Assembly: GCF_963921235.1 (NCBI RefSeq) | Contig: NC_086097.1 | Location: 97,094,001-97,158,000 of the forward strand | Direction of reading: 5' to 3' | DNA from: Mobula hypostoma | Taxonomy: Eukaryota | Length of the DNA: 64,000 nucleotides | Shown: positions 1 through 64,000 of the stretch, in pieces | How the letters are laid out: every line of letters starts with the position of its first letter | Numbering within the stretch: the stretch's first letter is position 1 | Made by a program: the position numbers and the translations under genes | The notes under the pieces: generated by a model | Seen by the model: the letters and a program-made list of their open reading frames with translations, nothing else | Databases searched by the model: none | Told to the model about the DNA's origin: nothing

Positions 1-305
1 GACCACAAAGCCACCAATTCCCTCATCCAAATCATTATATATAATATGAAAAGAAGCGGGCAGAACATTGACCCCTGTGGAGCACCACTAATCAATGCCA
101 GCCAATCAGAAAAGGCTCCCTTTATTCCAACTCTTTACCCGCTGTCTGTCAGCCACTATCTTTCCTGTAATACCATAGGCTCTTAACTTGTTTAACAGCG
201 TCATGTGCAACATCTTGTCAAGGCCTTCTGAAAAATCAAAGCAAGCTACATCCACGGGCTCTCCTTTGTCTATCCTATCTGTTATTGCCCCAATGAATTC
301 AAACA
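1..305 (-). mobile_element. CR1 LINE RT fragment
   Basis: Peptide CLTNLFEF...DKGEPVDVACFDFSEGLDK...LLNKLRAYGITG, typical of CR1 RT. Confidence 0.8.
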
Positions 306-2283
306 GATTTGTCAGACAGCACACATCAAAGTTGCTGGTGAACGCAGCAGGCCAGGCAGCATCGCTAAGAAGAGGTACAGTCGACATTTTGGGCCGAGAG
401 CCTTCGTCAGGACTAACTGAAAGAAGAGCTAGTAAGAGATTTGAAAGTGGGAGGGAAAGGGGGAAATCCAAAATGATGGGAGAAGACAGGAGGGGGAGGG
501 ATGGAGCCAGGAGCTGGACAGGTGATTGGCAAAAGGGATATGAGAGGATCATGGGACAGGAGGCCTAGGGAGAAAGAAAGGGGGAGGGGGGAAGCCCAAA
601 GGATGGGCAAGGAGTATAGTGAGAGGGACACAGGGAGAAAAAGGAGAGAAAAAGAATATATATATAGATATATAGACGTAATAAATAACGGATGGGGTAT
701 GAGGGGGAGGTGGGGCATTAACGGAAGTTAGAGAAGTCAATGTTCATGCCATCAGGTTGGAGGCTACCCAGACGGAATATAAGGTGTTGTTCCTCCAACC
801 TGAGCGTGGCTTCATCTTTATAGTAGAGGAGGCCGTGGATAGACATGTCAGAATGGGAATGGGATGTGGAATTAAAATGTGTGGCCACTGGGAGATCCTG
901 CTTTCTCTGGCGGACAGAGCGTAGGTGTTCAGCGAAACTGTCTCCCAGTCTGCGTCGGGTCTCACCAATATATAGAGGGCCGCATTGGGAGCACCGGATG
1001 CAGTGTATCGCCCCAGCCGACTCACAGGTGAAGTGTTGCCTCACTTGGAAGGACTGTCTGGGGCCCTGAATGGTAGTGAGGGAGGAAGTGTAAGGGCATG
1101 TGTAGCACTTGTTCGGCTTACAAGGATAAGTGCCGGGAGGGAGATCGGTGGGAAGGGATGGGGGGGGACGAATGGAGAAGGGAATCGCGTAGAGAGCAAT
1201 CCCCACAGAAAGCAGAGGGGGAGAGGGGAGGGAAAGATGTGCGTATTGGTGGGATCCAGTTGGAGGTGGCAGAAGTTACGGAGAATTATATGTTGGACCC
1301 AGAGGCTGGTGAGGTGGTAGGTGAGGACAAGGGGAACCCTATTCCTAGTGTGGTGGCGGGAGGATGGAGTGAGAGCAGATGTGCATGAAATGGGAGAGGT
1401 GCATTTGAAAGCAGAGTTGATGGTGGAGGAAGGGAAACCCCTTTCTTTAAAAAAGGAGGACATCTCCCTCGTCCTGGAATGAAAAGCCTCATCCTGAGAG
1501 CAGATGTGGCAGAGATGGAGGAATTGCAAGAAGGGGATGGCATTTTTGCAAGAGACAGGGTGAGAAGAGGAATAGTCCAGATAGCTGTGAAAGTCAGTAG
1601 GCTTATAGTAGGCATCATTCGATAAGCTGTCTCCAGAGATAGAGACAGAAAGATCTAGAGAGGGGAGGGAGGTGTCGGAAATGGACCAGGTAAACTTGAG
1701 GGCAGGGTGAAAGTTGGAGGCAAAGTTAATGAAGTCAACAAGCTCAGCATGCGTGCAGGAAGCAGCGCCAATGCAGTCGTCGATATAGCGAAGGAAAAGT
1801 GGGGGACAGATACCAGAATAGGCATGGAACATGGATTGTTCCGCAAAGCCAACAAAAAGGCAGGCATAGCTGGGACCCATACGGGTGCCCATAGCTACAC
1901 CTTTAGTTTGGAGGAAATGGGAAGAGCCAAAGGAGAAATTATTAAGAGTAAGGACTAATTCCGCTAGACAGAGCAAAGTGGTGGTAGAGGGGAACTGGTG
2001 AGGTCTATAATCCAAAAAGAAGCGGAGAGCTTTGAGACCTTCCTGGTGGGAGATGGAAGCATAAACGGACTGGACATTCATGGTGAAAATAAAGCGGTGG
2101 GGGCCAAGGAACTTAAAATCATCGAAAAATTTCAGAGCGTGAGAAGTGTCACCAACAGAAGTAGGAAGGGATTGAACAAGGAGGGATAAAACAGTGTTGA
2201 GGTATGCAGAAATGAGTTCGGTGGGGCAGGAGCAAGCTGAGACAATGGGTCTACCTGGACAGGCAGGTTTGTGGATCTTGGGA
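306..2283 (-). mobile_element. Penelope-like element (Neptune type), 5'-truncated: RT, GIY-YIG endonuclease, pseudo-LTR
   Basis: RT motifs GVAMGTRMGPSYACLF and LRYIDD, Cys linker CKPNKCYTCP, GIY-YIG-like YIGETRRRL...LQPDGMN. pLTR has a degenerate hammerhead at ~378-414. Confidence 0.92.
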
Positions 2284-2289
2284 TTTTCC

Positions 2290-3245
2290 CTTAATGAAGT
2301 CCGATGTTATTGTATGATTCTAGTTACATTGAAACCTCCTCCTTAATAATGGACTCCAACATCTTCCCAACCACTGGCTAACTGACCTATAATTTCCCAT
2401 CTTTTGCCTCCCTCCCATCTCAAAGAGTGGAGTGAAATTTGAAATCTTCGCTTCCTTCAGAACTATTCAGAATCTCCTGATTCTTGAAAGATCACTATCA
2501 ATGCCTCCGCAATCTCTTCAGGTACCTCGTTCAGAACCCTGGGGTATAGTCCATCTCGTCCAGTTGTCTTATTGACCTTCAGAACTTTGAGTTTTCTGAG
2601 CATCTCCTCCTTAGTAATAGCAACTACACTCAGTTCTGCCCCCGACACTCTTGAACTTCTGGCAAACTGCTTGTGTCTTCCACAGTGAAAACTGATGTAA
2701 AATAATTATTCAGTTCATCTGCCATTTCTTTGTCCTCCATTATTACTTCTCCAGCATAATTTTCCAGTGGTCCAATATCCACTCCTGCCTCTTTTACTCT
2801 TTACATATCTGAAAAAACTTTTTGTATCCTTTTTTTTTACATTATTGGCTAGCTTTCATTGATATTTCATCTTTTCTCTCTTTATTGCTTTTTCAGTTGG
2901 CATCGGTTGGCTTTTTCCCAATCCTCTAACTTCCCTCTAATTTTTGCTAAATAGTGTGCACTCTCTCTTTTGTCTTTATGCTGTGTTTGACTTCCCTTGT
3001 CAGTGACAGTTGTCTCATCCTCCCTTTAAAATACTTCTTCATCTTTGGGATCCATCTATCCTTTCAAATTGCTCTCAGAAACTGCAGCCGTTGCTGTTCT
3101 GGTGTTGTTCCTGCCAGTGTCCCTTCCAGTCAACTTTGACCAGCTCCCCTTTCATGCCTCTGTAATTCCTCTTACTCTACTATCATACTGAAACATCAGA
3201 CTTTAGCTTCTCCTTCTCAAACTGCACAGTGAAGTCCATCATACT
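2290..3245 (-). mobile_element. Degraded CR1 LINE ORF2 fragment
   Basis: Peptide LKVNKTTGRDGLYPRVLNEVPEEIAEAL. Confidence 0.75.
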
Positions 3246-3789
3246 ACAGCCCAACATCCTAACATTATTGTTTTGCCTTATTCTACCCCAATGCACTGTG
3301 TAATGAATTGATGCGTATGACCAGTATGCAAGACAAGCTTTTCACTGTACCTCAGTACATGTGACAATATTAATCCAATACAAATACCAGCACCAATATC
3401 CTGACTTGGAAATCAACCCAGCTTTCAGACAACAGTTCCCAAGGGAATTATTGACTAACTGTGTGACAACACAGCAGATGGGAATGAACTTGAGCTCATA
3501 CCTTCCACATTGGACCTATTGAAGGTCTGGATGCACTTTGTGTCCGGTCCCTCAAGCTTACCCCAGCAACAGCTGGTGTATGTATTGTGATCCCATTCAT
3601 TCGAATGTGGTCACTGATCTTAACTGAAAACATGCGGGCAGTCGATTGTTTATCTTTCTTTGTTTTATTTAATTTCAAGCACTTAAATATGTTGTGAAGA
3701 ATGCTTAAACAAAATTAAAATAATTTAATAATCTAAATCCGCTGAAGCAATTTTCAGATAATCAGTGACATTTAAAATGCTCAAAGGCC

Positions 3790-4110
3790 TTTCAGAGGGC
3801 CCAGAGGAGGTTCATGGAAATGATTCCAGGAATGAAAGGGTTAACATATGGGAAGCGTTTGATGGCTCTGGAGTCACTGCAGTTTAGAAGAATGATGGAG
3901 GATCTCATTGAAACCTATCGAAAATTGGAAGGTCTAGATAGAGTGGATGTGGAGAAGATGATTCCTATAGTTGGGGAGTCTGGGACCAGAGGGCACAGCC
4001 AAAGAATCCCTTGAGAACAGAGATGAGGAGGAATTTCTTTAGCCAGAGGGTGGTGTATCTGTGGAATCCAAGCCATTGGATAGATTATTGCAGAGGTTGA
4101 TAGTTTCTTG
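3790..4110 (+). mobile_element. CR1 3' fragment
   Basis: Peptide DLIETYRKLEGLDRVD...TRGHS. Confidence 0.75.
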
Positions 4111-4111
4111 T

Positions 4112-6600
4112 AAACACAAAATACTCTGCAGATGCTGAGGTCAAAGCAACACTCACAACACAGTGGAGGAACTCAGTAGGTCAGGCAGCATCCGTGGAAA
4201 TGAACAGTCAATGTTTCGGGCCGGAACCCTTCGTCAGGACTGAAGAGGGAGGGGGCAGGGGCCCTATAAAGAAGGTGGGGGGGAGGATGGGAAGGAGAAG
4301 GCTGGTAGGTTCCAGGTGAAAAACCAGTAAGGGGGATCAAGAAAGAGGACATTTGAGATGTCCTGGAATGGAACCCCTCATCCTGGGAGCAGATGTGGCG
4401 GAGATGGAGGAACTGGGAATAGGGAATGGCATTTTTGCACGTGGCAGGGTGGGAAGCGGTATAGTCGAGGTAGTTATGAGAGTCAGTGAGCTTATAGAAG
4501 ATGTCAGTGGACAGTCTGTCTCCAGAGATGGAGACCGAAAGATCGAGAAAGGAGAGAGAAGTGTCCGAGATGGACCAAGTGAATTTGAGGGCTGGGTGAA
4601 AGTTAGATGCAAAGTGGATGAAATTGACGAGCTCAGCATGGGTGCAGGAAGCAGCACCAATGTAGTCGTCAATGTAGTGAAGGAAAAGTTGGGGAGCAGT
4701 ACCAGTATAAGTTTAGAGCATAGTCTGTTCCACGTAACCAACGAAGAGGCAGGCATAGCTGAGGCCCACGCGAGTTCCCAAAGCTACACCCTTGGTCTGA
4801 AGAAAGTAAAGAGAAGTTATTAAGTGTGAGTACCAGTTCCGCCAACCGGAGGAGGGTAGTGGTAGTGGGGAACTGGTGAGATCTATTGTCCAGAAAGTAG
4901 TAGAGGGCTTTGAGGCCTTCTTGATGGGGAATGGAAGTGTATAAGGATTGGACATCCGTAGTGAAAATGAAGCGGTTGGGATCAGGGAACTGGAAGTCAT
5001 TGAAGAGGTGGAGGGCATGGGATGTATCCCGGAAGTAGGTGGGGAGGGACTGAACTATGGGAGACAAAATGGAGTCCAGGAAAGCAGATACAGGTTCAGT
5101 GGGGCAGGATCCGGCTGAAACTATGGGTCTACCGGGACAGTCAGACTTGTGGATCTTGGGGAGGAGGTAAAACCAAGCAGTGCAGGGTGTGGGAATCCTG
5201 AGTTTTGTGGCTGACGATGGATGGTCTCCGGAGTTGATAAGGGTGGTGGTGATGGTATGGGAGACAATGGTTTGATTTCCTTCTCTGCCTTTCCTGCCTA
5301 TCCCCTCCCTGCTTCCCCTACCCCACCCCTTGATCTTTCCCCTTATTGGTTTTTCACCTGGCACCTACCAGCCTTCTCCTTCCCACCCTCCCCCCACCTT
5401 CTTTATAGGGCTCCTGCCCCCTCCCTCTTCAGACCTGACGAAGGGTCTCGGCCCGAAACGTTGTCTGTTCATTTCCACGGATGCTACCTGACCTGCTGAG
5501 TTTCTCCAGCGTGTTGTGCGTGTTGCTTTGACCCCAGCATCTGCAGAGAATTTTATGTTTTGATTCGCTACTCCACTGTGAAGTTTCTTCAAGGTATGCC
5601 TAACCTGAAGAAGTTTAAATCTTCCCTTTGACAGGAGTTCAGTGAGACCCTCTCTCACTCTGTGATCTCCGCCTCTCTCCGACTCTTTGACCACATCCTG
5701 ACCCAGACCCGTTACCACAGCCACGTCTCCTTCCTGGGAACGTGTCTCCACTGCCATCTTGTACCGCAGGGATTCCAGCTCTGGTTCCAGGCCTCCCAGT
5801 TCGGGCCCAGTGACGCTCCAAGATACCTTTGTTTAATTGACCGCTGCTCCCGCCGGATTCTCCGCGCCACGCTCACTGCCATGCGGAGATAACTACGGGC
5901 CCTGTCCCTCTCTCTACCACCACTCCGGGCCTCACTCTCCACCGTCTGCCATGGACCTCTCCTACACCTCATTCTCCGCCGGATTCACACCTCCAACCAC
6001 CGTTTCTCCTTCCTCCCGTCCAAGAAGGACCACAAGCTCGCCCGTCTGGAGCCCACGATGACGACTGGGTCCAGCCCGGACCCCGACTCCTCGGACCCCG
6101 ACTTCTCAGACCTTCGGCAGGCCGAAGACCCATCTGCCTCTTACTCTGACCCAGACTGGAACCACGGCCTCCGGGACATGGGCAGCAGCCCCCGGCAGGC
6201 CATGGACTCACTCGCTTCTGGCTCAGACCTCAGTTCAGGTGCCCTGCGGGCCACAGGCTCCACTACCCCCAACTCCAGATCCAGCTCAGACCGAGGTCCT
6301 GACCCTCTCCAGACCGGGACTGCTCTTACTGCCGCTGGTTCCTGCCGCTCGTCTTATTCCTCCACTACCTTCTATCCTCCCCATGACTCCCAACCTTCCT
6401 TCTACCCCTCATCCCCCTCCATTCCTCTGATCTCTCATTCTCCCCTAATCCCGCTCTCCCTGAACATCCCAACCCCACTCTGCCTCCTGAGACCTCCCAA
6501 TCTTTACCCTCCTCTGACCCCAGCCCCAACCCTTGCCGTGTCCTCACCATCCCCTCTGACCTTCCCCCTCTGAGGCAGAACGTTCTGTCCTTAGCAAGGG
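4112..6600. mobile_element. Penelope-like element with inverted arm: minus pLTR + RT fragment (4112-~5277), plus pLTR + ORF N-terminus (~5278-6600)
   Basis: Opposed pLTR copies at 4112-4335 and 5278-5560. Minus-strand RT (FYLLPKIHK, DVQSLYTSIPH). Plus-strand N-terminal domain TRYHSHVSFLGTCL matches 19603 onwards. Confidence 0.9.
5430..5467 (+). ncRNA. Minimal type I hammerhead ribozyme motif in a Penelope pLTR
   Basis: CAGAC-CUGACGA-AGGG-ucucgg-CCC-GAAAC-GUU-GUCUG. Stem I variant CAGAC/GUCUG. Confidence 0.8.
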
Positions 6601-6920
6601 CCTTAAATGCATCCAGTGGCTTGGCCTCCACAGCCACTGGTGGCAACAAATTCCACAGACATACCACCCTTTGACAAAAGTAATTTCTCCACATCTCTGT
6701 TCCTTCAATCTTGAAGTCGTGCCCTCTTTTTCTAGACTCCCCTACCATGGGAAATAACTTTGCCATATCTAATCTGTTCTGGCCTTTTAACATTTGGAAT
6801 GTTTCAGTGAGATCCCCCCCTCATTCTCCTGAACTCCGGGGAATACAGCCCAAGAGCTGCCAGACGTTCCTCATACGGTAACCCTTTCATTCCTGGAATC
6901 ATCCTCACGAATCTTCTCTG
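6600..6920 (-). mobile_element. CR1 3' fragment
   Basis: Peptide LFPMVGESRKRGH...RVVCLWNLLP. Confidence 0.75.
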
Positions 6921-7419
6921 ATCGATGGGAGAAGGCAGCTTAAATAGTTTGGCATGGACTTGATGGGCTGAAGGGCCTGTTTCTGTGCTGTACTTTGCTC
7001 AGACTCTGTGACACTATCTGAGAACCTGCCGAAAAAGCTAGTTTTATTTTTACATGTATATTCAATATTGATACTTTTTCACGTGAGATTACAGCAGTGA
7101 GGAAATGCTTTTATCCTGAAAGTTGAAGACAGGTACAAAAGGTGGAAGTATTTTTGAAAAACAAAATTCCGCTGGAAAATATCATGACTTGTGTAACGAA
7201 GCATCCTTCTTTGATGGTAGGATGACATAGAGGATTCATTACTCATTTAAAATGCAGTGCCTGACGTATTTTGCAAACAGGGTTTCATCCACCATCAGCA
7301 TTGGTTGTAAAAACAAAATATTAACTTTATTTTCGTCGCTGATTGGAAGAATATTATATCAATAAAGTATCTCACTCAGAGCTTTAAAGTAACTTTATTT
7401 TTCATAAACACCTGTAACA

Positions 7420-10400
7420 TTGCTGTGTACATACATCTATTGATGCTTCTGGACACATCTTCAGTGATGTTCCTGGAATTATCGGGTGTTTCGGGTCTTT
7501 CAACATCATACAACCTCCTCCAGGTGACCCAGCCAGGGCTGATCAGACCCCAGCTTGTGTCCAGATGGCTAGCTACTTATGACTCCATGGCTCCCCTCTT
7601 TTGAGCCACAGCCATCTTGAGGCCCTCTCTGTCGCATCAGTGGTACTGCGGATGGCTCTCCTCTTCCTCTCTCCCTCGATGCTCAAAATGCTGAAGGCTC
7701 TAACTAAAGAACGGGCTATGAATCCCCTACAACCAACCTCCACTGGGAGACACCTCGCTCTCCATCCAGCCTGCTGGCAATTGCTGACCAGTCCTGCGTA
7801 CTTGGAGAGCTTCCTTTCAAAGGCCTCCTCCAAGCTATCTTCCCATGGGACTGTCAGCTCCAGCAGCACCACTTGCTTAGTAGACTCAGACACAAGGATA
7901 ATGTCTGGTCGCAGGGTGGTGGCTGCGATACGGTTGGGGAACTTCAGCTGCCGTTCGAGGTCCACCAACAGCTGCCAGTCCATTGCAGAGGTCAGAATGC
8001 CTGCAGATGTTCTTTTGGCAGGTATTGGCTGCTCCCCAGCTCTGACAAAGGCAATGGTCTGCTTGGAGGGTCGGGACCGCTTCGCCCAGTCAACTCCTGT
8101 GCTGACGGCTTCAGCAATGGTCTTCAGGACCTGATCATGCCTCCATCGGTACCGTCCCTCACCAAGTGCTCTTGCACAGCCGCTGAGGATGTGCTCCAGG
8201 GTTCCTTGCTTGGAGCACAGTGGGCACGCAGATGACTCTGCCTTGCCCCATGTGTGCAGGTTTGATGGGCTTGGAAGCACATCATACACTGCCTGGATGA
8301 GAAATTGGATGTGGTGTGGTTCGGCTTTCCAAAGATCAGCCCAGGTCACTTTCCTCTCAACCGCATTCTCCCATCTTGTCCAAGCTCCCTGTTGCTTCAT
8401 TCCCATCGCCTTGCAGGCTCTCATCTCCTCCACTACTGCTCTCACCTCCTCCTGAACTAGACGACGCCTTTCCTTCCCTCTGGTGTCCAGTTGGGGAGTT
8501 GGAAAGGATCCTAGCCCAGCTCGGCCTTGTGTGACCACTCCCACCAGCCTCCTGTGATGCAGCCTCGCCTCTGCCTCCTGAACAGCTTCCTCTGCCCTCC
8601 ACTTCCTGCCAGTACTTACTTGGATCCCTGCTCTAGCCACTTTCGGATCACTTGAGTCCCTATACTGTAGCACTTCTCTGGCTCTAGTTACCTTGAATTC
8701 TTCCTCCAAGGATTTGAAGGGCAGTTGCAGTTTGTTGTGGTGTCCATAGAGTGCGATGCTGCTCAGGCTCTTTGGCAGCCCCAGCCATCTCCTGAGGTGG
8801 TTGCTAACCCTCCTCTCTAAGGTTTCGACTGTCGAGATCGGAACTGCGTAGATGAGGAGGGGCCACAGGATTCTGGGAAGAATGCCATGCTGATACACCC
8901 AGGCTTTAAACTTCCCAGGTAGGCCAGACTTGTCCACAGATTTCAGCCAGCTTTCCAACTCGGTGTAGGTTGCCTGAATGGATGTTGTGTCCCTTAAAGA
9001 GCTGTCAAAAACTTTGCCTAAGCTCTTGACTGGCTTTTCTGTGATGGTTGGGATGGCTGTGCCTGCGATGCTGAACCAGAACTTGTTCTCCACCTTCCCT
9101 TTCCTCAGCACCATCGATCTTGATTTGGCAGGTTTGAAACGTATCCGGGCCCACTCCACCAGCTTTTCGAACCCTTGCAGAATCCACCGGCAGCCTGGGA
9201 CTGATTCTGTGGTGACTGTGAGGTCATCCATGAATGCCCGGATAGGTGGTTGCCGTTGAGCGGAATTCATTCTGGGCCCTCTGCACTCTGGTTCAGCAGA
9301 CTTAGTGAGCATGTTCATGGCTAGGGAGAACAGTGTCACTGAGATAGTGCACCCTGTGATGATGCCGACCTCCACCTTGTGCCAGGTTGATGTAATTGCT
9401 CCTGAAGAGACCCTCATCCTGAAGTTGCTGTAATAATCAGCGATAAGGTCTCTGATTCTGCTGGGGACGTGATATTTGGTCAGTGTGAGCTGCACCAGCT
9501 TGTGCGGAATGGAGCCATATGCATTTGCCAGATCCAGCCACAACACTGACAGGTTGCTCTTGTTCTCTCTAGCCTCCCTGATGAGCTGTGTCACCACACT
9601 GATGTGCTCCAGACAGCCCGGCATCCCTGAAATGCCACCCTTCTGGACCGATGTATCAATATAGGTGTTCATTGCTAGGTAGGTGCACAACCGGTTGGAA
9701 ACGGCACTGAAGAAGATCTTTGCCTCGACACACAGCAGGGAGATGATGCGAAACTGATCTGTCTGGGTGGCATTTTCCTCCTTCGGGATCCACACCCCTT
9801 CAGCCACTCTCCACTGTTCTGGGATCTTCCCCCTTCTCCAGAAGATTCTCAGGATCTTCCACAGACGCAGCAGGAGTTTGGGGCAATTCTTGTACACTTT
9901 GTACAAGGTATTGCTTGGTCCTGGAGCCGAGCTTGCCCTTGCTTTGCGGACGACCTCTCTGACTTCCTTTAGTTGCAGCTCTGACACGTCGAACTGCACA
10001 TCCGGTTCTGGTGGGTCTATTAGGATGTTGCACTCTCCCAACTCCTGCTCTCTTTCAGGATCATTATATATCTTTTTCAGATGTTGGTCTATGTCTTCCT
10101 GCGAACAGGCCAGTTTCCCACTGCGCTTCTCCCCCAGCAACCCCTTGGTGAACATGAAGGGGTTGGCGATAAAGGCAGCACGTTTTCGAGCCCTTTCATG
10201 ACGCCGCCTCCAATGCCACTCTGCCCGGCGGAGGACCCTGATCTTCTTTCGTAGTATGCTCATCAGCTGGGCCAAGCCAATGCGCTCCTCTTCTCCCGCC
10301 TACTTGTATTGGGACTTCAGCGCTTTCACCTCCTGCCTGATGTTGTGGATCCTCAATGCTCTTTGGTTCTTTGAGTAAGGTGTTTTGGAGCCTTCCTTCT

Positions 10401-10930
10401 CCTCTTCTCTGAATGGTTCAGCTGCGATACTAACGATAATTGTTGTCATGGCTTGCAGCTTCCTATCAACCCTCCCCTTCGCCGTTGCCTCCAGAATTTG
10501 GTTAACATGGTCATCAAACTGCTTCCACAGTGAAGTCATATTAGCTGCAGGCCATTTGATCCACCTCCTGTTAGACTTCATGTTCGAGGGATTAGTTTGC
10601 AACAAATGGAGGTTCCGGGCACTATGGGGTGACTCCGGGCCTGGCCCCTCCTTCGTCTCACCAGGTTGGACACCTGCGCGTTGTGCTGCTCCTGCTCCCG
10701 CTCCCGCCAAACACTTCATCCTCGCTTGGTGGATCTTCAAGCCATGATCGTTCTTGCAGATTTTGCCACATGCACACTGCTTCCTCATCGTTGTTTGTTC
10801 ATTGCCTGGGTCTGATGTTGTTGTGTCCATCCGACTGGGGTGCTCATCCTCCCCCACTCTCAGGCACCCCGGGGGTATCTTTTCCATGGATTCTTTGTGG
10901 CTTTTGTGGGGGTCCTCCTCTCAGAGGACT
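7420..10930 (-). mobile_element. HERO-like non-LTR retrotransposon (RT + restriction-like endonuclease), near intact
   Basis: ORFs 10887-10300 and 10275-7573 share one frame, split by a single TAG. N-terminal Zn finger CACGKICKNDHGLKIH, RT AFMDD, CCHC CPLC..LEHILSGC, RLE motifs RHD, RPD, ELTVPWE, K..KY, PVEVG. Outer boundaries approximate. Confidence 0.92.
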
Positions 10931-11216
10931 TAAGTTTAGCCTATAATACCTATAACATGTTGAAACCTAACGATTGACTATCTATTAAACTAATACTAAA
11001 AAACCATTAGTAACTAATGGAATCTACGGAGTCTGAGGGCCTGAGGGAAGTGTAAGTCACATTGGGGAAACAAGCAGCAAAAGTTTCTAACATGGGGAGG
11101 TGCCTTTGACCTTCGGCATGGGGTAGGGGTGGACTTGGGGGCTGCTGTTGGAGACCATGAGGGAAGTGGCCCCTTTCTCCGTGGCGCTCTGCCGTGACAC
11201 ACTCCTAGATGGATGC

Positions 11217-11445
11217 TGGACCAGCCGTTGTCTGTTGTTCATTCTGCAGCCTTTCTGCTTTAGTTTGGCAAGACCGTGGATCCAATGCCAGGCCTCGCTG
11301 GCGTCGGAGGCCACCAGATCCAAGTTCTCCCTCGTGCCCTTAAATATGATGGTAAAACAGCGGTCGGTGGGTATCTCGGTGGCGTACCGCTGCATTCCCT
11401 CCGTCTGGTGACCAGGTCTTAATTCTTTGATGTCGTCGATTGAGA
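11217..11445 (-). CDS. Phospholipase C-delta family exon, C-terminal half of PH domain
   Basis: Acceptor ttgcag|TC, in phase with the previous exon. Translates FSIDDIKELRPGHQTEGMQRYATEIPTDRCFTIIFKGTRENLDLVASDASEAWHWIHGLAKLKQKGCRMNNRQRLV, PLCD1/PLCD3-like. The 3' boundary is uncertain (no canonical GT at the homologous position). Confidence 0.9.
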
Positions 11446-11599
11446 CTGCAAGGGGTCGGGTTGGGGGAGAGAGTAAAACGGCAGCAGAGATCAGAACAAG
11501 AGATTCAGTCACAGATTCACAAGCACAAGAGATTCTGCAGAAGCTGGAAATTCAGAGTAACACACACACAAAGTTATTTATTCACAGCACTTCATCTAT

Positions 11600-11880
11600 T
11601 CAGAGATACACTGTGGGACTGGCCCTTCTTCTCCAAAAAGCCACATCGCCCAACACCCCACCTATTTAACAGCAGCCTAATCACAGGAAAATTTACAATG
11701 ACCAGTCAGCCTTCTTCGAACTGCAGGAGGAAACCCACATGGTCACAGGGAGAATATACAAACTCCTTACACACGGCACTGGTATTGAACTTTGAATTAT
11801 TACCTGCCCACTCCCTGCCCCCCATCCCTGACCGAGCAGCAACAACATCACACGAACCACTCTGCTATTGTGGTGCCCTA
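11600..11880 (-). mobile_element. tRNA-derived SINE remnant (V-SINE-like core); related copy at ~13710-13880
   Basis: Recurrent core gga(g)gaaacccacatggtcacagggagaat..acaaactccttaca in both places. Orientation inferred. Confidence 0.5.
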
Positions 11881-11989
11881 AAATGCTGGAGGAACTCTGG
11901 AGGTCAGGCAGCATCTATGGTGAGGAATAAAGAGCCAACACTTCAGGCCAACATTCTCCATCAGGCTGAGTCCTGCAGACGGGTCTCAG

Positions 11990-11991
<2 letters not shown>

Positions 11992-12027
<36 letters not shown>
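11992..12027 (+). repeat. (TG)n microsatellite
   Basis: Seen directly. Confidence 0.97.
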
Positions 12028-12029
<2 letters not shown>

Positions 12030-12360
12030 CAGTTATGGATGCTGCCTGACCTGCTGAGTTCATTCTGCATCTTGTGTGTGTTGTTCTACCATCTGCAGAA
12101 TCTCTTGTGCAAAGGCATCATTGTGTTGATAAACTGTAGAAATTAGGGTTGTGAGGTGTGGGGCTTCAGGTTTCTGTAGCTCCTGCTTGATGGATATGAC
12201 TCATGTCATGTTTATGGGAAACCTGGATGAACAGAGAAATGGAAATGGACCAGGAGGTGAGAAAGAAAGGAGCTTATTGCAACATATGGGTCATATTGTC
12301 TGAAAGTTCTTCCCCCTGTGGAATGCTGAATGAATTGGATAGTTGTTTTCCTGAGCAAAA

Positions 12361-12506
12361 CACACACACAGACACACACACACACACACACTCACATAGA
12401 TACTCACACACACACTCACACAGACACACACAGACACTCACACAGATACTCACACAGACTCACACACACACTCACACACACAGACACACACACACACACT
12501 CACACA

Positions 12507-12540
<34 letters not shown>
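12361..12540 (+). repeat. Compound (CA)n microsatellite
   Basis: Seen directly. Abuts a pLTR-derived atgctggaggaac motif. Confidence 0.97.
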
Positions 12541-12542
<2 letters not shown>

Positions 12543-12859
12543 GCTGGAGGAACACAGCAGGGCAGGTGAATTGTCCTGTGATTTGTCTGACATTAAACAG
12601 GTGGACCGCTGGGTGGTGTGGCCTTTTGGGCCAGAAGGATCTGTCTGCACTCTTATCTCCAAATAAAATAGAATCAATAAAAGATAGAATCCAGGTAACT
12701 GGTGCCATGAAGCAGTAACTCTACTGGCCTCAGCGTGGTGCCATACCAGGAATCAAGGACTAATCCCTGCACTTGTTGGTGCCCAAGACAATTTTTAAAA
12801 ACTTTTTAAAAATACTTTTGCTGTCACACCAACCCTCCCAAGACTTGAGCAACACTCAC

Positions 12860-13024
12860 ACATTTGGCTCCTGGCTGACTTCAGGATCTTTTTGGAATTA
12901 TACCTCACCGTCCAGCAGTCTTCATTCAGTTTGTAGTAGCGTGACTTCATCCATGAGCTGGATTTGATCTTCAGCATGTGAGTACCCTTGAGCATGACTT
13001 GAATATCGTTGTCATTCTTGAGGC
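12860..13024 (-). CDS. Phospholipase C-delta family exon, N-terminal half of PH domain
   Basis: Acceptor cccaag|GC, donor ATGT|gtgag, 165 nt. Translates GLKNDNDIQVMLKGTHMLKIKSSSWMKSRYYKLNEDCWTVRYNSKKILKSARSQM, recognisably like PLCD1 [37 protein letters not shown]. Confidence 0.93.
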
Positions 13025-14146
13025 CTTGGGAGGAACACGGAGAGGATGCATCTGATGGAGAGATGGCAGTATGGAAGTGGAGGGTGCGGAGAGTGGGTAG
13101 TGAAGGGGAAGTGGAAGGGAGGGAAGGAGTGATGGAACAGACAAGTGGAGAGTGAGGATCTGGTGAGGCAGGGGTAAGTAGTCAGGAGTTAGGAAGGTAG
13201 GGGAGAACAGTGGAGGACAGAGGAAGGGTGTTAATGGGTAGGAGAGGGGAAGGTATTGCAATGAGTGGGATAGAACACCAGAGCACACCACAGGCCCTTC
13301 AGCCCACAGTATTGTGTCAAACTTTTAACCTGTTCTAAGATCAATATAACCCTTTCCCCAGATAGAGCACTCCCTTTTTCTATCATTCATGTGCTCTGTC
13401 CAGGTATTTCTTAAATGTACCTAATGTATCTGCCTCTATCACAACCCCTGGGGTGGTTCCCCACACACACCACTCTCTGTGTACACTCCCTGCTATTTGC
13501 CATTCCCTCCCTGGGAAAATATCTCTGGCTATCCACTCGATCTATGTTTGTTATGACCTTGTACACTTCTCTCAAGTCCCCTCTCACCGTCCTTCACTCC
13601 AAAGAGAAAAGCCCTTGTGTGCTCACCCTGTCCTCATAAGACTACATGAGGATGGGTTAAACTAGCCCAGGCAGCATCCTGGTGAATCTCCTCTGCACAA
13701 TCGATATGAAAGTTGGGGGGGGAGGATTGGAAGCTTTCAACTGAACTTGGAGGAACTCCATGGTGTCTTGGGGAGAATGTACAAACTCCTTACAGAGAGC
13801 AGTGGAACTGCACCCTGATCGGAGATCACTGGCCCTGTGGAGCGTCGCACTAACTGCTTCTCCACTGTGCCGTACCAGTGGCAAGGGGAGTGAGATAATT
13901 AATGTGGGTGGGAGATTGCAGGTAAACAAAGGATCTGTGAGGTCATGACGTGTCATTGAGAGATCTGCACAGAAACAGGCCCTTCAACCCACCATTTCAA
14001 TGATGTCATCTATACTAACCCCAGAAATCAGCATTTGATCAGTAGCCTTCTACAACTTGGATATTCCAGTGCCCCAAAGTCTTTGGAACACAGCCCCCTT
14101 TATATAAAAAAAGATACAGCAATTGTGTCTATACATTTATTTTTAC

Positions 14147-15626
14147 CTTCATCAACTTCAGAAGATTGTGGATTCCAGCCTTCTGTGTTTCCTCCAGGAC
14201 CAAACGATTCCTCTTTCCATTTCCCTACTTTCTTTGACCCATCTTCAGGCACCAGTTCCCTAAACCTGAGAACTCTTCTCCAGGCCCTGCGTTGTCCCCT
14301 TCCAATCCTCTGCCCTACTCTTGGCTGTCTCCTTTGGAGTTTTGTCTGCCACTTTCTCATGCGCTTACTCTCTCCAGCCGACTCCTCCAGGGAGCTCTTT
14401 CTCTTGCCCAATTTTATTCCCCTCCTCATGCCCACTTGCACATTGGTGAAGTCACCCAACCCACCCCCCAGCCTCTCTTCATCCTTCTGCTCCTGCTGAT
14501 CTCTGATGGTTGCTTTGCCCTCCCGTCCATTTTCCTCCCTCTCATCCTCTCGATTCCAGTGTTCGTCCACTGGGCTCAGCTCCAGTTCAGTCACCTCTAT
14601 TTGGGTATGCCCAAGAGCCGGTTCGGGACTTGGCCCTCGATCTTCCGGAGCCGGTTCGGGACTTGGCCCTCGATCTTCCGGAGCCGGGTCGGGACTTGGC
14701 CCTCGATCTTCCGGAGCCGGGTCGGGACTTGGCCCTCGATCTTCTGGACCCGAGTCAGGTCTTGGCCCTCGATCTTCTGGAGCCGGGTCGGGACTTGGCC
14801 CTCGATCTTCCGGAGCCGGTCTGGGGCTTGGCCCTCGATCTTCCGGAGCCGGGTCGGGACTTGGCCCTTGATCTTCCGGAGCCGGGTCGGGACCGAGCCC
14901 TCGATCTTCAGGAGCCGGGTCGGGACCGAGCCCTCGATCTTCCGGAGCCGGTCCGGGACTTGGCCCTCGATCTTCCGGAGCTGGGTCGGGACTTGGCCCT
15001 CGATCTTCTGGAGCCGGGTTGGGACCGAGCCCTCGATCTTCCGGAGCTGGGTCGGGAACGAGCCCTCGATCTTCCGGAGCCGGTCCGGGGCCGAGCCCTC
15101 GATCTTCCGGAGCCGGTCCGGGACCGAGCTCTCGATCTTCCGGAGCCGGTGCGGGACCAAGTCCTGGATCTTCCGGAGCCGGTTCGGGGCTTGGCCCTGG
15201 ATCTTCCAGAGCTGGGTCGGGACTTGGCCCTCGATCTTCCGGAACCGGTCCGGGGCCGAGCCCTCGATCTTCCGGAGCTGGTCCGGGACCGAGCTCTCGA
15301 TCTTCCGGAGCCGGTGCGGGACTAAGCCCTTGATCTTCCGGAGCCGGATCGGGACTTAGCCTTCGATCTGCCAGTCCCTGTGATGAGATCCCCTGCTCAT
15401 TTCCTCCATCTCCTGATTCTATACTCCCCTCCTCCATATTCTGGCTTCTAACCTTGGACTGCGCTTTGCAATCCACTGGCTGAGCTGTGTCAATTACATG
15501 CTTGGCCTTCACAGCTTGGTGGCGCTTCTTGGCGAAATTCTGGTAGGCCCACCAGCCAATGATGATGGTAGCACTGCCTATCGACAGGCCAAGGACCACC
15601 CGCCTGTTTAGTTTGCAGAATTCCAT
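14147..15626 (-). CDS. PLC-delta-like gene, putative first coding exon: signal-anchor-like helix, 23x 11-aa repeat, basic region
   Basis: ATG at 15626 (MEFCKLNRRVVLGLSIGSATIIIGWWAYQNFAKKRH). Frame open for 493 codons + 1 nt to donor GAAG|gtaaaa at 14147/14146. Phase 1 matches the next exon (G|GC = Gly). Confidence 0.7.
14610..15368 (-). repeat. 33-bp coding minisatellite, 23 units (consensus peptide DRGPSPDPAPE)
   Basis: Units counted in the translation from DRRLSPDPAPE to DRGPSPEPALG. All are exactly 33 bp with no frameshift. Confidence 0.97.
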
Positions 15627-16607
15627 AGATTTTGTGCGTAATTCTAAGAAAATCTTGACGAAGCAGCTCAGCACCTCAAGGAGACTAGCCTCTCCGTCTG
15701 CACTCAGATGAACTGCACTCAGCCTGCAGTTTCTTGTGGTCAGTTACTGGATCATAATGACATCACAATCTACCTCATCATGATCAAGCATGTGACTTTT
15801 GGAAAATGCAGGTTGTTACGGACACAACTGAGCACATCACAGAAATCTTCCTCTCCTCCTTGGAATCTTCTACATTTCTCACTGCCTCAGAAAAAGAGCC
15901 GGCACAATCAAAGACCCCTCCCATATTCTGTCTTATCCCCCCCTCCCGTCGGGCAGGAGATAGGAAAGCACAAAAATACTTTCCAACAGGCTCGAGGATA
16001 GCTTCTACCCCGTCCGTCATTGAATTTAGGACAGACACAGTAGGAACAATTAAACTCTTGATAGGTACATGGATGAGGGAGAGACTGAGGGCCACGTAGG
16101 AGGGAAGGGTTACATAGATCTTGGATCAGGATAAACTATCAGAACATTGTGGGCTGAATGGCCTGTATTGTGCTGTAATGTTCTGTGTTCTGTTGAATGT
16201 TCCTCTACTGTGATAAGATGGACTGTTGACCTCACAATGTCAATTGTTATAATCTTGCACCTTATTGTTTTCCAGCACTGCACCTCAATGGAGCAGTTAC
16301 ACTTTATTCTGCGTTCTGTTATTGTTTTACCTTGTTCTACCTCTACACTGTGTGATGTTTTGATCGGTATCAACAGTTTGCAAGTCAGGCTTTTCACTCT
16401 ATCTCAGTACATGAGACAATAATAAACCAACACCAAATAGTGAAAGTAAAGAATGAAGCCTCTAGTGACTGGTGTTTGTTGGGAGGGGGAAAGGAGGTGT
16501 TCATTTTCATTTCAACATGGTAATTTTGTGGCCATGCTTCCTGTGAGTGCCCCTCACTCTCCCTTGACCATGACTCTGAGGCAATGCTGATAATGGAATT
16601 CCTTGTT

Positions 16608-17332
16608 CTACTGGATATCACCGTACATTCTGTCTTTTTGCAATTGATAGATAGACCCATTTTTGCACTTTCTTCAACAACTATATCAATTAAGTTTTGC
16701 AGTTCTTCCTCCGTATTTGCAATTAACACAGTGTCATCTGCATATCTGAAATTATTGATGTTTTCACCACCAACTTTGATTCCCAAGATGTCTCTTATTT
16801 TTTGTAATATTGTTTCACTGTACACATTAAACAAATCAGGGGAGAAAACACACCCTTGTCTATCTATCAATTGCAAGAAGACAGAATGTATGGTGATATC
16901 CAAAAAGAAGGAGAATCCTATCTGCAGGCTGAGAATAAACGGGGAAGACATAAAACAAGTACAGAGCTTTTGCTACTGAGGAATCTGGGTGAAATCAGAT
17001 GGCAGGTGCGACATGGACATCAAAGAAGAATAGGGATGGCAAACGACACCTTTACGAGAATGAAGAGTATACTGACCAACACTAAACTAGGCATGACAAC
17101 CCACCTCAGAGTACTGAAATGTTACGCTTATCCAGTTCTGTAATATGGCTCAGAATGTTGGACAATATCTAGTAACATAGGGAAACAAATTGAAGCAGCA
17201 GAGATGTGGTTTTTGAGGAGGATGCCAAGAATATCATGGACAAAACGAATATCTAATAAGAATGTCATGAACAGAGCAAGCACAAAAAGAGAAATAATGT
17301 ATGAGATCATGATCATGCAACGTAACTTCATT
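16608..17332. mobile_element. RTE-clade LINE fragment with 5' inversion
   Basis: Minus arm RQGCVFSPDLFNVYSE...NNFRYADD. Plus arm continues with GLSINCKKTECMVI...AAEMWFLRRM. Confidence 0.85.
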
Positions 17333-17427
17333 GGAAACACAAAATTCTCTGCAGATGCTGGGGTCAAAGCAACACGCAAAACACGCTGGAGGAACTCAGC
17401 AGGTCGGGCAGCATCCATAGAAATGAA

Positions 17428-17465
17428 CAGTCAACGTTTCGGGCCAAGACCCTTCATCAGGACTG
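17428..17465 (-). ncRNA. Minimal type I hammerhead ribozyme motif in a Penelope pLTR
   Basis: CAGUC-CUGAUGA-AGGG-ucuugg-CCC-GAAAC-GUU-GACUG: stem I CAGUC/GACUG, intact core, stem II GGG/CCC, palindromic ACGU stem III. Confidence 0.8.
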
Positions 17466-17885
17466 AAGAGGGAGGGGGCAGGGGCGCTATAAAGAAGGTG
17501 GGGGGAGGGTGGGAAGGAGAAGGCTGGTAGGTGCCAGGTGAAAAACCAGTAAGGGGAAAGGTCAAGGGGTGGAGGAGGGGATAGGCAGGAATGGTGAAAA
17601 AGGAACAGGGAAAAGCACAATGGGTCGTAAAAGGAGGAGGAACCATGAGGGAGGTGATAGGCAGCTGGGGGAGGGGACAGAGTGAAACTGGGATAAGGGA
17701 AGGGAGGGGGAGGGAATTACCAGAAGTTGGAGAATCCAATGTTCATGCCCAGGGGCTGGAGACTACCCAGACGGTATATGAGGTGTTGCTCCTCCAACCT
17801 GAGTTTAGTCTCACCATGGCAGCAGAGGAGGCCATGTATGGACATATCTGAATGGGATGGTGAAGCAAGTTAAAGTGGGTGGCAA

Positions 17886-18035
17886 TTATTATTGATATAT
17901 TGTTTAGCATTGTTAATCAGTTATTTGGCAATTTAATTCCTCATTGTACATATTGACATATTGACTTAATTACTTTAATGTATTTTTTGTTGATCTTCAA
18001 TAATAATTACTAAAAAAGATTTAAAAATGAAAATG
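17886..18035 (+). mobile_element. Short AT-rich retroposed insert with 13-bp target-site duplication
   Basis: aagtgggtggcaa at 17873-17885 and 18036-18048 flanks 150 bp ending in (aaaatg)-type repeats. Confidence 0.75.
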
Positions 18036-21000
18036 AAGTGGGTGGCAACCGGGAGATCCTGTCTGTTCTGGCGGATTGAGTGGAGGTGCTCGACGAAGCG
18101 GTTCCCCAATCTGCGTCGGGTCTCACCGATGTAGAGGAGGCCGCACCGGGAGCACCGGATGCAATAGATGACCCCAACAGACTCACAAGTGAAGTGTTGC
18201 CTCACCTGGAAGGACTGTTTGGGGCCCTGAATGCTGGTGAGAGAGGAGGTGGAGGGTCAGGTGTAGCACTTACGCTTACAGGGATAAGTGCCGGGTGGGA
18301 GATCCGTGGGGAGGGACGTGTGGACCAGGGAGTCACGGAGGGACCGATCCCTGTGGAAAGTGGAGAGAGGTGGAGAGGGAAAGATGTGCTTAGTGGTGGG
18401 GTCCTGTTGAAGGTGGCGGAAGTTGCGGAGGATAATGTGCTGGATCCGGAGGCTGGTCGGCTGGTGGGTGAGGACAAGGGGAACTCTGTCCCTGTTGTGG
18501 TGACAGGAGGATGGGATGAGGGCCGAACTGTGGGAAATGGAGGAGATGCGGGTGAGGGCATCATTGATGATGGCAAAAGGGAAACCATGATCCTTAAAGA
18601 AAGAGGACATTTGAGATGTCCTGGAATGGAACCCCTCATCCTGGGAGCAGATGCAGCAGAGATGGAGGAACTGGGAATAGGGAATAGCATTTTTGTACGT
18701 GGCAGGATGGGAAGAGGTATAGTTGAGGTAGTTATAAGAGTTAGTGGGCTTATAGAAGATGTCAGTGGACAGTCTGTCTCCAGAGAAGGAGACCGAGATT
18801 GAGAAAGGGGAGAGAGGTCTCTGAGATGGACCAAGTGAATCTGAGGGCAGGGTGAAAGGTAGAAGCAAAGTGGATGAAATTGACGAGCTCAGCATGGGTG
18901 CAGGAAGCAGCACCAATGTAGTCGTCAATGTAGTGAAGGAAAAGTTGGGGAGCAGTACCAGTATAAGTTTGGAGCGTAGTCTGTTCCACATAACCAACGA
19001 AGAGGCAAGCATGGCTGGAGTCCATGCGAGTGCCCACAGCTACACCCTTGGTCTGAAGAAAGTGGGAAGAGCCAAAAGAGAAGTTATTAAGTGTGAGTAC
19101 CAGTTCCGCCAACCGAAGGAGTGTAGTGGTGGTGGGGAACTGGTGAGATCTATTGTCCAGAAAGTAGCGGAGGTCTTTGAGGCCTTCTTGATGGGGAATG
19201 GAAGTGTATAAGGATTGGACATCCATGGTGAAAATGAAGTGGTTGGGACCGGGGAACTGGAAGTCACTGAAGAGGTGGAGGGCATGGGATATATCCCAGA
19301 TGTAGGTGGGGTTTGATTTCCTTCTTCACCTTTCCTCCCTATCCTCTCCTTGCTTCCCCTCCCCCATCCCTTGATCTTTCCCCTTACTGGTTTTTCACCT
19401 GGAACCTACCAGCCTTCTCCTTCCCTGCCTTCCCCCCCTCCTTCTTTATAGGGCCCCTGTCCCCTCCCTTTACAGTCCTGATGAAGGGTCTCGGGCCGAA
19501 ATGTTGTCTGTTCGTTTCCACGGATGCTGCCCGACCTGCTGAGTTTCTCCAGCATGTTGTGCGTGTTGCTTTGACCCCAGCATTTGCAGAGAATTTTATG
19601 TTTTGATTCGCTACTCCACTGTGAAGTTTCTTCGAGGTATGCCTACCCTGAAGAAGTTTAAATCTTCCCTTCGACGGGAGTTCAGTGAGACCCTCTCTCA
19701 CTCTGTGATCTCCGCCTCTCTCCAACTCTTCGACCACATCCTGACCCAGACCCGTTACCACAGCCACGTCTCCTTCCTGGGAACGTATCTCCACTGCCAT
19801 CTTGTACCGCAGGGATTCCAGCTCCGGTTCCAGGCCTCCCAGTTCGGGCCCAGCGAGGATCCCAGATACCTCCGTTTCATTGACCGCTGCTCCCGCCGGA
19901 TTCTCCACGCCACGCTCACTGCCATGCGGAGATACCTACGGGCCCTGTCCCTCTCTCTACCACCACTCCGGGCCTCACTCTCCACCGTCTGCCATGGACC
20001 TCTCCTACACTTCATTCTCCGCCGGATTCACACCTCCAACCACCGTTTCTCCTTCCTCCCGTCCAAGAAGGACCACAAGCTCGCCCGTCTGGAGCCCACG
20101 ACGACGACTGGCTCCAGCCCGGACCCCGACTCCTCAGACCCCGACTTCTCAGACCTTCGGCTGGCCGAAGACACATCCACCTCTGACTCTGACCCCGACA
20201 TGGGCAGCAGCCCCCGGTGGGCCATGGACTCACTCGCCTCCGACTCGGACCTCAGTTCAGGTGCCCTGCGGGCCACAGGCTCCGCCACCCCAACTCCAGA
20301 TCCAGCTCAGACCGAGGTCCTGACCCTCTCCAGTGCTCTTACTGTCGCTGGTTCCTACCGCTCGTCTTATTCCTCCACTATCTTCTATCCTCCCCATGAC
20401 TCCCAACCTTCCTTCTACCCCTCATTCCCCTCCATTCCTCTGATCCCTCATCCTCCCCTAACCCCACTCTCCCTGAATATCCCAACCCCACTCTCCCTCC
20501 TGAGACCTCCTACTCTTTACCCTCCTCTGACCCCAGCCCAACCCTTGCCATGTCTTCACCATCCCATCTGACCTTCCCCTCTCTGAAGCAGAATGTTCTG
20601 TCCTTAGCAAGGGCCTCATTTTTGTCCCCCTCCGTCCACACCTCAGTGAACTCCGTGCCCGTCATGATGCTGAACTCTTCTTCCATCGCCTATGTCTCTG
20701 AGCCTACTTCTGTGGCAAGGATTCCCCTCCCGCTTCTGATGACCCATTCTCCCATCTTCAACCCTCCTCTTCCTCCTGGACACCCCGCCCAGGCTTTCTA
20801 TCTGCACTTGATCTTTTCATCTCCAACTGTCGCCGAGACATCAACCGTCTCAACTTCACCACTCCTCTCTCCTGTTCCAACCTCACTCCCTCTGAACGCA
20901 CTGCCCTCCACTCTCTCTGCACTAATCCCAACCTCACCATCAAACCCTCAGTCAAAGGTGGTGCCATAGTAGTCTGGCGGATGGACCTCTACCTCACTGA

Positions 21001-22240
21001 GGTCAAAAGGCAGCTCTCTGATACCTCCTCTTACTTACCCCTGGAACAGGACCCCACCAAGAAACATCAAACCATTCCCTCCCGTACCATCACCACCCTT
21101 ATCAACTCTGGGGACATTCCATCCTCATCCGCTAATCTCATGATTCCTACACCCTGCACTGCTCGGTTTTACCTCCTCCCCAAGATCCACAAGCCTAACT
21201 GTCCCAGTAGACCCATAGTTTCTCCCTGCTCGTGCCCCACTGAACTTGTATCTGCCTACCTGGACTCCATTTTGTCACCCATAGTTCAGTTCCTCCCCAC
21301 CCATATCCGGGATACATCCCATGCCCTCCACCTCTTCAATGACTTCCAGTCCCCTGATCCCGATCACTTCATTTTCACTATGGATGTCCAATCCTTATAC
21401 ACTTCCATTCCCCATCAAGAAGGCCTCAAAGCCCTCCACTACTTTCTGGACAATAGACCTCACCAGTTCCCTACCACTACCCTCCTCCGGTTGGCAGAAC
21501 TGGTACTCACACTTAATAACTTCTCTTTTGGCTCTTCCCACTTTCTTCAGACCAAGGGTGTAGCTATGGGCACTCACATGGGCCCCAGCAATGCCTGCCT
21601 CTTTGTTGGTTATTTGGAACAGTCTATGCTCCAAACCTTCAGTGCTACTGCTCCGCAACTTTTCCTTTGCTACATTGACGACTACATTGGTGCTGCTTCC
21701 TGCACCCATGCTGAGCTCGTCAATTTCATCGACTTTACTTCAAACTTCCACCCAGCCCTCAAATTCACTTGGTCCATCTCGGACACTTCACTCCCCTTCC
21801 TCAACCTCTTGGTCTCCATCTCTGGAGACAGACTGTCCACTGACATCTTCTATAAGCCCACTGACTCTTATAACTACCTTGACTATACCTCTTCCCACCC
21901 TGCCACATGCAAAAATGCTACTCCCTATTCCCAGTTCCTCCATCTCCACCACATCTGCTCCCAGGATGAGGGGTTCCATTCCAGGACATCTCAAATGTCC
22001 TCTTTCTTTAAGGACCGTGGTTTCCCTTCTGCCGTCATCAATGATGCCTTCACCCGCATCTCCTCTATTTCCCGCACTTCGGCCTTCACCCCATCCTCCC
22101 GTCACCACAACAGGGACAGAGTTCCCCTTGTCCTCACCTACCACCCCACCAGCCCCCGGATCCAGCACATCATCCTCCGCAACTTCCGCCACCTTCAACA
22201 GGACCCCACCACTAAGCACATCTTTCCCTCTCTACCCCTC

Positions 22241-23510
22241 TGTCACAATGGCGGGGCATTGAGAGCAAGGGTGGACCCAAATGCAAGACACATATTGTGA
22301 GGTTACTGAGATATAGTTTATTGTTCGATACCAGGAGAGCAAGGCAGGAGCAGGAGTAGCAAACTGGACAAGGACTCACGACTACGACTCGGCTGGGACC
22401 AAGGGTCTGGGCTTGGACTCGGAATCGGCTCCCAGAACTAGAGGAGCCATGAAGAACCTAGGATATGGACTCCGAGCCCGAGACTGGACAAGGATCCAGT
22501 ACCTGGGTCTTGCCTCAGGCTTGGACCCCAGAACCAGGCAAGGACATGATATGGGCTAAGGAGAGGAGGAACGTGGGAACACAGAGCCTCGGTTGCGGGG
22601 AGCAGGTACATGGAAAAATGGACACATACACAGAACACAGAGTCGGGACCCCTCCTTGGGTACAGGACATAGGGCCGGGACTCATGACCCTCTGTGGGGC
22701 AACGGCAAGATGGTCTGACTTACCCCACGGAGGCGAGGACAAGACAAGACAGAACATGACCCCCCGTGGGGCAACGACAAGATGGCCTGACTTACCCCAC
22801 AGAGGCAAGGACAAGACAAGCCAAGACCAGCACGAATGAACACCAGACAGTACCTATCTAGCTCCGGTGATAGAACTAGACCAAAGTGCAGGCGGGGGCT
22901 GCAGACGAGGGCTAGAGGCGAGAGAGGCAGAGAAGGGATTCAGACAAGGGGGTAGGACAGGAATCACAGACACCAGGGCCAGGACTTGACTCAGAACTGG
23001 GAAGCTGCCAGGGCCGGGACTTGGTGCTTGAATGCCGCCAAGACCAGGGCTTGACTTGGAACTTGGATGCCCCCGGAGCCAGGACTTGACTTGGAGCCTC
23101 CGGGTAGTGGCAAGCTCTCGACTCGACCCGGGAACAGTAGACAGCAGTTCTTGATTCCCTCCGGCGGGTTAACTGATGGACCCACCTTGATGAGGAAACT
23201 TCGCAGGCTCACTTCGGTGAGGTAACTGGACTGGGTTGCTCTGGTGAGGAAGGGCGAATTACCAGCACTCGCTTCGGCAGATACTAGGCTTGCTCCAGCC
23301 AAATGGCATCAGTACACCGTACCTTCGATGACTTTGCAGATGCTCCCGCGCCGAACGGCTGAAAGCCGGAGACTATAAACTACCGGTTCAGCCGAGCGTT
23401 AATTGCCTCTAATCACCCAAGCCGAGGGACACGGGAAAACAGGGAATCAACGGTCCGGATCGTAACGTAAACAAGGTAAATTTAAAGGGACCCCGAACCA
23501 GACCATGACA
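22241..23510 (-). mobile_element. Solo LTR, 1270 bp
   Basis: TGTCA...TGACA termini, 5-bp TSD CCCTC (22236-22240, 23511-23515). The Penelope ORF resumes on the far side. Internal two-unit repeat at ~22684-22820. Orientation inferred from AATAAA on the minus strand. Confidence 0.9.
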
Positions 23511-24090
23511 CCCTCTCTGCTTTCCACAGGGTTCGTTCCCTCCGCGACTCCCTGGTCTACACATCCCTCCCCACGGATCTCCCACCCGTCACTTATCCCT
23601 GCAGGCCTAAGTGCTACACCTGTCCCTACACCTCCTCTCTCACCAGCATTCAGGGTGCCAAACACACCTTCCAGGTGAGGCAACACTTCACTTGTGAGTC
23701 TGTTGGGGTCATCTATTGCATCTGATGCTCCCGGTGCGGCCTCCTCTACATCGGTGAGACCCGACGCAGATTGGTGAACCTCTTCAACGAGCACCTCTGC
23801 TCCATCCCCCACAACAGGCAGGATCTCCTGGTTGCCACCCACTTCAACTCTGCATCACATTTCCATTCGGATATATCCATACACGGCCTCCTCTACTGCC
23901 ATGATGAGGCCAAACTCAGGTTGGAGGAGCAACACTTCATATACCGTCTGGGTAGTCTCAGCCCCTTGCTATGAAAATTGAATTCTCCAACTTCTGATAA
24001 TTCCCTCCCCCTCCCTTCCCCCACCCCCAGTTTCACTCTGCCCCCTCCCCCAGCTGCCTATCACCCCCCTCATGGTTCCACCTCCTTCTT

Positions 24091-26527
24091 GGTAAGGGTG
24101 CTGAGGAAGAGGATTTCTTGGAACGTATGCGGGATGGTTTTTTGAACAACATGTCGAGGAACCAACTAGAGAGCTGGTATTGAGCAATGAGGAAGGGTTA
24201 ATTAGCAATCTTGTCGTGAGAGGCCCCTTGGGTAAGAGTGACCATAATATGGTGGAATTCTTCATTAAGATGGAGAGTGACATAGTTAATTCAGAAACAA
24301 AGGTTCTGAACTTAAAGAAGGGTAACTCTGAAGGTATGAGACGTGAATTAGCTAAGATAGACTGGCAAATGATACTTAAAGGGTTGACGGTGGATATGCA
24401 ATGGCAAGCATTTAAAGATCACATGGATGAACTACAACAATTGTTCATCCCAGTTTGGCAAAAGAATAAATCAAGGAAGGTAGAGCACCCGTGGCTGACA
24501 AGGGAAATTATGGATAGTATCAATTCCAAAGAAGAAGCATACAAATTAGCCAGAGAAAGTAGCTCACCTGAGGACTGGGAGAAATTAAGAGTCCAGCAGC
24601 AGAGGACAAAGGGCTTAATTAGGAAAGGGAAAAAAGATTATGAGAGAAAACTGGCAGGGAACATAAAAACTGACTGTAAAAGCTTTTACAGATATGTGAA
24701 AAGAAAAAGACTGGTTAAGACAAATGTAGGTCCCTTACAGACAGAAACAGGTGAATTGATCATGGGGAACAAGGACATGGCAGGCCAATTGAATAACTAC
24801 TTTGGTTCTGTCTTCACTAAGGAGGACATAAATAATCTTCCGGAAATTGTAGGGGACAGAGGGTCTAGTAGGATGGAGGAACTGAGGGAAATACATGTTA
24901 GTAGGGAAGTGGTGTTAGGTAAATTGAAGGGATTAAAGGCGGGTAAATCCCCAGGGCCAGATGGTTTGCATCCTAGAGTGCTTAAGGAAGTAGCCCAAGA
25001 AATAGTGGATGCATTAGTGATAATTCTTCAAAACTCTTTAGATTCTGGATTAGTTCCTGAGGATTGGATGGTGGCTAATGTAACCCTGCTTTTTAAAAAA
25101 GGAAGGAGAGAGAAACCGGGGAATTATAGACCGGTTAGCCTAACATCGGTGGTGGGGAAACTGCTAAAGTCAGTTATCAAAGATGTGATAACAGCACATT
25201 TGGAAATTGGTGAAATCATCGGACAAAGTCAGCATGGATTTGTGAAAGGAAAATCATGTCTGACGAATCTCATAGAATTTTTTGAGGATGTAACTACTAG
25301 AATGGATAGCGGAGAACCAGTGGATCTGGTATATTTGGATTTTCAAAAGGCTTTTGACAAGGTCCCACGCAGGAGATTAGTATGCAAACTTAAAGCACAC
25401 GGTATTGGGGGTAAGGTATTGATGTGGATAGAGAATTGGTTGGCAGACAGGAAGCAAAGAGTGGGAATAAACGGGACCTTTTCAGAATGGCAGGCAGAGA
25501 CTAGTGGGGTACCGCAAGGCTCAGTGCTGGGATCCGAGTTGTTTACAATATATATTAATGACTTAGATGTGGGAATTAAATGCAGCATCTCCAAGTTTGC
25601 GGATGACACGAAGCTGGGCGGCAGTGTTAGCTGTGAGGAGGATGCTAAGAGGATGCAGAAGACTTGGATAGGTTAGGTGTGTGGGCAAATTCATGGCAGA
25701 TGTAATTTAATGTGGATAAATGTGAGGTTATCCACTTTGGTGGCAAAAATAGGAAAACAGATTATTATCTGAATGGTGGTCGATTAGGAAAAGGGGAGGT
25801 GCAACGAGACCTGGGTGTCATTATACACCAGTCATTGAAAGTGGGCATGCAGGTACAGCAGGCGGTGAAAAAGGCGAATGGTATGCTGGCATTCATAGCA
25901 AGTGGATTCGAGTACAGGAGCAGGGAGGTACTACTGCAGTTGTACAAGGCCTTGGTGAGACCACACATGGAGTATTGTGTGCAGTTTTGGTCCCCTAATC
26001 TGAGGGAAGACATTCTTTCCTTAGAGGAAGTACAAAGAAGTTTCACCAGATTGATTCCTGGGATGGCAGGACTTTCATATGGTGAAAGACTGGATCGACT
26101 AGGCTTATACTCGTTGGAATTTGGAAGATTGAGGGGGGATCTTATTGAAATGTATAAAATCCTAAAGGGATTAGACAGGCTAGATGCAGGAAGGTTGTTC
26201 CCAATGTTGGGTAAATCCAGAACGAGGGGTCACAGTTTGAGGATAAAGGGGAAGCCTTTTAGGACAGAGATTAGGAAAAACTTCTTCACACAGAGAGTTG
26301 TGAATCTGTGGAATTCTCTGCCACAGGAAACAGTTGAGGCCAGATCATTGGCTATATTTAAGAGGGAGTTAGATATGGCCCTTGTGGCTAAAGGGATCAG
26401 CGGGTATGGAGGGAAGGCAGGTACAGGGTTCTGAGTTGGATGATCAGCCATGATCATACTGAATGGTGGTGCAGGTTTGAAGGGCCGAATGGCCTACTCC
26501 TGCACCTATTTTCTATGTTTCTATGTT
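24091..26527 (+). mobile_element. CR1 LINE, 5'-truncated, young
   Basis: 498-aa and 240-aa ORF2 pieces (SDHN, PGNYRPVSLTS, GVPQGSVLG, KFADD). Tail (ttctatgt)n. Inserted inside a pLTR. Confidence 0.95.
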
Positions 26528-26690
26528 ACTACCCATTGTGCTTTCTCCTATTCCTTCTTCACCTTTCCTGCCCATCCCCTCCCCCACCCCTTTATCTTTC
26601 CCCTCACTGGTTTTTCACCTGGCACCTACCAGCCTTTTCCTTCCCACCCTCCTCCCACCTTCTTTATAGGGCCCTTGCCCCCTTCCTCTT

Positions 26691-26728
26691 CAGACCTGAT
26701 GAAGGGTCTCGGCCCGAAACGTTGACTG
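26691..26728 (+). ncRNA. Minimal hammerhead motif in the 3' pLTR
   Basis: CAGAC-CUGAUGA-AGGG-ucucgg-CCC-GAAAC-GUU-GACUG, one stem I mismatch. Confidence 0.72.
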
Positions 26729-27589
26729 TTCGTTTCCACGGATGCTGCCCGACCTGTTGATTTCCTCCAGCGTGTTGTGAGTGTTGATAGTTTCTTGATT
26801 AGTAAGGGTGTCAACAGTTATGGGACAAGGCAGGAGAATGGTGTTGAGAGACAGAATAGCCATAATGGAATGGTGGAGCAGACTTGACGGGGCAAATGGC
26901 TTAATTCTGCTCCTAAGTCCTATGGCCTTTGTGTTATCCAAGGGGAGGGTTTTAAGGATCAGTATCTGTGGCATGGTCACCCACCATGCACTGCTCAATC
27001 TTTGCAGAATGGCTGGACTGCCAGAGTCCAAAAAATAAATATATCTGTCTGAATAACAAGAGGTGCAAGTTCAGGCTGTGTCTGGACCAAGTACTATCTG
27101 GTTCACTGCCATTCTTCCACCACTGCTGTGTCTATGTCCATCACCAGAGGTTCTGCAAAAGTTCACGAAGGCTACTCTCCACCACCTTGTCAAGGGCCAC
27201 AAACAAGGGGAAAAAGAAATGCGGGTTAAATCTGGCAAATAAATTTTAAAACATACTGTACATCGGGTTCTGACCAGTTGGGATTGTTTAAAGCACAAAA
27301 CAATCCAGCAATATTTGATTCATGTTTACGTTAACAGAATTTTGAATATGAAATTGGCTTTGGCACAATATCATAATATTTTTAATAGTAGAATTTAGAC
27401 CAACAAATTTCTGGCGGCTGAAATTTTGCAGGAAAGGAGAGAGATTCCTAACCACCCGCTTCCTTCTCTACCCTCGCTCTTAAATGAAGAGTGACCCTAC
27501 CCGTGGCCAGATCCTCCCAGCAAGAAACTGCATGTACTCTCTTTTGTTTTAATTGATGTGAGCTTTGCAGGCAGAGCAAACATTTAATT

Positions 27590-28140
27590 GTCCATTCCTA
27601 ACTGCGTTTGAGAAATTGGCACTGAACTAACCAGGTTGTGGTTATGCACACAGTCTCACAATCTACTGAGGGAGTATCAGGATATTGACCCAGTGACTGT
27701 GAAGGAATAATGATATATTTAAAAGTCAGGATGCAGTGTGGGCTGGAGGACAACTTCATGCTTTTGCTGTCCTTGTCCTTCTTGCTGGTAGCGGTCGTGG
27801 GTTTGCAAAAGGCTGAGGAGTCTTGGAGAATTACTGCAGTGCATCCTGCAGACGGTACAGACTGCAGTCGCTGCTGTGCATTGGATGTGGACTGGGTGAA
27901 TAGTTGTGGACGGGTACTTTCAAAATGGGCTGCTTTATTCTGCATGGTGTGAATGATGTTGAAGATCATCCAGGCAAGTGAAGAGTCTCCTGACACAAAC
28001 CTTGTAGGTAGTGGACAGGCTTTGGGGAATGTGGAGCTGAGTTACTAAGCAGAAGATCCCCAACTTCCAACTTGCGTCTGTGGCCACTTGGCGTATATAG
28101 TTCCTTCAGTTCCATCTCTTATCAAGTGTAAACCCAAGGA
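27590..28140 (-). mobile_element. Old L2/CR1-like fragment
   Basis: Degenerate 3' LINE peptide (AWMI...TMQNKAA). Confidence 0.4.
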
Positions 28141-28144
28141 TATT

Positions 28145-31100
28145 AAGTGGTGAGGGATTCAAATTCTCCGGTTTGCTTCCAGTTCCTTGTGCTGGTGTGG
28201 GCAGGAACAGGGAAATAGCGGATCTGAATGTGTGGCTGAGGAGCTGGTGCGGGGAGCAGGGATTCAGAGTCTTGGACCACTGGGATCTGTTTTGGGGTAA
28301 GGATAAATTGTACAGAAGGGACGGGTTGCACCTTAACAGACGGGGGACCAGCGTTCTGGCAGGCAGGTTTGCCACTGCTACACGGGTGTGTTTAAACTAA
28401 GTAGTGGGGGGCGGGGGTGGGGAGGGGACGAACTGGAAATATAAGAATGGAGTTAAAGGGAAAGAGAGAATAAGAAAAATTAAGAGACAACATAATTAAA
28501 GGGGCAGAGAGCTCAGGAAGGGATCGGAGAATATGGCAAAGTGCAATAGGAATCGATGTGAAAGGTGAGGGGAGTAAAAGTATTACTTTAGAAGGATTAG
28601 AAGTATTATATATGAATGCACGGAGTATAAGAAATAAAGTGGATGAGCTTGAGGCTCAGTTGGAAATTGGCAATTATGATGTTTTGGGAATAACAGAGAC
28701 ATGGCTGCAAGAGGACCAGGGCTGGGAAATGAATATTCAGGGTTATACATCCTCTTGAAAGGACAGACAGGTTGGCAGAGGGGGTGGGGTGGTTCTGTTG
28801 GTGAGGAATGAAATTCAGTCACTTGCGAGGGGGGGGACATAGAATCAGGAGATGTAGAGTCAGTATGGATAGAACTGAGAAACTGTAAGGGCAAAAAGAC
28901 CTTGATGGGAGCTATCTACAGGCCCCCAAACAGTAGCGTGGATATAGGCTGCAAGTTAAATCAAGAGTTAAAATTGGCCTGTCGCAAAGGTAATTCTACA
29001 GTTGTTATGGGGGATTTTAACATGCAGGTAGACTGGGAAAATCAGGTTGGTACTGGACCCCAAGAAAGGGAGTTTGTGGAATGCCTCAGAGATGTATTCT
29101 TAGAGCAGCTTGTATTAGAGCCTACCAGGGAGAAGGCAATTCTGGATTTACTGTTGTGTAATGAGCCAGATTTGATAAGGGAACTCGAGGTAAAGGAGCC
29201 ATTAGGAGGTAGTGACCATAATATGATAAGTTTTAATCTACAATTTGAGAGGGAGAAGGGAAGATCGGAAGTGTCAGTATTACAGTTGAACAAAGGGGAC
29301 AATGGACCCATGAGGGAGGAGCTGGCCAAAGTTGGCTGGAAAGATACCCTAGCAGGGATGACAGTGGAACAACAATGGCAGGTATTTCTGGGAATAATAC
29401 AGAAGGTGCAGGATCAGTTCATTCCAAAGAGGAAGAAAGATCCTAAGGGGAGTAAGGGGCGACCGTGGATGATAAGGGAAGTCAAGGACAGTATAAAAAT
29501 AGTCATACTCATAGTCATACTTTATTGATCCCGGGGAAAATTGGTTTTCATTACAGTTGCACCGTAAATAATAAATAGTAATAGAACCATAAATAGCTAA
29601 ATAGTAATATGTAAATTATGCAAGTAAATTATGAAATTACGGAGCAACTGTAACAGGCTGCATGCACGACCGGGGCATGCACACAATGAGGAAGTATAAC
29701 ATAGCAAGGATGAACGGGATGCCAGAGGATTGGGAGACTTTTAAGGAGCAACAGAAGTTAACTAAAAAGGCAATACGGGGGGAAAAGATGAGGTACGAAG
29801 GTAAGCTAGCCAAGAATATAAAGGAGGATAGTAAAAGCTTCTTTAGGTATGTGAAAAGGAAGAAATTAGTTAAAAGTTGGGCCCTTGAAGATAGAAACGG
29901 GTGAAATTATTATGGGGAACAAGGAAATGGCAGATGAGCTGAACAGGTACTTTGGATCTGTCTTCACTAGGAAAGACACAGACAATCTCCCAGATGTAAT
30001 AGTGGCCAGAGGACCTAGGGTAACAGAGGAACTGAAGGAAATTCGCATCAGGCACGAAATGGTGTTGGGTAAACTGATGGGACTGAAGGTTGATAAAACC
30101 CCAGGGCCTGATGGTCTGCACCCCAGGGTACTTAAGGAGGTGGCTCTAGAAATCGTGGACGCATTGATAATCACTTTCCAGTGTTCTATAGATTCAGGAT
30201 CAGTTCCTGCGGATTGGAGGGTAGCTAATGTTATCCCACCTTTTAAGAAAAGAGGGAGAGAGAAAACAGGCAATTATAGAACAGTTAGTCTGACATCAGT
30301 GGTGGGGAAGATGCTGGAATCAATTATAAAAGATGAAATAGCGGCCTATTTGGATAGCAGTAGCAGGACAGGTCCGGGTCACCATGGACTTACGAAGGGG
30401 AAATCATGCTTGACTAATCTTCTGGAATTTTTTGAGAATGTAACTATGTAAATGTACATGGGAATGCCAGTGGATGTAGTGAACCGGGACTTTCAGAAAG
30501 CCTTTGATAAGGTCCCACATAGAAGGTTAGTGTGCAAAATTAGAGCAAATGGTATTGGGGGTAGGGTACTGACATGGATAGAAAATTGGTTGGCGGACAG
30601 GAAACAAAGAGTAGGGATTAACGGGTCCTTTTCGGAATGGCAGGCAGTGATTAGTGGGGTACCACAAGGCTCGGTGTTGGGACCGCAGCTATTTACAATA
30701 TACATTAATGATTTAGATGAAGGGATTCAAAGTAACATTAGCAAATTTGCAGATGACACAAAGCTGGGTGGCAGTGTGAAATGTGAGGAAGATGTTATGA
30801 GAATGCAGGGTGACTTGGACAGGTTGGGTGAGTGGGCAGATGCATGGAAGATGCTGTTTAATGTGGATGAATGTGAGGTTATCCACTTTGGTGGCAAGAA
30901 CAGGAAGGCAGATTACTATCTGAATGGTGTAAAGTTAGGAAAAGGGGATGTACAACGAGATCTAGTTGTCCTTGTTCATCAGTCACTGAAATAAGCATGC
31001 AGGTACAGCAGGCAGTGAAGAAAGTTAATGGCATGTTGGCCTTCATAACCAGGGGAGTTGAGTATAGGAGCAAAGAGGTCCTTCTGCAGTGGTACAGGGC

Positions 31101-31638
31101 TCTGGTGCGACCACACCTGGAGTATTGTGTGCAGTTTTGGTCTCCAAATTTGAGGAAGGACATTCTAGCTATTGAGGGAGTGCAGCGTAGGTTCACGAGG
31201 TTAATTCCCGGGATGACGGGACTGTCATATGTTGAGAGATTGGAGCGACTGGGCTTGTATACACTGGAATTTAATGGATGAGAGGGGATCTGATTGAAAC
31301 ATATAAGATTATTACGGGATTGGACACGCTAGAGGCAGGAAACATGTTCCCGATGTTGGGGGAGTCCAGAACCAGAGGCCACAGTTTAAGAATAAGGGGT
31401 AGACCATTCAGAACGGAGTGGAATGCTCTGCCTCAGAAGGCAGTGGAGGCCAATTTTCTGGATTCTTTCAAGAAAGAGTTAGATAGAGCTCTTAAAGATA
31501 GCAGAGTCAACGGATATGGGGAGACGGCAGGAAAAGGATACTGATTGTGGATGATCAGCCATGATCACAATGAATGGCGGTGCTGGCTCGAAGGACTGAA
31601 TGGCCTACTCCTGGCACCTATTGTCTATTGCCTATTTT
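28145..31638 (+). mobile_element. CR1 LINE: end of ORF1 esterase + disrupted ORF2
   Basis: SGNH-type DGLHLN in ORF1, APE motifs YMNARS, ITETWL, GDFN, SDHN, RT KFADD, tail (tattgtc)n. Several stops and frameshifts. Confidence 0.93.
29500..29690 (-). mobile_element. Short 3'-end copy of the Rex/Babar-like LINE inserted in CR1
   Basis: Near-identical to 56551-56680 (agtcatactttattgatcccgggg...). Confidence 0.85.
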
Positions 31639-32390
31639 TTATTCACAATGCCATTACATATAGGAGAGGCATGTTGGATTACCTCTTGCTGAATACTGTC
31701 ATTGTCTGACATTTGTCGAGTGTTACTTGCCACCTACTGGCCCAGACCTCAGAATTGTCTGGATTTTGGGTGTGTACTGCTTCGTTATCTAGCGGCTGCG
31801 AAAGATGCTGAACATCAGCCAACACATTTCCTTCTGACCTTGCGAGTGAAGGAAAGTCATTGTGAAGTGTTGTAAAGAAAAGTGAATTTTTCATGCGAAT
31901 TGTTCAAATATCGTCGTTCTTGTTAACAAGAAAACAAAATTGGTAAAAATCGAACCACTACACTGAACTGGGAACATAATGGGAGAACCAGAACGGATTG
32001 ACCACTGACAGAGTAAACAATCGGTCTTCCCTGTAGGAACCTGCTTTACCAGGACAAGCAGCGCTGAAATATTACTTCTACATAACACAATAATGGAAAT
32101 TCTCAAATTGATCGATAAGAGTTGGTGTTACTCAGAGTAGTATTAAGATGTGTAGCACCATCATCAGTTTCCTGGCCACTTTATTGCTGCCAGACCACAG
32201 TGACCCCAAGTAACAGCTCCAGTTCTTACCCTGTGTTTTAAATCCAATCACTACACAGTCTAATCGAACAGTTGACCAAGTCACGGGCGAGCATCAACCC
32301 CTTCCGTCAATCAATGGGGGGAAACAGAGGATAGTCCCATAAACAATAATCTGAAGAAAGTCTTTCAGAGAATATAAATTATGCTGGTTG

Positions 32391-33226
32391 TGTTACGTAC
32401 CCCGTAACTGGGTTGCCAAACCAGCAGAAATTGAACGCTGGTTGGAATCTGGATTACTAGGATCTAATAAAGTTTTATTAAAGAAATAAGTAACACAGTA
32501 CTCTAATCGTAAGGATATAAATGCATTGGGTTAGCAATGATAAAACACACATGTACACAGAACTAGGGTAATAGGAATCATCCAAGCTCTATCGCAGTCT
32601 AGGGGTAAAATGATCAGTCTTAAGTGACGCAGAGTTCAGTTCAGCTTAGTACAGTTCGCAGTAATCGCTGTTGTGCCGTTGGAGAGAGAGAGAGAGAGAT
32701 GCAAATTTGATTGAAGCAGACCTTTAAAGTTCTTCGCAGTTGGTTTTGGGCGGACCCTTTTATGTCTTCTATCCCGCTGTAGTCACCGACTGTGACCCCT
32801 CCGTTCCGGATACAACCGTTCTTCCGCGGTGAACCTGGCACCCAGGCAAGGGCGGACACACACACCAGGTTCCCACCGATCGTATCTTTTCACCCTGTGA
32901 GTCTATGGTCAGTTCCCGCGAACTGGACCTCCAAACACCAACCAACTTGTGGGGGCACACCGCTCTTCCAGGGTCTCGTTATCTCGTGATCTCGTGGTGT
33001 GTCACGTGCCTAGCGAACCTGTTCTTTTTATCCCCCTGCTGGGGTATCGCCTGTCCATCAAACTTCAAACAGTTTAGGTTCAAAGCAACCGGTCTGTCAA
33101 TATTCTGAATTGTGTTTCTTTTCCGTTATCTCTCTCCTCTCTCATTAACATTTTGAACGTTTCTCCATTGTCTCTTTTATCTCTCTCATTAGCATCAATC
33201 GTCTGATAACTTGGTTTGTCGTCACA
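32391..33226 (-). mobile_element. Probable solo LTR just downstream of the EEF1AKMT3-like stop codon
   Basis: TGTTACG...CGTCACA termini, CpG-rich, AATAAA motifs near the left end. No matching TSD visible. Orientation inferred. Confidence 0.65.
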
Positions 33227-33268
33227 AAAGCAAGAAGCTGGAAGAAGATGAAATAGAGGTTCTCTTAC

Positions 33269-33681
33269 TTAATTAAAGCACCCAACTCCGGGGTCTGTGC
33301 TAATTTTGGACATTTTATACACAATGATATTTTTATCATCTATCCTGTCAACCACCTGGCAATTAAAATATTGAGGCAGAAGCTGCTTGTGAAAAGAGGA
33401 CGAGCCATTCCTCTTCCGCAATTCGGAAGAGAGGTAAATTGTGGCTCTGTGGCTGGCGAGGTGTCGCAATGTGTCCATGAGTGCCGGGTAGCTCACTGAG
33501 CTGTAAACAATATCGGAACCCAGGATGAAGTCATAGTCGGAGGGAAAGCTCGTGTGGTCTTCACCCCAGGTCAGAGCACGGACCTTTACACGGTGCCTGC
33601 AGGCAGAGGGGATGTTGATGGAGACATTGTTTTCTATTTGCTTCAGGATGCTTGGCTTATCGGTCACAGTCACCTCTCCAC
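33269..33681 (-). CDS. EEF1AKMT3: EEF1A lysine methyltransferase 3-like, exon 3 to stop codon
   Basis: Pyrimidine tract + tcag|GT. Translates GGEVTVTD...VRALTWGEDHTSFPSDYDFILGSDIVY (DxxY motif)...LLPQYF. The three exons total 693 nt = 230 aa + stop. Confidence 0.92.
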
Positions 33682-34220
33682 CTGACCAAGAGAGAAAAAA
33701 AGATCCATTTCTATTCGCCCTTAATTATCGTGATCACAGAAAGAACAGTGTAAGAAATCTGGGTAGAGTTCAATCTTATTTCGGGAGACAGTAGCATTGC
33801 TTATTGTTTTAAAACTAGCACAGCACAAAGGCCAAATAGCTTGGGAATCTAATAGTCTTTCCTACAATCAAAGTCCGCTCAGTACATCATTTGCAATAAA
33901 TGGTCATATAATTATTAAGACAAAAATTGGTCAGGTAAACTAGGTTGGTGTGGTATGAATTTTAACTCGGGCAGGACACCTGTAGAACTGAACTTGGACA
34001 GGGACTCTCGATTTTGTTATACAGGAGAAGAGAGGTCAATCCGTGCGAAAGCGACATACCTTCAGACTACATTTATTATTTTCTGACTAAACTAAACGGG
34101 TTTAACAGTGTCCTAGACAATAACACCCTTTTCTCCCTATCCATCACCCCCGTCATTATTTTCCAGATTCCATGTTAATATCAGAAAAGACTGGATTTCA
34201 GTTCATTACCCCGCCTTTCA

Positions 34221-34337
<117 letters not shown>

Positions 34338-35929
34338 CTAAAATAATGGAACACGGAATAGGCTCATGAAGAGAGTGATGCAAGTCCAGCCTTTACCGTC
34401 AATACAGGGCAGGGCACGTTAACAAATTATCTGTACAGATACACATGACTCGACAGCGCACTGTTGCCGTCGAGCAATCTAAAGAAAGCAGCACTAGGCC
34501 CGATTGATTGCGGTTTCGTCTGCAGAGGAAACTGACGCGCTAAAGGGATTTAACCGCCTCCACAGTGTGTCCCCCCCCCCCCCGCAAAACCAGTAATAAT
34601 CTGTAGTCTCATCAGTTTACGTGTCCGTATAAGAAAAGGTCCCCCGGTAACTAATGCGTTTCGTTTATATAGACGTCCGTAAGTCGATTTGTCGTAAGTC
34701 AGAAAATGCACAAAAATCACTCGACGCGGTAACTACACCTCCACAGTACAGCAATGAATTGTATCAAAACACATGTCAGACAAGAAAAACGTTACTGCTA
34801 AATGTGAAGAGAGGAGGTGTCTAGTTTTGCCATCTGCAGAAAAGAACGTCCATCTTCTGAATTTAACAACGTGCGGGGACTCCCTGTTTGCAGACGTGTC
34901 CTTAGTGGGGGCTTTCGTCACCGGAGCCGACGAAGAATCTACTGGAGCAACCTAATGGATCGAGCAGCAAATGTGTGAGGAAAGGACTTGTAGGATTTCC
35001 CCCGCAATGTCGACAGTTCTTTTCCTCCCACCGATGCTTTTCCATCCGCTGAGTTCCCTTGGCAGATTGTTTGTCACTCCCGATTACAGCTTCTGTAGTC
35101 TCTCGTGTTTTCGTTTTTAACCCTTTGGGCGGTCTATCAGTCCATAGCACGGCTGCAACAATGGTTTCCGTATAACTGTAGCGCTGGTTGCGGCACCAAT
35201 CTTAAATTTTAAAAAAAATCTATAAACTCCCTGTTTTGGTGTAGCGGTTCCGGTAACAATAGTAAAACAAAGGACTGGCTTTCTTTCGCCCACTCTCCGC
35301 AAAAGATGGGCGCACAGAGGAATCGAGATCACCGCCTGCACGTTGTACGCATTTAACAACAAGCCAGGGCGAAGGGGTTGTGACTGTGGTCAGCATCGAC
35401 ATCTGATGAGAGGGAGAGATTTGGAGCCTCAGATGATAAAGCAATGAGTTGGCAATCCCCATTTAACCATCCACATCGAGTTCCCACCTGACCTAAACAC
35501 AAGAACTGGGGCCTCCAAAAAATAAGATCAACTATGTTGTTTTAAGCATGTTGCTACAGCTGGGCATAGAACAGACACGCCGGAATGGTGATATATCCTT
35601 TTTTATTGAAGTGATGGGGCAAAATCCCGACCAGCAGCACATTACAGAGACAAAGTACACGGAGCGTTCTCACTCTCCAGTACATAAAAAGCAGCAAATT
35701 CTGGCGATACCCCGGATATCAGAAAACATCTGCGGAGAGAGAAACAGATTTAACATACTTGATACCTCAGGCCTCATTTTCCTGAGATGGGTTTTTGACA
35801 CGGTCCAGTGTTTGTTCTTTCACAAATGCTGCCCGATTTGCCAAATGTTTCCTGCACTTTCTCATTTTATTTAGGTGATCAGTATCTGCTTTTTTTCCGC
35901 TATTTACCACCCCCCCCCGTAGCAAATAC

Positions 35930-36310
35930 AGCGCTGCGCATGCGTAACACGGTCTTTGCCTCGCTGTAGTTAATCAGTTAACTTACAGCTTCCCAAACAT
36001 AGGCCGAAAAGCCCAGGTTAGCATTGATGAAACGAGAGATCTTTAAATTGTATCCGCAGAACTCGTATTTGTTCTCAAAAATGATTGTGGAATCTCTATC
36101 CCCCTCCTTCGAGGCGCCGTCGTTGGAGGCCTCCAACCGTCGGATTGCTGCCATCTTTACACTCCCCCAAATTTCAGTCGATGGTCTTCAAGGAGACGCG
36201 GTGGGATTCGCTCCCGACGGGGAATTAACACAAGCGATTTGCTGAAAATGGTGAACTAACGTTTATATAGCGCCCTTCTAGTCGGAAAGTTTTTTCACGG
36301 CCAATGATAC
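35930..36310 (-). promoter_or_regulatory. CpG-rich putative promoter of the EEF1AKMT3-like gene
   Basis: Local CpG enrichment. TATATAAA on the minus strand at ~36262-36269, YY1-like AAGATGGC across the ATG, NRF1-type palindrome TGCGCATGCG at 35935-35944. Motif inspection only. Confidence 0.45.
35987..36154 (-). CDS. EEF1AKMT3: EEF1A lysine methyltransferase 3-like (METTL21B), exon 1
   Basis: AAGATGG start. Translates MAAIRRLEAS...YEFCGYNLKISRFINANLGFSAYVWEA (168 nt). Donor GCT|gtaagt. Confidence 0.88.
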
Positions 36311-36534
36311 ATAGTCGACCTAGTAATTTAGGCACATTGGGCTGACAGCTTTGCGGAATACAGATATTGCAAGGTTATCATGCTTTAGTGGCGTGGGGCC
36401 AGGGAAGAAAGTTATATTATGTTCGAGAATATTTTGTTTTTGCAAAAAGTAGCTCTAGTCTCACATCCAAGTGGATCGTGGTCATAATTTAAGCACGTTA
36501 AAATATTACAAACTGCAATGTCATAATTTAAGGT

Positions 36535-37740
36535 AAATAAAGGTGGATAAATCCCCACGGCCTGACAAGACATTCTCTCGGTCTTTGTCGGAGGCTGGCG
36601 CAGAGGTTTCCAGGACCCTGGCAGAGATATTTAAAACGTCCTTAGCCACGGGTGCGGTGCTAGATGACTGGAAGATAGCTGATGTTGTTCTCTTGTTTAA
36701 GAAAGGCTTTAAAAATAAACCAGGTAATTATAGATGAGAAAATCTGCAGATGCTGGAAATCCGACAAACACACACAAAATGCTGGAGGAACTCAGCAGGC
36801 CAGGCAGCATCGAGGAAAAGAGTACAGTCGACCTTTAGGGCTGGAACCCTTCCTAGATGCTGTCTGGCCTGCTGAGTTCCTCCAGCATTTTGTGTATATT
36901 TTCAGGAAATTATAAGCCCGTGAGCCTGACAAAAGTAGTGGAAAAGTTATTGTGAAGTTTTCTAAGGGACCGGATATATGAGTGTTTGGATAGAAAGGGA
37001 CTGATTAGGGAGGCGAGGAGGGTGGTAGAACAGAGGGATCCGGAAATCCATATCCATAATTCCTTAATAGTGGCGACACGGGTAGATAGGATCTTAAGGC
37101 GAGCATTTGACACACAGGGCTTCATAAATTAAGACATTGAGTACAGGAGTTGGGATGTTATTTTGCAGTTCTGAAAGATGTTGCTGAGGCCTAATCTGAA
37201 GTGTTGGGTGCAGTTCTGGTCACATACAGTACCAAAAGGAAAGACAGCAATGGGTTTGAAAGAGTGAAGAGAAAATTTACATAGTTGTTACCGGAACTTG
37301 AGGACCTGAGTTATAGGGGAAAATAAACAGGTTCAGACTGTATTCCTTAGGGGGTAGGAGAGTGAAGGGCGATTTGATAGAGGTATACAAAATTATGAGG
37401 TGTATAGATAGGGTAAATGCAGGCAGGCTTTTTTACACTGAGTGGGGTAAGAATGCAACTAGAGGCCATGGGTTAAGGATGAAAGTTGAAATGTTTAAGG
37501 GGAACACAAGGGGGAAATGGACTTCAGAGAGTGGAACAAGTTGTCAGTGGAAGTGGAGGATCCGTGTTTAATTTCAACATTTAAGTGCAAAATTGGTTGG
37601 TACATGGATGGGAGACGTATAGAGGAATATAGTCTGGCTACAGGTCGATGGGACTAGGCAGATTAATAGTTCGGCACAGACTAGATGGGCCAAAGGGCCT
37701 GTTTCTGTGCTGTAGTGTTCATTGACTCTTTGACTGTGTG
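36535..37740 (+). mobile_element. Degraded CR1 with an embedded pLTR-derived short repeat (~36735-36897)
   Basis: Peptides DKSPRPD...KPGNYR and GDLIEVYKIM. ggtaattata/ggaaattata flank the insert. Confidence 0.8.
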
Positions 37741-38589
37741 ACCCTATCTTTATTTGTTCTGATCTGGTGGCGGAGCTCAGATCTACCCTCTTCTGAGTCC
37801 AGGTCGACACCCCCACCGTGAGCTAGCTATTACTTTAACGAATAAACAATTATAACGATTCACAACAACAGGCTGTATAACTTCTGTCGTTCTAGCATGA
37901 AAACATCTCAAAATGGTGCTTTCGAGTTCCATAAAAGATGATATGGTCAATTTAAGCGACTGGGCGAGAATTTGTCAGAAGGGACAATGTGAAATCATCA
38001 TTTTTAAGGAAAGCAGTAAATCGTTTATATGGAACGAGGCTACCAAATATTCTGCTGCAAAGGGATCTGGGGTACCAGTACATTCGGCAGAACATATAGG
38101 CATGACAATAATTATGACGGCTTATGCAACATTTAGCTTTACTTCAAGGGCGAATGATCCGAAAAGTAGGCGTAATTTGATGACATTTAATAGGGAACGC
38201 AAAAAGCCACCTGCAGTGCTGCTCATGGTTTAGATCTCCACACAAAAGAATTATTTATTTTCTGAGAGGTGGTATAACTGAGGTGCACTGGGCTGATTCC
38301 AGTATTGAAGGGAGTTGAACAAGGCCCACTTGAAGTGAGAAGAACCTCCAATCCCATCTAAATATCCAGGATCTAATGGGGAGTAATGGGTGGGAGCTGA
38401 GCGGATATTTCCCTATGGGGATCTGAACAGAGGGGTTACAGTTGCAGGGGAAAACTAACTGCTTATTTCATTCAGAGAGGAAACATTTCTTCACTCAGAG
38501 AATCATGAACCTTTGATTTTTTTTCTGTCCTCAGGGAAGTCTGGTAATAGAGGAACTGAATAAATCGGAGTATGAGATGGATGGATAAC

Positions 38590-39560
38590 TGTATTCAAAA
38601 CAAGACCCAGGGTCCTATATGACTTTGAAAAGGCTTTCGGGATACATTGCCGGTCTCCTTCAGAGTGTGCCGTGATGGCGCTGTCATTCTCAAACTGAAG
38701 TTCTGTGCCAGTGTTGGTGCTGACCGTGTTCTTGGGCTTGAAGTGGTTGATTTCGAAAAGCTTGTTGTTCATTGAGATCCCCTGTGGCAGGTTTTGTCTA
38801 GTGAAATGCTGGATGGCTTCAATAAAGGTGGCAAATAGGGTGGCAAATAGGGTGGCAATGATGCAGCCCCGTTTGACTCCTGTCTTGATAGCAAGGGCGT
38901 CTGATTCAGACCCACCTTTGCTGAGTACTGTGGCTGACATGTTATCATGCAGTAACCTCAGTATTCGTAAGATAGCATGTTGGTCTACTGTAACAAATGC
39001 CTTTGCTAAATCTGAGAAAGCCAAGTACATCAGTTGCATTTGTTAACGGAATTTCTCCTGTATTGGGGCTCTGTAAATATCATGTCTGCGGTACCTCTAG
39101 AGGGGTAGAAACCACAATATGATTCAGGGAGTCCTTCACATCGTGCAAGCAGAAGCAGTAGATTGACACAGATACATGCACTTTGCCTGTTGCTGACAGG
39201 AGGAGATGCCTCTGTAGTTGCCTCTATCTACCTTGTCTTCCTTCTTGAATATGGTCACTATTAGAACACCCCGGAGCTCGGGGCAGTAGTTCCTTTTCAC
39301 AGTCCTTCAAGAGAAGGGCGTGTATGTGACACGGGAGTGGTAGTCCGCCTTCTTTGAAGATCTCTGCTGGGATCCCATCACGATCACTGGTTTCTCCACT
39401 TTCAGGCTCCTGATGGCATCATGGACCACTTTCATATTGGGAGGATCCCCATGGCTTCTCTCACAGGTCTCCGGAGGATTTGGTGGGTTACTAACCTCTG
39501 GTTCTGCAGTGCGGTTGTGGTTAAGAGGTTTGTGAAAATGTTCTTTCCATCAACGTTCCC
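38590..39560 (-). mobile_element. Degraded RTE-clade LINE RT fragment
   Basis: Peptide LYLAFSDLAKAF...IKTGVKRGCIIATLF. An endonuclease-like remnant (LLGDFNA) lies on the plus strand at ~40590-40890. Confidence 0.7.
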
Positions 39561-42500
39561 CCTTTTTTAATTTTACATCTGCGTAGTTCAGGAACTTTTT
39601 ACACAGCCTGAAAACTGCACGGCATTTTATGTTTAAGTTATATAAGAGAAAATACCAGCTGCGCGACATCTAAGGCTATGTGCGCAAGAGCATTTCAGTC
39701 ACTGTGCGCCCGCACACCGGCGCAGCTTAGAAAGATATTCTCCCGATCCTTTAGCAAGTTCTTCCCGTCGTTAAATACAGAGAAACTTGGACCATGGGCT
39801 ACTTTGGTGGCACTGAATAAGCCTTTAGTATCACCAGAGTCTTCCAGACTCTAGTTTTACAGGGCTTTAGCAGTCCACCAAGAATTCTTAAGTTTCCTCG
39901 CCCTTCGCTGGACGTGCACCTTGGCTCTCGTGAAAGCTTCTCTTCAGGCCTCACTGCTAATGTCACTCTGCCAGGCACAAAATGTTTTCCATTTCCTGGA
40001 GACGAGTTGTTCTATCTCAATGCCGTTGTCATCAAGCCAATCCTGCTGTTTTCTGGGCTTGTTCCCAAAGATGTTTCAGTAGGTATTGCGGATCCACTCC
40101 GGTCACGCCACTCAGGGAAGGGTCTGAAGAAGGTGCCCTAAAGTAGTCTGCCTCGAAACCATATGACTGGATTATCGTGTCCACAGCGATTGTCATTTGC
40201 CATTGGAAACAATGAAACGTGACCTTTGGAACATGGAGTGTGTGTACTCCGGTGGATAGTACATCCAGTGAGAAAGACAGCGATCATTGCTAGAGAACTG
40301 AAATTGATCTACTTCCTCTTTCTGAAGCCCTTCTCGCACACGAAGGGCAGCTGAAAGAGGAGAAGGGTGCTTATACTTTCTTTCTGGAAAGGGAAGGCAG
40401 CTGATGAGCTCAGGATCCACGATGCTGAGTTTGCAATAAAGAACAAACGTGTAGGCAACTATCTGAGCGTCCCGTGGGAACGTCTAATGATGATCCATTG
40501 GTGCTTGACAACAACCAGTTTGCAACCTCGGTGAATACTTGTGCATCAAATCTAGTCTCACATGACTATGAAAAAGAGGCCTGCTACCCTGCCAGCTTAA
40601 CTAAACACGACACTGTCGAGCATCCCCTGGGAGGATAAGCAAATTCTCTTTTGGGGACTTCAATGCCAGTATTGTTCAGGACTTAAAACTTGGAAAGGAA
40701 CCGTAGGAAAGAAATGTCCTGGTAACAGAATCTCAAATGGAGTACCACTTTTTCACCATATGTGCCGACCACCACGACCTCACCACGAGGAACACTTTCT
40801 TGCGCTAGAAAAATTAATTCAAGGCCCCCTGGCAGCACCTCCGATCTAAACAGTGGTATCTCATTGACTATGTCATTGTCCGAGATCGGGGTGGACTTTA
40901 AAGTATAAAATACCAAGCAGAATGGGCAGAGTTGGATATGAAACTGAAACTATGAAGTAATGATTTGTTGAATGACAAAGGTGACTGGCCGACTGGTCTA
41001 CTCCTGAGTCTGTATCATATGTTATTATGTACCAGATTGGTAAAAGTCCCCAAGGCCAGCTTTTAATTTGCATTAACTGAGGCGGGGGTTGGGGAGGGGG
41101 CAGGAGCTGGGTGGAGAGGATTGGAGTGTAGGTTCCAGACTTCATCGACTGCCAAACGGAGACAGTTTGTGTGCACACAGAAAAATTAAAAATATGGATG
41201 GGAACATTGGCACCTACCTTAGTTGGTAGACGCAGATACATTAAGGAATTCTTAGATAGGCAATGGATGATAGAAAAATGGAGGGGGAGGTGTTGTGAGA
41301 GGTAAGGGTTAGGTTGATCTTATAACCACATTGATTTGGTTATATTCCACCACTCCTTCGAAACCACAGAATGCAATTATTCTTATTTGATGTGCTGATA
41401 TTAGTATCCCTTTCAGATATTCTCTACCTGTTCTTATAGAATCTATAAGATCTAGAATATAGCTCCAGTGTTTACATTCATGAATGTGGAATACTCCAAT
41501 AATGAAACCAGCCCCAAACATCGCTATCCCGCCCATCCTTACTCCAGCTTCTAAACCACACTCTCAGCGGCCGCCTTTGTCTTGAGTGTTTTTGTAGTGC
41601 GCTCTCTTGCGGCTTTTCCACGGCTCATCTAAGATGACTCAGTCCCAAAATCGTATGTTAATTATTATGATTTACTGACAAATTGACAATAATGGGAATT
41701 GGCCTGACCTGAGGTCTTGCGTTGTTATTGCACTGATTTCAAATTATAGCGCGATGGACTGTTACTCCAAGATGGTCATGCCCTTCTCTGCAAGCTGTAC
41801 GATATTAAGACACACATAAGATAGCCGGGCTGCGGAGTTAGTCAGTTAGTCGGATGTGCCACGGAGGTAAAAAGCATCTTGCCTTGAGTATTTTGGATGA
41901 GGAAGGTCACAGAGAAACAAATTGATGACACGAATTGTAGCGAATTAATAAGGACTGGGTGCATTCAGATCGACGAAGTACAGAACTCGGTGCTCCTAGT
42001 CAAAGAATAACATTTGTACACATTATTTCGCCTGGCCATTCGACAGTGAACTGTTCGAACTGCCCCCAATGTCACCACTCCATTGAAGGCTTAAGGGCTA
42101 ACTATTGCGCACCGTGGCTGCTTACTCCTGGTAGTTGGTGTTCGGTCCTGAATGAATGTAGGGTTGATACCTCCAACGATAATATTTCAGCATTCTAGTA
42201 CCAATCCGGAGGTCCGCGTCTTTTGTCTACTCAGTAACTGCACGTTTAAAGAAGTTTCGGAAAATTATGTCGATAATTAATAGAGCTAAATGTTATTCTT
42301 CTGGAAAACCGATTTTCCCAGCATTAGATTGAAAAAATCCTACATGTGGAGGATAATTCGGTCCAGCGAGTTTCTGCTATCTGACTGAGAAACCCTACCA
42401 ATCCCACAACTAGTTTCCCTGTACTCTATTAGTGTACCACTCACTTACACTAGATGCAAATTATAGTGGCCAATTAAAATGTAGCCCGACCGCAATAGTC

Positions 42501-42779
42501 TTGTAACTGGAAAATGGCCGCATCGCCCACGAGGAACTTGGAAGTAGGCAATATTCAATTCAGATTACAAAATCAGACGTGCCTTTCCTAATTACCTGAT
42601 TATCCTTCCCTATGTCAATCGGAGGTAGTGCATAAATAGCAATTCGCGCGTCTCCTTCTCTTTGACAATTAGGTACAACCTGGAACTTACATTGACTGAT
42701 GTAATATAAATTATTTCAACTGCATATGGATAAATGAAACGTTTAAAATTCAACGTGAAACGGGCCTGCAGTTACAGAA

Positions 42780-43290
42780 TCACAGAGTCATAGAACAGTA
42801 CAACACAGAAACACGCCATTTGGCCTATCTAGTCCGTACCAAACGATTTAACCAGCCTACTCCCATCAACCTGCACAGGGACAATACCAATCCACACCCC
42901 TACCGTTCATGTACCTATCCAAACATCTTTTAATAGGACAGTAGTCGCACTTTTGGTTCTGGACTTAGTCTGAAGTGTTAACAATCGTTCCACTAACTGT
43001 TCTGCCACTCTGGTTCCTATCCCCCTGCAAGTCTGGTTTAAACCCCACCTTGCAGCACTAGCAAACCTTCCCGCTAGGATATTAGTCCCCCTCCATTTCA
43101 GGTGCAAACCATCCCTTCTGTACCGGTCCCAACTTCCCTGGAAGCGAGACCGATGATCCAGAAATGTTATGCTCTCCCTCCTAGACCAACTCATTAGGCA
43201 GGAGTTGTATAATACAGGACTGTATGATATTCTTATTTCTGGTCTCACTAGCACGTGGCATGGGCAGCACGACATCACAAGCTTGGAAGT
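42780..43290 (-). mobile_element. CR1 fragments (ORF1 esterase + 3' tail)
   Basis: Peptide YRRDGLHLKWRGTNILAGRF. Confidence 0.7.
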
Positions 43291-43339
43291 GAATTTGTTA
43301 TTTTTGCTGTGTCGTCGCCATGTCAAGTCTGGGTTGCGG

Positions 43340-44655
43340 TGGGGTCTTCTGTAGGATCCTACCACTAAACATGTCTTTCCCTATTGTTCCCCCCACCCCC
43401 GCACCTCCCGCTTTCCGCAGGATTCGCTCACGACGTGACTTTCTTGTCCTCTCTTACCTTCCCGCTGATCTTCCTCCGGGGCACGTATCCTCCCGGCAAG
43501 CGGGACAACTGCTGCACCTGCCCCTACACCTCCCCCCTCATACCATTAAGAGCCCCAAACAGTCCTTCCAGGCGAGGCAACACTTCACTTGTGTGTCTTT
43601 CGGGGTTGCCCACTTAGGTCGGTGCGGCCTCGTCTACATCGGTGAGACCCGACGTAGATCTGGGGACGGCCTCGTCGAGAACCTTCGGCCGTTCCACAAA
43701 AAAGTATGATTTTCTCGGTGACCGCTCATTTTATTTCTGCTCCTCATTCCCATTCCCATTCCCACATGTCATTCCATGATCTCCTATGCGGTCATGATGA
43801 GGCCACTCTCCGTTTGGAGGAGCAACACCTCAGATTCCGTCTGGGTAGCCTCCAACCCGATGGCATGAACATCGATTTCTTCAGCTTCCGATGATTTGTC
43901 CCTCTCTTCCATATTTTACATCCCCACCCTGGTTCCCCTCTTACCCCTTCCCTTCTCCTCGCTTGCCCATTATATCCCTCTGGTCTCCCACTTCCTTACC
44001 CTTTTCCCCATGACCCGTGTTCTCTGACATCACATTCCTTCTTCAGCATCCCTTTACCTCTTCCACCTGTCACGCCCAGCTGATCTCTTCATCTCCCCTG
44101 TCCCACTCACCTACCCACAATCCCCCTTACCTGGTTTCACCTATCACCTGCCAGCTTGTACTCCGGCCCTACCCCACCCTGTGATGGCCCAAGTGCGGAG
44201 CGAGAGACACGAACGCGGAATGAACTAAATCTTTATAGGAACTAGGCAGAACAAAAGGAAAGTAATAAATGTTAGACCAACAGGATCGTTAACTGAAACC
44301 CCCAACTAAAAATCTACGCCGACACTGCTGCTCGGAAGCTGGAACATAATACTAAATAAATTCCGCTGCTTTACAGCGTCAATCTAAATTGTGGTCTTTT
44401 TTCTCGGAATGTGGAATAAGGCAAGCAGGGAGCGTTGCTGTCTCGTGTTCTGCTCAAAATTTGATAAGGACTGAAACGAAAGGATTTCAATACCCCAATT
44501 TGCTGCAACATACATTCTCGTGAGCGTGACTGCCGACTCTTTTTAGTTGCCCGTCTGCGAGGGCGCCCGGACTTCATGCAGAGTCAGTAGTTGTGACATA
44601 ATCTGGCTTCTTCCGCCTTCCTTTCCTGACCTGATCTCGGCCAGAAACGCCGACT
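43340..44655 (+). mobile_element. Older Penelope-like 3' fragment (GIY-YIG + pLTR) with a TG...CA insert at ~44180-44597
   Basis: YIGETRRR and LRLEEQHLRFRLGSLQPDGMN. The pLTR resumes at 44598 with a partly deleted hammerhead. Confidence 0.8.
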
Positions 44656-45601
44656 ATTAAGTATGAGCAGAAATGGGGGGAAATGTAAGGTTATACGGTG
44701 CTGCTGATAGTACGATATAGGTTTGAAGTGACACAAATATAAATAGGGCGGTGTTGGAAGCCTATCTGGGAGAGAAGTATTTTGTGTGTTTGAATGCTGG
44801 TAGAGGTACAAGGATAAATCTATTTAACAACACTCATTCTGCTATAGACCTTACGCTGGTATCTGAGGATATATAAAACTCTGCTTAACTGGGATGTATA
44901 ATGATACGACAGTGACGAGTAATCATCTCCCCGGTATTTGTACAATGGGAATAGGTGTGTATCATATTATTCCTATCTCCAGATGGAATTTTAAACAGAC
45001 AAATTGGGATGTATTTAATGATTTATGTGAAAGTAGATTTCCCGATCATTTGGTTTTGGAGGAGATCAAGTTGAGTAGGAATATCTGTCCTGATGAAGGG
45101 TCTCGGCCTGAAACATTGGCTGCTTATTACCATTCATAGATGCCGCCTAACCTGCTAAGCTCCTCCAGCACATTGTGTGTATCGCTGTAGATTTCCAGCA
45201 CCTGTAATACCTCGTACTCTGTACGCAACTCAAGATCTAAGGGATCCGTTCCCAGATGGTTGAGAGATAATAAAAGGAAAGCTGTTCCCTGGTGGGTGGA
45301 TGGATGTAAAAGAGCTGTGAAGGAGCAGAATAAATCTTTAGAAAAGTTAGGCATTGTTACGCCTGGTCGTCTTTCATATAATATAAAAGAGCTCAAGCTA
45401 TAGTTAGAAGAGTAGTGAGAAAGGCAAAGAAAATGTATTAAAGAGCGTACAGTGCCAGCGTTGGGAAAGAGGTCCAGGTAGGAGAAGTTTTGGGTATGAT
45501 ACAGAAAGTGGACAAAGTTAGAAAACTTGATGCATGGTGGGGAGAAGAGTACGATTATTGGCTCTGAGGAAGAGGCATATGTCAGTGTTCATAGTTCGGT
45601 C

Positions 45602-48600
45602 TGTTACATGCTCAAGGAGATCTGTTTTTTGTGAGAATGCTGTAATGGTCTTTTGGAGGTCACCTGATGTGATTTTCCCGCCGATGTGAGGTCACGTGAT
45701 GACATGTTCCCCGCCCCCCCCGTGTCTATATAAGGGTCGACTCAGGTGACGCAGTGGGTTTTTGAGTTTGTAGATTTCCTGGTGGAACGTGTTGTGCCTC
45801 CGTTTCTGTTGCGTGTTTATTTTTGTGCCGCAGTTTCATTTTTAAAACGGAAGGTGCGTTCTCTTGCAAGATATTGCATTTGGATTGGAAATTTGAGGCT
45901 GGAAGTGCCAATTTACTCAATTCCGACAATTCTGAAGGGAGAGTGAAGAATTCATCAAAGTGAAGCATCGACAGAAGTCGGCATAGTTTGGCAGTTTAAT
46001 AAAGGATCGACCTTATTGCGTCTTCGTTGAAGAGAACCTGCATTGAGATAACTCTTGTAAAAGCGCAATGAGTTCATGCACAAAGGCTCTCTCTCGAAAA
46101 GGAAGTTAAGGTCAGTCGATATAAACTGTTTATTTTCGGCATCGGGAATCCTGTGGACAGAATCAGCAGTAAAGGTGCGTCTGTGAATAAATCCTTCTCC
46201 AGAGAAGTCTCTCCCAATTGAATGTGTAAAACCGTTGGACTTTAGAAGTTTTCGCTTTAAGAACTATATCTGATTGTATCGCTTTAAGAAATGTTTTCGC
46301 ATTTAACGCTTTAAGAACCAGAGCCGAGTGGAGTTGATGAACGGCTGCGTACCTGTTTAACCTCCGGTTAAAATTTTCCTTTTTTTTTCTTTTATCGTTT
46401 ATACATGTTTAATAAATGTTTGGTTGTTTTCATAAAACCTGTCTCGATTAATATTCATTGTTGCCGGTTACGTAACATAATTTTGTGGGTGCTCGTGGGA
46501 TATGTTCTGATTCTGAGTTTAAGTGCTGATAATTGCCATTTTGATTTGGTAAAAGGGAATACCCGGTTTTTTTTTTGGTTTGATTGGTGTATGTGTTGTA
46601 TTCGGCAACAATGGATATTGACGAGTTTTAGAAGACGCCTGACTCGGGATTTTTAAAGAATGCGAGAAAACCTGTGGTATTGGAGATTGCTAAGAAGTTG
46701 GATATTAAAGGAATTACGAGGAATTCTACCAAGGCTTTCATACAAAGGAAAATTGCTGAACATTCTATTAATTTGGAATGTTTTGAGGAGGAGGTGTTAG
46801 AGAAGTTTCCAATGAGTAATCTCGAAATGCAGTTGCATCTTGAACAGTTAAAGTTTGAAAGATTTAAAGTGGAAATGAGAGGAAGAGAAGCTGAAAACCA
46901 GAGGAAATTTGAGCTAGAGATGGAGAAAATAGGGTCTGGGAATCAGTCTTCTGGTTCTACAAAACAATTTATTGCTAGTCGTGAGGTTGTTTTGGCTCCT
47001 CCATTTAATGAAACTGATGTGGATGCATATTTTCAGCATTTCGAAACAGTTGCTCTGAGTTTAAAGTGGCCAAAGGACCAATGGCCAGTGATGTTACAAA
47101 GTGTAATTAAAGGCAAGGCACAACAAGTTTACACAGCTTTAAATGCTGAGCAAGCACTGGATTATGATATTGTTAAAGAGAATATATTAAAAGCATACGA
47201 GATGGTTCCGGAAGTGTATAGAGAAAGATTTAGAAGTTTAAAGAAATCGGTGGAAAAAACTTGTGGAATTTGCTTATGAGAAATCTGTGTTTTGAGAGAT
47301 GGGTTTCCTCTAAAAATGTGAATGGGGAGTATAATAAATTGAAAGAGCTGATTTTGCAGGAGGAATTTAAAAGAAGCATTCCTGTTGAAGTGAGAACATA
47401 CTTAAATGAACGGGACACTGCTACATTGCAGGAAATTGCTAAGTTGGCTGATGAGTATGTTTTAATTCACAAGAATAAATTTTCTCCAGGTACAATTTTT
47501 AAAAGGAAAACTAGCACAGAGAGTCAAGGTAAATCAGAAATTAAATCTGAAGTTAGTGAGAAAAGTAAGGATGAAGGGAGACGTGAAGGAAAGACATTTT
47601 GGTATTATTTGTAATTATTGTTAAGAAACCTGGACCTGTAGTGGCTAATTGCTTCTGATTGAAACGGAAAGAGAAAGAAGTGGCCCCAGATGCTTGTGTG
47701 CAGCATATTGAAAAACCTGTAAAACCACAGGGTTTAGGAAATATTAATGAAGATGTGTCAGAGTCTGACCAAGTTAAGAAGGGATATGAGGCTTTTATAG
47801 CAGAAGGATTTGTATCCTTGAAAGAAGGATCCAATGCAGTACTGATAAGGATACTTAGAGATACTGGAGCTTCACAATCACTAATATTAGATAGTGTGTT
47901 AAGGTTTAGTGATGAGTCTGACATTGATGAGGTAAATTATATAAGAGGAGTAGGGAGTGCCCTTATGCCAGTACATTAACATAGAGTAAATTTAAGGTCA
48001 GGATTAGTTACAGGGGTTGTTAAAGTAGGACTACAATCCAGTTTACCTGTGAATGATGTTTCTCTTTTGTTAGGGAATGATTTAGCAGGTGGACAAGTTT
48101 TTCCTGAAGTGCATTTGACAATAAATTCAAATTCTGAGGAACCACAGAGGGATTCTAACATAGATTCTTCCTGTGTTGTAACAAAAGCTATGGCTAAAAA
48201 AGACTGATGTAAAAGATGTGGTTGTTACCCATGACAGTTCAAATCAAGATTTGAATTTTGAGGATGTATCAGAAACTTTCTTATCTACCTTATTTGATCA
48301 GGATTTTGATGGTAAGTCTGATGGGAAGATTTGTCTTTATCTCGGAAGGAGATGATAGCAGAGCAGGGTAGGGATCCTGAGATAGTTAAATTAAAAGAGC
48401 AAGCCCTTCCAGATAGTGAAATTGTAAAAGTACTAGTTGGATATTATTTTGAAAAGGGGGTATTAATGAGAAAGTGGAGATCGCCTACAATTCTTGCTAA
48501 TGAGGAATGGGAAGTTAATCATCAGGTTGTTGTTCCTAAAATTTACCGAAATGAGATTTTGACTATGCCTCATAGTATTCCTTTGGGTGGTCATTTAGGG

Positions 48601-51600
48601 ATAAAGAAAACTATGAACAAAGTTTCTAAACATTTTTATTGGCCTAGTTTAAGACAAGATGTGGCGACATTTTGTAGAACATGTCATACATGTCAAATTG
48701 TGGGTAAACCTAATCAGGTTACTCCAGTGGCCCCACTGCAACCAATTCCAGTATTCGGTGAGCCGTTTTCAAAAATCATTGTAGACTGTGTAGGTCCTTT
48801 GCCAAAAACTAAAACTGGACATCAATATTTATTAACTATTATGTGTACAGCATCTAGGTTTCCAGAGGCAGTACCTCTTAGGAATATAATAGCCAAAACT
48901 GTGACAAAGGCTCTTATAAAATTCTTCACTTATTTTGGGTTCCCTAAGGAAATACAATCTGATCAAGGAAGTAATTTTATGTTTGGGTTGTTTCAGCAGA
49001 TAGTTTATAAACTGGGAGCAAAGCAGATTATTTCCTCAGCCTATCATCCAGGATCACAAGGAGCCTTGGAGAGATTTCATTCTACATTAAAAACTATGAT
49101 TAGGACATATTGTGTAGAAAATGAAAAGGATTGGGATGAAGGTATACAGTTACTACCTTTTGCAGTCAGGGAGGTAGTACAGGAATCATGAGGTTTTAGT
49201 CCTATTGAACTTGTGTTTGGACATAGAGTTCGAGGACCTTTGGCTTTGTTGAAGGAACAGTGGATTAATAAAGAAGTATACACTAGTTTGTTAGATTATG
49301 TTTTGAAATTTAAAGACAGGTTGTACAAAGCTTGTAGTATGGCCAAAGAAAATTTTAAGTTAGCTCAAGAGAACATGAAGACGTGGTATGATAAGGAAGC
49401 TACGATGAAGTCATTTAAGCCTGGAGATAAGGTGTTGGTTCTTTTCCCAGTGGAAATGAACCCATTACAGCAAAATTCCATAGTCCTTATGAGATTAAAT
49501 CTAAGGTAAATGAGGTGGATTATGTGGTAAAAACCGCAGATAGGAGAAAGACAACACAGCTGTGTCATATAAATATGATAAAGCCGTATTATGAGAGAGA
49601 GGTTGTTACTGTGACTGTTAAGGAAAAGGGTTAAGGAAATTAAACTCCAATTTAATAATCCAGTTTAATGTTACAGGAGTAGAATATTTTGATCACTCAT
49701 ATCAAGGGTAAAGATAATGTGATCACTGACAGTTTGTCTAGATGTTGAATGTACAATGAAAATTTTTTTTTTGAAGTGATGTTTTTAATCATTTGTAACA
49801 CTCCTACTGTACATTAGTTTGTAAAGGACTGAAAGATAAGATTGTATATATTGTGTATTTTGTAAATTTTATACCTTTGTATTTTTTTGTATAAATTGTT
49901 AAATTTTTGTTTTTCGAGAGACCAAAAATTTTTTTTTTTGGAGAGAGGTGTTACATGCTCAAGGAGATCTGTTTTTTTTGTGAGAATGCTGTAATGGTCT
50001 TTTGGAGGTCACCTGATGTGATTTTCCCACCGATGTGAGGTCACGTGATGATATGTGCCTCCCCCCCCCCCGTGTCTATATAAGGGTCGACTCAAGTGAC
50101 GCAGTGGGTTTTTGAGTTTGTAGATTTCCAGGTAGAATGTGTTGTGCCTCCGTTTCTGTTGCGTGTTTGTTCTTGTGACGCAGTTTCATTTTTAAAACGA
50201 GAGGTGCGTTCTCTTACAAGATATTGCGTTTGGATTGGAAATTTGAGGCTGGAAGTGCCAATTTACTCAATTCCGACAATTTTGAAGGGAGAGTGAAGAA
50301 TTCATCGAAGTGAAGCATCGAGAGAAGTCGGCATCGTTTGGCAGTTTAATAAAGAATCGACCTTATGGAGTCTTCGTTTGAAGAGAACCTGCTTTGAGAT
50401 AACTCTTGCAAAAGGGCAATGAGTTCATGCAAAAAGGTGCTCTCTCTAAAAGGAATTTAAGGTCGTCAATTTAAACTGGTTATTTTCAGCATTATGAATC
50501 CTGTGGACAGAACCAGCAGTAAAGGTGCGTCTGTGAATAAATCCTTCTCCGGAGAAGTCTCTCCCAATTGAATGCGTTAAACTGTTGGACTTTAGAAGTT
50601 ATCGCTTTAAGAACTATATCTGACTGTATCGCTTTAAGAAATGTTTTTGCATTTAACGCTTTAAGAACCAGAGCCGAGTGGAGTTGATGAACGGCTGCGT
50701 ACCTGTTTAACCTCCGGTTAAAATTTTCCTTTGTTTTTTTTTCTCTTATCGTTTGTACGTGTTTAATAAATGTTTGGTTGTTTTCATAAAACCTGTCTCG
50801 ATTAATATTCATTGTTGCTGGTGTAGCCCCCCTGGCCACCCTCAGGGTCGCTCGGCTCGCTGTCGTCTAGGGAAACAGCCTCGGCCCTGCCAAACTGGAT
50901 AATTCGTTTATGTGGATGCTGTGTGAGGTACCCCACCCCGCCCAAATAACAGACAATACACCAGATGCAATTAAATGATATACAGTTTATAGATATTACT
51001 GGAACTATATAATTAAAAGAGAATAAATTATAAAAGGAAAATAAAAGGTGCCACACTTATCAGAGTTCAATCTCTTCGTGCACAAAAACCCGTTGGAGCT
51101 CAAGGACCTTCTTCTTCACCCTGCGACCCCCTCGGACCACCTCGACCGGCCGCCTGGGACCAACAACGGTGGTCAACCAGACGCTCCACAGGAGTCCGTC
51201 TCCTTGCCGAACGTCCCGCTCGGGGTCCGACCCCGTTAGCGGACTCACAGCACCTCGTCCATCCTCTGTCTCGCTCTCCCGCCTTCTACCCCAAAACCCC
51301 GCGCATACAGTATCTTCAAATACACCAAAACCATAACAACTATCCCAATTGGTTAATAACGTTTTTCTTATCACCTTCTGAACCAAAGTAGTGCAAACTT
51401 TCTCAACGTTTAACACAACAAAGCCGCATTCCCCAGATTAACATAACAAAGACGCCATTTTAATTAGCCTCCGCAGTAACATAAAAATCGAAACCCCCTT
51501 ACACTCTCCCCCCACCAAATAAAGTCATGTCCTCATGACTTCTAAATAACTCGCCACCCAGTCCTGCAGACACACAACACACACATACACAGATACACAC

Positions 51601-54600
51601 AGTGACAGTGCTCCCCAAACAGTGGACCTGACTCCCGTCCCACGGGCGCTACATAGGCCAACCTATCTGGGAGCTTCTTAACCCTCCGAGACCTCTGTAC
51701 CCCCTCACCTAAACCCAAAAGGCTCAGACACTACTAGGGATACCTCGGGCCTGCTTGCCAACTCCTCTCTCACTCAGGCCACCATTACAGCTCAGAGCCC
51801 CCAGTCCCGTGTCCGGGCCCCGCCTCTCCTCCTTCCCAATCCTGCCACAACTCAGACTGCCCACAGCTAGCCCTCCCCACTACACCTGACTCAGTGGGAG
51901 AAGGGCCAAAGGTCTCTTCCTCAATCATGGGGAAGTTAGTGAAAGGCAGCATGTACCACATGTGCCCCACATCATCCTTTGAATCCGTATCCTTCCTCAT
52001 TCCCTCGATCGGTAGCTGCTGTTTAAGTTTCTCCAAACTGAAACATTTAGCTGGGGCTACCCCTTCAGCCTCCTGCAGTCGAGACGTCAGCTTCTTCGGG
52101 GACTCCTTTAACTCTCGCCACAGCCTCCGCAGTTCTGACTCAGGGTTCCTGGCCATCTCAGTCTGGGACGCAGTTACCCCACCAGCTTCTCCCTCCCTGA
52201 CCTGAAAAGCAGCAGTTAAAGAATGTTCAGCCTCCGGTGGTTTCTTCCTGAGGGCGTCTTCCAGGTCAACGTTCAGTTTTTCCACTTCATTTAAACTCAC
52301 GATAGTCAACTTCAGGTTCCTTTCAAGCGTCCGCCTCCCTTTACCGAGATCTGTCCTCCATTTCTTTACCTCCTCGGGAGTGTAGTCAAACTCCCCTCCC
52401 CGGGCTCTCGGTTTTCTGTTGACCTTAGTCAGAACACTTCCATGATCTTCCCCAACTTGCAAGTCTTCCAATCTGTTCTGAATCGACGTCTTGAGTTTCT
52501 GCTGATCCCTTCGAAGGCGGGTCATTGTTTCTTCTCGCTGGATTAATTCGTCAGTATATGACCGCAGTGCGGTGCAAATCCCCTTTCTCCCCTGTGTCTC
52601 ATTCAGATTGGCGACCCAGGTTTTCATCCCCAGGTCCACCACTGTCTGTCCCAACACCAGGAAGTTCAACTGGTATGTCGGGTCATTTTGCACCAAACTC
52701 CTCTGGCCAAAAACTCCTCCACATTTGACACTTCGCTTCGGTCGCCCGGGCTCAGCCACTCGCCTCGCCTCATAGTCCCCCCAGGCGAATCCAAGCTCTA
52801 GGCGGTCATCCACATACGTCAAAACTCCACACACCTTCACTTCCCCCATGGTCTTCCTCATGCCCCGCGGGAAGGATGTAGGGGCTCCGGATATGCCCTC
52901 GGGCATCTTTTCGGATTGGAGGAATCCTAGGGAACTAGTAAAGGCCATCTTCAGCTCAACAGCCGCACCCCTCAGGATCTGGCAACATCCACTCCTCAGA
53001 TGCAGCACATTAAACCACATCGCATCATCCACACACACGCTGCCTTCATCTTCCACGCCGCCAGGGTCCAGTTGCTGCGACCTCTCTCTCACTGAGGTGT
53101 CTTCAGCGGTCAACTTCCCTCCCTCGTGGTGGTTCGGAGCATCTACTAAGAGGGTCTCACCCTCAACTACTTTCCCCAAGCCGTACCACCGCTGGGTCTC
53201 GTTTAAATTCGGTACTGGCTCAAGCCTGCTACACACGTCCTCAGAAGCAACTCGACACGCTGGGTGCCCAGACAATGCCCCCATGAACTCCAGGGTCACT
53301 AACCAAACATTGTCTTCTGGATAACTACTGCCACTAGTACCCAAAGTCTCCGGTGCCCTTGCGGTTGTCAAGGATAAATGCTTCAGACACCGGTTGTAAA
53401 ACGAACTGTACAACAACTTGATCTGTGCCCCGAGGTCGAGGATGGCTTTAGCATCGCTTCCCTCTATTCATAACGACACCCTGGGGCGTGGTCCCTCTAA
53501 GCCTTCAGGAATAGGGTCTTTTCCTTGCGGAAGTTCAGTGGTACATTGCTGGGAACGTGCTTCCCCAGAGACCCCAAGCCTTTCCCCCACTGGGCCTCCA
53601 CTAAGTTTCTCGATCCCTCTCTGATCAGCTGAATAACTGAGGGAGGGGCTGATCCCCTGAAATGATCCCCCTGGTACTACAAGCAATTTAGCCGCCCTCC
53701 TCACCAGAGAAGACACACTGAAAACTTTCCCCCCCTCTTTCAAATAACTGACAGCTGTCACTACGGTGTAAGTGAACCTGACAGCTCTAACACTGTCACC
53801 AGCCCGCCTACTCAAACCTTCAACCAATCCCTGTCGCTCTCCCTCAACCGAGCACTGCCACTCATGTAACAACTGAGAGATCCTCTCCGCCCGCGTCTCA
53901 CACGCCTCCGCCCCTCTTGGGGTGGACACTATCCCAAGTGCCAGGCGGAGCCTGCCAGAGCTAGAACATTTATTCGCAGACTCTACCTCCAAATCAGACC
54001 ACTCTTTCCTCTCTCTCCCAACCGCATGGACAGCCCCGAGTGCCACCTCCAACTCGTCAATGCCAGCCTGAACTCGAACGAAGACCTCACCCACCACGCA
54101 TACAGCAATAACCAGCAAATAACCCACAGAGAGACACACTACAGATTTAAACAGGGCACTCACACAGCATACCAACAGCCTCAAGCATCCCGGACAAAGC
54201 CCCCACAATGTAGCCCCCCCGGCCACCCTCAGGGTCGCTCGGCTCGCTGTCGTCTAGGCAAACAGCCCTCGGCCCCGCCAAACTGGGTAATTAGTTTGTG
54301 TGGATGCTGTGTGAGGTACCCCACCCCGCCCAAATAACAGACAATACACCAGACACGATTAATTGATATACAGTTTATAGATATTACTGGAAATATATAA
54401 TTAAAAGAGAATAAATTATAAAAGGAAAATAAAGGGTGCCACACTTATCAAAGTTCAATCTCTTCGTGCACAAAAACCCGTTGGAGTTCAAGGACCTTCT
54501 TCTTCACCCTGCGACCCCCTCGGACCACCTCGACCGGCCGCCTGGGACCAACAACGGTGGTCGACCAGACGCTCCACAGGAGTCCGTCTCCGTCTCCTTG

Positions 54601-54920
54601 CCGAACGTCCCGCTCGGGGTCCGACCCCGTTAGCGGACTCACAGCACCTCGTCCATCCTCTGTCTCGCTCTCCCGCCTGCTACCCCAAAACCCCATGCAT
54701 ACAGTATCTTCAAATACACCAAAACCATAACAACTATCCCAATTGGTTAATAACGTATTTCTTATCACCCTCTAAACCAAAATAAGCTGCTAGTGCGAAC
54801 TTTCTCAATGTTTAAACACAACAAATCCGCATTCCCCAGATTAACATAACAAAGACGCCATTTTAATTAGCCTCCGCAGTAACATAAAAGTCGAAACCCC
54901 CTTACACTGGTTTAGTAACA
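45602..54920 (+). mobile_element. Gmr1-like Gypsy LTR retrotransposon, RT-deleted (outer element)
   Basis: 5' LTR 45602-46477, 3' LTR 49949-50821 + 54911-54920, TSD GGTC, PPT ggagagagg. SCAN-like Gag, protease LRDTGAS, integrase (HHCC, DCVGP, SDQGSNF, ERF) directly after the protease. Confidence 0.93.
50822..54906 (-). mobile_element. Non-autonomous Gypsy LTR element (PNMA-like Gag) with myosin-rod-like insert (inner element)
   Basis: LTRs 50822-51503 and 54209-54906 (TGTA...TACA), TSD CTGG, tRNA-Pro-type PBS tgggggctttgtccgggat, PPT ggggggagag. Gag/PR/RT/RH remnants in one frame. Confidence 0.93.
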
Positions 54921-55497
54921 GGTCAACTTAAGTAAAGAAAGGACTAATAGGAAAACTGAGAAAAAAGAATGTCCCAGTTCCTGCTTGGATATCGAATTTA
55001 CACTGTCTGAACTTAAAAGGGATATTAATAGTGCTGATGAAACATCACCTGGGAAAGATGATATTTGTTTTAATATGTTTACACAGTTATCGTATTCAAA
55101 GCTTGCGCTGGTTTTGAAATTCTTAGATACAAGATTGGCTGAAGGGGGATTTTCTGCTTCCTGGAAGTTAGTGGTTGTTAACCCTATAGTGAAACCTGGT
55201 AAAGATCAATTATATCCTTCTAGTAAAAAACCTATTTCGTTCACTTCACGTGTATGTAAGATAATGGCTTTCTTTTTGTGGAAAGGAATGGAAAATCAGC
55301 TGTGTAGCAGTTTGGATTTCGTAAAGGGAGAATGACCTGGGATTTGGTGTTAAGTTTATAATCTGATATTTGTAAGACCCAAGTTAATAAAGAATCAGTG
55401 GTAGCAGTTTTCTTTGATGTAGAGAACCCATATCATATATTATGGGTACAAAGATTGCTGCTTAAACTGGAAAAGATGGGAATAGGTGGTAGAATGC

Positions 55498-55498
<1 letters not shown>

Positions 55499-55556
<58 letters not shown>

Positions 55557-55568
55557 ACACACACACAC
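55499..55568 (+). repeat. (AC)n microsatellite
   Basis: Seen directly. Confidence 0.97.
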
Positions 55569-56280
55569 CTGGAACTCTGCAGGCCAGGTTGTATCTATGG
55601 AAAAGAGTAAACGGTCGACACTTCAGGCCGAGACCCTCCATCAGGTCTGAGAAAATGGACGAAGAAAGTGGGAGGAGGGGAGGAAGAAGTGCAAGGTGGT
55701 AGGTGATGGGTGAAACCGGGAGGGGGAGGAGGGTAAGTGAAGAGCTGGGAAGGTGATTGGTGAAAGAGATGAAGGGCTGGAGGATGGGTAATCTGATAGG
55801 AGAGGGTGGAAGTGGGAGGAGCACCAGAGGAAGGTGACGGACACCTGAGGAGATAAGATGAGAGAGGGAAACCGGAATGGGGGAATGGTGAAGAGGGGGG
55901 AGAGGCAATCACCGGAAGTTTGAGAAATTGATGTTCATGCTATCAGGTTGGCGGCTGCCCAGACGGAATATAAGATGTTGCTCCTCCAACCTGAGCGTGG
56001 CTTCATCGCGACAGTAGAGAAGGCCATGAACTGACATGTTGGAATGAGAATGGGAAGTGGAATTGAAATAGGTGGCCACAGGGAGATCCTGTTTTTTCGG
56101 CCCACAGGTGCTCGCCGAAGCTGTCTCCCAAACTATGTTGGGTCCACCAATATACAGGAGGCCACACTGGGAGCACCAGATACAATGGATGAAACCAACA
56201 GGCTCAAAAGTGAAGTGTCACCTCACCTGGAAGAGCCTTTTGGGGCCCTGAATGGTAGTGAGGGGGGAGGTGCTTGTTCC
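55569..56280 (-). mobile_element. Penelope-like 3' fragment + pLTR
   Basis: GIY-YIG tail similar to 720-1080. Degenerate hammerhead at ~55613-55649. Confidence 0.85.
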
Positions 56281-56550
56281 ACTTGCATAGATGGTAGAAT
56301 GTTCATTTGAATTCAGTATTTTTATGTGATAGGAAGATACAAGTTAGGATGGGAACAACATTCTCTAGGGATTATGAGATAGTCAAATGGATTCAACAGT
56401 ATTTATAATTTTATGAATTTTATGATTAATTATACTTACTTAAATGTTGCCTCGGACATTTCCAAATCGTTATATGCTGATGGCGTAGTGTGAAAGAGAG
56501 GCAGGAATATAATTGATATAGTTAGGAAAATGTGGGCAGCTATTCATAAT

Positions 56551-57361
56551 AGTCATAGTCATACTTTATTGATCCCGGGGGAAATTGGTTTTCGTTACAG
56601 TTGCACCATAGATAATAAATAGTAATAGAACCATAAATAGTTAAATAGTAATATGTAAATTATGCCAGTAAATTATGAAATAAGTCCAGGACCAGTCTAT
56701 CGGCTCAGGGTGTCTGACCCTCCAAGGGAGGAGTTGTAAAGTTTGATGGCCACAGGCAGGAATGACTTCCTATGACGCTCTGTGCTGCATCTCCGAGGAA
56801 TGAGTCTCTGGCTGAGTGTACTCCTGTGCCCACCCAGTACATTATGTAGTGGATGGGAGGCATTGACCAAGATGGCATGCAACTTAGACAGCATCCTCTT
56901 TCCAGACACCACCGTGAGAGGGTCCAGTTCCATCCCTACAACATCACTGGGCTTACGAATGAGTTTGTTGATTCTGTTGGTGTCTGCTACCCTCAGCCTG
57001 CTGCCCCAGCACACAACAGCAAAGATGATAGTACTGGCCACCACAGACTCGTAGAACATCCTCAGCATCGTCTGGCAGATGTTAAAGGACCTCAGTCTCC
57101 TCAGGAAATAGAGATGGCTCTGACCCTTCTTGTAGACAGCCTCAGTGTTCTTAGACCAGTCCAGTTTATTGTCAATTCGTATCCCCAGGTATTTGTAATC
57201 CTCCATGATGTCCACGCTGACCCCCTGGATGGAAACAGGGGTCACCGGTACCTTAGTTCTCCTCAGGTCTACCACTAGCTCCTTAGTCTTTTTCACATTA
57301 AGTTGCAGATAATTCTGCTCACACCATGTGACAAAGTTTCCTACCGTAGCCCTGTACTCAA
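56551..57361 (-). mobile_element. Rex1/Babar-like LINE 3' part
   Basis: KTKELVVDLRR...YKYLGIRIDNKLDW...LYFLRRLRSF...SFLPVAIKLYN, followed by AATAAA and an (atgact)n tail. Confidence 0.88.
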
Positions 57362-57815
57362 CCTCTAACTTCCGCTAATGCCCCACCTCCCCCTCGTACC
57401 CCATCCGTTATTTATTTATATACACACATTCTTTCTCTCTCTCTGTGCTTTTTCTCCCTCTGTCCCTCTCACTATACCCCTTGCCCATCCTCTGGGCTTT
57501 CCCCCCCTCCCCCTTTTCTTTCTCTCTAGGCCTCCTGTCCCATGATCCTCTCGTATCCCTTTGGCCAATCACCTGTCCAGCTCTTGGCTCCATCCCTCCC
57601 CCTCCTGTCTTCTCCTATCATTTCAGATCCCCCCCCTCCTCCTCCCACTTTCAAATCTCTTACTATCTCTTCTTTCAGTTAGTCCTGCCGAAGGGTCTCG
57701 GCCCGAAACGTCGACTGTACCTCTTCCTAGAGATGCTGGTTGGCCTACTGTGTTCACCAGCAACTTTGATGTGTGTTGCTTGAATTTCCAGCATCTGCAG
57801 AATTCCTTGTGTTTA
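57362..57815 (+). mobile_element. Isolated Penelope pseudo-LTR
   Basis: Close reverse-complement match to ~310-732. Confidence 0.9.
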
Positions 57816-59129
57816 CGAAATCCGTATTTGCCATTTATTCATCACGGAGTCAAGTGCATTTCAAACGGTGCCTGCCTTTCTATCAATGTATAAGAAAATG
57901 AACATACAGTAGAAAGCCGTGTGATGCGCCCCGGGTTACCGATGCAAATTCAAGTCTAATTGTCATTCAATCACACATGCGTTCTGCCAAATGAAACAAA
58001 GCTCCTCGAGGAACAGAGTGCGAAACACAGTAAGATCAATCACACACAGCACTCAGTACACATGGCACATATAGTTACCATAGTAGAAAAAATACAGTTA
58101 CAAACCAAGTCTCTGAGTGGCATGCATGGAGATTGATGGTGCGTGAGATGCTGTCCTGGGGCTACGTTCTTGCAAAAACAAGCGTACAGCTAGTGTAACC
58201 ACAGATGAACGCAATCCAGTTTTTCTTTTACCGAGAGAACACTAGAGTGCAGCACGAATGGGAGGGGACCCAACAGATACTGAAGTGTGTCTCCTGTGCT
58301 TCTGATTCTCCCACACCATCTCCCTGGGCGGCTGAAAACCGGCCGTGCCGTGGCATGAGGGCCTGGTCCGTGCAAAAGGCAAAGCCGTGCAGCTCCCCCG
58401 CTTTCAGTCTCGCCAATAAATCAATGGCCCAGTCTTGCAGTATTCCACATTAAACGTGCCCATTTGTTGGGCCACTCACAAAATGCCGGTGGAACTCAGC
58501 AGGTAGAGCAACAAATGTGGACAGGCACATCAGCTATCGTTGGGGCATCTGCTTAAAGATCTCCAGTTTAAAAATGGAATATTTTTGTTCACTTCCTGAT
58601 ATGTGGAATCTACTGCAGTAGAGTTTATCTTCCTAATAACACCAAATTGAAAAAGAATAAATAATTAAAATTGCAGGTATTGGAAATCTGAAACCAAAGA
58701 GAAAATGTTGGCAATAGGCAGCGTTCGAAAGGGAATGAGTTTTCAGTTCAGTCTGTGCCCATTCAGGTTAGGTAAAAGAAAGATGCAAGTAAGTTTCCAG
58801 TCGGAGGTAAGGTGGAGGGAAGTCAAACACAGTGAATGCCCGTGATTGGATGCAGTTAAATGGCTTAATGAGGATAGTTACAGGGACGTTGTTAAAGGTT
58901 AGATGGCCAAATTGCCCTGTAAACTAGATGTGGGGGGAGGGGATAAAAAGATAGAAAATGGAAAATAATGAAATATCTAAGTATATCAGGCAGTGGAAGG
59001 AAAAATAATGTTTCAGTTGATAAACCCTTTACCAGACCCCAGAAGGAGAGAAAGTGTTAATCCTGGTAGTTGCAATATGTGGTCAGAGTCAAGAGTAATT
59101 ATCTGATAGCGTGAACGTGTGATAGGTAG

Positions 59130-60700
59130 AAGAAAGGAATTTGAGAATACAGATCTATAATTCCTTGAAAGTGACATCGCAGGTAGATAGGGTCGTGAAG
59201 AGAGCTTTTGGTACATTAGCCTTTATAAATAAGAATACTGAGTACAGGAGTTTGGATGTCATGTTGAAGACATTAGTGAGGCCTAATTTGGAGCAGTATG
59301 CGAAGTTCTGTCCATCTATCTATGAGAAAGATATCAATAAGAAACATAGAAAAACCTACAGCACAATACAGGCCCTTCAGCCCACAAAGCTGTGCTGAAC
59401 ATGTCCTTAACTGAGAAATTATCTAGGGTTACCCATAGCCCTCTATTTTTCTGAGTTCCATATACATGCCCAGGCATCTCTTAAAAGACTCTGTCGTATC
59501 CACCCCCACCACCATCGCTGGCAGCCCATTCCACGCACTCACCACTCTCTGCGTCAAAAAACTTGCCCCTGACTTCCTACTTCCAAGCACCTTAAAACTG
59601 TGCCCTCTGGTGATAGCCAATCCAGCCCTGGGAAACAGCCTCTGACTATCCACACGATCAATGCCTCTCATCATTGTATGCACCTCTATCAGATCAACTC
59701 TCATCCTCCGTCGCTCCAAGGAGAAAAGGCCAAGTTCACTCAACCTATTCTTATAAGTCATGCACACCAATACAGGCAATACAGGAATTACAATACTTGT
59801 AATTCTCCTCTGCACCCTTTCTATGGTTTCCACATCTTTCCTATAGTGAGGCGACCAGAACTGAGCACAGTACTCCAAGTGGGGTCTGACCAGGGTCCTA
59901 TATAGCTGCAACATTACCTCTCGGCTCCTAAACTCAATCCCACGAATGATGAAGGCCAATTCACCATATGCTTTCTTAACCAGAGTCAACCTGCGCAGCA
60001 GCCTTGAGTGTCCTATGAACTTGGACCCCAAGATCCCTCTGATCCTCCACACTGCCAAGAGTCTTACCATTAATACTATATTCTGTCATCATATTTGACC
60101 TACCAAAATGAACCTCCTCACACTTATCTGGGTTGAACTCCACCTGCCACTTCTCAGCCCAGGTTTGCACCCTATCAATGTCCCGCTGTAACCTCCGCAC
60201 TATCCACAACAGGTTAAAAATAAGATTAAAAGAGTACAGCGATGTTGCTAGGACTTGAGGACCTGAGATATAGGAAAAAAGCTGAATAGTTTAGAACTCC
60301 CCCGGAGTGTGGGAGAACAAGGGGAGAGTTGATAGAGGTATGCAAATTTATGAGTATGTATTGTATTTTCTCCTGAGGTTTTATGAGTATGTATTGTATT
60401 TTCTCCTGAGGTTGGGTGGAACTAGAACTAGACATCAGGGGTTGAGGGTGGAAGGTGAAATGTTTAAAGGGAGCATGAGGGGGAACTTCTACACTCGGGG
60501 GTTGGTAAGAATGTGGAATGAGCTGCCGGGGAAGTGGTGGATGTGGGTTCAGTTTCAGTATTTAAGAGAAGTTTGGATGAGTGCATGGATGGGAGGGGTG
60601 TGGAGCACGGTTGTCCTGGTGCAGGTTGGTGGGACTCGGCTTGGACTAGATGCGCTGAAGTGCCTTGTTCTTTGCTGTAGTACTCTATGTCTCTATGACC
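59130..60700. mobile_element. Nested CR1 3' fragments: minus copy ~59343-60210 inside an older plus copy
   Basis: LYRTLVRPHLEYCAQFWSP on minus. The plus copy resumes at ~60218, with aataaga on both sides. Confidence 0.8.
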
Positions 60701-61364
60701 TCCTGCTTGGTCAATACAATGCCAGAGATGCGAAGAGATGTCAGGAGTCACATTCACACCTGTTCCGCTGCATCAGTAGTAACACAGGTTGTGTGGTCCA
60801 CAGTAACAAATCATCACTTATACCCACAGCAATGACTGAGAATAAGCCTTCCAAGCTTTGTAATCTGTAAGACAGTCTTATTGCACCTAGGATTGACATA
60901 ACTTTGTGAAAGGACATGTGGTGAGTCTTTGAATAGGTGGTTAAAAATATCCAGTTACATCCAGTCAGAGATAATTGAAATAATTCCGGAGTAATATAAG
61001 ATTTGTGCACACGAGGCATTGATATACTTGTGAAGAGTTGCATAGTCCTACTACCCACACATTTTGACAGATCCCCGCCTCATCTGGTTTCATCTGACCT
61101 ACATCTCTTCCTTAATAGTTCATTTCCTTACTTATCATATTGCACCACTCATAGATGCTTTGTGTTCCCACTTTTCATACTCGTGGCTGCCCCCATCTTC
61201 ACTCTCCCCCTCGCAGACCTGGCTCCATTTGCCCAATATTCTTTACCCTCACCCTCCACTCTTTATACCAGCCCTTCCTTCCCTGTCAGTGCTGATTCAG
61301 GTTCACAACCTGAAATATCAACAATTCCATTCCTTCCCCGGATGCTGCTTGACCTGTTAACGTC

Positions 61365-61765
61365 CGTAAGACCATGAGATATGGGAGCAGAATTAGGCCA
61401 TTTGGCCCATTGAGTCTACTTCACCATTTCATCATGGCTGATCTATTTCTCTCTCAACCTCAGTCTCCTGCCTTCTCCCCGTAACCCTTCGTGCCCCGAC
61501 TAGTCAAGGGCCTGCATTAAATATACCCAATGATTCGGCCTCCACAGCCAACAATGGCAAGGAATTCCACGGATTCGCCACTCTGCCTAAAGAATGTTCT
61601 CCTCATCTGCGTTCTACGTGGACGTCTCTCTATTCTGAAGCTGTCCTCGGGTCTTGGACTCCCCTACAGTAGGAAACAACTTCTCCTCATCCACTCTGTT
61701 GAGACCTTTGAAGATTCGATAGATTTCAATGAGCTCCCCCCTCGTTCTTCTGAATTCCAGTCCAT
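61365..61765 (-). mobile_element. CR1 3' end
   Basis: CR1-type 3' UTR similar to the 26400-26520 and 26820-26920 motifs. Confidence 0.65.
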
Positions 61766-61768
61766 GTA

Positions 61769-64000
61769 TGTCACGGTCCATACCAGCTTCCGGGGTTTAG
61801 AAGCTCTAATTCTCCGGAGTATGGATAGCTGGTGCGGCCCCTTTTGGGGTTTAGGATCGATCCGCTAATTAGCAATCATGTTCTGGACGCCAAGAATAGA
61901 GTATTTAAAGAGCACCTGATCGGTCCTCAGTGTTCAATCGTTAGCCCGATCAGAGATATAGTCCAGTGTTTCGTTTTGCGCTAGGTTCACGATTCAGTAC
62001 TGTATCTTGGTCCGAGCCTCGAATAGTCCAGCATTTGGGTCCAAACCATTGTCGTGAAGAACTTTCATCCCATTACGATTGAGCCAGCATAAACTCATTG
62101 ATCTTTTAGTGTCTCTCGTCCGCTGTGACCAGTCCCAGCGAGAAGATTTCCAGACAGAGCCGGGAGATACACGACCTCCGGGTAGCCGTTTGTCAAATTT
62201 CGCAAGGGGGAAATCAGAGTCGCCTGGGAGAGCCAGTCGTTCGCTCTGCGGAACCAGTACATCTTCCAAGCCGGAGAGACCCGGGCTCTTGCCACGGCTT
62301 CCTCATGCAGCGCTCATTACTGTTGGAAATCCAGCCGTCCTAGTTCCCTTCAGAACACGGAAAGCTGTCTTCATTATCTCTATTCCGACCGGAAAAACCT
62401 TGGTCTGGGCTTCCTTCCGCGCATTGGGAATTCATTGATGCCATGAGGAAGGTGTTTCAATCGTCTGGTGAAGATTCGAAAGGGTGGTCGGTCCGCGGCC
62501 GATTACGGCATCGAGTTTTGGATCTTAGCCCGAGAGAATGTCTGGAACGCGGAGGCCTTGGCTACTCTACACCGCCACGGACTCCGAGACGAACTGAAGG
62601 AATCCCTCGCAATGGGAGAGCCAGCAGGTGACTACGAAGTTCTAATCGACCTCGTCTCGATGATCGTGTGGGACTAATTCGAGGTCGAAGGCGGCTAACC
62701 GAGGCCAGCTTCAACTCCCCCCACAATCCGATCTCGGACCATGACCTGCCCGTCCGCCGTTCGGGACTTAGTCGAACCCAGACAGATTGGCTGCACTGGA
62801 CTCTCCGCCATTGAAATCCCGGCGCCAGAACTCCTATTGATGTGGGGAGATGGGTCTCCTGCGGGCCGAAGACCCGAGGGTGCAGCCGTTGGGATAACAG
62901 CAAAGACAGTCCAGTGTCGGGAGAATTGACCCCATAGCAGCCACTACTCCCGATTCCAGGGATTCTGGTTTCGTGCTGAAAGCGGAGATGACCTGGGGTA
63001 AGAAACGGCGGCAGTTGAAGGCTTTTGTGGGCTCTGGGGCTGCGGGGTAACGTTTTGGATTCGGGACCGCCTGTCGGCTCGAGAGGCAGCTGCGAGAGTT
63101 TAGCCAGTCCCTGCCGGCAACTGTCTTGGACCGCGGCCTGCTAGGTTCCGGCCAGGTGCAGCAATAGACTGCGCTATTGGATAGGGCATCATGTGGAGGA
63201 CATTATTTTCTACATCATTGACTCACCAGTCATATCCTGATCCTCGCGAACCCCTGCTGTCCCAACATAAACCATTCGTGATTGGAAGGAGAGGAGAATC
63301 ATAGCTTGGTCCAGTCATTGAAAGAGGGCATGTTTGCGGCATGGTGTTGCTACCCCACGACTCCCCGTAGATCAGCGATCAACAAGGGGCAGACTTCGGT
63401 GCAAGGCAACCTGAGGCCTTCTGGAGACCTAGTCCTGCCTTGAAGGACAGACAATCCGGTCCCGGCCAACAGGACCGTGCGTGTCAACCCCGTCTGGTCG
63501 GGACCGCACAGCAACTAGAGATGGGAATCTCTTGTTCAGGAGATGCCCGAGCAGTCTGGAACACTTGTAGCTAAGCCTAAGGAATCCAGCGGCCAGGTAT
63601 ACGCAGATCCTTAAAGCACATACGGGGCGGCGCGGGGGTGGCGTGGATTTGTAACGCCTTGCTTCCGTCGCCTGAGATTACAGACAAGGATACTGACTGA
63701 TTTGGCCAGTTTCTACAAATGAGTTGTGAACCTAGGAAGGGGAGTCTCTCACTTGAGAAGCCTTAAGGGTCGTCCTCTAAAGGAAGGTCCGGAAGAGACT
63801 GCACCACCAAGGGCTCGCGTCTCCATGGAGTTTGTCACGGGTCTTCCACCATCCAAGAGAAAGACTGTCATGTCGCTCGATTTTCGAAAGTTTGCAAATC
63901 CTTTGCCTTGGATGAGCTACCATCTGCAGCGAGGACGGCCGAAGTTGTCCAACACCAGGTCTTCAATATCCACGAATTCCAAGTAGACATGGTCTCGGAT
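61769..64000 (+). mobile_element. Degenerate Sushi-like Gypsy LTR element, runs off the window
   Basis: TGTCACG start, Gag-like DYGIEFWILA...GLRDELKESLA, protease-like AFVGSGAAG, integrase-like VSMEFVTGLPPS. Confidence 0.7.

Follow-up and report, generated by a model that had tools for sequence, protein, structure and literature searches.

What protein, if any, is encoded where a long open reading frame lies just upstream of a PLC-delta PH exon in the genome of the ray Mobula hypostoma? The window analysed here is a 64,000-nt stretch of contig NC_086097.1 (positions 97,094,001 to 97,158,000 of the forward strand), and an earlier note made from its sequence alone had proposed that the frame is spliced to the PH exon and yields an organelle-anchored PLC-delta enzyme. 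The coding part of this first exon occupies window positions 15626-14147 on the minus strand, 1480 nt comprising 493 codons and one further base, beginning with the ATG at 15626 and ending after 14147 at a phase 1 donor (GAAG/GTAAAA, the slash marking the exon boundary). An intron of 1122 nt separates it from the acceptor AG preceding position 13024, and the junction reads in frame as G-L-K-N-D-N-D, in agreement with the proposed join across 1.1 kb. Both the 3' and the 5' parts of the exon have homologues in the genome, and the donor is conserved among copies with only ~40% protein identity, which argues that the open frame did not arise by chance. The conserved splice sites and one paralogue contig that bridges the intron (described below) support exon 1 as a genuine first coding exon that joins the PH exon by splicing.

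Exon 1 encodes a signal-anchor-like helix, an acidic spacer with repeats, and a basic segment. Its one hydrophobic stretch, aa 10-28 (15543-15599, minus strand), has a mean Kyte-Doolittle hydropathy of 1.63 over 19 residues, as compared with 0.35 for the best interior window, and is predicted to form a single transmembrane helix followed by QNFAKKRH. The flanks carry a net charge of +2 before the helix and +5 over the next 17 residues, matching the lone hydrophobic stretch between basic residues seen at first inspection, and the region is hydrophobic in all 17 aligned frames. The repeats form a 33-bp minisatellite of 22.9 copies (14615-15369, minus strand) that encodes an 11-aa Pro/acidic unit, the whole array having a net charge of -39, and are followed by the basic segment (aa 396-460, net charge +18); the 23 acidic repeats and basic region of the earlier description are thus present. 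Searches for relatives of exon 1 returned no match for residues 340-493 among 259 candidates in proteins of 271-863 aa, none for the exon 1 of a family copy (L039) among 1.84 billion representative proteins, and none among the 8000 proteins of 500-2000 aa scored against an alignment of five exons 1, the last being weak evidence. In the ESM Atlas there was no usable match (best score 0.81, the chance level), Pfam gave only a sub-threshold Saf_2TM, and in the protein databases we found no record with exon 1. An AlphaFold model of the protein P0012, with a mean pLDDT of 43, was set aside.

The PH domain itself is readily recognized. Exon 2 (12860-13024, minus strand; 165 nt) encodes the first half of a PLCD1-type PH domain, and together with the start of exon 3 it aligns ungapped to the PLC-delta1 PH structure 1MAI (E 2.6e-14 and 8.8e-20; Pfam match to PF16457). 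In this alignment the equivalents of the ligand residues K30, K32, W36, R40 and K57, in rat PLCD1 numbering, are retained, as had been suggested at the outset. Exon 3 (11087-11445, minus strand) encodes the second PH half and then reads through the former intron 3 for 42 codons to a TAG at 11089-11087, ending in GTSPC. The ancestral donor site at 11215-11216 (minus strand) reads CCA/GCATCC here and CCA/GTATCC in the catalytic parent gene; GC is found in most copies and GT in three of them (L023, L049 and L091). The gene therefore consists of three exons with a predicted product of 667 aa. In most copies the exon-3 frame encodes 145 aa ending in DSISY, a tail absent from the window copy, which has lost one base. 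The same loss is seen in its four nearest intact relatives, where the frame was regained by +1 (L011-L013) or -5 (L014), giving a predicted 628-aa protein in L011. A CaaX C-terminus was considered and rejected, as neither TSPC nor LCLV fits. As regards the tail as a second anchor, its hydropathy spans 0.4-1.8 in the ten copies that have the full common-type tail.

No catalytic exons accompany these PH exons. Aligning the full-length ray PLCD1a protein P0042 by tblastn to 154 kb (the window and 90 kb downstream) recovered only the two PH exons and no EF, X, Y or C2 exon, and the X-domain model (PF00388) had no match downstream of the gene on its contig (97 Mb). Genome-wide, this model gave 52 matches among 82 candidates, and at only seven places does an X domain lie near a PH-exon match. 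Thus, of the PLC-delta hallmarks, the locus has the PH domain with K30, K32 and R40, whereas the X/Y barrel, EF hands and C2 are absent. Because no catalytic exons follow and the frame of exon 3 stays open as far as a stop codon, the window locus cannot encode the lipase, and the anchored enzyme originally envisaged at this position is not supported.

The window gene belongs to a large family. The ray genome holds at least 75 matches to the PH exon (92 candidates), at least 95 to exon 3 (114 candidates), at least 42 to the 3' end of exon 1 (60 candidates) and at least 35 to its 5' anchor part (61 candidates), all of which are lower bounds on exon matches rather than gene numbers. Among 43 loci examined, 15 keep all three exons open and flanked by GT-AG sites, including one (L017) that stops directly after the PH domain. 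The other 28 count as broken or incomplete in the DNA fetched; one of these has an open frame but a TT donor, and the rest show frameshifts, stops or a missing exon. Repeat number ranges from 0 to 23 among copies, with changes that preserve the frame, and intact copies have spacers of ~230 to 493 aa. The array is a recent expansion, and the long repeat tether emphasized earlier, real in the window gene, is confined to a young cluster on C1. A Hypanus sabinus model (P0011) joins an exon-1 end to exon 3 with a tail ending in DSISY, from which it follows that the family is older than the split between Mobula hypostoma and Hypanus sabinus. It probably derives from the 5' end of PLCD1a. Family members are already annotated as XP_062919286.1 and XP_062919287.1 (Mobula hypostoma) and XP_059845814.1 (Hypanus sabinus), which comprise half or all of the PH domain plus the DSISY tail; they appear as anchor-less fragments of 147-191 aa under the enzyme names 'PLCD1-like' and 'PLCD3-like'. 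A divergent repeat-free subfamily (L040, L042, L044, L050, L096 and L097, on C2, C50, C70 and C166) has a short Cys-rich tail ending in QRCCSLCLV. PH-exon copies, many of them containing stops, also cluster on C52 (41.7-42.0 Mb), C54, C40, C76 and C5 (121.2-121.5 Mb).

Codon models reveal different constraints on the two parts of the protein. For the PH exons, single-ratio models on hand-picked intact copies, a selection that biases toward open frames, gave an omega of 0.356 in 12 copies (2dlnL 44 against omega = 1), 0.317 in 15 copies (2dlnL 75) and 0.34 (2dlnL 14.9) in a set made up of L017 and the five nearest intact copies. In 17 copies whose exon 1 is broken or absent, omega was 0.60, and part of the low PH omega is therefore inherited, since these broken copies also fall below 1. 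Outside the repeats, exon 1 has an omega of 1.0-1.3; the values are 0.78 for its anchor core and 1.8 for the tail, and none of these differs significantly from 1. The PH domain is thus under purifying selection, and the exon-1 spacer is free in sequence yet open. When neutral evolution was simulated, the exon-1 frame stayed open in 7 of 5000 runs along the L050 branch and in 612 of 5000 along the window copy's own branch, the latter being a weak test.

The earlier note had proposed looking for reads that span 14147 to 13024. None of the sequencing runs that contain this sequence is on record as RNA, and four of the 11 listed, guessed to be RNA, were aligned to positions 12560-14610. One contig of 1653 nt (contig 10 of run X3) aligns to both exons, its two aligned pieces (on exon 2 and on exon 1) lying 48 letters apart where 50 are expected if the intron is spliced out, and extends 1015 nt further 5'; the intron skip is taken from the table of aligned pieces. 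This contig, the only one of its kind in one of the four runs, represents a paralogue of ~85% identity from another organism, and its diagnostic letters best fit the C45 68-71 Mb subgroup (13/19 and 7-8 of 8). Exon-1 pieces 97-98% identical to the window copy were found in X1 and X3 at a depth of ~6. Thus, a probable RNA from a paralogue joins exon 1 to the PH exon, but the only contig that crosses the window copy's donor without differences is unspliced (depth 2.8). Two other contigs (2782 nt in X1 and 1791 nt in X3) contain a parent-type PH exon preceded by only 125-173 nt, and the visible transcripts of the parent therefore lack an anchor exon; the loose end of the 1791-nt contig reads as P0043's annotated short first exon.

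The gene is enclosed in a 22.7-kb cassette (4111-26782) bounded by inverted retroelement termini, which we take to be of the Penelope class from their GIY-YIG and RT motifs; Pfam detected only RVT_1, in one of the pieces. A 15-bp target-site duplication flanks the cassette (4096-4110 and 26783-26797, plus strand), interrupting a LINE 3' region. Its 13-mer has two exact matches, where 0.11 would be expected at up to one mismatch. The nearby copies, to which the flank comparison was confined, share flanks of 93-98% identity that continue beyond the duplication, and they are thus segmental duplications rather than new insertions. Just downstream of the gene lies an open 908-aa retrotransposon frame (7573-10299, minus strand; RVT_1, zf-RVT), likely a later insertion because it is missing from the copy at 93.97 Mb. 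A 2.1-kb LINE stretch (24423-26531) recurs 34 kb apart, ~10 kb before the window, at 93.6% identity, and the segmental duplication unit may end at these repeats. Elsewhere in the window we observed a METTL21-type lysine methyltransferase exon (33272-33724, minus strand; PF10294, E 3.8e-17) and decayed LTR-retrotransposon-like frames (46632-49509, plus strand, and 51785-54253, minus strand), presumably gag and integrase judging by their motifs, with a weak PNMA match.

The catalytic parent, PLCD1a, was located at C5:222.14-222.23 Mb (P0042 exon matches of 86-100%). Within its intron 1, 10.6 kb before the PH exon at C5:222,140,012, we found an open, unannotated 259-codon exon homologous to exon 1 (C5:222128663-222129440; L053:8663-9440), with 36-41% identity to the family copies, an anchor of hydropathy 2.02 followed by RKFAKKR, and an in-phase donor (CAAG/GTAAAA). 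Its branch measures 1.03 changes per codon; at that length neutral simulation left the frame stop-free in 2 of 5000 runs (70 of 5000 at half the length), indels not being counted. None of the annotated PLCD1a isoforms in the clusters examined (up to 812 aa) begins with this exon. The parent gene may nonetheless give rise to an anchored PLC-delta1 isoform, so that the idea of an anchored PLC-delta, lost at the window locus, may hold there. Two diverged PLCD1 duplicates at C1:155.19-155.25 Mb and 155.40-155.44 Mb (L103-L106, L111-L122) have all exon types, including an anchor-type first exon with the same donor, of 342 codons in one and internally repeated in the other. Because the SLENH motif is missing and HNTY and VELDC are changed, and because E390 is described as a calcium ligand in a passage of PMC12195575, these are probably impaired enzymes, and possibly anchored pseudo-enzymes. 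The PLC-delta gene on C18 has no anchor-exon match within ~40 kb upstream. At C5:222250317, ~23 kb beyond the last matched exon of the parent, there is a second copy of parent exon 3 and the next intron, identical over 320 bases.

We propose, with about even confidence, that the window gene split off from PLC-delta1 as a gene of three exons without the enzyme part, and that its product is a tether. In this proposal the N-terminal helix would sit in an organelle membrane, probably the outer membrane of mitochondria, and the PH domain would reach PI(4,5)P2 on the plasma membrane across the disordered spacer. For the window copy, translation, membrane insertion, the organelle, lipid binding and tethering are all inferred. 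The helix would most likely insert with the C-terminus in the cytosol, and K30, K32 and R40 are, according to part of PMC2132833, required for plasma-membrane binding. Mitochondrial targeting, attributed in an excerpt of PMC2192658 to moderate hydrophobicity with downstream positive charge, is plausible for this anchor. Its hydropathy of 1.63 counts as moderate under that criterion, applied without a numeric threshold, and it appears to conform marginally to the Tom20 rule, as only one lysine falls within five residues after the helix (QNFAK, +1, then KRH), a count that depends on where the helix ends. The anchors of several paralogues reach a higher hydropathy (2.0-2.4), a point in favour of the ER, and an ER localisation of the product is possible. 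As to origin, PLCD1a would have possessed an alternative anchor-coding first exon near the one for the PH domain, and this 5' piece would have been duplicated; at least one duplicate would have come to lie in the Penelope-framed cassette and been spread by segmental duplications into a birth-and-death family, in which the GT donor of exon 3 would have disappeared and intron 3 sequence would have become a new tail. A wider version, in which the ray first exon makes PLC-delta1 an integral organelle-membrane protein, giving both an anchored active PLCD1a isoform and a selected enzyme-less anchor-spacer-PH family of mitochondria-to-plasma-membrane tethers, a vertebrate counterpart of Num1, is offered tentatively and is rather doubtful as a whole.

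Other readings deserve weight alongside the tether. The family may be mostly a by-product of a mobile, duplication-prone cassette, and the window copy a pseudogene of recent age that may be transcribed but serves no function under selection. We regard this as having an appreciable, if minority, chance of being right, given the Penelope-framed cassette with its target duplication, the segmental copies at 93-97% identity, the 28 of 43 broken or incomplete loci, the omega of about 1 or above in exon 1 and the tail, the frameshifted tail of the window copy and the unstable minisatellite. The PH omega of 0.34 among the five nearest intact copies and L017 argues in the opposite direction, as do the common tail frame regained by the four nearest intact relatives through two different compensating indels, the frame-preserving repeat changes and the deep lineages with open exon-1 frames, as on the L050 branch, the test being weak for the window copy's own branch.

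The same anchored PH-only protein could alternatively serve as a buffer or decoy, binding IP3 or PI(4,5)P2 near the organelle and damping PLC and calcium signalling, its own acidic spacer perhaps masking the PH site; we consider this unlikely. The span of spacer lengths among intact copies means that no fixed distance is maintained, as would suit such a role, but known tethers tolerate variable spacers too, and a long spacer would be unnecessary for buffering. The role would agree with the strong inhibition of agonist-driven inositol phosphate formation by the isolated PLC-delta PH domain described in part of PMC2132833, and with the binding of acidic peptides by the PLC-delta1 PH lipid site reported in bioRxiv 10.64898/2026.09.21.753330, the spacer here carrying a net charge of -39. 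That the window locus makes a full, active anchored PLC-delta is very improbable. The PH exon is joined in frame, a GC donor is usable in principle and three copies have GT, yet the missing EF, X, Y and C2 exons in the 90 kb downstream and the missing X domain in 97 Mb of contig contradict it, barring an assembly error or trans-splicing.

The predicted product can be set beside known systems. PLC-delta enzymes are known as soluble proteins. The word 'transmembrane' does not occur in a PLC review (PMC12195575), and a literature search on ray PLC-delta or PLCD1 expansion or duplication, Mobula gene families and an alternative transmembrane first exon of PLCD1, covering few subscription journals, found no description. 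The window gene shares with PLC-delta1 (PLCD1a of rays, skates and sharks, e.g., P0042 and P0043; 1MAI) the PH sequence, exon boundaries, phases and the residues K30, K32, W36, R40 and K57; it differs in having no EF hands, catalytic barrel or C2, and in carrying the 493-aa anchor exon and an intron-derived tail. It stands outside the PLC enzymes because the catalytic core is absent. The anchor-spacer-PH arrangement is a real, lineage-restricted new architecture made from known parts, with a function that is predicted. If the proposal is true, an exon that anchors PLC-delta1, together with a family reduced to anchor and PH domain, would put the best-studied PI(4,5)P2 sensor to a new purpose, the significance being limited by restriction to one lineage and by many dead copies.

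AKAP1 and TDRKH are signal-anchored proteins of the mitochondrial outer membrane. With proteins of this class, such as Tom20, exon 1 shares a short, moderately hydrophobic N-terminal helix with basic residues behind it, but no sequence match was found and only +1 lies within five residues of the helix end. A functional parallel is yeast Num1, the anchor linking mitochondria, ER and cortex, one end of which, as a portion of PMC4896055 describes, binds mitochondria while a separate lipid-binding domain binds the plasma membrane; PH and repeat regions of Num1 are mentioned in part of PMC12033498. The likeness is one of functional layout only, as Num1 binds mitochondria by a coiled coil rather than a predicted transmembrane helix, and homology is not expected. 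In a section of the same review on mammalian mitochondria-plasma membrane contacts, the contacts are described and no dedicated tether protein is named; the window gene would be a candidate natural single-chain tether of this kind. Finally, dispersal of intron-containing genes by Penelope elements is known in a rotifer, according to part of PMC3846280, where host genes mobilised in Adineta vaga combine an intron-containing gene, element termini and a target-site duplication as the window cassette does. The present cassette would be an example, from a vertebrate, of a host gene carried between Penelope termini; it differs from those of Adineta vaga in its host, in its length of 22.7 kb and in the spread of its nearby copies by segmental duplication.

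Follow-up and report, generated by a model that had tools for sequence, protein, structure and literature searches.

Replication-defective transducing retroviruses carry gag-host or pol-host fusion frames in which spliced host cDNA takes the place of viral coding sequence, and they depend on a helper. Tan et al. (2016, Genome Res 26:1663, PMC5131818) explained the LTR-mediated retrocopies of animals by template switches that are guided by microsimilarity and occur in the course of reverse transcription. In that account, such retrocopies are intron-free fragments of host mRNA that lie between parts of an LTR element on its sense strand and can form in-frame chimeras; they occupy single loci with discontinuous element flanks and eventually diverge from non-autonomous elements. 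The maize element Bs1, as summarised in PMC13317346, is a plant LTR retroelement without the full machinery that holds pieces of host genes, segments of three of them, inside a hybrid ORF.

The window (the whole stretch of Mobula hypostoma DNA that was analysed, 64,000 nucleotides) contains at 50822-54906, on the minus strand, a 4.1-kb non-autonomous Ty3/gypsy-type LTR element flanked by a 4-bp target duplication. We consider it very probable (about 0.88) that this element belongs to a high-copy non-autonomous family that goes back to a single capture of spliced MYH16-type mRNA in place of the integrase, and that later diversified while its cargo drifted. Like transducing retroviruses, the family has spliced host cDNA in place of coding sequence and in frame with it, and it would depend on a helper; unlike them, it is a germline-resident retrotransposon, and its cargo is a structural coiled-coil fragment without a signal of selection on its sequence. 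It shares with the retrocopies of Tan et al. the intron-free host fragment between element parts, on the sense strand and in a possible in-frame chimera; in contrast to those retrocopies as that account presents them, it kept its LTRs and polypurine tract, transposed on, formed subfamilies and occurs in several ray species. With Bs1 it has in common an incomplete LTR retroelement with host gene pieces inside a hybrid ORF, whereas its cargo derives from one animal gene and precisely replaces the integrase. The family adds a new case of LTR-mediated gene capture and stands out by the mass amplification that followed. It provides a well-documented vertebrate case in which a captured host mRNA fragment rode a mobile LTR element to very high copy number in several ray genomes, and in which the captured myosin fragment did not end as a dead retrocopy. 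No paper describing this element family was found in the PMC open-access subset or in bioRxiv.

The element and its chimeric frame

The element is bounded by two LTRs in direct orientation with TG...CA ends, the 5′ LTR of 698 nt at 54209-54906 and the 3′ LTR of 682 nt at 50822-51503, both delimited as direct repeats and by LTR-LTR alignment (K2P 0.039). With an LTR divergence of about 4%, the window copy is fairly old. Direct reading gives a target-site duplication, CCAG on the element strand, at 54907-54910 upstream and at 50818-50821 downstream. A PBS-like stretch (TTGTGGGGGCTTTGTCC...; 54190-54208), named for its position only, lies just inside the 5′ LTR, and the polypurine tract GGTGGGGGGAGAG (51504-51516) adjoins the 3′ LTR. 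LTRs, a polypurine tract and a perfect target duplication had been proposed from the sequence alone, and all of them are in place. Between the 5′ LTR and the long open frame, a gag remnant (53468-54208) is indicated by copy comparison and by a sub-threshold match to PNMA, a Ty3/gypsy gag-type family (E 0.002). The gag frame has no Met, and its terminal stop is a Trp codon in 10 other copies.

The open frame itself runs over 560 codons from stop to stop (51785-53467, minus strand), as read from the ORF list and its translation, and it joins a protease remnant, a reverse transcriptase (RT) fragment, the start of RNase H, pieces of myosin and the C-terminal tail of Pol. The 543-aa ORF of the sequence-only reading is this frame begun 17 codons further in, and the peptides quoted there recur letter for letter in the translation. 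The Pol remnants were assigned by comparison with an autonomous relative, L056, whose Pol carries RVT_1 at 175-334, RNase H at 421-550, Integrase_H2C2 at 707-762 and rve at 777-873, followed by a C-terminal tail, and whose gag is of the PNMA type (E 5e-37). The window ORF matches the protease, RT core and tail of this relative. The protease remnant (ORF aa 1-61; 53285-53467) is 56% identical to the L056 protease ORF (E 5e-17). The RT core fragment, which includes YVDD (aa 138-235; 52763-53056), is 44% identical to L056 Pol aa 204-300 (E 1e-19); elsewhere it matches Pfam RVT_1 at a sub-threshold E of 0.1-0.2 and the Ty3 RT in the PDB at E 0.067. About 20 residues from the start of RNase H follow (NDPTYQLNFLVLG...; 52628-52687), which align with the NYPTH(K/Q)L(N/E)FLALE motif of L056, L044 and L050 before the domain is truncated. 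At the other end, the tail of the parental Pol (..DTDSKDD..WYMLPFTNFPMIEEETFGPSPTESG..; 51785-52006) is 51% identical over ORF aa 482-528 to L056 Pol aa 1090-1136 (E 9e-7), a segment that sits downstream of the integrase in L056.

Of the Pol order protease-RT-RNase H-integrase, the window element thus has remnants of the first three, in order; Pfam searches of the ORF and comparison with L056 Pol found no integrase. Since the full order is present in L056, the window element is a non-autonomous derivative. The LTR of L056 matches the window LTR only partially (76-78%), and no helper with LTRs matching the window family was identified. The earlier proposal that the host segment had replaced most of RNase H and integrase holds for the integrase but not for RNase H. 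A less-deleted copy, L044, keeps RNase H up to ..YRPG.., and the loss of most of this domain is therefore a later deletion in the window's family. The original capture replaced the integrase only, from where RNase H ends up to the Pol tail.

Myosin ancestry and the host source

Three collinear pieces of myosin rod occupy 52627-52007 and correspond to residues of about 951-1417 of P0028, a myosin-16-like protein of the elephant shark. The first, S1 (ORF aa 281-425; 52193-52627), matches P0028 residues 951-1109 except for two whole-codon deletions, one of 9 and one of 7 residues; S2 (aa 426-451; 52115-52192; AGGVTASQTEMARNPESELRRL) matches 1145-1168, and S3 (aa 452-487; 52007-52114; KKLTSRLQEAE..AKCFSLEKLKQQL) matches approximately 1379-1417. 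Of a rod that exceeds 1000 residues, the window copy preserves about 205, interrupted by four internal gaps.

That these motifs belong to a sarcomeric myosin rod, and are more than a generic coiled coil, had been claimed from the sequence alone, and several searches bear this out. A phmmer search of PDB chains returned 15 distinct sequences at E<=1, 12 of which are myosin II heavy chains or an MYH7 rod fragment. The best match, of ORF aa 300-413, is gapless to MYH7 974-1087 (E 6.3e-7); weaker collinear stretches fall at MYH7 ~1140-1170 and ~1385-1425, and S3 matches 4xa3, a fragment of MYH7 1361-1425, at E 0.0057. When aa 291-500 were compared by HMMER with all 1.84 billion representatives, 24 proteins scored E<=1e-3, eight of which carry Pfam Myosin_tail_1, one of them a 1943-aa myosin. 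One of the checks that had been suggested, a search with Pfam Myosin_tail_1, came out negative: neither the window ORF nor the module alone matched it even at E<=10, and only sub-threshold coiled-coil families appeared. This silence, and the tendency of coiled coils to inflate scores, would fit a chance resemblance without myosin ancestry; such a coincidence is refuted by the decisive evidence, a gapless nucleotide identity of 79-96% to spliced host exons that ends at the exon borders, and we give it practically no weight.

The closest myosin type appears to be MYH16, as the sequence-only reading had guessed. The best long matches of a host-type sequence, P0015, are mostly proteins named myosin-16 or myosin-16-like, and the ORF of L044, the best-preserved one, is 51.6% identical over 186 aa to P0028 residues 951-1133, compared with 47.3% to an MYH7-like and 44.6% to a myosin-2-like protein. 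An upstream extension of the captured rod reaches P0028 residue about 883. The segment resembles an MYH16-type heavy chain in that S1-S3 are collinear with its rod and the DNA matches host exons; it differs in its embedding in Pol and in lacking a motor domain. Pfam found no Myosin_head in the window ORF, and of the two parts of a full myosin II gene, a motor domain and a complete coiled-coil tail, only rod pieces are present. The captured segment is a myosin fragment, not a myosin gene.

The host source was located at G000:C68:14.61 Mb, where two exons, A of 146 nt and B of 91 nt, are bounded by canonical AG/GT sites and lie on either side of a 3.0-kb intron. When A and B were joined in silico (237 nt), all 30 element copies compared aligned without a gap across the junction. 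The identity to the spliced exons was 87.9-95.8% in the 10 copies of other subfamilies and 78.3-81.8% in the 20 copies of the window family; the highest value, 96%, belongs to the L044 copy, in the least diverged subfamily. In the window, the matching parts of S1 are 52241-52388 (79%) and 52202-52229 (89%). Homology between element and host DNA starts and stops exactly at the exon borders, three of which were compared. The cargo is thus free of introns, element sequence lies on both sides of it (RNase H upstream, the Pol tail downstream) and exons of its parent gene lie elsewhere in the genome, which upholds the proposed origin from a spliced host mRNA. The dN/dS between element and host exons was 0.13-0.86; with at most 79 codons and the constrained host branch included, these values were not relied on. 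Three other loci, C45, C36 and C68:25 Mb, had been considered as the source and were rejected as wrong paralogues with a weak match to sarcomeric myosin; tblastn and blastn of the window module against them gave nothing better than E 0.7.

No further host exons were found within 26 kb around A and B, so that the source is known from two exons. An isolated pair of this kind could also be an exonised copy of the element, the reverse direction of transfer, and element pieces do enter gene models, such as the SDHAF3 isoform model P0010. However, a 3-kb intron with canonical AG/GT borders splits what is contiguous in the element, and no RT, tail or LTR sequence flanks the exons. A gene model of an electric ray contains the same two exons (90% and 80% aa identity), and myosin-16-like proteins of chimaera, teleosts and lampreys run collinear with the module for more than 400 residues. 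We therefore regard a transfer from element to host as highly improbable, and we retain capture of host mRNA by the element.

Copies, subfamilies and the capture

The sequence-only reading proposed a search for further genome copies with the same junctions and judged that the element had probably moved as a unit. A DNA search gave 1341 first-look candidates, and the 40 that were scored were all 94-100% identical over at least 790 of 801 nt. Collinearity over about 3.4 kb was seen in 17 of 19 other copies, and three of the four complete copies checked have their own 4-bp duplications: CCAG in the window, CTCA in L017 and TCAG in L002. In the fourth, L003, no such duplication is present; a polypurine-like tract precedes its 5′ LTR and points to a tandem arrangement. 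K2P distances between LTRs range from 0.029 to 0.055 across copies. Movement as a unit is thus upheld. Maize Bs1 has a low copy number; the amplification of the family described here is very high.

Sister subfamilies retain progressively more of the rod, different subfamilies lack different in-frame blocks of it, and the window family is among the most deleted. The 10 diverged loci compared all share the RT region, the module and the stretch from tail to LTR with the window element, at 72-89% nt identity, and related gene models are present in Mobula, Hypanus and Hemitrygon. Hence the myosin segment is not an insertion unique to this copy, which had been named as a finding that would overturn the earlier proposal. 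The capture did not occur at the window locus; it is old and common to diverged subfamilies and to several stingray and devil-ray genomes. Assembled contigs of four runs (3 coded organisms, 3 studies) cover 30 of 30 ORF bins, the run type being guessed and transcription not deducible from contigs.

The spread of identities to the host exons, from 96% down to 78%, might mean that related elements took up myosin mRNA independently on several occasions, and the RNase H of L044, which has no close copy elsewhere (the next matches have at most 73% aa identity), would agree with this. We find repeated capture very unlikely, as the 3′ junction, from S3 through the Pol tail to the LTR, forms one continuous alignment in 10 of the 10 diverged loci and the 5′ junction stretch is common to 6 of them. 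Every subfamily, like the proteins of four ray species, shows the S1/S2/S3 order and the same tail, and breakpoints identical across subfamilies are already largely seen. Because the subfamilies share these junction regions, we infer a single old capture of the myosin fragment.

We propose the following history for this single capture. An ancestral element would have acquired, once, a fragment of a spliced host mRNA for an MYH16-type sarcomeric myosin, covering rod residues of about 883-1420. The most likely route would be LTR-mediated retroposition, in which the RT switches templates between element RNA and a host mRNA packaged with it. The fragment took the place of the integrase, from the end of RNase H to the Pol tail, in frame on both sides. 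The chimera retained the two LTRs, the polypurine tract and the stretch that follows the 5′ LTR; it would therefore have stayed mobilisable, and its copy number and the copies' own target duplications suggest mobilisation in trans by proteins of autonomous relatives. It then split into subfamilies, in which various in-frame blocks of RT, RNase H and myosin rod were lost. The myosin part is probably carried as cargo whose amino acids drift at about the neutral rate, and copies decay once they have inserted.

Frame integrity, drift and annotation

Two of 20 copies are open over at least 560 codons. The other 18 have roughly two private stops or frameshifts each (about 1.8), scattered, at approximately 3% private divergence. 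Of 21 private indels, 18 shift the frame and 3 are whole-codon; by comparison, the six indels by which the module of the window family differs from the reference or from its sister subfamilies all comprise whole codons (Fisher p 3e-4). The earlier suggestion of internal deletions with the frame preserved therefore stands, as the gaps of the window family are whole-codon and sister subfamilies hold more of the rod. These nested in-frame deletions constitute a record of how reverse transcription reshapes a repetitive coding cargo. These comparisons suggest that the lineages which went on replicating kept the long frame free of interruptions. The bias toward in-frame deletions may be partly mechanical, since deletions between similar heptad motifs (..LEEA..) keep the frame. 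There is also an ascertainment bias, in that the window family was noticed through its long ORF.

No signal of amino-acid constraint was detected in dN/dS between subfamilies. The in-frame NG86 values were 0.87 for PR-RT, 0.60 for myosin and 0.71 for the tail, no lower than in the two wrong frames, where the controls spanned 0.48-1.36.

The myosin coiled coil could be more than cargo, if a replicating lineage needs an uninterrupted PR-RT'-coiled-coil frame. The founder of the window family was free of lesions over 560 codons despite the lesion load and private divergence of present copies; subfamilies lie 15-28% apart in nucleotide sequence, the cargo continues the Pol frame at either end, lineage indels preserve codons in the manner described, and many related copies sit within open frames 300-724 aa long. 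However, the dN/dS of the true frame does not fall below that of the wrong ones, gag has no conserved start codon and a variable stop before pol, deletions between repeated coiled-coil motifs preserve the frame by nature, and the loss of different rod parts in each subfamily leaves no particular segment indispensable. Therefore, we regard a need for the frame as rather unlikely. That a defective lineage has kept the myosin coiled coil and Pol remnants as one frame across repeated cycles of replication and numerous deletions, with the frame required and the amino acids drifting, seems to us a shade less likely still. If it were true, selection would act on "being an ORF" in a non-autonomous element. 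Possibly, ribosome transit would then shield the long RNA from the decay that a long untranslated 3′ part can bring, or a multimerising, self-associating fusion protein would aid packaging into helper particles. The combination of a drifting protein with an intact frame makes it testable whether non-autonomous elements need translation. We continue to favour the reading of the myosin segment as drifting cargo.

In public ray genomes, copies of the element are annotated as "myosin-16-like", "putative uncharacterized protein MYH16" or "myosin heavy chain ... -like", and one copy is annotated within an SDHAF3 isoform. Such myosin labels on element copies can mislead gene-family counts.

Structure of the chimeric element

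The element copy in the window is bounded by direct repeats of about 0.7 kb with TG...CA ends on the minus strand (5′ LTR, 54209-54906; 3′ LTR, 50822-51503), which are separated by a K2P distance of 0.039. The 3′ repeat is adjoined by the purine run GGTGGGGGGAGAG and CCAG stands on both flanks, in agreement with the polypurine tract and perfect target duplication described in the sequence-only reading. At 4.1 kb, the element is too short for autonomy. Its translation contains a stop-to-stop frame of 560 codons (53467 to 51785, minus strand), preceded in the same frame, with one stop between, by a 261-codon stretch whose gag-type (PNMA) match is weak (Pfam, E 0.002, under the cut-off).

In L056, an autonomous relative, a PNMA-type gag (E 5e-37) is accompanied by a protease ORF and a Pol of 1453 aa, in which RVT_1, RNase H, Integrase_H2C2 and rve follow in Ty3/gypsy order before a C-terminal tail. 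The window ORF matches this relative in the protease (aa 1-61, 56%), the RT core (aa 138-235, 44%, E 1e-19) and the tail (aa 482-528, 51%). From the RT core to the tail, it carries the first ~20 RNase H residues and three myosin rod pieces: S1 (aa 281-425), S2 (aa 426-451) and S3 (aa 452-487), corresponding to residues 951-1109 (with gaps of 9 and 7 residues), 1145-1168 and ~1379-1417 of an elephant-shark myosin-16-like protein (P0028). In a less-deleted copy, L044, RNase H is kept up to ..YRPGSYNID.. and the myosin part extends up to P0028 residue 883. The cargo had been proposed to replace most of RNase H and integrase; comparison with L056 and L044 upholds this for integrase, whereas most of RNase H was lost later, in the window family, since L044 retains it. 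Intermediate deletion states are seen in sister subfamilies, with a long S1, S2 and S3 in L048, no S2 in L044 and L045, and most of S1 missing in P0006 and P0007. Several gap edges in the myosin module coincide with ..EE../..LEEA.. motifs that resemble each other, as would be expected if the deletions arose between short stretches of like sequence.

Taken from the window copy alone, the evidence for myosin likeness is mixed. Even at E≤10, Pfam reported no Myosin_tail_1 match, whether the query was the full ORF or aa 291-500 by itself. In contrast, 12 of the 15 phmmer matches to PDB sequences at E≤1 were myosin II heavy chains or an MYH7 rod fragment; the top match aligned MYH7 974-1087 to ORF aa 300-413 without gaps (E 6.3e-7), and two more collinear stretches were the same ones named in the sequence-only reading. 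A scan of aa 291-500 against 1.84 billion representatives gave 24 matches at E≤1e-3, comprising one 93% identical, 13 short gene models 53-71% identical, and weaker matches; eight of the weaker ones carry Myosin_tail_1, and one of these eight is a myosin of 1943 aa. In three of the short models, the myosin-like part is preceded by an RT match; therefore, the fusion is not private to the window copy.

Origin of the myosin cargo

The best-preserved ORF, that of L044, was compared with candidate myosins with composition correction off, so that the E-values are generous. Identity was 51.6% to P0028 (residues 951-1133, E 9e-54), 47.3% to MYH7-like (E 4e-46) and 44.6% to shark myosin-2-like (E 1e-41), which supports the suggested MYH16 as the closest myosin by a modest margin. 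An electric-ray model named myosin-6-like (P0015) served as a bridging protein, and its best long hits were mostly NCBI-named myosin-16 or myosin-16-like (elephant shark, teleosts, lampreys). Searching the window's own genome with P0015 yielded 1154 first-look candidates; the 150 scored were mostly intron-free and 37-74% identical, with one short 87% match at C68:14.61 Mb.

This locus contains exon A (146 nt, acceptor CAG, donor GTGAGT) and exon B (91 nt, acceptor AAG, donor GTAAGA), 3.0 kb apart. Joined in silico (237 nt), they aligned gaplessly across the junction with all 30 element sequences tested, with identities of 87.9-95.8% in 10 diverged copies from other subfamilies (L043-L052) and 78.3-81.8% in the 20 window-family copies, confirming myosin-like sequence in the ORF. 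In the window, the match covers 52241-52388 and, past a whole-codon deletion, 52202-52229. Against unspliced host DNA, an element copy aligned in two blocks delimited by the exon borders to within a few coincident bases. The gapless junction and the block limits show that the cargo derives from spliced mRNA of this gene or of a paralogue very close to it; the proposed intronless host mRNA is thus borne out.

No third myosin exon was found in 26 kb of this presumed source gene (C68:14599001-14625000; L055, L053, L054), and a full-length ray myosin-16-like protein was absent among the 120 listed long P0015 hits. In rays, the MYH16-type gene may contain very long introns or be undergoing decay. 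Some 0.7 Mb away, at C68:15.31-15.89 Mb, eight Myosin_tail_1 matches to one profile stretch (~225-407), spaced mostly by 65-80 kb, look like tandem sarcomeric myosin genes. The L044 RNase H frame begins with a 110-nt stretch (reverse strand 599-707) that is 91% identical to an upstream intron region of the host locus (2592-2701, counted from C68:14599001), probably an unrelated short repeat in both. L021 (C18:48745314-48746731) and L022-L024 hold long, contiguous matches to Myosin_tail_1 that span as many as 407 profile positions and contain several stops but no introns; they resemble ordinary processed pseudogenes derived from a different myosin, apart from the element family.

Spread of the family and possible selection on the frame

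All 10 diverged loci have the RT region and the module in common with the window element, along with an unbroken alignment that starts in S3, crosses the Pol tail and reaches the LTR; six of them also share the stretch spanning the RNase H/myosin junction. These shared regions point to one capture followed by spread. An 801-nt DNA search for the window family gave 1341 first-look candidates, and all 40 scored (window included) were 94-100% identical over at least 790 nt. The element evidently moved as a unit, since 17 of the other 19 copies align collinearly along ~3.4 kb at 92.6-96.2% (exceptions: L004, a deletion; L020, rearranged) and three of four complete copies have their own 4-bp duplications (CCAG, CTCA, TCAG). 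LTR divergence of 0.029-0.055 across complete copies indicates that they are old, with absolute ages hinging on the ray mutation rate. Related gene models occur in Mobula birostris, M. hypostoma, Hypanus sabinus and Hemitrygon akajei.

In the fourth complete copy, L003/L059 (C50:41743701-41748489), a polypurine-like tract, ..GGTGGGAGGAGAG, precedes the 5′ LTR where the target duplication is expected, which suggests two tandem elements sharing an LTR. In H. sabinus, P0010 ('succinate dehydrogenase assembly factor 3, mitochondrial isoform X1') fuses a genuine LYR domain to the element S2-S3-tail, either by exonisation of a copy or as an annotation artefact.

When the window copy was paired with diverged copies, NG86 dN/dS was 0.87 for protease/RT, 0.60 for myosin and 0.71 for the tail, within the 0.48-1.36 obtained from the same alignments in two wrong frames; amino-acid constraint was undetectable by this comparison. 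Two of 20 copies keep the frame open for at least 560 codons and scattered private lesions mark the rest, which implies that the family founder had it intact. Private indels are mostly frameshifting (18 of 21), whereas all six indels setting the window-family module apart from the reference or from sister subfamilies are whole codons (Fisher p 3e-4), as expected from the proposed frame-keeping internal deletions. As the cargo is also in frame with Pol at both ends, we interpret the pattern as selection that kept the frame free of interruptions in the lineage that went on replicating. A mechanical explanation, in which deletion between like motifs keeps the frame unaided, may partly account for the whole-codon indels, and the family was noticed for its ORF. 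This interpretation is further tempered by the lack of an evident start codon in the copy comparison and by the gag/pol stop, in place of which 10 other copies have a Trp codon. Overall, the earlier interpretation is supported with these refinements.

Related systems and neighbouring features

The element's architecture is reminiscent of helper-dependent transducing retroviruses. It also recalls maize Bs1 (PMC13317346), and the probable capture mechanism matches LTR-mediated retroposition as set out in Tan et al. 2016 (PMC5131818). Distinctively, the chimera remained mobile and multiplied massively; searches of the PMC open-access subset and bioRxiv found no description of this element.

Beside the element, on the plus strand at 48322-49509, two adjacent integrase-like open frames of 289 and 105 aa (..HCxxC.., ..SDQGSNF..) would, from their translation, belong to a different LTR element. 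A 225-aa open frame at 56697-57374 (minus strand) presumably resembles the C-terminal portion of a reverse transcriptase of the non-LTR type. At 55480-55560 lies a (CA)n microsatellite, which reads as HTHTHT/CVCVCV in translation.
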